Assembly (NCBI GenBank): GCA_010093815.1
Contig: ML996599.1
Reading direction: 5' to 3' (one strand)
Source of the DNA: Pseudovirgaria hyperparasitica
Lineage: Eukaryota
Length of the DNA stretch: 40,373 nucleotides
The notes beneath the pieces were generated by a model. It was not told the origin of the DNA, did not search any database, and saw nothing but the letters and a program-made list of their open reading frames with translations. The position numbers were made by a program, and so were the translations under genes. This document shows, in pieces, positions 1 through 40,373 of the stretch (position 1 is its first letter; each line of letters begins with the position of its first letter).

Positions 1-393
1 ATAAGGAAGAAGTAGAGGAGGATACTTACTATTAATGACTGGTCGATTATTAGCTAGGAGAGACTCTATATAGTCATAGATAAGATCCACTCGCTCGCTA
101 GTACCAAGGATAAGGTTATTATGGTTACCTTTAAGGACAGCGTGAAGTGCGAGTCGTGGGCTAAGAAACCTTAGTAACCTTAGCAATGTGTTCGTCATCG
201 CGACTCTCCTACGCTATCACTAAATACGGGGCTTTGAAGTTCGCCGAATATAGAGAATCTCCCAGGGCATGCCCGAGTAATAACTTAGCAGAGGAAGGAG
301 CGAGGCCACTGCTTTATCGTCCCATCCTTATCAGGACGTCTTCATTATAAAATTAAACGCGCGTCGATAGAGCCGTGGGCACATACTATGTTG

Positions 394-984
394 TGCCAAA
401 AACAGCAGGCACGTCGAAAGCTGTCCGCTGTGTGTGCAATATGGCGTGGCACTATATTCAACATTTAGTAGGCCGGTCCTGGTTTCCAGTTCATGGATAG
501 CAAGTGCCGTGAGGGCTTCGTTTCGGGATCAAGAAAGCGGGCACTCCCACAGATCCACCAGCAGAAGACTAGCCTGCCTGTCCGGGCATTCACAGTTTCT
601 AGATACGGATTTATAGCATCAATACAGCAGAGAAGTGTGAGTCGCGCAGAATCACCCATACGACAGTGCTTAAGTCGTTCTCTAGGATGTCGATAAGAGA
701 GCACCCCGACGAGGCCATTACTCGAGCCAGTGTAGAGCTTTCCAAAGCAAGCCTATGTATTCAAAATTGTCGTACATCAATTCTCCAGTTGCACACCATC
801 CGAAAAGAAGAGAAAAGATGTAGAATGCAAGTAGACCGAGAGAACCAACGCCTTCGCGTCCTTTGCCAGGAGGTTGTGCACGACCGCAACGAGATCGCCA
901 GCAAATGCCGAAGCCTATACCGCGAGCTAGGATGTGCCTATACGGAGATTCTCTCTCACTACGCCTTGTCTGAGAATTCGGATC
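394..984 (+). repeat. Dispersed duplication A (inverted copy of 30803-31393), carrying the 5' part of a coiled-coil gene truncated at 984
   Basis: Near-identical reverse-complement match from TGCCAAAAACAG (394) to GAGAATTCGGATC (984). ORF 666.. matches ORF 31121..30621 up to LSENSD, then diverges. Confidence 0.95.
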
Positions 985-1417
985 TAAGGCGTGGCGGCTC
1001 CGGCAGAAACGACTTGGCCATTTCTGCTATAGCCCGACTCTTCCTCCTGATCATGACCTTCTCGTTCCTAAGTCGAGGTGGGGTTGCAAAGCTGGCTCTC
1101 GCGAGCTTGGTGCCGGCGCTGGCTGTCTCCAGGTCTTCCAGGAGGACATTTCTTGCAGTTGGGCGCAGAAGCTAGGTATGTTGCATTAGTCGACTCTATT
1201 AGACTAAGAACGCTCAAACACGACTTACCAAGGTCTCTAAGTCTGCCGGAGGAAAGTCTCTCCGCGAGCGGTAGCTATAGAGCTCTTTAGTGGTTGGGTT
1301 CATCACGAACAGCGCTACGTCGCTACCAAGTTTGGCATACGCGTGAACTTTGCTTTCCAGGCCATGAAGTCTCCTTCTTAGTTGCTTTTTGGGGTTCTTC
1401 ACGTCTTTCAGGGCCAT
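959..1417 (-). CDS. Small MADS-box/SRF-like putative transcription factor, 2 exons (1417-1229, 1171-959); 3' end runs into repeat A
   Basis: KKQLRRRLHGLESKVHAYAKLGSDVALFVMNP..LYSYRS..FPP resembles the fungal degenerate MADS pattern (RRRxxGLxxKAxE...DVALII...YTYRS...WPP). Intron GTAAGT(1228)..CTAAT..TAG(1172) gives an open second exon. Confidence 0.65.
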
Positions 1418-1767
1418 GTTTGCATCTGTTACCCGGCTCGAAGTGGGCAGCGTCCGCTTTTTAGTCCAAGGGGGAGGAAGCTTGCAGGCTGGAGAGCAAA
1501 GACATTGCTGTGTCATTCCGCGCTCCTCAGGACGAAGTGCTGGTCAAGTTGCTGGCTAACAGCGAGACTGAGAATCTGGACATGGTTGGTGAGGATCCTA
1601 GATAGACTAGAATAGTCAAGCTAAAGGTACTAACTACTTATATTAGCTATTAATAGCTCTTGGGTAATAAGAGGTTCCTAGTATATAGGCTACCTATTCT
1701 AAGGAGTAGGTTTTAGCTACTAAGGCCGTAGAGAAGATTTACTATACTCTTATAAGAGGTCTATTCT

Positions 1768-1852
1768 GCTGAGCCATGACCGTACTGAGTCGGTATCACT
1801 GAGTCGATATCTTACTGAGCCATGATCTTACTGAGCCATGATCTTACCGAGG
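1768..1852 (+). repeat. Tandem array of CTGAGCCATGA / CTGAGTCG motifs
   Basis: gctgagccatga ccgtactgagtcg gtatcactgagtcg atatcttactgagccatga tcttactgagccatga tcttaccgagg. Confidence 0.8.
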
Positions 1853-2022
1853 CGTAGTCTAAGTTTACTAAAAATAGCCAGCGAAGCAGTCTCTATCCAG
1901 CCTGATCGGTCTATGTCGAATCCTCGCTTTCGGTTAGAATGATGCTACTTTTAGATTGCGTGATTGTATCTAAGCAATCGTCGTGCTGAGCTTTGAAGTA
2001 GGGTGAACATACAACCACACTC

Positions 2023-2303
2023 TTCTCGATACCAATCCGCAACCATGTGGCCTGTCGTCTGAATCTCCCCAACAACTCCTTCTCGTCGTGGGAGTAAGTG
2101 GAGAAGTTGTTTCGAGACTCTTCACAATCTTTAGCTTACCATGTCTGTCACCTCTGATTCTGGCAGCATGGTTTGTAGATCGTGAATCTCATCATGTGTT
2201 CTTTGTGCTTCATTTATATACGTCCTCGACTCATCCGCCTTTTCCAGCGGTTCTATCGTCTGGCTCTACGTCGCAGTGTGCCAAGTAATCGTACTCACCT
2301 CCT
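2023..2303 (+). repeat. Dispersed duplication B, internally deleted direct copy of 39087-39891
   Basis: 2023-2123 matches 39087-39188 and 2119-2303 matches 39707-39891. The junction lies on a shared TCTTC. Confidence 0.95.
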
Positions 2304-2790
2304 ACTGGGCGAAAAATACGTGCTGCTCAAAAAATGTCAATTTTGAACTCCAACCATACCTAAAATGAGTAAGTTCATCCATCCCGAAGCCACAGTCCCT
2401 TAGCTCCACACCGTCTTATAGTCCTCCACTCGGGTTTTAACCTGGAGGTGAGATGAGATTTCAAACAGTCGGTTGAATATGGGGGTATTGGAGATCAGAA
2501 AGGTCAAAAAACGATCCAAAATCCCCTAAAACACCTGATCGTGGTTTTAGAGGTGGGTGAAATAGGTGAGTTTTGGTGAGGGCCTGAGAGGCGATCCACG
2601 ACTTTTGCAGACCCCTGTTGACTGGAAGGTCGGCTTGGTTTCCAATTCGCTCCCCAGAACTAGCCTTAAAGCCGGGTTAGATCTGATGTCTCCAAAGCGG
2701 ATCGAGTCGTACGTAATGGCTGCTGCAATATTTACTCAATTTTAGTGATGTGTACTAGTTCCTATTCTATGTTCACCCTTCACGCAAGGC

Positions 2791-2880
2791 CCATAATCGA
2801 CCTTGCGCGATGACATTGGCGCCCTTGTCGAGCAGCAGCTTGACAGTCTGCTGGTGGCCTTCATCTGAAGCTGCCTGGAC
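2791..2880 (-). pseudogene. Single ankyrin-repeat remnant of the fungal NLR/NACHT-ANK type
   Basis: Reverse translation gives VQAASDEGHQQTVKLLLDKGANVIAQG, matching the consensus LQAAS.EGH.Q.VKLLLDKGADVNAQG. Confidence 0.75.
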
Positions 2881-3471
2881 GCTGGAGCTAAGTAAAAGCG
2901 TCACAGCCATAACCAGGTGACCCCTTCTTTGGTGAACTTGCCTAGTGAAGCTTTGTAACCAATAGCACTACTTTCGTTATCGTGCGGCTTTTCAAAACAC
3001 TTGGGTGACCGCCGGGGATTTCATTACTAAGCGCTATTGAAGGATCATGCCTGATACTTTTAGGAGGATCAAGCTCCAGTCATTCACAGGGCATGACAAA
3101 TCCTGACTTGCATTGGATACCGGAGATAAGATTAGCGACGCCCAGCAGAGCGCTTGAGCAGCTAGGCGCAGACTCATGCTTCGTCTAAGTTAGAACCGTT
3201 CAGATCGATACTTCGAACGACGAGTACAGCGATTGCAAGCCTTGAAGGCAGGGATACCAGCATATCAATGCGAAAGTCTTTAGACTCGAAGGGTAGGCTA
3301 CAACAGTTTTGGATAACAGTACATTGCTGAGATATAGATGGTCAAGTAATAGGTCCAGCTTCATGAAATGACTCTCATGGCATAATGCCAGCAGCAGCCC
3401 CCTGAGCCCACCTCGCCTCACCATCACCCTTGCGCAAGGACTTTGAAGCTTCAATCACGAGTCAACAACTC

Positions 3472-3954
3472 CTACTTATCCGTATTCCACCACCAGGGTT
3501 CGGAAAACACATCCCACTGTGCTGGGGTCCTCTCTGGCAGGTCTGGTTCACAGTCCCAAAACTTAAGGACGCTATTTTCACTCATCGACCAAACCCTCTC
3601 TGATATGTTGCCAACACTGGCGTTATCGACCGGTAGCCCGCTATCTACATGGGCCGCGTCACGATTGTCAAGTCGCTCCTGATCTGGAGGCAAGCCTGTG
3701 TGATTGGCCTGGTCAGGATTCTCAGTGAGAGACACCTCTTCCTGACCGCCGATCAAGGTAATTTCGACCACAGCACGTCCCCGGTATGGTAGCAACAATG
3801 TGGCTATAGTCACTGCATATTGAGACCTCGTGAGGCGTGGCGCGTCGATGATCCATGGGACAGTATGCTTCGTATTTAATGTTTTCGTGCTCTTGGCGTC
3901 CATTAAGAGCTGCAGTACGGGGCGGGCTCGGGGGTTGGTCAGTCTTGTTGACAT
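3472..3954 (-). CDS. Hypothetical protein or fragment; exon structure unresolved
   Basis: 160-aa ORF with protein-like composition. An upstream intron-like GTAAGT..CTGAC..CAG lies at about 4050-4095. Confidence 0.35.
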   Translation of the reverse strand: MSTRLTNPRARPVLQLLMDAKSTKTLNTKHTVPWIIDAPRLTRSQYAVTIATLLLPYRGRAVVEITLIGGQEEVSLTENPDQANHTGLPPDQERLDNRDAAHVDSGLPVDNASVGNISERVWSMSENSVLKFWDCEPDLPERTPAQWDVFSEPWWWNTDK

Positions 3955-4554
3955 CGTAAGGCCTCCGGATCCGTTCTCCCACCAGACGTTGGTAGAGCTT
4001 CTTAGTGCGCCCTATCATACTAATAAGAGAAGAGAAAAAGAGGTTGCCTGGGATAAGTCAGAACAAGGAGACTGCCAGTTTGAGCAATACTTACCACTCA
4101 TTTTTGCCGGGCGATATGCTATAGTGTGAGTCTAGGTGTCGGTAATTGCGTGAGGTAGTTAGTAGAAAGTAACGAGTATGATAGCAGATTTCTATACCTG
4201 TGTGGCTATCTGAGTATAGTTTGTTCATCAAGTCCGATGTCCATGGCGTCCATCCTGGAAAGATCATCAGTGAGGGATTCGTTCTATGTTAACTTTGGTA
4301 TCACGCCGAACAGTTGCTAGCGCCAATTTGACTTCCTAGCCAGGGGGGGCTGTGACGGAACAACTTGACTTGCATACTTAGTGCATCAATCTACAGGCAA
4401 GTAGCCGTATGATCAAGGTATCTAGAGTCCGGACTGCACGCCTCCAGAGTCATACAATTGCCTTTCCCCCCTACTGTCTCGTCCTCCAAGCGCAGATTCC
4501 CAGCGCTACTCAGCAGTTACCTTCTTTCCAACTTTGCCCCCTTCGAGTCCTCTC

Positions 4555-6477
4555 AATGGCAATCTCCTCCCCGATTACATCCTCCAACTTCGAACATTCT
4601 GCGATAATATTAGCATTACGGCTTGTCGCCAAATGCTTTAATACTATCCAATCTGTTCGTTCAGCGCATAGATGTTGTGTATTCAAAGACTAACACGGCC
4701 ATAGTCTGTCGGAGATGCATTCCTCAAAGCAGCTCATGAAATCGAGCCTTCACGAGGCGAGGAAGAGATGCTCAATGCTTTTCGCAAGTTATCATTAACT
4801 ATTAGAACACCTCGAGGGCCTGCGGTGTCATTGGACAAACGAAGCAAGACATGTCGAAGTCTCGCAGGCAATAATAAATCCACAGCTAGGGTCTCACGTA
4901 GCAGTGGCCTGATATCAAGCATTACTGCTCCTACTAACCATGGCCCAACGAAGGAGGCAACAGTCGGTAGACGAAGCCATGGCAACATTCCAGTGACTAT
5001 TATTCCTCCTATCGACCATTCCCGGACGGGAGAGGCTGTCGACCATAGTCCGACGGACGGAGCTCCAGTCGGTAGACAGATGGGCCAGACACAAAGTTAC
5101 GACAGTGACCCGCTACGGAATGCTAGTAATGCTCAGCTTGAAAAACAAAGTGACATATCCAGCGGTAGCATCACCGGGGAAACTGCTGTCAGCAGACTCG
5201 AGGCCTTGATCAAAGACCATAAACCCGTCAAAACATCCCTCACCAAGGGCGCGATCGACAGACTGGTGAAGATTGTCAGAAAGATGTCTATCCAGAATCT
5301 GCCAGAGACCACAATGCCTCACATGAGACCGCCCGAATCCGTCAAAGAATTATGGGAGCAATACAAGCAATTCGACCGCCAGTGTATGGAAAGGCGTCGG
5401 GTGTTCCAAATGGCGCTGACATACTGTTGGGTCAGAGAAATAGAGAGGCGTCCAACGCGAACGGATAATGAAAAGATCCTCGAGGAAATCGCCTTGAACG
5501 TGGGGATCCCGAAAGAAGACACCAAGGAGATGTACGGACTGTATGCCTGTGGTGTCACGCTATTGAGTCTACAACCAAGGGTGTGGATCATGACAGCGGG
5601 TATGAAGCTGGATTCGTAGTATGTGTAGTCCAGCCCTTATATGTACATAATGCTGACACAGAAGAGCTTCACCAGATTAAGCGCCGAGGCCACAACAGTT
5701 CTCCATAAGTATATAGACACATACTGGGGGAACTCAGTCGAGCTTGACCGTACCGTCGTCGAAAGAGTTCGAGAGATTGTTCCTATCATACCTGAATTTG
5801 ATAGCTGTGCCTCGACTTATTACAAGCAAGCATTAGCACGCTCGCCGCTACCCTTGACTATTAAAGAAAGACACGGACACTCCACTATGAGTCCAACAAC
5901 TATATCGAGTCGACAGTCGAGTGCGCGCCCATATTCATCAAATCTATCCGCAAGTACATTTTCGGGTGCGGATTCGAACAGTGTCGATCATTACGATCAC
6001 AAAAATGCAGGTTCTAGGAAGCGGTGGATATCAGAAGGCCAAGACCAACAGAAGCGGAAGCGTTTGCTCGCCAATCAAGACACTCCTATCATATTGGAGC
6101 ACACAACTACATCCCCACAGAGCTCGAATGGACTAATTCCGGAAGTTATTGCAAACGACCCCACAATCCTCGCAACCACACCATCGCAGATATCTCCCGA
6201 AGTCCTAGACCGCAATCAAGCTCAACAGGCGACAAACTTAGGGCTAACGACAGACTCGGACATGCGGGAAGACGTGATTATCCAGAATAACTCGCTCGTC
6301 CTACGAGACAACTACAACCATTTCCCATCGCTCGATGGTTTCGGACAGAGTTTCACGGCGATGACCCAGGATGTCTCGTTCGTCTTTCCACCAGACAGAT
6401 TTGATCAGCTCGATGGTTTCGGGCAGAATTTTACGGCTAACATTGATGGATTCGGGTATCCAATGCCTGTTTCATAG
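4555..6477 (+). CDS. Multi-exon hypothetical protein
   Basis: Long ORFs 4768-5619 and 5641-6477 can be joined by an intron near 5616-5667 (GT..GCTGAC..AG). An upstream acceptor GACTAAC..ATAG lies at about 4704. The start is uncertain. Confidence 0.6.
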
Positions 6478-6649
6478 GATCATCACAGGACGGATACAAG
6501 GTGGGCCTGAACGCGATATAGCCCTGGCTTTCTTCTCATTTTCAAAGTTCCCGCAGTGCCCAGTCACATGGTCAGCATGTCTTTACTAGAAATAATGTAT
6601 TGTTCCCGCTTTAGTCTATGACCAGACATTTAAGCAGATCATTATTTCA

Positions 6650-7110
6650 TTATTGTACAACCAAGAAAACCACGTCTCCTCGCACACATGAGAACGAATT
6701 CGAGGTGCAGAAGATTGCTATTCCAGGTTCGAAAGAGCTCCAATTCTTGTTATCAGCCGAGACGTGTGAGGATCCCTGCAAAACCACTATAGGGACGAGG
6801 TATGTATCCCGAGTTCGATTGATCATAAATCTACCTTCCTGTGGTTTCGTCGGTCGTAGTAGGCCCCAGAGGGTCTAGTAGGCATCAACGATTGAACCCG
6901 TATTTCGTTGGCTTAACTTACTGGTCTTTCCTTCCATATTCCAAGAGCTAACTTCTGTGCGCTATCCTCATACCCTGGAGTAAGACATTCCCAAAACCCA
7001 GGCAACTTAGAATCTTGGAACTGCCGTTGTTCTTCTACCGCCTTCGCCAGTTCTGCTCGAAGCTCTTCAACATGTTGTGGGAGAGTGAAGCTTGCAAGAT
7101 GTTCAGGCAT
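6650..7110 (-). CDS. Hypothetical protein, 2 exons (7110-6922, 6874-6650), about 137 aa
   Basis: MPEHLAS...WKERP, intron GTAAGT..TAG, then TLWGLLRPTKP...VVFLVVQ*. Both exons are in phase 0 and open. Confidence 0.6.
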
Positions 7111-7419
7111 ACTAGCAGAGGGTAAAACAGCGTAGATTCAAACAAACATGCGCTTTCAGACTAGGTGAACCTTTGTGCGCTGACGCGATGTGATCGTAAA
7201 TTTCCCGCATATGCCACGAAATGGCGGGGCAGCACGTGCTGTCCCGTAACGCTTTCGGATCACGTGGCTAGAAGTTTCACAGAGTAATATTTTTATCTTG
7301 ACGACTCTGACTCTAAGCGCCCGCCATTTTGTGACATTTTCGACGATTACCACATATGATCGTAAAAATACTATATTAGCCATACATTGGTGTTTTTTGA
7401 GTGTTTTACGATACCTATT

Positions 7420-8120
7420 ATGCCTCCTAAATCGCGTAAAGGCGTCCGATTCGGTCACGATGACTCGACAGAACCTCCACCACCACCAGCTGGGCCACGG
7501 CCACGTATATCTACGTCGAAGGCGCTCCAAAATGACATAGAGAAGGCATCGAGGACCGCGAAGACAGCGGCGAGGCGTAAAAATACGCCTTTAGCGCGCC
7601 ATATTGCTGAATCTGTGACTCTGTGGAGCCCTCCTCTAACCTCACCGAGTACTATACCCGATAAAACCATTGATAATACTGTGGATAATGAAGATGTGGT
7701 TGAAGTCGAGGAGGACGAGGATGAAGACGCGGCCCTTGACAGAGTAATGTGGTCTATCCACGTTAATTGGAGACAGTCGCTCGATATGAGTTCGAGAAAG
7801 AGATTCAGGGACTTATCGATGAGTCTCTGGCTATAGACGACTGGCTATTTAAGGCTAGAAGCTTTACTATGAAGCTCGGAATCAATGGACGTCCTAGGAA
7901 ACAGTCGAGCGTACCAGATTGGGGTATATTCAACTAGGATAAGATACTCAGCTTCATCGACGAGGTCCATAGCTTCGTGAAAAAGGATCCACTCGAGGCT
8001 GTATTCGTCACGTTCGAGGATACTGTTCGTTGTCAGAGTTACCAGCCTCCACAGGGCGTAAGAAGACTGCCTCATCGAATCCGAAGTCCCCTATATCCAT
8101 TGTTTACTTGTCTTTCTAAC
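7420..8120 (+). pseudogene. Frameshifted hypothetical gene (MPPKSRKGVRF... start), possibly transposon-associated
   Basis: Open to about 7770. Protein-like reading continues in another frame (ETVARYEFEKEIQGLIDES...) with an internal TAG. Confidence 0.45.
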
Positions 8121-8546
8121 TAGAGTTTCTTCCCTTAATTACGACTGCTCGGCTATCTTCGAGCGACTCGACTTTCCGCAACAAGATGCTGAAGGCCTGG
8201 GTAATTTCTACTGCAGATGGCCGATCTGAGCGGTCCAGTCCGTATCAAATCCCTCCCCTCACTCGCCTTCAGTGTCGCTCGCCGCGTTGCTTGACGAACA
8301 GGCCGATCAAACGCAGCCAACACTCCAGGCACGAAGAATTTGAGCGACCGACTGGAAGCGTCACGAGAACAATACGTATAATAAGATCACGTACTGGTTT
8401 TAGGAGCAAGGTATAGAAGAGAAAGGAATGTGAGCGAGCCTTCCAGAGGAGAACAACAACATGCGGTGGCAGAACTCGCTCGAGATACTGCTGAGCAACG
8501 AATGCGCAAGACCACGCTTCCAGAACTGTCACATTCATTTGTCATA

Positions 8547-9289
8547 TTACAATTTCATCCACTCTTTCTCAGCATCATCTGTAGAGGCCTCCTCAAACTT
8601 ATGGTTATCCAGCCAATCGCAAGCATCTCTCTTGTCCGCAAACTCCTTGTAGAAGTCGTCTAGTGCCTGATCTATGAAACGGGCGGCTGTATTAGCAGTG
8701 GTTGAGCGCGACATTGAGCAAGAACTCACCCTGAGTATTTGCAGAGAGAGAAAGGTGCAACGAAAACTGAGCAATCTTGGGTCTCTGTAGCACAAGCATC
8801 TCTGGAACTCGTGTCCCTGTAGCAAGTATGGATGAGCGTCTCTCTAGCACAAGGATGTGACGCCTACCTTTTCGTATGGTGAACACGTATGGACGTTCAG
8901 CTGGTATGCCATTCTCTAAGTCATCATGATAATTATCAACAGCTAGTCTGATGATCTCTTGCATTGTGAAGGTATTTGGCATTAGCGAACCATTGTCCAA
9001 GTCTATTCCAGTCAGTATTCAATCTTTCCTTCAACCATGGGGACGAACAGGCAATCTCAGTCCAGTTGTTTCCATTCATAGACCCCGAATGCAGAGTGTG
9101 GATGCTCTCCTGCGGAGAAAAGCTTTCGTTGAGCCGATGGCGCTCGAACTCAAAGAGCCGAAATGTTCCACCAGCGTTTAGTCGTGAGAGGGATGCTGGA
9201 AAGACCTTGTAGACAGGAAAGGCTGCTAAGCGCGACGGTTTGGTGAATCTCCGTACCGCAGGCACTGGAGCACGAAGTATAAATCGCAT
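8547..9289 (-). CDS. Tse2-like ADP-ribosyltransferase-fold protein, divergent subfamily, 4 exons
   Basis: Spliced: MRFILRAP..YKVFPASLSRLNA..EIAY|LDNGSLMPNTFTMQEIIR..PYVFTIRKG|TRVPEMLVLQRPKIAQFSLH..|..IDQALDDFYKEFA..DWLDNHKFEEA..EWMKL*. Motifs FP..L.R, NG..MPNT, GT.VP..LVL and FSL match fungal Tse2-domain proteins. Donors are GTTCGT (least certain), GTAGGC and GTGAGT. Confidence 0.7.
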
Positions 9290-9639
9290 TGTGGCAACAT
9301 CGACGCGACGAAAGGGTCCTTACTTGGACGAGGCAAGTTGTAGTGGTGGAACGGATCAATGAAATGATCCGGTGCGCGTGACCTTCCAAACAAGCTTAGG
9401 CCATGTGAAAACTGCAGAGAAAATTTGTGAGCCTTAGTAAACGAGTAACGTGGATATTAGAATCCACAAAATTTATTCAGCTACCAACCACTGTTTAATA
9501 GCTATACATATGAGGCTCTGGCTGTAGAATGAGCGGCTTCGAAGTGCTACCACATAGCCGCAACCAGGCAGGAAATGACATGTGCGATAAATTTACCATC
9601 TTATCTACAAAACCGTGTATGATCTCACTTCATGCCCCA

Positions 9640-10333
9640 TCAGGCGTAATGATCAGTCCAAGCACCGTTCTGAAAATATCTTTGTCGGTTGGTACCGTCA
9701 TTCGCGGGGTACCAACCATCTGGGGTGCTAGATGGCCCAGCAGCCTGGCTGTACGCTTGAAGCCACTGTTCCCGGCTCATTACCCTCGCATTTGCCCCTA
9801 AGAACGAGGTAATGCGTTGATTGAGGTCTACAGCCGCGTAAGAATCGGTTTGGCTGGAAGCGTCGCAACTCGATCTTACCTGCGAGCGACATCTCAGTCG
9901 CAGCTTGGAGTGAATAGTGGTCGGTGTGCTCATGAACGAGGATGAGGTCGGGGGGTAAGGGAGTATCTACACTAGTCTGAGTACGGATTGATCCTAAGCT
10001 CTACAAAACTTACTGGCGGGGACTGAGTACACTATGATGCTGCTGCCTTTGAAGTTTTGGATGAGTCGTCTATGCATATCGCCGTCCGGCCGCATTGACG
10101 CGCCGTTCGGTGCTACATTTCGGTTAGGTTGAATTTTAGTCCTTGACGAGCGCCTATTCACCGTTGTAGTTTGCCGCATCCAAAGCCTTTGGCTTCACCA
10201 TGCCGGACTCAGTGACAACGTCGTAGCTGTACCCTTGTCCGCGCCACTCTCGAAGTGTGATCGCTGGGCCATTGTTCACTCGGAACAGCTCTCTTGGGAC
10301 GGTTCGGAAAATATTGATCAGTCTCGCAGCCAT
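9640..10333 (-). CDS. Tse2-like ADP-ribosyltransferase toxin domain protein (ADPRTs_Tse2), 4 exons, intact, with a DUF2510-like C-terminal tail
   Basis: Spliced: MAARLINIFRTVPRELFRVNNGPAITLREW..YDVVTESGMVKPKALD..|APNGASMRP..IVYSVPA|NTPLPPDLILVHEHTDHYSLQAATEMSLA|DLNQRITSFL..EQWLQAY..PDGWYPANDGTNRQRYFQNGAWTDHYA*. Introns at 10161-10113, 10013-9967 and about 9879-9828. Confidence 0.85.
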
Positions 10334-11038
10334 GTTTCGTGGTGTAAGCTCAAGGGATAGTGTAATGTGCGCGATGTGTTTGGGAACGATGGGAGGTTTG
10401 CAATTGGGGCCGATGCGAAGCTGGACTTTTATAGTCATCCTTGTTAGTTGCTGCCTGATTGCCTAATGGCTAGAGGACAGCTAGGTCATCACAAGGCTGA
10501 GGCGCGTACTATGCGCATGTCTTGGCGAATGCGGCGTACCGCTTCGAAGCAAGGCACAGGCGCCTGCCAAGCGTCTACGTAGATGCAAATAAAGGAACAG
10601 GAATGTGCGCCGCTTGGCTGTGTTGGATGTGACACAGTCGGAGCATGTTCGTAGTCTGAGAGCCAATGAAACAGTCGAACGCCCGGATTTAGTCGGCGTA
10701 ACGCGCATGATCATCCCAGAAGATGACCCGCTGTTCCCTTTTTCGCTGCCTTCCTGCGAAGCTCTCCTGTCCCACATTCACAGACCAAGACAAAGTTAAA
10801 GTGGATCTGCGGCGTCTCGAAGGCGTCCCCCCGAATCAAGTGGCCTCACTTGATCCATGTACGCTGCCGTCCAGCACATGGAGTAGCTATACAAGTTCTT
10901 CGGCGTTGTGTTGTTTCTTGTGGAAAAACGCCATGCCCTCATCTTCCTCCATAGAACTGGCTCTCATAGTTGGCTGTTGAATTGGAGCTAGCGGGTTGTA
11001 GTAAGATGTATTTAGCTGGCGCATAGTACTGGCCCATA

Positions 11039-12907
11039 CTCGCCCATCCAGGACCCCGTGCTCAACGGCCCATCCAAGAACCCATCAACTTTGAGGAGCC
11101 TGAATTGATGCTTTAATTAAATATATAGCCATAGATTAGAGAGAAACGTGTCCGCGAGAACCCATAACGTCTTCTATACTAATTCTGGCGTGCTCTATTT
11201 GAGCCTCTGCCCATGGGTTTTGCTTCTGTCTCAATTTTTCCGTGTTATCTCTTAACCGTTGAACCTTCAATTCTTGCACCTTGTTACGAGCGGCAAGATG
11301 GAGTCGAGCATCAGATACGAGTATAGGACCGTATTGCCCTATATAACGTCGAGAGGAGCTTTGACGAGCCTGCCGTGCCTTAGTTGCTCCGTTAGAGCGC
11401 TCAATATGATCGCTAAGTAGCTTACATGAACCTGCCAAGCCGAGAGATGCCTTGATTGCCTTCCTAAATAGGACCCCAGCTCTCTCAGAAACCAGATCCG
11501 ACTCTTGTATGGCCTTACTTGTCGTCTCAAGGAGTATTTTGAGGCTCTTAGGAGTGCGTGGAGTATCTGGTATCTCAAAATCGTCAGGTGTAGGATTAAC
11601 TCGAACCCGGGCCTCAAGGGTATCGAGTATGGGCCTGGGGTTAAAGGGATGGAGGCCTGATTTACGCCATCCAGACCGTATAGTCGACTGCTTGAATGCT
11701 TCCTTCCGGAAGCCGTGTATTGTATGAAGGAATTCAACCTTATTAAAGTCGCTACAACCGTCGCGGACGGCTTGATCAACGTAGCTCTTATGGTAATACT
11801 TTAGCGGCTGGAAGATACCCACGTCAAGCGGCTAAAGCATACGGCTTATATGAGGTGGGAGCCCAATAGGTACTATATCTAGTTCCCAGCACCTGGAGAT
11901 GAACTCATACGTCATATGAGAACCGTGCCCGTCAAAAACAAGGCCTCTAACAGATCCGTACTGCCGTGTACAAGTAGCCTTGTGGAAATGCTCAAGCCAT
12001 TTAAGGGTTATCTGATCGTTGGAGTAGCCGCTCTCAGACGTAGCGATCACATAGCTATCTGGAAGGCCTACCTCGTCCTTAAACCACTTCTCAAGCAAGT
12101 TGGTGCCTTGGAGTATAATGAACGGATCGATATAGTCGCCAACGGCGTTAACGGCTTCAATCGTGCCTGTCAAGTCTCGATTGGTCTGAGAAGCTACGTT
12201 TACTTGAGGCGTAGCACTCCGTCTCTTCTTCCGAACCATTGTAACAACCCATTGACCGCCTCCAATCCCATGGCGAAACCCTGTCTCGTCAAAGTTCCAT
12301 AGATCTTGAGGTTGTATACCCTTCTCCCATATAACCTTCTTGTACTCGGCATAGAAGCCGCCGATTACCTGGGATCCTCAGCGGCTATTCGTTCCATATC
12401 TTGAGGCTTTGATCTTACAACTTGTACGTCTGTATTCAGCTGTAAGAAGCGTGCGGTCCAGTCCCTGCCAAGCGGTATATACGGTTTGTCTGGGGTGGCT
12501 GATGCCATAAGGATGGAGTTGGCGGCGGCTTGTATCATGGGCCGGAGGGCAGAGATCCTAGCATTGTCTAAGGCAGTAATATATGCCTTGAGGGCAGCGA
12601 TCTGAGTATCGTTAAGGCGTAGATTAACTGGCGTACGACCTGATTTTGAAGGTATATCGCGAGCGCGACGCTTGACGCGACCGTACGGTGCCTTGTCTTC
12701 GGTGGCCGCCTTCCTCAACGAAGGGTACTTTCCGCTCTGAAAATCGCGGAGAGCAGACTGCACTCTCTACTCTTCAATATGGTACAGTAAAAGCTTAGGC
12801 ATGGCAAAGATGAAGGATATAGATGGACTCTATGAGGTTTCCTTGATACAATGGGCCGTTGAGCACGGTAGCGCCCCGTGCAACGCACGGGGTCCTGGAT
12901 GGGCGAG
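11039..12907 (-). mobile_element. Full-length pogo/Fot1-type (Tc1/mariner superfamily) DNA transposon, 1869 bp
   Basis: Perfect 23-bp TIR CTCGCCCATCCAGGACCCCGTGC at 11039 and its reverse complement ending at 12907. TA target duplications at 11037-11038 and 12908-12909. Internal DDE transposase. Confidence 0.95.
11136..12802 (-). pseudogene. pogo/Fot1 DDE_1 transposase (HTH_psq/CENP-B HTH + DDE), inactivated
   Basis: Motifs SLRKAA, LGRDWTARFL, WNFDETGF, LVFDGHGSH, LPPH.S..L(Q)PLDVGIFQPLK. TAG stops at about 12768 and 11832-11834 (CAG>TAG), and a frameshift at about 12368. Confidence 0.95.
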
Positions 12908-12934
12908 TACCCTCGCGGTGCATGGCCTAATAGA

Positions 12935-12953
12935 ACATATATACATACATACA

Positions 12954-12987
<34 letters not shown>

Positions 12988-13012
12988 CATATATACATAT
13001 ATACATATATAC
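12935..13012 (+). repeat. (TACA)n / (TA)n microsatellite
   Basis: acatatatacatacatacatacatac... directly visible. Confidence 0.95.
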
Positions 13013-13616
13013 GTGCTAGAGGCGTTCAATTTAGTATGGCCTAGATAAAGAAGAAAGAGTTTGAAGTAGCCATAAGATACCGCCACTTGTGGCGGGTGGG
13101 CGCCAAGATGTCTAAGCACAGTCTTCAGCCACGACCAGATCAGACGGTTCAGAATCTGGCTGCGGGGAACCAAAACGATGCCCACTTTCAGCAGCGCGCG
13201 ATCCAGATGGTTTTTCAGGAAGAGAAAGAGTGCACTCACTAACACGTCCAGAAAGGATAGAGTTAAAAATACGTGACTATGCCGATAGCAGGGTATAAAA
13301 CACGACAATAAGCCGCAACGGTAACCTTATGGTTCTACTCCGACGAACTTTTGACTGACGTATCCTAACAATCAGACTCGTCCTTCGCCATCCGTTTCGC
13401 GGTTCTTTGCTCTTGCTTAAGGTAAGAATTGATGCGCCTCGGATAGAAATCCAACACTAGTGCATCAGGCGACCAGGTGCCATCTTCGGCCCCACTGCGG
13501 AAACCATTTTGGTCCTGTCCACCTAGCTACAAAGTCTGGCGGTCAAACCTGTAGTTGCCTGAACTGAGTGGACCGGGGTCTCTCCTGTGACTAAGCACAC
13601 CTCTCGTTTTCGGTCC

Positions 13617-15628
13617 ATGGCTACCGTTGCCGAGCATCAATCCTTTCGCCAGCTTCTGGAAAGGCTTGTCATCGAGGTCGATGAATTCTCCCGACATGCG
13701 AACCCTATCGTACCCTCCATCGTTAGCATGGTCAAGGGTCTTAGGGTGGACCTGAACATTCTTCTTGGACAGAATGAGTCTCATACCCAACCCTATCGAA
13801 TCAAGCATGCAACCACAGCTGCACCACCGATAATAGACGATGACGTCCGCAGGACAGGAAGCCTCGGGCGGACGCAAGTGCGTATGGTGCAGGCTGCAGA
13901 GCAACTCGAGGTCACACTTCAAGACGGCTCCTCACAACCGTCACCGTCCTTGTCGCGGCAAGCCTCAGAGCCTCCTCCTCGCTCTTCGCATACCAGAAAC
14001 CGCGTTCAAGGCCGCCCAAAAAGCGCAGGGGATATACATGGACAATCACAGAGTGAACGAAACTCGGACATACCAATCTCGCGAGACTCGAAGCATCAGC
14101 GAAACGGCATTGGGGTACCAAGCCATGTTCCTACCGTCCCTCCAACTTCACGATACACAGAACAAGAAGAGTCGGAGGCGGATCGATTTGTCGATGAAAT
14201 GGTTGGCTGTCTAGAAGCGAATGTAGATCCAACTGGAATCCAAGTTCTGGACAAAGCGCTCCCGCTCGAAGTGTGCCCAGTTCGCTCGTGAAAGTGCGAT
14301 ATATGTCCCCAAAGACGTCCTCGAGGAATCGAGCATACCATACAAAATTGTTCGTCGGCATCGTGGGGAGATACTGGTCACGTTCCCGAACACATACCAT
14401 CAAGGCTTTAGCGTTGGAGCTACTATCGCAGAGGCCGTGAATTACGCTGACGACGAGTGGGACCCAGAAAAGTGCAAAGCTTGTACGGAGCGTACCTGCC
14501 CGAACGGCTTCATTGGGCAAGACGTGATGGCGCTCTGTAGCGCTGGGGAAGAGCAACTGTCCGCTGGCGAAGGCGGCGGATCAGAGTCGATATCTAGCAT
14601 ATCTAGTGATTCAGCGTCGGAGACAAGTGGTGATCGAACTCGGCAGAAATGACCGTCGAAGCCGAACCCGTCAGAGACCAAAGTAGTCCGCACGGGTAAG
14701 GTTCGTCGATCGAAAGCAAAGAGCAAGGAAGCACCGGTCTTCCATAACCCTCCTGCAAAGAAGTCGGCCGTGGTTGCTCAGTTATCTACCAACTTGAACA
14801 CGATCCTCTCAACGCCCAAGACTCCTCCTGCAGAGGATAAAGCCGATTGCGGATATGACGAAAGCCGCTGCGTGCTTCTGACCAAACTTTTCTATGCCAT
14901 TGGAAGCCCGGAAGCTGTTTGTCAGCTCCATAACGCTTACAAGGCGTTGAGGACAGCAGGTTGCCATATATCTCCGTCAATGGATGACATCGCCGATGCA
15001 GTCCAAGCTCTTAATAAACTTAATGCTACCATTCATCTATATGCAATAATACGTCGATTCCACCTCGTATCGCTTTGTCACCATCGCAATGTTTTGCTGG
15101 CAGAGACTCGAGTAACGCGAGGCGGCAATGCACAGGAGTCTGGCAGATCTGAGACCGTAGCTCATCGGAAGCTAATGTCACATGCTTATCCGGGTTTGGA
15201 ACCGGGCAGGTTGAAGCGAGGCAACGTCAAGGACAATTATGTCAAGAAGTCCCAGGCGTTGACACACCGACTTAAGATTGGACAGCGTTGGTCCATGCTA
15301 GCGAAGGCATTCGCACCTGGCATCCTTGCTCTCATTCCCATCCGAGGGGATTTCCAGCTCTCGAATTCGGAGTAAGTAGTTCAGAGTCTTTCCGGCCAGC
15401 TAGCTAATTCAGATCAGTTACGAAAAGCTTCCTGCTCCTACGATCGCAATTTTGATAGACGTCCTACAACGACACAGAGGCGGCTTTCTGCAGGAATTTA
15501 GCACATGTCTCGACTTTTTTGCTCTAGCCAATGCCGAAAATTCTCTCGTAAGGCAGGATGCTGACACTCTGAAACAGGAAGAATACGATTCACCGCGTCT
15601 AGTCGAGCTCTGCAAGTCGCAGCCGTGA
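13617..15628 (+). pseudogene. JmjC-domain protein pseudogene (N-terminal half of JmjC deleted, premature stop)
   Basis: After a frameshift at about 14270: CAQFARESAIYVP..GEILVTFPNTYHQGFSVGATIAEAVNYA, the JmjC C-terminal His motif. In-frame TGA at 14650-14652. Intron at about 15372-15417, then YEKLPAPTIAILIDVL..CKSQP*. Confidence 0.8.
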
Positions 15629-16814
15629 TGGTTAACGGAGAGGAGTGCCACAGAGGAGGATTACCGTACAGTACAGATAGGCTTCATGTGACGAAAACTT
15701 GCAGACATCGATCCACGCTCGCGAGGCTTGCGCTGGATCTGCTTCGGGGTAGATGACTCCACCAACGTCTTGGCGACCAGCCTCTAGATCTACGCCGCCT
15801 TATGGGGGAGCGCGCCACATCCCAACCCTGTGGTCGCGCCAGGGTCTTTTTTTAACCGTATTGACATCCCTGACTTGAGCAACTGCCACCCCCTCGGAAT
15901 CCCATTTTTAGGCAAGCCGAAGTAGAGGGTGGGTCCAAAACCGGTCCGGCGACCTCGCATCCGGGGTTCCGTTTTCTCATACGGAGTCATGCACGAACGT
16001 AACTCAGAGCCCAAAACCGAGTTGAGATTCAGAGATCTGCAGGTAGTTTAAGTATACCCTCTAGAAAGGGCGGTTTTTCAGGGTCTTCGGCTCGCTCGCT
16101 GCCGCTGCGCGTTCGAACCCTCGCTTCTTAGCAGAGCAGTTAGTGATGCTCACCTCACTTTACCGCCAATTATTAGCCGGAGAGGGCGATGATGTAGCAC
16201 TTCGTTACTAAGGACAGTCTCCAGACTTCCTATCAAACAAACAGTTCAGTTCCGAGCCTCTATTTGAAGTTGAACTGAAGCACTTTAGTTTACCTCGCGG
16301 TATATTTGAACCGGGATGTCAGTTCTAGTGGTAGAATTGAAGTTGACTCAGTTGAACTGAAGTTTAGTAGATAGTATGTCTAGAGTGAAGAAATAGCGTA
16401 AAAATACGGTAAATTTAAGTCTATATAGAAGATTTTCGTACGCCTAGACGACGTTTATATACCTAGGTATATACTTAAGAGTACTAAGTCGGCTAAAACG
16501 TCTAGATTCGTTAAGTAACTATTAATACTCGATGGAAGTTTTGGCCCGAAAAACCAGTTCTAGCATAGGTCATCGCAGAGGCGGTTCAGAATCTTAGTAG
16601 GATATAGCAGAACATCTTACAGTGTCTTTCTGTTTAATCCCAGAGCCGTAGCCGAAGCTCAGGATTCGACTTTTTGGAATATCCTTGGACAGGAACTCTT
16701 TCGGCAAGAGCACTGCATTGTTCCAGCACTCACTTTACCTCTGCTTTCTCCCCATAATACCACGTACTTAACCCATACGGCGCCATATTCACGGGTTTTA
16801 AAGGGTCGAGATTG

Positions 16815-17402
16815 TCAATAGAGCTTGAGCTGACTGGTACCGTACATAATCGGGAAGTACTGGTTATATTGATAGGAACCTGACTTCTTTTCCAAGTCAA
16901 ATGCTCGAGCATCCAGCCGAGTAGAACAGAGTTGGAGCTGATCTGTCCAATACTCTTCCTGGGTCATACGAAGCTCGAGCAATGCTACCTGCTCAGGGAG
17001 TCCATGATATGGGTCTGTCTGGACGACCCGAGGCTCACATTCTCTCCAAGAGATATCTTCTGACGTGGTGTTCCATGTTGCGGTCGTCTCCTGCAGCGAC
17101 TCCCAGTTTTCTTGTTGGAACTCGATTGGCCACGGAGATTGACATTGTGCCCTCAGAAGATCCAAGTCCGGCTCAAAGGAGTATTCATTGACGTCAGCGA
17201 AAAAGTCGGAGGAATCAGCTGTCATGTGTCCAGACCCTAGGTTGTTTCGATATAAGATCGCCGGTGGAGAGCTCGAAGGAAAGGTCCAATTCTCCCAAGT
17301 GGCATTAAGGTTGTCAGGGCCACCAACACAGAGCGCAACTTCGCTGTCTGGAGGCGTGATGCTGTAGATACTCATACTCGGACGGCAAGACTGGTCATCC
17401 AT
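16815..17402 (-). CDS. Hypothetical protein
   Basis: 195-aa ATG-initiated ORF; no recognisable domain. Confidence 0.45.
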   Translation of the reverse strand: MDDQSCRPSMSIYSITPPDSEVALCVGGPDNLNATWENWTFPSSSPPAILYRNNLGSGHMTADSSDFFADVNEYSFEPDLDLLRAQCQSPWPIEFQQENWESLQETTATWNTTSEDISWRECEPRVVQTDPYHGLPEQVALLELRMTQEEYWTDQLQLCSTRLDARAFDLEKKSGSYQYNQYFPIMYGTSQLKLY

Positions 17403-17746
17403 CGTTGTACGAAGTATCTCCCAAGAATCCCTCTAGCTTGACAAACAGGTTTTATGCTATACATTGCTTAGAATCATCCTTGTGCAGTTATCATCAAACA
17501 AGTTTCATGGGCTATGCTAACGATGTGCTACCAAAAAAAGATTACGATTTCAAAGGCGTCCGCGTGCAATACAGTATGATGCTATATTTAGCAAACTTGG
17601 CCCAGTTTCGGGGACCCAGGCGTATACTTGGATCAAGCAGACGGCTGAGGACTTCCTTTACACGACCGGTAACGGAATCTCAGGTGTCGGACGATCTGTC
17701 TATCTCGCACACGCACAAAAGTCTGTTCAATGCTGTATCGAGAGTA

Positions 17747-18480
17747 CTAACTAGAAATGAAATGTAAAGAGATCAGCTGTAATGACGGCCCGCTTCGGAT
17801 CTCGGACCGGATCTTGTCACTTTCACTCCGTGCCTCTTCTATTTATAGCTGCTTTTCTACTATACTTAAGGGGCTTTCACTGTCGGTATGCCTAGAAGTG
17901 TATCCCTACCTATCCAGTATGGGGCTAATCCGTTCGGAAAAGGGAGTCGACTTTCCGCCAATCTCGCACCCTCAACCTGTTAAGTCTGGTTGTCTGAGAA
18001 TCTCGAGCTCAGAGAAGAGTTGCAATGGGAGCGAGAGCGCTTCTGGTATACTGGCCGACTTCGATATACTCGTTGCGCCCGAGGATATCTTAAGTCAGCC
18101 CAAAGACCTGCGACAAATTGATCATATGCCCGCCAGGTACAGTGAGAAGGACGAATGGGGGCTGGGCTTCGCCGCAGGTGACTCCAGTTCTTGCGAGAAG
18201 ATAGTAGCCCATATTGAACTGGTACTTGGCTGTTACCATCATCTTTCGAGTGCTCGTCCTTTCCAACTAATGCTTCAACACACTTGTGATAACCTTGACT
18301 TTTCGAACATCATCAATGAACGCCTGCCATTGCAGCCAAGCCGTGTTGAATCTGTGCGCGTCTTGCGATGCGCTTGATTTCTGCAAGCTGTCTATAAACG
18401 CCAAAAGATCTGGGGTGTCCATACTCTGGACTTCCTCGTTATCAAGTATGAGCCATGAGAAACAGACGCCGTTCTAGTCC
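17747..18480 (-). pseudogene. Decayed hypothetical gene fragment
   Basis: Protein-like minus-strand frame NGVCFSWLILDNEEVQSMDTPDLLAFIDSLQ..WLQWQAFIDDVRKVK, an intron-like GTACCT..GCTGAC..AAG, and several TAG/TGA/TAA stops. Confidence 0.35.
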
Positions 18481-18598
18481 GGTGTGATGTGTGACCTAAG
18501 GTGATGTAGTTAATAAGGTCTCTGTTCGGCCGGAGGTATCCATAATCATAGTACGAGGCGCCCTAAGAGAGTACCGAGTTGCAGAATGCCTGTATCGT

Positions 18599-19140
18599 GT
18601 GAGTGATCCACCGGCTTCAAAGATACACAGTAGGCAACTGGAGCTACTGAAAGGCCATTTTTCGAAGTTTAAAAGCCATACTACATGTTTTTGCTGCTTG
18701 ATGAGGGAGCCTGACAAAGTCTTTGATTGCGGCCACTCGTGCTGCAATGGGTGCATCGCTCTCTACGGTAACGCTCGCAAGAATGTTCGACATGGCTATC
18801 ATCTCAAAGCATGTCTACTGTGCGGTGCGTCCATAAAAACTCCTGACTTCGAATTCATGCCGCCCACCGCAGGGCCGCGCGTCCTCAGCTTAGATGGTGG
18901 TGGCATTCGTGGAGTCATACCTTTGACGTTCTTAGTTGGACTTGGCCGGAGACTCAAGCCTTTGGAACTTCCATTAAGACACTTTTTCGACTATGTTTGC
19001 GGCACGTCAGCTGGTAAGTTCCTTGAAATGCAGATACGTATATACCCTGACACGATAAAGGGGGTCTTATTACTCTAGGTATATTCATTATGGAATGGAC
19101 CCCAGAAGACTGTCTTCAGAAGTTCGAGGCAATGGCGCAT
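18599..19140 (+). pseudogene. Patatin-like phospholipase fragment with an upstream Cys-rich RING-like region; truncated at both ends
   Basis: SHTTCFCCLMREP...CGHSCCNGC...CLLCG...PPTAGPRVLSLDGGGIRG...FFDYVCGTSAG, intron, GLITLGIF..W..EDCLQKFE. The downstream catalytic Asp (DGG) region is absent. Confidence 0.85.
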
Positions 19141-19286
19141 CTAACACATACCACCGCTGGCAAGGCAATGATGCAGACTGAGATTTTCATAGTGAAGACG
19201 AAGACGAAGAATAAGAAGAAGAGAAGGAAGAGGAAGAAGAAGAAGGATGCGTTGCGGTATCAGCACTTTAGTGGCTGCTGGCCTTG

Positions 19287-19664
19287 AGATGATGGGGTGT
19301 CATACACATTCAGAATGCCTGCACCGCGCAGTCTAAATGCACGCCTTAACCTCGTTCCCCTTTTCCACTGAGCTTCGTGCGCCGTATCTAAACCCCTTCT
19401 CTCAGGTGTAACACTGCAGCATCTTCAAAAGTCATGCTAAAGTTTGCTCTCCCAGTGATTGTGACCTTTTTAGGCATAGCGACAAGCATGTCCCAGCAAG
19501 ATGCTCGGTCACCTCGATTGGTCATGTACTATGATCAGTAAGCATATCCTGAAGCAACTTCAGGCGGCGCACAACACTAAACGGGCATCAGATGGCATCC
19601 GGATGCCTCGATGGATCTGATATGTTCCAAAGGAATCACGCATGTTATATTGTCGTTCATGCTA
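19287..19664 (+). repeat. Dispersed duplication C (direct copy of 25639-26015): promoter and 5' end of a GH18 chitinase
   Basis: Matches from GAGATGAT.GGGTGTCA to ATATTGTCGTTCATGCT. Confidence 0.95.
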
Positions 19665-19935
19665 AGCCACCACCTTAACAACGAAACACTCGATCCACTG
19701 TGGACGGCTAATGAACCTAGCCATAATTGGCATGTCAATGCGTTGAAAAGCCTGAAAGTGAATTGCCCCGATGTCAAAGTCAGTCTTGCGGTTGGCGGAT
19801 GGAACGACGACCCCGAAATCGGTTGGCGGAAGACCATAGAGAGCGACGCTAGTCTCTCTTTGTTCGTACATAATCTCCACAGAGTTCTCTATGGCGATTT
19901 CCCCATATTCGAAAACCATCAATTCGATGGAGTTG
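19434..19935 (+). pseudogene. Secreted GH18 chitinase, 5' half only (exons 19434-19537, 19592-19935)
   Basis: Signal peptide MLKFALPVIVTFLGIATS; RLVMYYDQ|WH; GITHVILSF; KVSLAVGGW; FDGV followed by an intron. The exon expected to supply DIDWE is replaced by BCS1 sequence. Confidence 0.85.
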
Positions 19936-19991
19936 GTAAGCAAGTCCCTTCAAACTTCCTGTTGGGATGGCCTATTGACAGTTGCTACCAA

Positions 19992-21250
19992 GTATATCCA
20001 CCGGTACATCACTTCATGAGTCGAGGATCACTACAGTATGTCTCACTGGCTGTACTAACTCATTGCTGACAGTAACATCAGTCTCGTCCGTTCGCATCTC
20101 CGACAATACCGAAGTTCGCGATATGCTCGACGGCTGGATGGATGTGCATCTTGCTAATTCAACTCGATTCTCTTTCGCACGCATTGGCGGACGATTCACT
20201 TTTTTCCGAGACGACGAGTCTTATGTAAAGCCCAAGAGGCCGCTTCAGTTCGTTCCAGGGCATGGGACGCATTGGTTCAAGACGAGCGGCACATGGTTTC
20301 GATATCGTAATGTGGAAGAGCACGCGCCGAGTCCACGGCAAGTAACGTACATCAGTTGCTGGGGGCGGTCCCAAAGACCAGTGCGGAGTTTTCTCAACAC
20401 ATGTCGGGAACAGTATCTAAAGGATATTGCAAAGAAAACGCTTGTCTATGAGAATCGCGATAGATCTTGGATAAAGGCGCGAGCCAGGAGGACTCGACAG
20501 CTACATACCATTATACTCGATAAATCAGTGAAGGAAACGTGGCTTCGTGATATCGAGCAGTTTCTCGATCCTAAGACTCGGGCCCAATACATGGATACCG
20601 GTCCACCTGGGACAGGGAAGACCAGTGCGACGTTGGCAATCGCAGACCGCTTTGGAACCGACGTGTACAAGCTAAATCTTGGTGCCGGCTTACAGAGCTC
20701 AGAGCTGAACAAACTCCTTGACGAGGTTCCTGAACGCTCTCTTCTCCTAGCTGAGGATATAGACGCCGTAACTTCAGCTCAAGCACGAACCTCCCACAAT
20801 GAAAACGATCCCTCCCCTGGGAATACACAGCCAGCTAAAACAGAGTCAACTACGATCAGCTTGTCAGATCTATTGAATCTTATGGATGGCGTCGCGTCTG
20901 TAGAGGGTGTGTTACTTATTCTTACCACGAATCATCCTGAAAAGTTGGATGCTGCCCTTGTGCGTCCTGGACGCATAGATCAGATGATCGAACTTGGTCT
21001 CACAACCTCAGAAGTCAACCATGATCTCTTCCATAACTTCTACAAGCAGGTGTGCGAGAGCGCTGCTGAAAATGACAACTTTTACAATGTGAGTTCGTTG
21101 GCCAAGGAATTTGCCGGGAAAGTTCCGCAGAATGAGTTCTCTCCCGCGGAAGTGCTGTCTCTCTTTCAGGAAAATATGCGCGCGCCACAGGCTGCAGTAG
21201 ATGGCGCAGAGGACTGGATGGCCAAAATCAGGCAAGGCAGGCAGAAATGA
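19992..21250 (+). pseudogene. BCS1-like AAA+ ATPase, 5'-truncated and probably inactive
   Basis: Walker A GPPGTGKT, Walker B LLLAEDID, SLSDLLNLMDGV, TTNHPEKLDAALVRPGRID, FSPAEV. The conserved GIPYRRGYLLY before Walker A is missing. An in-frame TGA lies in the first remaining exon (YITS*VEDHY). Confidence 0.85.
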
Positions 21251-21689
21251 AACCCCGATCTTCAGTCAGAATGCATGTAATCAATGATAAGCGCCTAGTG
21301 GTCGCAGAGAGCAGAGCTAGGGTCGAGGACATTCTCTGTGAGCCTGGTGCTGCAGATCGGACTGTGCTCTTCCTCAAGGAATGTCGTGACACTATCACAC
21401 TAACCCAGAGAGTAGCCACTGGTGAAGGGGGCTGTACTTCAGGCTAGAGCCTGCATCTTTTGTACACAAGCACACTTGATTGGCCACTGATCGTACCGAA
21501 GATGTTTTTATTCTCAAGAACGTGAGGCATCCGCATGATTACAAATAAATCGATAGCACACTCTGTGCAGCAGAGATTAGGGCTGAACATCGTGCTATGG
21601 CAACAGCTTCAAACACAAGTGGCCCTTACGAGAATGCCCTCATCCATGACCCGTAACATACATATCCGGCGGCTGAGTTTACCGAGAGA

Positions 21690-23010
21690 CTAGGAAAGAA
21701 GATTACTCGACACAGCCAACCCTCCGTCATCTCTACTACTATCATCCATCCATACCATTGTATTATCTGAGCTGGGCCATGACAACGAGATGTTCGTATA
21801 TGCACCATGCGGCACTCTTAATGCATGATAGGGGTAAGTTGTGCTTGATCTCAAGTTAGGATCCACTTGTGGCAGGTCCATGGAATAATAGTCGTCTTGT
21901 GGCGTCAGAAAATTATACTCTGACACATTTTTAGGAAATAATTGCTGGGACCAAAGATTTTGTCTGTGTTGAGATAGCCAGCTACCATCATTGAAGACGG
22001 AAGCAGCAGCAGCACCCATTCCGGACATGTCCACCAAGGACGAGTCGGCTTCGCAGACCACGTTGACAGGATGTTCCTGGTGGGTCAGCTGGTGAACGTC
22101 CACCGAGGCCTGATTTCTAGAATCGCGCATCAGAGGTGTTTCTGGTATCCTACTGGCCCCGATGTTAGCATCGCTGGTGTTTGTTTCGTGGTCATCGGAC
22201 TCCGCCCGGTTGTGCAACGCGTCGTTCTCTTTCTCTATCATGGAGCCATTCTCATTGGGTTTCGGACTGGTGGTGAGCTCTAGGCTGTCCACGCATCCTT
22301 TGGCTGGTTGCTCTCCTTGTTTAGTTCTGGATTTGCGACATTCGGTCATGTTGGCTACCGCATGTTGAAAATCTTGATGTAGTTGCGCGAGCGTTTCCTT
22401 GGACTCTGCGATTCTTTTGGTGGTATCTACGATTTTTTGGCATACTGTTCCAACTCTCTCATAGGGCTGTGTTCCTGCATCTTCCATGTTGGCTATCGCG
22501 TCTTCAAATCCTTGCTGTAGTTGCGTGAGCGCTTCCTGAGACTCTGCGATTCCTTCACTAGTATCTACGATTTTTTGGCATACCGTGCCAGCTGTCACAT
22601 ACAGCAGTATTCCTGCATCGCTCGTTCGAGATGGCGCCGTGATCGCAGGACCAAGTATAGTCGTCGAGACATCCGGTGGAAGACTAGCGCGTGCGGGCTC
22701 TGGTTGCGCATCCACTTCGACCGTGCCTGGCCGACGGAACAATGGCGAGTCAGGAGCTGCCGCGGAGCTGCTTACAAAGTCTGGCGATTCTGGAGACGAT
22801 GATGACCAGTCTGAATTTGCAAGATGTGAATCCGCAAGATGCGAAGGGGCTGCTGTGGGTGGGTTGTCGAGACGTCTCGGCGATTCTGGTAATGGCCCTG
22901 CGAGCGTCACCAGCGGGCCATTGGTCTGTTGTTCGTTGTTGGGACACCGTAGCTTAACAGTGGTTGTGCTTGACGAGTCGATTTCCTCACGCACCTGCAG
23001 AATTCTCTCG
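21690..23010 (-). CDS. Low-complexity hypothetical protein with an internal 46-aa coiled-coil repeat; true 5' end unclear
   Basis: Long ORF; GTVCQKIVDT...IAES.E.L.QL.Q.F..A.ANM occurs twice. Confidence 0.55.
22347..22585 (-). repeat. Intragenic tandem duplication, period 138 bp
   Basis: catgttggcta...gtatctacgattttttggcatac at 22347-22445 and 22485-22583. Confidence 0.9.
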
Positions 23011-23027
23011 TTCATCGAATGCTTCCG

Positions 23028-23243
23028 CAGACTCCATTGGATGTTTTCTTTCAGTCCTACCCCGATTTCGACTACGATCCTTCTCTTCCTCTTTCGTATG
23101 CCAACTTGCGAAGACACAAAGAATGGCATCGTGATAGTGTCGCATCAAACGAGGCGTGGAATCAGTACCAAGAGGCACTGAAAAGCGAGTTGTACATGTG
23201 GTACGGTGCCGAGAGCGACTTGACAGCCTGGCATGCTCTTCGC
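23028..23243 (+). pseudogene. Fragment of a conserved fungal hypothetical protein
   Basis: TPLDVFFQSYPDFDYDPSLP..YANLRRHKEW..AWNQYQEALKSELYMWYGAESDLTAWHAL resembles a recurrent fungal family (FF..YP.F.YDP...YG.E.DL.AW..LC). It has no start or continuation. Confidence 0.55.
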
Positions 23244-23259
23244 TAATATACATGTGGCT

Positions 23260-25094
23260 TTACACTGCTTGTCCCCGGTCTTTCTGGTCGGATCCAGTCT
23301 TCCTTGCCGTATGCTTCCTTACGCTTTGATAGGGGCGGAAGTCGAGCTCTTCAACCACAACTCCTCGGTCTGCCTCTTGGCAGACAGCCCTACGGATAGC
23401 TTGATTGGTCAACTTATCAACACACACTGTTGTGTAATGTTAGAAAGTGCTTCACCTTCTTCTGAGCAGCACTTACACGACACTATGGTACGGCCTTTGC
23501 GCTCGTGCAGCTCGTGCGCAATAACACATGGCGTATCCATAGCGCAGAAGGTCTGCGTGATCCGAAGACCAAGGCGTTTGATATCTCCCTTGACCGTTTT
23601 CCGCGATAGGAACTCGCCACAGACGAAAAGCTGTATGTTGAGGATCTGCTTCCCCGTCAGCGGAGCCTGGTTAAGCGATATTACCAAAGCTTACCAAGTC
23701 GCGATCTCTTGCGAGTAAGGATTGCATAGTCTCCTGTACCCACGCCATGTGGACTGTCGCATAGGTTAGTTATCTCGCTTTGGAGTTTCTCAACTACTGA
23801 GCGACTCACGCTCGCAATCCATTTGCCAAAACAATTTGACTCCTCGCGCCTTGGCGTCGTGTGCATCGTAGTTGTCGAGCAGTTGCGCTACGTAGCCGAT
23901 CTGGCCAATGATTCCAGTCCCTGTCGCGAAGAGTAAGACTGTCCCATACCCGCTCAAGTCCAATTCACGCCCGAAGGGGCCTTCGACAATTGCGCTGTAG
24001 CCTACGGCAGCCTTCAGCTGAGGTCGTGAGAGCTGACGAGTGAACCCTTTCCTTCTTTGAGCAATAATTGTAATGATCGTCTTGTCATGCTCTTGCAATG
24101 TCTGGTATATGTAGAATGGGTGAGACTCCAGGAAGGCCAGCGAGCTGGCACTAGGAACAGTAATATACACGTACTGTCCCGCACGCGGCTTCCATGAGCG
24201 AGCCAAACAAATATGCAACTGGACTGTGTCGGTCAGCAGTATATCATTGTGACCTGTGCGATGATAGACAACCTCATGCATTGTAGCACAGGGCTTTGCA
24301 CCGCCTCGTGCAACGTTGCGGTACAGTGCATAGGCAAGGCGCATCATGTTTACGGACAGGTAGATGCCAGCCGCAACCACAAGATACAGCAGCGGCGGCT
24401 TGTGATATTCCGAGTTATTAAGATGTACTCGCACAGCAATACAAACTGCGAGGAACAGAACCACGTGGGCCTTCATGAACCATTCGTAGAAGTATACGCG
24501 GATCGGACCCACAGACGATAGTAGTAGGAGTGCCATTCCAGCTGTAGCCTGTTCCACAACGGTCAGAACGAGACAAGACTCAACCGGAAGACCTACTGTG
24601 AGGGGAGCCACGTTTGGAGCTTGATTCATGGGGTGAGTCTGCAGAGCGAGAGCAATCCCGGCGTGGATGGCGGCTTCCAAGATGGCCAGGACTCCAAGAA
24701 GATAATGCACACGGAAGTATAGTGGCAAGGGAACCAGAGCAAGATCAGCCACTGCATTCATTCGAGCCCCCATGGCAAGACATGCTACATTAATGACAGA
24801 CATGCGTGCTGTCCGGCGCGAGACATCGGAGTAACCGTGTACATGCACGGCAGTCGATAACACGTTGATGAGGAAGAGTAGGACCAGTACTGTCGCGTGT
24901 GAGTGTGGAATCGAGTGCAGCAGCCGAATAACCTGCCCCGTCTTATGGCAAGCGCGGCGAAACCATCTAGCTACTGGGCGTGGGTAGAGTGAGCGTACAA
25001 CAGAGAGACATAAAGATGTGGCGAGGATAACAGCTATTGCACCGCCAAGAACGATTGAGTACCAGAACGTGAAGTCCGCGCTCTGGAGCTCCAT
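23260..25094 (-). CDS. Ferric reductase-like transmembrane FAD/NAD(P)H oxidoreductase, 5 exons, apparently intact
   Basis: TM helices with heme His (RVHYLLG..AAIH; KAHVVL..RVH), AGQYVYI, ESHPFYI, VEGPFG, LFATGTGI. Further exons give LHMAWVQETMQSLL|ILNIQLFV...|CVDKLT...EELDFRP...AV*, with the stop at 23260-23262. Confidence 0.9.
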
Positions 25095-25223
25095 AGCAAG
25101 TCTAAAGCGCAGCAGCAGTAACCGTCGCTTTTCGAGTGAGCTGGTGAATCCATTAAAGGAGTGCTCTAGCCAGGGTCAGTATTTGGCCCTGTTCTATTTA
25201 AGGAGCTGGCCTTCACCAGGTAG

Positions 25224-25313
25224 GAGCATATACAATCGGATTTAATCCAGGGTCCTAGATTAGGATTGTATATACCTAAGTATAGCCCAAAATAAGGCCC
25301 CGGCTATACTTAG
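25224..25313. repeat. Double-hairpin motif related to 32567-32614 and to the MITE end at 32791-32831
   Basis: GAGCATATACAATCGGAT..AATCC..GGTCCTAGATTAGGATTGTAT followed by CCTAAGTATAGCCCAAAATAAGGCCCCGGCTATACTTAG. Confidence 0.85.
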
Positions 25314-25365
25314 TCCGTTCTCCACAGTAGCTGCAAGCGTTCTGCAATCGTTCCATGCTAGCTAC

Positions 25366-25635
25366 TGCAATGTCTGATGCTCGCTGGATCGAGTCGCAAT
25401 ACGTACGATACATGCGGATCTGCTGCGCCAAGTTCATGTTTTTCTCTACCAGCCTCTCGCAGCATCTTTCGGGCGATATTGTTGTTCGCAGGATCGTTCG
25501 TGTCTCATAATGATAGCAGACATAAATACACTGCACTGGTTGTGGTCCGGCCCATTTTTCTTCCTTGTACTAAAGATAGCCGTAATGTGGAAGGGCGCTC
25601 AAGACGCTGCACACGTTGCGCCACTGTCTATCCCC
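25366..25635 (+). repeat. Dispersed duplication D (direct partial copy at about 36001-36127, inverted copy at about 38152-38375); decayed gene fragment
   Basis: Shared core AATACACTGCACTGGTTGTGGTCCGGCCCATTTTTCTTCC..TAAAGATAGCCGTAATGTGGAAGGGCGCT.AAGACG in all three. Confidence 0.92.
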
Positions 25636-25638
25636 CAA

Positions 25639-26015
25639 GAGATGATAGGGTGTCAGACACATTCCGAATCCTGCACCGCGCAGTCTAAATGAACGCCCCA
25701 ACCTCGTTCCCCTCTTCCACTGAGCTTCGTACGCCGTATCTAAACCCCTTCTCTCAAGCGTAACACTGCAGCATCTTCAAAAGTCGTGCTAAAGTTTGCT
25801 CTCCCAGTGATTCTGACCTTCTTAGGCATAGCGAGAAGCGTGTCCCAGCAAGATGGTCAGTCACCTCGATTGGTCATGTACTATGATCAGTAAGCATATC
25901 CTGGAGCAACTTCAGGCGGCGCACAATACTAAACGGGCATCAGATGGCATCCAGATGCCTCGATGGATTTGATATGTTCCAAAGGAATCACGCATATTAT
26001 ATTGTCGTTCATGCT
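25639..26015 (+). pseudogene. Second, shorter GH18 chitinase 5' fragment (repeat C copy 2), start codon ATG>GTG
   Basis: GTG at 25786-25788; homology ends after GITHIILSFML. Confidence 0.85.
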
Positions 26016-26696
26016 GTGCTACCAGGCTAAGGAGCTAATTATCGTGACGTAGGACAGCTGTAGGAAGATGCAGCAAACTAACAACTACTCAACATTGACG
26101 CCATTTCAGAGAGTTTTCCCATCTACCGTGGACGACCCGTAGCGAATTCCGTGATCTTTCGAGCGCCCCTGGAATGTAGAAATGAGCATGCACACAGTGG
26201 GAAGTATCGATGGATCATGCCTGATGCCACACGCCCTCTCTTGGTTCCTGTAGTGATGAGAGCTACAGGGCGCGCAGGACGCCTCTCTGGGATATCGACG
26301 TTTGAGGCTCAGTATTCTGGGCGAGTCTTCGTTATCGTACGGCACTGTGCCTTTCGACTATCTTTAATTTGCTATCCAGGATTCTAGACTGCCAAGATTT
26401 TGGCGAGTAAACAGTGGCGCCAGTGTGCGCTATGGCGGAGGACTCAGTAAACAATACAGTGCTTGTCCTCCATCAATCACAGCGTCCGCTAGTAAGAAAG
26501 TACAGTGCACCATGCAAATGATACAAACGATAGGGGCGTCTTTTAAATCCCGCTTGTGATTATTTGCACCTGTCTAGCGAGGCTGACTTTGTGTTATAAA
26601 ATCAGGCAGTTCTACTATCTTTGAGAAGCTCTTGTACCACCCAGGAGCTTATCGCCACCTTCTAGACAACGCTTGTACCTACTTACATCCTGAAAC

Positions 26697-28077
26697 ATGA
26701 CTACAGAGGCACAAATTCTTGAAGCAGCACGCCGTCTCAATAAGGTGACATTCAAAACACCTCACTCACCACACAGGGGAGTAAGTGAATTAGCAGCAGG
26801 GTTCTCGCCCTCCGAGACTGTCAGTTTAGAGTCTCTAATATGCTCTATACGCGACAGAGATACTCGCAGCTCACAGGGCAAGATCTCGATTCTTGAAAGT
26901 GCCAAGGAGATTGTACGGCAATTGGAGAGCCCAGACGGGCGAGCAATGGAACTTCTCATGTCATTCTCCATCGTACCGACCTTGAAGATCGCTATGGATA
27001 TGGGTGTCTTCAAGATGCTAGCCATCCGTAGCCGAATAACAGCATCCGAGATTGCACATCAAGCCAAAGCAGAGGAGGAGTTTGTTGGTAAGCTCGGGAC
27101 AATCTATCTGTATGCTAAGCCGTCTGACACAATCAGTCCGGATAATGCGCGTACTTGTATCTATCGGTGTAGTTACCATTCTCTCTGTCCGTACATATGG
27201 ATCGACCCGGCTCTCCGATTTCTTCACTGTACCAGCAAATGCTGCTGGGATATGTGTTGTTAACGACCAAGCCCTTCGTGCTGTGTCACGGTTCTCCGAG
27301 TACGCCGCCGCCCACTCCTACCACAACCCGACAAACACGCTTACAGGCCCTTTCCAATTTGCACTTAACACCTTTGAATCCTGGTTCTCCTGGCTCTCCA
27401 CACGCCCTCACGAAGCTGCAAACTTTAACCTGTTCATGACTGGCTTCCGCAACAGCAAGCCTGCTTGGCCCATGCAATTTCCCGCAGAGAGCATCATCTT
27501 CAGCGGTATTCCTTCTAGCCAGGACAGCAGCGTCACAGTTGTTGACGTTGGCGGCGGCTTTGGCCATGACCTAAGTCTCTTTGCCGAGAAGAGTACACGC
27601 AAGCCTGGAAGACTCGTCTGTCAAGACCAAGAATCTGTCATAGCTACCGTCCCGTCAGAGCTAGCTGCTGGGATCGAATTTGTCGCACACGACTTCTTTA
27701 GAGAACAGCCAGTGAGGGGTGCCCGAGCGTATTTGCTTAAGCACATCTGCCATGACTGGCCACATGCCCTGGCACTCTCGATCCTGAAAAATATCAAGGT
27801 TGCTATGGAGCCTGGGTACTCCAAGATATTGATTATGGATCTGGTGATGCCGGAGGGAAAGGTGCCGCTGGCTGCTGCAAGTCTTGATGTCGCTATGATG
27901 ACGGGCTTCTCTGGGGCTGAGAGAGAAGAAAAACTATGGATGGAATTAGTGGACGATGCAGGACTGAGCGTGAGGAAAATCTGGAAGGGGCAGGATGGAG
28001 ATGGACTATTAGAGGTTGTTCTGGAAGAAGACAAAGACGACATAACTACAAAGCCTAGACTGACAATAGCGGGTTGA
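26697..28077 (+). CDS. SAM-dependent O-methyltransferase (Methyltransf_2, secondary-metabolism type), 2 exons (26697-27087, 27137-28077)
   Basis: LKIAMDMGVF winged-helix dimerisation region, VDVGGGFGHDL, LVCQDQ, HDFFREQPVRGARAYLLKHICHDW. Intron GTAAGC..CTGAC..CAG. Confidence 0.93.
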
Positions 28078-28346
28078 GATAACTGGTGGCAGTGCGCGTA
28101 GGATCTGGCAATGTTAGATTGCAACTCTTCTGATAGGGCTTGAATAGAGCTGGGATATTATCCTTACAACATCTCCCGCGAGACATTCCCTGATCATAAG
28201 ATTGACACATATGGCGCTCGTCCACGTCGCCACATTAACTTCAACTACGACAGACTGCAAATAGAGTCTAGTCATATGCTACAAGTGATGTCACAGCTCA
28301 CGGTATATTGGATTTTGGAATGCAGACCATTCAGCATCATTCATAC

Positions 28347-29313
28347 CTAGCAAAACGACCGCGCTACACGAGCATCATGTCTCAAGCAAGCTCGCAAGAT
28401 GGTAACAAGTATCTGATCAGCCACTAGGGCACCCTTTGCTTCTCTGACACGCTCTACGAGATTCTCCCATGACACTCGCGTGTTTCGGTGGTACCTGTGC
28501 ATGTTCCCGTTGTCAACCCCAGACCTTAACACCGGCACCAGGGCTATCAGGTCTGCGTAGAGGCCTGTATTGTTCAGTTGCGGGAAGAACAGTCCTCGTG
28601 TATCTTGAACGAGATGAGTGCGGAAATGTGCTAGATAATTGTCGTGTCGCAAGAACGTCTGACGACATGGTCCTTCTTTTCGATGGCGGCCAATATCAGA
28701 GGTTCTTAACATGATATCACAAGTGAATGTGCGTTCCTGGTCGTGTGTCTCCTGGTGACGCTTTAGATGCTCTAATTTGCTGAATTTCCGACCACAATGG
28801 ACTCCTTTTACCCTCTTAGAACAGATGAACTGTCTCCGGGGCTGAACAGTTATGACGCCAGAGCATTTTTGCTTCTGCACCTTCATATTGGAAAACATAT
28901 CAAGATTGCGCGAGTAGTGTTCCCACATCGTTTCTACGTTGTATACTTCTCGACTTTTACCGGCCCCAGAGGTAGAAGATGCCGATGAGTTCGTATTAGC
29001 TGCACTCTGAGTAAGACTGCACTCAGTCCTGTGCAAAGTCACACCAGACTGGCAGTGCGATCTGCCAACAGCAATCCCCAGTCCCTCCGTACATACGTCG
29101 TCTATAACATGTGGCGATGGACAAATAGAACAGCCATCAAGATTAAGCTGCGAGTTTCGGTAGGTGACAGTATACGGACTGGAGGGTTGATTCTCGGGCC
29201 ACTGGCAAGGTGAGCTGCCAAACTGCTCACCTAGATACATAGTCAGTAGAGTATGAATCCGCCTCTGGTCTCGTCCACCACGTACCTGAAACAGAGAAGT
29301 GAATTGTTGACAT
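28347..29313 (-). CDS. C2H2 zinc-finger protein (two fingers), putative transcription factor
   Basis: FICSKRVKGVHCGRKFSKLEHLKRHQETH and FTCD..PCRQTFLRHDNYLAHFRTH. Short first exon MSTIHFSVS with intron GTACGT..CTGAC..TAG. Confidence 0.8.
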
Positions 29314-29442
29314 GACGTCTATCAACCATGAAATAATACCACTATGCTATGCTGTATTATAAGCGAAGGCCTAAGACGCTTTACAGTAAATTGTATCTAC
29401 ACCGCAGTAGGATATACTAGGCTCCAGGATTTACAGGGTTAG

Positions 29443-29560
29443 TGGAGCCGTCTAGATACTGAGCCGTTAAACCCACGATACTGAGCCATGACATCCACCA
29501 AGTCATCGCCGCTCTCCAATCGGCTAGGCCATGCTGAGCCATAGATATATCTGAGCCAAA
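29443..29560 (+). repeat. Array of (CT)GAGCC(AT) motifs, same core as 1768-1852
   Basis: ggagccg..atactgagccg..atactgagccatga..gctgagccata..tctgagccaa. Confidence 0.7.
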
Positions 29561-30620
29561 CCATGTCAGTCGCCTTGGCTATACTAATGATAACTATACT
29601 GGAACAGTGCATATGTGCTATCAGGCTCGCAGGAGCTGCTCCTCCGGTCTACGGGTGCTATGTAGGCCAATGGAGACAAACACGCAACCATGCTCGCAAC
29701 AGAGCGCTTCACGCTGGAGTTAAGACCGCTGGTATGGATATCATATATCTTCAGCGTATGGCTCATGCGAGACTGTCCATTCGACAGTGCCGCAGTCACT
29801 CGAAAGAATGGAGCACTCCGCTGCCGACCCTTCAAAGCCACAGTATTCTTCACATCTGATAAGGCAGACGCCTGTTGGAGCTACGACGAAGTCGAGCCAG
29901 TCCTGTAAGATTGCGAAAGATTGCAAGACCTTTCCGCACAAAGCGCAGGCTATCCTTGCTCAACGGTTCACGCAGCGGCTCGCAGACCCATATCTTACTG
30001 GGCAGGAGAGTGAAGAGCTTCCTGCGCGCCCTCATCACTGCAAGGTATAATGCAGTTTATCAGCGAAATGCCACACAGCGTTGGGTACGTGGAGCCTGCG
30101 CCCTTTCAATGTGGGAACGTCTGTAGAGTAAAGCATGACAAAGCTGATTGACGGTCCTGTCTAGTCTAGCTAAGTAAGACCTGAGCAACACGCATGTACT
30201 CTGATTTAGTCCGGGTTCCCATTCATCGCTCTCGCTCCGAGGCAAGTCTCTAGGCTGGCTCGGAGCATCTTCTGGTGTAACGAGCCGGTCGAAGTCGGCT
30301 AGGATCTGACGAAGGCTCTCTACCACGGCTTGAACCTCTGCTGCAAGGAATGATTTTGCCTGGCAGCTTGACCAGAAGTGGTCTCGCTCCCACTTCACGG
30401 AGGATCAGCCGGCTTGGGTTAAGAGATAGGCAGGAAACTGGGTGGCTTCTTGGACCTGAACAATCCCATATCGGGTGAAGTGAACAGCTAATGCTAGAGA
30501 TGAAATTTATGGCATAGAGATGTAGCACGAGTCCTACATATAACAGGTATGATGACTCGAATGGAAACGTTTGAAGATGGAATTGACAAAATCGGGACCG
30601 TGGACCGAATCAAGGCATTG

Positions 30621-31121
30621 CTATAGCTGCACTTGGATGTCCCCATGAGTCTCTGAAGCTGAATCCTGCATTCTCACAGCGCGGATCATATCGGCCGCTA
30701 TTCCCAATGCCCGCTGGAGCTCACTGTTCTGTTGTTGCAACTTGTCGTTTTCTCGTTCAAGTTGTGTCATCCGCGTCCCATCCTTCACGGTCATCGATGC
30801 TTGATCCGAATTCTCAGACAAGGCATAGTGAGAGAGAATCTCCGTATAGGCATCTCCTAGCTCGCGGTATAGGCTTTGGCATTTGCTGGCGATCTCGTTG
30901 CGGTCGTGCACAGCCTCCTGGCAAAGGACGTGAAGGCGTCGGTTCTCTCGGTCTACTTGCATTCGACTTCTTTTCTCTTCTTTTCGAATGGTGAGCAACT
31001 GGAGAATTGATGTACGACAATTTTGAATACATAGGCTTGCTTTGTAAAGCTCTACATTGGCTCGAGTAATGGCCTCGTCGGGGTGCTCTCTCATTGACAT
31101 CCTAGAGAACCACTTAAGCAC
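30621..31121 (-). CDS. Coiled-coil hypothetical protein (full-length version of the repeat A gene)
   Basis: 166-aa ORF with heptad-rich segments (QLERENDKLQQQNSELQRAL); true start uncertain. Confidence 0.55.
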   Translation of the reverse strand: MLKWFSRMSMREHPDEAITRANVELYKASLCIQNCRTSILQLLTIRKEEKRSRMQVDRENRRLHVLCQEAVHDRNEIASKCQSLYRELGDAYTEILSHYALSENSDQASMTVKDGTRMTQLERENDKLQQQNSELQRALGIAADMIRAVRMQDSASETHGDIQVQL

Positions 31122-31393
31122 TGTCGTATGGGTGATTCTGCGCGACTCACACTTCTCTGCTGTATTGATGCTGTAAATCTGTATCTAGAAACTGTGGATG
31201 ACCGGAAAGGCAGACTAATCATCTGCTGGTGGATCTGTGGGAGTGCCCGCTTTCTTGATCCCGAAACGAAGCCCTCACGGCATTTGCCATCCATGAACTG
31301 GAAACCAGGGCTGGCCTACTAAATATAGAATATAGTGCCACGCCATATTGCATGCACAGCGGACAGCTTTCGACATACCTCCTGTTTTTGGCA
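30803..31393 (-). repeat. Dispersed duplication A, copy 2
   Basis: Reverse complement of 394-984. Confidence 0.95.
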
Positions 31394-31784
31394 ACACATC
31401 ATCGGCACAGCCCAGACGACGTTGAACAGACCGCATGAACATGGCCATGCCTAGTCAGACAAGTATAACATAGATCAAGCGGGTAGGTAGGCTGTTGCTG
31501 CTGTCCAGTACATCTTGGGCCACCAATGGGTCGTATCCCTATACCATTCCGGCTGTCCTAGGGATGATCGCTCACGGCGCTTACTGGCACTTTGGCGATA
31601 GCGCCTGCAGTTCTTTCTTCACTGATAAAGGTGTCTTCAAGGAATACGTTCAGCTGTTTCTCAACAGGTCCCTACTATCCGAGAGTACTTGCACAGCAAT
31701 GAGTCTAAGCTGCGGGGATTCCTGACGCAAGGGGTTTTCCCGCCTCATTACTGAATCGTTAGCTAGCATTGAATTGTCGAAGAC

Positions 31785-32430
31785 TAGCTGAAAGTCAACG
31801 CCCTTAGGAGGGCGCAGGGAGTTTATGCAAAGATGATCTTTGGCACCACGCATAATCCTGTAGACTTTGCAAGCAAGGAGGAGGTGAGTACGATTACTTG
31901 GCACACTGCGACGTAGAGTCAGACGATAGAACCGCTGGAGAAGGCGGATGAGTCGAGGACGTCTATAAATGAAGTACAAAGAACGCATGATGAGATTCGC
32001 GATACCAAACTCTTTCCAATATCTAGACTTATCCAGGCGGGACTGTCTACCAGTAGCTCTACAAACCATGCTGCCAGAATCAGAGGTGACAGACATGGTA
32101 AGCTACAGATTGTGAAGAACGCTATGGAACTGATAACAGTGCAGCTCCATGATGCATTCATTCGTATCGATCGCGACGTTCAGCAGAGCTGGCTTCCGGT
32201 TCGTACAACTTTGCAACACTTTTACAGCCAGCTTCGCGATGCCACGGGTGAACTAGTTTCTCAAGTAGCGCAGCTTCACGAGGCCAATGCTGCGCTCGCC
32301 AGGAACAATGAGAGTTTGCTTAGGGAGATAGAAACGCTCCATCTCACGATCGACCCGGACTATCTTGCACAGGCTTCCGAGACTCAATCGTCGCCTACAT
32401 CAACTGCGGGGTTGCAGAGGGTGGGACCTA
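31785..32430 (+). repeat. Dispersed duplication B, inverted copy relative to 39406-39968 and 2119-2303
   Basis: TAGCTGAAAGTCAACGCCC...GGGTGGGACCT matches the reverse complement of 39406-39968, with extra internal segments. Confidence 0.93.
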
Positions 32431-32606
32431 CCCTGCGTCCTCGAAACGGACGAAATCGCCCCCGCCAAGTTTTACCAAAAATTCCGGAAGGCGGGCCGGG
32501 AGAGCCAGTAAAAGCTACCGAAAGCCTTGAGCAGAGTAAACAGCTGCTCGATGGAGAAACAGACGTGAGCATATACAATCGGATACAATCCGAGGTCCTA
32601 GATTAG
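31918..32606 (+). CDS. Coiled-coil hypothetical protein (repeat B gene); start unresolved and C-terminus runs into the hairpin motif
   Basis: Open frame EPLEKADES...KNAMELITVQL...VAQLHEANAALARNNESLLREIE... Confidence 0.45.
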
Positions 32607-32680
32607 GATTGTATGATTAGTCATCCCAAAAGTACGGATTGAGCTTGGAATGTGTTAGATTGAATAAAGTAGGGTATATA

Positions 32681-32831
32681 CCTAAGTATAGCCGGGGGCC
32701 TTATTTTAGTCTCTATTGAGGCATGATTTCTGCCTAAGGCCCAAACGTTAGCCTTAGGCCTTAATACTGAAGCCTTAGGCCTAAAGGATGCCTAAATATA
32801 GCCTAAAATAAGGCCCCCGGCTATACTTAGG
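32681..32831. mobile_element. 151-bp MITE-like element with perfect 29-bp terminal inverted repeats
   Basis: CCTAAGTATAGCCGGGGGCCTTATTTTAG (32681-32709) and its reverse complement CTAAAATAAGGCCCCCGGCTATACTTAGG (32803-32831). Internal GCCTTAGGCC/GCCTAA repeats. Confidence 0.85.
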
Positions 32832-33773
32832 ACTACGATTTGTGGACTCGGATTCTCCAGTCCCTCACCGGCGCTATTGATACTTGTGTTGAGAATTATA
32901 ATTAGCAACTGTCGTCGATCTACCGCAGTCGTATCTGCACTGAATCCATCTTCTCATCATAGGGTCTAGGTTTTACGATAGGCTGCTTCTGGGTGGAAGT
33001 CGCTAGGCTGGCGATGCTTAAAGGTGTAGTGCGGTATGATCCGGCACTAGTGCAGACATGCTAGCCCGGGGTAAAGCCGCTCTTGGCAGCAAGTTGTTGC
33101 CAAGAGCAGCCCCACCCCGGGCGCTACTTTGTATTACGAACAAGGGAACCGGAAGGAGTGACTTCGTTACAGTACTGTTGCCAGGACACTCCTTGCCGGA
33201 CCAGCACTCCGATTGCCCAGTGGAGCAGGGATCCTGTAGACTGTCCATCAGCTACGCTCCGCGCCAGAGCATGCCTGAAACCAAGCTGTGGACGGACGTC
33301 TTGACCCTTGATAGACTCGCAGACTGGCGGCTGGTGTGCGACAAAGCAGCACTGGCACTAATTACTGATCGTCGTATACGGGATCAAAAATAAGTTTTCC
33401 TGCCTCCCAACCTGGCATTCCGATTCAAGATATGCCATTTTCGACCAGAGAATCTTTAATCTTAACATACCTTCATCGCATAGGTATCCCAGCGTGAGTA
33501 GGGATCGGAACCTAACATCCATGCTGGACTCGTTGGATTGCTTCGATGTATGGGTGCATGGATTGCCGCCAAGAGCTTCGAGGATTTTGACAAGCTGAAA
33601 ATTATCATGTTAATATATGAGGCTTTGTATAGGCAACTGGCTTGCGACCTAGGTCACATATCTCCAGGTTGGCAGATCACATTGATGATATTTTGGTACC
33701 GAGCACGTGGAATGATTTCATAAGTCGAAGTATCATTCGTCACGGGATTTAGCAAAGCACTAATCTTTAGCAG

Positions 33774-34431
33774 CTACATATACGGTATTCACAGCAGAGC
33801 GGCTCTAAAGGTGTCCAGAAGCATGCTCACAAACGTTCTCTCGTATCATGAGGTCATGCCAGCGTACTTGGACTTTATTTTAGCATTCGGGTTGAAGTAC
33901 GAACCAGATGATCTCAAATTCAGTGCCTTCATGGAGCAGACTACTCTATCAGCACCACGTGGACCTGTCACAACAGAGCTAGGCCGAAGCGGACGGCAGT
34001 TCCAGCTATGTTACAATCTACGGACCGCGACCAAGAAATCTGAGGAGAACGGCTTGGGTAATCATCAGGAATGGTCCATCCAACCAGCTGCAATCCACCA
34101 TCAGTTTGATGTAATCGAAGGCACTACCCTCTGGATAGTCACAAAAGGGGGTCGCGATTTATACCACCGTTATAAGGATTTCACTGCATCAAGCGTTCGG
34201 CCAAGTGGCTTGGCTTTCACATCACCAGAAGAGTGCCTGCGATCGAGCCTCTCAACACATCTAATGTTCTGTCGTTGGGCTACGGAGGGATGGCGATGGT
34301 TCTTGAAGTGGCTTGAAATGACTGTTGAGGAAGAGGTAGGGCAAAGTACTCGCAGACAAAGCCGCAGGAATCGTCATTGCATTGGAGACGAATGTGGATA
34401 TCTTGACCTTACTTCGCGAATACTACTGTAA
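33774..34431 (+). pseudogene. Fungal CorA-like domain protein fragment, 3'-truncated
   Basis: HSRAALKVSRSML..LSYHEVMPAYLDF..FG..DLKFSAF..LGRSGRQFQLCYNL..WSIQPAAIHHQFDV..G.TLWIVTKG, a recurrent fungal CorA-like N-domain. The transmembrane C-terminus is absent. Confidence 0.7.
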
Positions 34432-35445
34432 GCTGGTCAGCAGACATGATTATCCATCAGCCTTGATTTCGTACTTTCAGGGTGACTAATCATACAATCC
34501 TAATCCAAGCCCACGAATTGTATCCGATTGTATATGGAGAAGTTGCAGCCGCAGATATCTATATCAACCGGAGACAAGAGTGGTCAGAGTTGCAATGCTG
34601 CAATCCGAATCCATTCAAGCTCAATCTGAGCTCAAATTTTGAGCCTGTCGCAAGATGCACGTCCAAAGAGAGAGCGAGGTTAATGCTTGAATGTACGGTT
34701 CCACGGCTGTTGAAGAGCAATCGTCTCGCAAGTCGCTCGAGAATGACTCCGGAAACGTTGGCAACTAATTCCATTACATCACCGTCAGCATTCTGGACGA
34801 ATGCATTCAGTACCTCGTAAACAGCTGGACTTCAGTCTATACAGCGTATGGCATCACAGAATACTTTTTGAACGAGGTCATGAATGGGGTCTACATCTAG
34901 ATATTTTGACTGGTCTCGAGTTCCCCCATGTCAAGGAACCGTCTCGTTCAGCTCACTTAGCTAGGAGATCCACTTCTCGAAATGAATGCTATCATGGACA
35001 GATTCCTGCTTCGACAAGGATCAAGAAAAAGAAGACCTATTATCGAAAGCGAACTTTGTAGGCCAAATATCCTCTTCAAGTCTTGTGCTAGGGCTTAGAC
35101 GATCTGAATTCGGATCAATTTCGTGAGACCGGAGTCGACGTATTGAGGGTTGCATTTGCATCTGTGCGAGGCAATATCAGCATTGCGTGGCTTTCCCGCA
35201 TGTGAGCTGGATAATTACCTCGCGGATTGAGGAGACTGTCATCGCCGTCCAAGGGAGTCTCTGCAAACTACCCGACAAATCTCAAATGAAGAATTCATTT
35301 CCATGCTTGCATCGTGACGAATGGGACTGTTGCTGGTCCTGAGGCGAACGCGAAAAGAGTACCAACGATTTACCAAATGAATCTGCTCATTCCCCGCACA
35401 ACGCGCACTGGTCGATCATCCTCTTTAACGGCGTCAGGGAAGCCA

Positions 35446-35844
35446 TTAAACGATTCCCGCATTCGATAACTGAAGACTGTGAATGTCCATCCCTGCAAGT
35501 ACATAGCGATAGCCCCATCTCTGATTCTTTCGTCGCCCCACGAAGGGAAGACCGAAAAGTCTACGGATCTCTATCCACCCAGGCTCTAGTTCGACTCGGA
35601 CATGATATGCTAGCTTTGGAGTTATACGATAAAGAAGTTCCCCATCCCCCGTGTCAAAGGTCTTTAGTAAGGTGCAAGCCAGGGCTGTGCCCTCAGGGCA
35701 GAAGACAAGACGCCTAGGTTTGCATTGCATACATGTTAGAAGATGATCTTCGTAACGGGTAATGATTGATATCTCGTACTCGGTAGGCCCTCGAGAAATT
35801 GATCTGACAATTTGAGGTAAGAAATGGACCGTGGGAGCAGCCAT
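35446..35844 (-). CDS. Small hypothetical protein with a putative H-x3-C-x2-C...C metal-binding motif
   Basis: SRGPTEYE..YEDHLLTCMQCK..CPEG..LA..VRVEL; ATG in GCATGG context with an upstream TATATA. Confidence 0.6.
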   Translation of the reverse strand: MAAPTVHFLPQIVRSISRGPTEYEISIITRYEDHLLTCMQCKPRRLVFCPEGTALACTLLKTFDTGDGELLYRITPKLAYHVRVELEPGWIEIRRLFGLPFVGRRKNQRWGYRYVLAGMDIHSLQLSNAGIV

Positions 35845-36000
35845 GCTTGTCAGTAACTCGTTGTTAGCATGTAACTACTCGAAGCGTATGGTGAGACGAA
35901 TCTATATAAGGTAGGCTTACCTGTCCACTACCCTTGCGTGATTGATCCTGACATTTCACACCACTCTCCTTGTGTAGACTGTTATCCACACCATCCAGTA

Positions 36001-36127
36001 TAATGGTAGGAGACATGAATACACTGCACTGGTTGTGGTCCGGCCCATTTTTCTTCCCGGTGCTAAAGATAGCCGTAATGTGGAAGGGCGCTTAAGACGC
36101 TTCACACATTACGCCCCTGTCTATCCC
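36001..36127 (+). repeat. Dispersed duplication D, copy 2
   Basis: Matches 25508-25634. Confidence 0.9.
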
Positions 36128-36435
36128 TGCGCGTGCACTAGTCCATACTTCTCCCCGTGTGCCCCGGGCCCACGGAAAGCGGCCGTGGCGTCATCCATGC
36201 ATCTATACCCTCCCATCCACCAAAGTGTACTTTCGGGACATACTGCAAGCTGCCAGGCTCACTTCGGACTGAACGCGACATATGCAGGCCTTGGATGTAG
36301 CAGAAAGATGAATGAGGGTAACCTAGAACAAGTCACGGGTAGAGAGTATAACGAGAATAACGAAATGTACACGACGGTCTCTACAACATATGTCTAAGGA
36401 AGATTGAGCTATAATCAAGCTGTGTTCGCGACGAT

Positions 36436-37467
36436 CTAGTGCTTTTGCCCGTCTCCAGTTGAACTGTTAAACCCCTTGAACTGCATTGGTGATTTTGCTT
36501 CTAGAGCCTCGGCTTCGGATCTCTTTAGCCTCATCCGCTTCCCTCGGACAATGTCATCGCTTGCAACATCGCAGGAAATGGTTTTCCCATCATTAATCAC
36601 CTCTTTGAACAGTACAAGCTCTTCGTCCAAAACCCTTTGGCGACGCAGTGGCCTGAGAGAATCAAGCCACCAGTGTGGAGATATCAGCGCGCTACTGAAA
36701 TCAACAAGTTTTCTATCCAGGTAATTCCTCGCGTACAGGTCTACTGGGTATATTCCTAATCTCCTCAGTTCGTGTAGATCTCGCTCCATTCCTTCTGCAT
36801 TAACAATGGCCTCCTTGGACTCTACGAGCTCTTTCACCAAAGCTCGGAACGGTGGCTTCTCCCGCCAGCTCTTGTCTTCATCTTCTTCTGGCCAGTCCCA
36901 GTCTCGAATCCCGAATTGCTCGCTGAAAATTTCCCCATACTGCTCTGCTGAGAGATAAAGATAGCCGTGGCAGGGCACAGCTAGTCGGTGTCGATGTTCC
37001 CGATGTTGCCGCCTCTCGTCTCTTGTTCGTTTTCTTTCCTGCTCTTGCTCATGGGTTTGCAACTTTCCGTATGCTCTACACTCTGCAAAAAATGGATCAG
37101 AGTAATAAGCGATTATCTCATCGCTTGCCTTGACCTTATCGGTAGGAAATACTGAAGAGCGTTCGTGCTCGACACTGAAGAACTTGAACTAGACGCATAT
37201 TAGGCCTGAACGATATAGTCGTGATCAACTATGCGCGTATGTACCTACCACCTTCAGTGCATACTTCTTCTTACCTATGCGAACTTTGAAGACATAGCTG
37301 TGGCTTCCTTCGGCTCCTTCAGATCCGTCCAAGCGCGGCGACGAACTGAGAAGCTTTATGAAGTGGATAGCAAGCCCCCCTCTCTTGAACGCTGACAGGT
37401 TTGGTCCTTCGCAGGGTGGCAATGGTCTTCTAAGGCTATGTGGAAGTTGCGAGCGCGCCAACAACAT
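36436..37467 (-). CDS. FTA2-family (PF13095) protein-kinase-like protein, 2 exons, apparently intact
   Basis: LPPCEGPNL..F, GSHSYVFKVRI.KKKYALKV, intron GTAGGT..TAG, FKFF..DPFFAECRAYGKL..AVPCHGYL..FRALVKEL..GIYPVDLYARNYLDRKLVDFSSA. Confidence 0.85.
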
Positions 37468-38151
37468 ATCGTAGCGAATTTTGAGGTCTTCTCGTTTTGA
37501 GGTTCTGGAATACAAACAAGCATAGGCGGCAGCACCTAGGCCAACAGGCATGAGGCGTTTCCAGGGATATCTACCACTATAGGACCCCTGTTTTAGTGCA
37601 TTACTCCAAGGGATGTGCTAAATCCGCCCCAAAAATTCGCCTTGCTCGTGGATAAGATCAGCATCAGCTAGGCGGCAATGTTACCTAGTCATTCTCTCCG
37701 TGTGGGGTGCCGACGAACGTACCTTGCATTGTTAGTCTTGACCTAGGACACGATCAGGACAGTATCTTTATAAGACCAGGTGTGAAATTGAATACCGGTC
37801 TGGACGAAAGAAAACAAAGAATGGGAACTTGAAAACGGACGTTCCCGCGTCAGTCTCGCATTAGCATTGCACCAAGATGAGAGATTCTCAAGCATGAATT
37901 TCATAATTTAATAGGCATATCTCATTTCGTTAGCCGAACACGCAGTCCGAAATTTCACGTGTCTGAGTGTTAAGCAAAGCAAACGTTCCAGCTGCCCTGC
38001 AGACTCATGCTGAGGAACTGACAGCCCTGTTCAGATATACCGCGAGGTAAACTAAAGTGCTTCAGGAACTGAACTGTTTGTTTTATAGGATATTGACATG
38101 AGAAATCGAGGCTCTTACCCAACCGCAAGACGGCCCCAATGATGCTAAAAT

Positions 38152-38375
38152 CGTCTTGAGCGCCCTTCCACATTACGGCGATCTTTAGTACCAGGAAGAA
38201 AAATGGGCCGGACCACAACCAGTACAGTGTATTTATGTCTGCTATGATTATGAGACAGCAACAGACATCGAGCGCATCATCTCCGAGATAGACTCCTGTC
38301 GAGAACAGCTGCATACGACGACCCTAGAGAGACTGGTATTGCGACTCGATCCAGCGAGCATCAGATATTGCAGTA
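38152..38375 (-). repeat. Dispersed duplication D, copy 3 (inverted)
   Basis: Reverse-complement match to 25501-25607 and to 25366-25402, with a divergent middle. Confidence 0.9.
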
Positions 38376-38390
38376 TTCCCCGGCGTGAAT

Positions 38391-39086
38391 NNNNNNNNNN
38401 NNNNNNNNNNNNNNNNNNNNNNNNNNNNNNNNNNNNNNNNNNNNNNNNNNNNNNNNNNNNNNNNNNNNNNNNNNNNNNNNNNNNNNNNNNNNNNNNNNNN
38501 NNNNNNNNNNNNNNNNNNNNNNNNNNNNNNNNNNNNNNNNNNNNNNNNNNNNNNNNNNNNNNNNNNNNNNNNNNNNNNNNNNNNNNNNNNNNNNNNNNNN
38601 NNNNNNNNNNNNNNNNNNNNNNNNNNNNNNNNNNNNNNNNNNNNNNNNNNNNNNNNNNNNNNNNNNNNNNNNNNNNNNNNNNNNNNNNNNNNNNNNNNNN
38701 NNNNNNNNNNNNNNNNNNNNNNNNNNNNNNNNNNNNNNNNNNNNNNNNNNNNNNNNNNNNNNNNNNNNNNNNNNNNNNNNNNNNNNNNNNNNNNNNNNNN
38801 NNNNNNNNNNNNNNNNNNNNNNNNNNNNNNNNNNNNNNNNNNNNNNNNNNNNNNNNNNNNNNNNNNNNNNNNNNNNNNNNNNNNNNNNNNNNNNNNNNNN
38901 NNNNNNNNNNNNNNNNNNNNNNNNNNNNNNNNNNNNNNNNNNNNNNNNNNNNNNNNNNNNNNNNNNNNNNNNNNNNNNNNNNNNNNNNNNNNNNNNNNNN
39001 NNNNNNNNNNNNNNNNNNNNNNNNNNNNNNNNNNNNNNNNNNNNNNNNNNNNNNNNNNNNNNNNNNNNNNNNNNNNNNNNNNNNNN
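38391..39086. other. Assembly gap (696 N)
   Basis: Run of N. Confidence 1.
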
Positions 39087-39968
39087 CTTCTCGATACCAA
39101 TCCGCAAGCATGTGGCCTGTCGTCTGGATCTCCCCAACAACTCCTTCTCGTCGTGGGAGTAAGTGGAGAAGTTCTTTCGAGACTCTTCGGTCCCACATAT
39201 TTGGTCGTCACAGGCCTGCCGGCCACGACAGCTGCGAATCGCTCCTAGAGCCACCAACATTTGAGACTGCGAGCATCGCCCGCCAATACAACGGAGCTCG
39301 CAAGGTGGACACCCGGATCAATCGCAAGGCTGTGGCAGATCAAGACGAAGAACACGGCATGGGCAGACACTATCGAATATGAGGAGAGCTTCAAAAGTGA
39401 GGTCAGGTCCCACCCCCTGCAACCCCGCAGTCGATGTAGGCGACGATTGAGTCTCGGAAGCCTGTGCAGGATATTTTGGGTCGATCGTGAGATAGAGCGT
39501 TTCTAGCAAACTCTCATTGTTCCTGGCGAGCGCAGCATTGGCCTCGTGAAGCTGTGCTAATTGAGAAACTAATTCACCCGTGGCATCGCGAAGCTGGCTG
39601 TAAAAGTGTTGCAAAGTTGTACGAACCGAAAGACATCTCCCTTGAATATCGCGATCGATATGAATGAATGCATTAGGGAGCTGCACTGTTATCAGTTCCA
39701 TAGCGTTCTTCACAATCTTTAGCTTACCATGTCTGTCACCTCTGATTCTGGCAGCATGGTTTGTAGATCGTGAATCTCATCATGTGTTCTTTGTGCTTCA
39801 TTTATATACGTCCTCGACTCATCCGCCTTTTCCAGCGGCTCTATCGTCTGACTCTACGTCGCAGTGTGCCAAGTAATCGTACTCACCTCCTCCTTGCTTA
39901 TGCGTGGTGCCAAAGATAAATTTTGCATAAACTCCCTGCGCCCTCCTAAGGGCGTTGACTTTCAGCTA
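39087..39968 (-). repeat. Dispersed duplication B, longest copy, with a decayed coiled-coil gene on the minus strand
   Basis: Matches 2023-2303 (direct) and 31785-32430 (inverted). Confidence 0.93.
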
Positions 39969-40027
39969 TTTTATGTGTTTATCGATTTATTTTAGTTCTG
40001 AGGGCGACTGGGTACTTCTTCATAGTA

Positions 40028-40373
40028 CAGTACTAGTTCATAAGTTCCCGAGGTCGTGCCGTTTTTGAGCATCACGTTCCAAATTACTATGAGAACTCCA
40101 TATAATTACGCAACACCCACGTCTCTGATTACATGTAGACTTTATAGCTAGCTCTAAAAATACATAATCTGGTGATAGCTCCATGGTGTTGACTTAATAT
40201 TTCGTATGCCACCCTTCAGCTGCGATTACTGCCTCACAACGCGACTTCATACTCCTCCATAAGGCTTCAAACCTCTGCTCAGGTATCGCATCCCACGCCT
40301 GTATACATGCTATACCTATTGCTTCCTTAACTTTATCGATAGACCCTCCAGCCTTATCCACGTCCGAATCACG
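40028..40373 (-). mobile_element. 3' end of a Tc1/mariner (Tc1/impala-like) transposon extending beyond the window
   Basis: TA at 40026-40027 followed by a CAGT-initiated terminus (CAGTACTAGTTCATAAGTT). The partner TIR is outside the window. Confidence 0.75.
40194..40373 (-). CDS. Tc1-like transposase C-terminus (partial)
   Basis: ...IQAWDAIPEQRFEALWRSMKSRCEAVIAAEGWHTKY*, the canonical Tc1 ending W..I......L..SM..R..AVI.A.G..TKY. Confidence 0.9.
   Translation of the reverse strand, partial: RDSDVDKAGGSIDKVKEAIGIACIQAWDAIPEQRFEALWRSMKSRCEAVIAAEGWHTKY

Follow-up and report, generated by a model that had tools for sequence, protein, structure and literature searches.

In a stretch of 40,373 nucleotides of DNA from Pseudovirgaria hyperparasitica (contig ML996599.1 of assembly GCA_010093815.1, hereafter the window), two neighbouring genes, which we call A and B, are real, spliced and expressed, and our results support their assignment as paralogs of the PF18648 family (ADPRTs_Tse2, Tse2 ADP-ribosyltransferase) with an ADP-ribosyltransferase (ART) fold. 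Two lines of this Tse2 fold, which parted long ago, occur in fungi, and one of them does not seem to last unless the other adjoins it. Judged from sequence comparison, A is part of a rare, tight clade and B is an ordinary member of a large fungal family. A rarer copy that is found only beside the commoner one hints that the commoner restrains the rarer. The reading that we favour, tentatively and at somewhat less than an even chance, is that of an old, vertically descended Tse2-fold pair in which A would be a harmful enzyme and B its check, a dependence resembling that of a toxin on its antidote. New here are the rare A-type clade, the adjacency of every complete A-type gene found to a B-type gene, and the presequence-like N-terminus and changed pocket residues of the B-types.

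Structure, expression and fold of the two genes

A and B are co-oriented neighbours on the minus strand with four exons each (Table 1). The earlier note had proposed such a pair with open spliced frames, and this was borne out by spliced contigs from two public runs (X3 and X4). These runs share an organism code with the DNA runs, and we treat them as RNA-derived solely because their contigs are spliced. All six introns of the pair are seen in one X3 contig. The X4 contigs give the joints of all three introns of B and of introns 1 and 3 of A, with loose ends only, at 9966 and 10014, for A intron 2. All six introns have CT..AC ends when read on the plus strand and thus GT..AG ends in the direction of the genes. 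A check of the splicing on transcript-type data had been proposed; it confirmed the six introns and corrected both third acceptors, as the in-frame acceptors first chosen from the letters (intron 3 of 82 nt in A and of 43 nt in B) were overruled by the X3 and X4 joints. Spliced in this way, A matches the public protein P0160 in every letter, and it is already public under the automatic name "Tse2 ADP-ribosyltransferase toxin domain-containing protein" (UniRef/NCBI), an uncharacterised family.

Table 1. Coordinates of genes A and B, their parts and the neighbouring element (positions in the window)
Feature	Position	Strand	Remarks
Gene A	10333-9640	minus	181 aa; ATG 10333, stop 9642-9640
A exon 1	10162..10333	minus	codons 1-57 + 1 nt; LFRVN strand with Arg; joint 10112/10162 in X3, X4
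A exon 2	10014..10112	minus	PNGASMRP motif; contig joints
A exon 3	9880..9966	minus	LVHEHTDHYSLQ; joints 9966/10014, 9827/9880
A exon 4	9640..9827	minus	includes stop; acceptor at 9828 fixed by RNA-type contigs (X3, X4: skips 52)
A introns	10161-10113 (49 nt), 10013-9967 (47 nt), 9879-9828 (52 nt)	minus	spliced contigs
A C-terminal tail	9646..9717	minus	residues 157-180; weak DUF2510-like GW..G..RYF..G.WT hairpin
A-B spacer	9290..9639	minus	350 nt, A stop to B ATG
Gene B	9289-8547	minus	195 aa; ATG 9289, stop 8549-8547
B residues 1-29	9203..9289	minus	basic, acid-free N-terminal extension (7 K/R, 0 D/E)
B exon 1	9049..9289	minus	codons 1-80 + 1 nt; FPASLSRLNAG strand; joint 9002/9049
B exon 2	8868..9002	minus	NGSLMPNTFTMQEIIR; contig joints
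B exon 3	8730..8816	minus	LVLQRPKIAQFSL; contig joints
B exon 4	8547..8671	minus	acidic C-terminal helices as in main family; acceptor 8672 from RNA-type contigs (X3, X4: skips 58)
B introns	9048-9003 (46 nt), 8867-8817 (51 nt), 8729-8672 (58 nt)	minus	spliced contigs
pogo/Tc5-like transposase, broken	11136-12766		neighbouring element
pogo-like element, inverted ends	11037-11061 and 12885-12909		perfect 25 nt; only inverted repeat found

The three introns of A and B had been placed at equivalent positions, and this held in full: they fall in identical alignment columns and all six are in phase 1, splitting codons 58, 91 and 120 in A and 81, 126 and 155 in B. Since A and B agree in the column and the phase of each of their three introns, we infer that a duplication inside the fungi gave rise to both. 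Their relationship can no longer be read from a direct comparison, as BLASTP of A against B gives a non-significant E of 0.49, in agreement with the very low identity that had been noticed for the pair.

Membership of the Tse2-like family, which had been suggested for both genes, is upheld by the Pfam model PF18648, for which the gathering score is 26.6 bits. A reaches 133.8 bits over positions 1-137 of the model (E 8.1e-39), with exon 1 covering positions 1-43 (25.9 bits), exon 2 positions 49-88 (19.5 bits) and exon 3 positions 90-116 (40.2 bits). For B, the score comes from P0065, a public partial model of the gene with 95.8% identity to our spliced B over 119 columns, which reaches 49.5 bits (E 8.7e-13); B exon 2 alone covers positions 50-88 (20.7 bits, E 6.8e-4). 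By phmmer, B matches P0061 at E 1.7e-50 and is a full-length member of a large fungal family, and its exon 1 aligns with the N-terminal portion of P0004, P0043 and P0061. Word-based protein searches over lengths of 56-179 aa gave no match to B exon 1 and one metagenome ORF for A exon 1, a range outside which the 181-aa orthologs of A lie.

At the level of structure, for which the earlier note had proposed a check, Tse2 is the nearest solved fold for A and for a proxy of B. The predicted structure of A (pLDDT 81.7) has Tse2 (5ako_C) as its best solved match, with Z 10.2 and an rmsd of 2.6 over 109 residues, ahead of a second-best match at Z 6.4; Foldseek pairs the A model with Tse2 at E 6.8e-3 and a probability of 0.99. 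The fold of B was compared through a proxy, P0061, which is 46% identical to B: among 48,161 chains, Tse2 (5ako_D) comes out on top (Z 6.7, rmsd 3.4, 97 residues), followed by other ART-fold proteins. Identity to Tse2 lies at 15-23%. Among PDB sequences, single-sequence and A-type-profile searches did not retrieve Tse2, and a broad family profile reached it at E 0.52 only.

The C-terminal tail of A is weakly similar to PF10708 (E 9.4e-4; 19.3 bits, under the cut-off of 24). In the model it forms two short strands of low pLDDT, with weak structural neighbours.

A rare lineage and a common one

In the tree, the A-types form a single clade (SH-aLRT 99; 16 rows against 71 rows of the main family), and B falls inside the Dothideomycete clade of the large fungal family. 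The B-type genes that stand beside an A (the partner Bs) are scattered over this family: the label "partner" needs 11 changes for 12 rows. Forcing the partner Bs into one lineage was rejected by an AU test (delta lnL 325, p 6e-59) for this group, which was defined after inspection of the tree. Co-divergence of A with its partner B is modest (Mantel r 0.43; 113 of 5000 permutations were as high). The tree is unrooted and has no bacterial outgroup because a scan of prokaryote genomes with a 6-row A-type alignment, which gave 12 pattern matches, found no relatives among them. The large B-type family follows fungal taxonomy and would appear to be vertically inherited.

The motifs quoted in the earlier note for A and B are all present. 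The same note names an R-S-H putative catalytic triad for Tse2, and its statement that A keeps all three residues proved correct; across the A clade, these sites vary little or not at all. At the triad-related columns, the A-types have Ser in 16 of 16 rows, His in 14 of 15 and Tyr in 15 of 15; "THY" of Tse2 aligns with "DHY" of A, with the His in the same column. The Arg was part of the pattern with which metagenomes were searched, so its conservation in the metagenomic A-types is an effect of the search. The 71 rows of the main family have Arg in 44, Ser in 3 and His in 3, and Phe in all 71 where the A-types have Tyr. In B, the Arg is kept, a Gln takes the place of the His of A, and a Ser occupies the column of the NGAS Ser of A. 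Consequently, of the two altered sites that had been ascribed to B, the loss of His stands and the loss of Ser is not robust. Exon 3 of B also carries R-P at a position where its closest relatives carry R-E.

B begins with a basic, acid-free extension, and a basic presequence-like N-terminus is found, by composition counts, in 82 of 87 family members; A is without such an extension. The N-terminus of B resembles a mitochondrial presequence; if it acts as one, B and A would reside in separate compartments. These features bear on the idea that B is a private, degenerate copy of A, which has to be given up: B is instead a normal member of a large family, nearly all of whose members are without the His and with a presequence-like N-terminus.

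The linkage of the two subfamilies, which had been set as a test that could have refuted the proposal, proved recurrent. Among the 120 listed of 192 homologue matches, 5 are A-type and at least 115 are B-type, and all 5 annotated A-type proteins among these 120 are tied to a B-type gene. P0057 and P0161 are public gene models, from two fungi, in which A and B are fused; such fused models may be annotation errors. P0158 is an A-type chimera with a B-type last exon, the genes of P0162/P0145 have consecutive accessions on the same 60-kb contig, and the fifth case is the pair of the window itself. A search of metagenomes with the 6-row A-type alignment gave a further 23 loci. Of these, 15 have a complete A (exons 1-3), and a B-type gene adjoins in every one of the 15, with 11 pairs in tandem, 2 convergent, 1 divergent and 1 locus with two A genes flanking one B. 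Six other loci hold an A fragment only; B is absent from all six, and these fragments without B look decayed. No flanking ORF was common to different locus groups, and no neighbour other than the partner was kept. In the other direction, most B-type genes seem to be solitary. In one genome, a further B-type gene (P0127) lies on another contig, and tandem pairs of two B-types also exist (e.g., P0110/P0133, with consecutive accessions). Because it is conserved and, as it seems, mostly without A, the B-type family must have a function of its own.

What may keep A beside B

We propose an old two-gene module, passed on vertically, of two Tse2-fold paralogs of ADP-ribosyltransferase type. A would most likely be cytosolic and NAD-using, and is predicted to harm its own cell if unchecked. 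B would neutralise or otherwise control A, so that the antidote would be the toxin's own paralog. The control by B is suggested by the persistence of A-types only beside a B-type, while B-types seem mostly solitary; the enzymatic activity and the toxicity of A are likewise deduced properties. A complex of the two proteins was modelled, without the use of alignments, for P0057, in which A and B of another fungus form a natural pair that was split into its halves. The halves gave an ipSAE of 0.35, compared with 0.07 in the best control, which lends weak support to a possible A-B complex. Of 78 solved complexes, 51 attained this mark, as did 2 of 108 mismatched pairs; among those with a value of 0.60 or under, the mark was attained by 5 of the 78 solved complexes and by all 4 of the passing mismatches among 180. 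Between runs on P0057, contacts agreed to at least 72%, and the pLDDT of the partner was at least 78.

A fuller version of this proposal would be a duplication-born eukaryotic toxin-antidote system, with A as an intracellular ART toxin of Tse2 type checked by its altered paralog B, and the pair kept from a time before the filamentous ascomycete classes diverged; as a whole, we regard it as unlikely. If it were true, the lone B-types would be either orphan antidotes or bearers of an older cellular function that was later drawn on for the role of antidote, and the pair would offer a tractable eukaryotic handle on the target of Tse2. Should B restrain A, the antidote would be a pseudo-enzyme copy of the toxin with deep fungal conservation rather than selfish spread. 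Should it not, B still defines a large, probably mitochondrial and uncharacterised family of fungal ART-fold proteins, and the RNA-supported models of both genes remain useful, as does the exposure of the fused public models.

The alternative that survives best, although we hold it to be rather unlikely, is that A and B are independent paralogs: B would be a conserved Tse2-fold enzyme, probably mitochondrial, with a cellular role, A a sister enzyme in the cytosol whose chemistry is identical or related, and the two would be neighbours through tandem duplication and shared regulation, neither being toxic to its own cell. The presequence-like N-terminus across the B-type family speaks for this, as do the wide occurrence, conservation and taxonomic placement of the B-types, the introns common to A and B, which are expected of a tandem duplication, the B-B tandem pairs elsewhere in the family and the weakness of the complex prediction. 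What it does not explain well is that adjacency is kept in all the complete metagenome loci and all the annotated cases, in several fungal classes, with the orientation changed and the flanks not kept, as passive linkage is not expected to outlast inversions and the full turnover of the flanks. The apparent decay of the A fragments without B is likewise at odds with two genes that have no need of each other.

A two-subunit enzyme, in which A would be catalytic and B, catalytically altered, would serve to activate, target or scaffold A and not to block it, appears improbable to us. It can draw on the same linkage of A and B, on the models of P0057 and P0161, in which the two frames are fused, and on the weak support from the complex prediction. 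It also finds some support in the contigs, as a single X3 contig extends over A and B and spans the whole A-B spacer with no joint, but a contig over both genes does not prove a single transcript, and the fused models may not be real. In X4, moreover, A and B are on separate contigs: the first bin beyond the end of the B contig (9301) has a depth of about 35, and 9378-9608 a depth of zero. A third run, X5, covers 9518-9709 only, at a depth of 4; contig depths of this kind are unsuited to ranking the expression of A against that of B. Finally, most B-types seem to be without A, and hence B would have no need of A.

That the pair is a poison-antidote cassette for meiotic drive or allorecognition, borne by a Starship or a different mobile element, is very improbable. 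In its favour are the tight linkage of A and B, a pogo/Tc5-like transposon, bounded by perfect inverted repeats, at 700 nt upstream of A, and an AT-rich block at 38-39 kb. Against it, the ends of the transposon (11037-12909) do not enclose the pair, neither a tyrosine-recombinase "captain" nor another recombinase or cargo-carrier family was found in the 59 scanned of the 60 window ORFs of at least 110 aa, and vertical descent is indicated by the partner Bs, which track fungal taxonomy, and by the co-divergence of A with B. The claim that the pair is carried in mobile DNA is thus not supported, as the neighbouring transposon does not contain the pair and neither a Starship nor another carrier was seen in the 40-kb window, which is possibly too short for Starship ends. 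No sign of drive was found either. The accompanying remark that many neighbouring genes are decayed is retained for the broken pogo/Tc5-like transposase, and no other decay was demonstrated.

Comparison with known systems

Returning to the favoured reading of A as a harmful enzyme held in check by B, the closest parallel is Tse2/Tsi2 of Pseudomonas aeruginosa (PDB 5AKO, PF18648). Both A and B pass the Pfam threshold of this family, the models of A and of the B proxy have Tse2 as their nearest structure, and Tse2 comes with a linked neutraliser as A adjoins B. Unlike the bacterial system, A and B are eukaryotic, bear introns and have no type VI secretion. The partner also differs in kind: that of A is a paralog of the toxin-like gene, whereas Tsi2 is a small helical protein. 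For Tse2, toxicity is reported to be NAD-dependent (PMC4899435), and the protein is described as having a chemistry that is still unsettled and a target that is still unknown, although it acts in bacterial, fungal and mammalian cells (PMC12133291). Tse2 requires its linked neutralising protein, and it arrests the growth of fungal cells that express it (PMC12133291, PMC6099711).

Among fungi, the comparison is with the large Tse2-like family itself, of which B is a full-length member within the Dothideomycete clade and under the name of which A is already public. In the literature searched, fungal Tse2-like genes appear in a one-line mention, where dermatophyte "Tse2-like proteins" are listed only (one 2026 paper, PMC13448219), and nothing else on them was found. 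Within the same scope, we found neither the split into A-types and B-types nor the rule that A stands beside B.

Other bacterial systems, DarT/DarG, ParT/ParS and MbcT/MbcA, are alike in that the gene of an ART-fold toxin adjoins that of a neutraliser, and the B proxy P0061 matches the DarT, ParT and MbcT toxins in structure, though less well than Tse2 (Z 2.8-3.7). These are prokaryotic operons in which the antitoxin either differs in fold from the toxin or is a hydrolase reversing the modification, whereas the candidate antidote B has the toxin's own fold. The wtf genes of fission yeast and the Spok genes of Podospora combine poison and antidote functions that must be co-inherited. Unlike A and B, an old pair of paralogs that shows signs of vertical inheritance, these are single genes or overlapping transcripts with a recent spread.

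Structure, splicing and fold of the two genes

Contigs from four public sequencing runs were aligned to positions 8300-10600 of the window to check the splicing of the two adjacent Tse2-like genes, A and B. Two of these runs, X3 and X4, carry the organism code of the DNA runs and their kind is unrecorded; their contigs are spliced, the joints showing plus-strand CT..AC ends, and X1, a DNA run, spans the interval without splicing. All six joints lie on a single X3 contig, and X4 has five of them, with loose ends at the sixth. The earlier note had described two adjacent, co-oriented genes with equivalent intron positions, and this description is borne out: sequence-only splicing already gave open frames for both, all six introns are in phase 1, and they fall in common alignment columns (A codons 58, 91 and 120; B codons 81, 126 and 155). 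The sequence-only intron-3 acceptors of both genes were replaced, as the X3 and X4 joints show others. Both proteins are already public, auto-named from their Pfam family: the corrected A is identical to P0160, listed by NCBI for Pseudovirgaria hyperparasitica, and the public B model, P0065, is partial and uses another intron-3 acceptor than the joints.

Features of the window discussed in this part
Feature	Position	Strand	Remarks
Gene A	10333 (start) to 9640 (stop)	minus	181 aa after splicing
Introns of A	10161-10113, 10013-9967, 9879-9828	minus	joints in X3/X4 contigs
Minor joint beside A intron 1	10113-10165		X4 only
Tail of A	9646-9717	minus	weak DUF2510-like hairpin
Spacer	between A and B		350 nt
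Gene B	9289 (start) to 8547 (stop)	minus	195 aa after splicing
Introns of B	9048-9003, 8867-8817, 8729-8672	minus	joints in X3/X4 contigs
Extension of B contigs past the stop	about 7320-8546
ORFs 3' of B	7156-7844		no Pfam match
Pogo/Tc5-like DNA transposon, broken	11037-12909	frame on minus	25-nt perfect inverted ends 11037-11061, 12885-12909
Microsatellite, (ACAT)n/(ATAC)n	12927-13020		about 90 nt
Pfam-recognised gene fragments (JmjC, patatin start, GH18 piece, BCS1-like AAA ATPase, ferric reductase, O-methyltransferase, FTA2-like)	14227-14652; 18500-21250; 23790-25175; 26694-28077; 36436-37617
Low-G+C block	38001-39000		18.6% G+C; 44-54% elsewhere in the window

The minor joint has a depth of 15 against about 25,000, non-canonical ends and two extra letters; its probable source is misassembly or rare mis-splicing. 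The second intron of B (51 nt), spliced out in the contigs seen, is in frame and stop-free, and its retention would insert 17 residues into the fold. Spliced B contigs run about 850-980 nt beyond 8300, the extra length being a long 3' UTR or the transcript of an overlapping neighbour.

HMMER comparison with PF18648 placed both genes in the family. Exons 1-3 of A give collinear matches, and the whole protein scores 133.8 bits across the full model. Exon by exon, B gives a weak match for exon 2 alone (E 6.8e-4), and BLASTP finds no significant likeness between A and B (E 0.49); the partial model P0065 nevertheless scores 49.5 bits. An exhaustive HMMER search with B exon 2, its in-frame intron 2 and exon 3 as the query returned 52 proteins, several of which align with B from end to end. 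When 24 of them were scanned, PF18648 was present in 21 (19 of these above the cut-off), and one of the three without it is a spurious repeat protein.

The predicted folds agree with this assignment. Among solved structures, Tse2 (5ako) matches the AlphaFold model of A (pLDDT 81.7) best, by Foldseek (E 6.8e-3, prob 0.99) as by VIA-align (Z 10.2 and rmsd 2.6 across 109 residues), and further ART-fold proteins follow at Z 3-6. The fold of B was judged through its closest full-length relative, P0061 (46% identity), whose model has a pLDDT of 73.6 with low confidence at residues 1-29 and 55-87; of 48,161 chains compared, Tse2 again matches it best (Z 6.7; rmsd 3.4, 97 residues aligned), followed by Tpt1/KptA, MbcT, pertussis toxin and DarT.

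Two subfamilies, their linkage and descent

A profile search returned 192 proteins; among the 120 matches listed, PF18648 was present in all and nearly all came from filamentous ascomycetes. When spliced A was the phmmer query, close similarity was confined to five of the listed proteins, the matches that follow being far weaker. A tree of 87 rows, including 60 hand-picked public proteins, was built after dropping near-duplicates and most proteins below 170 aa, and it omits six locus rows (L008_A, L008_B, L010_A, L019_A, L003_B and L012_B). A-type proteins form a single clade in it (SH-aLRT 99), with 16 rows against 71 of the main family to which B belongs.

The subfamilies differ at the Arg, Ser and His that the earlier note named as the putative catalytic triad of Tse2. 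A-type proteins have kept the Arg, the Ser (16/16) and the His (14/15), the last followed by Tyr in 15 of 15, whereas the main family has the Ser in 3/71, the His in 3/71, Phe after that site in 71/71, and Arg (44/71) or Tyr (20/71) at the first site. The family profile aligns THY of Tse2 with DHY of A (E 0.52). For the pair itself, the proposed contrast holds at the His site, where B has Gln, and is weak at the Ser site because B carries a Ser in that column; B also shows R-P where its nearest relatives show R-E.

At least 18 residues precede the first strand in 87 of 88 main-family proteins, a stretch absent from A-types. It has at least three K/R and at most one D/E in 82/87 and an R-x(0-2)-[FYL]-[STNA] motif near its end in 77/87 (in B, 29 residues with seven K/R and no D/E), and by its composition may be a mitochondrial presequence. 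Conserved acidic helices close the main-family proteins; A-types have varied tails in their place. The hairpin in the tail of A resembles the short actinobacterial protein motif DUF2510, below the cut-off (E 9.4e-4, 19.3 bits); other A-types carry different tails, that of P0162 being long and Ser/Lys-rich. Three basidiomycete proteins (P0092, P0116 and P0136) fall among the Eurotiomycete sequences of the main-family tree, which may indicate gene transfer or contamination.

Recurrent linkage of the two subfamilies, on which the earlier note had staked its proposal in advance, was found in both data sets. All five annotated A-type proteins among the matches listed are tied to a B-type gene: window A and B have consecutive accessions, as do P0162 and the B-type P0145 on a single 60-kb contig; P0057 (328 aa) fuses the two in one model with the A-type part first, P0161 (300 aa) with the B-type part first, and P0158 (181 aa) is an A-type chimera whose last exon is B-type. 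These three merged models are probably annotation errors from close tandem genes, or read-through transcripts. Scanning metagenomes with the A-type alignment yielded 23 loci, which were examined by tblastn. A exons 1-3 are present at 15, and a B-type gene adjoins A at all 15, near-identical contigs among them reducing these to about 11 distinct sequences. The arrangement is tandem with A before B at L002, L006-L009, L011, L012, L014-L016 and L018, convergent at L001 and L003, divergent at L017, and two A genes flank one B at L005 (531-5984). Six loci (L010 and L019-L023) have an A fragment without B, and L004 and L013 are cut off by a contig edge. Of the 772 ORFs compared across the window and the 15 loci, none is common to locus groups except those overlapping A or B. 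In the literature searched, neither the split nor the A-beside-B rule was found described, the sole match being a single line on dermatophyte Tse2-like proteins (PMC13448219).

At L011 (6001-7445), A exons 2 and 3 lie about 900 nt apart and Tyr occupies the His site. The A-type gene of L012 (709-1314) has a stop codon at the Gln of the family SLQ motif, from either pseudogenization or a sequencing error. Two Claviceps B-type proteins with consecutive accessions in one genome, P0110 and P0133, are sisters in the tree, and so represent a recent B-B tandem duplication and no A-B pair.

Partner Bs group with their taxonomic relatives, the partner label requiring 11 changes over 12 rows, a count equalled or undercut in 215 of 500 shuffles. 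Their monophyly was rejected, at a cost of 325 log-likelihood units (AU p 6e-59, for a group defined after the tree had been seen). Distances among A genes correlate modestly with those among partner Bs (Mantel r 0.43, equalled or exceeded in 113 of 5000 permutations). From these patterns, we read A-B as an old, vertically inherited pair that would often have lost A and whose adjacency, where A persists, appears to outlast inversions and full turnover of the flanks.

Possible roles of the pair

We tentatively favour the reading that B controls a potentially harmful A, since a complete A never seen alone and a B that seems often to be alone are what would be expected of a toxin and its antidote. 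According to reviews, Tse2 halts growth when expressed inside bacterial, fungal or mammalian cells, by a mechanism that is not known (PMC12133291); its toxicity is reported to be NAD-dependent (PMC4899435), and its active site is occluded by Tsi2 (PMC6099711). Against such control stand the presequence-like N-terminus of B, the evidently independent role of its family, the lack of a specialised lineage of partner Bs and the weakness of the support from complex prediction. That A and B are independent paralogs is a possible, if doubtful, alternative. Complex prediction, proposed for the pair, lent weak support when run on the two halves of P0057, with alignments not used by the tool. The predicted complex scored 0.35, the best control 0.07. 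Among solved complexes, 51 of 78 attained the mark, as did 2 of 108 mismatches; at 0.60 or below it was attained by just 5 of those 78 and by all 4 passing mismatches of 180. Its runs agreed in at least 72% of contacts, with a partner pLDDT of at least 78. A predicted association of this kind might also be pictured as a two-subunit enzyme, which we consider improbable.

Genomic surroundings

That the pair is a selfish or mobile cassette is very unlikely. The earlier note suggested that it could be carried in mobile DNA; of the 60 window ORFs of at least 110 aa, 59 were scanned and yielded no recombinase family, and the broken transposon, 700 nt upstream of A, leaves both genes outside its ends. 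The transposon frame is in at least three pieces with DDE_1 and HTH_Tnp_Tc5 matches, and the microsatellite lies just beyond its end. The window otherwise holds ordinary fungal genes (JmjC, BCS1-like AAA, ferric reductase, O-methyltransferase and FTA2-like, the last split across two ORFs). Long all-frame ORFs in the low-G+C block have no Pfam match, and the block may be a RIP-degraded repeat.
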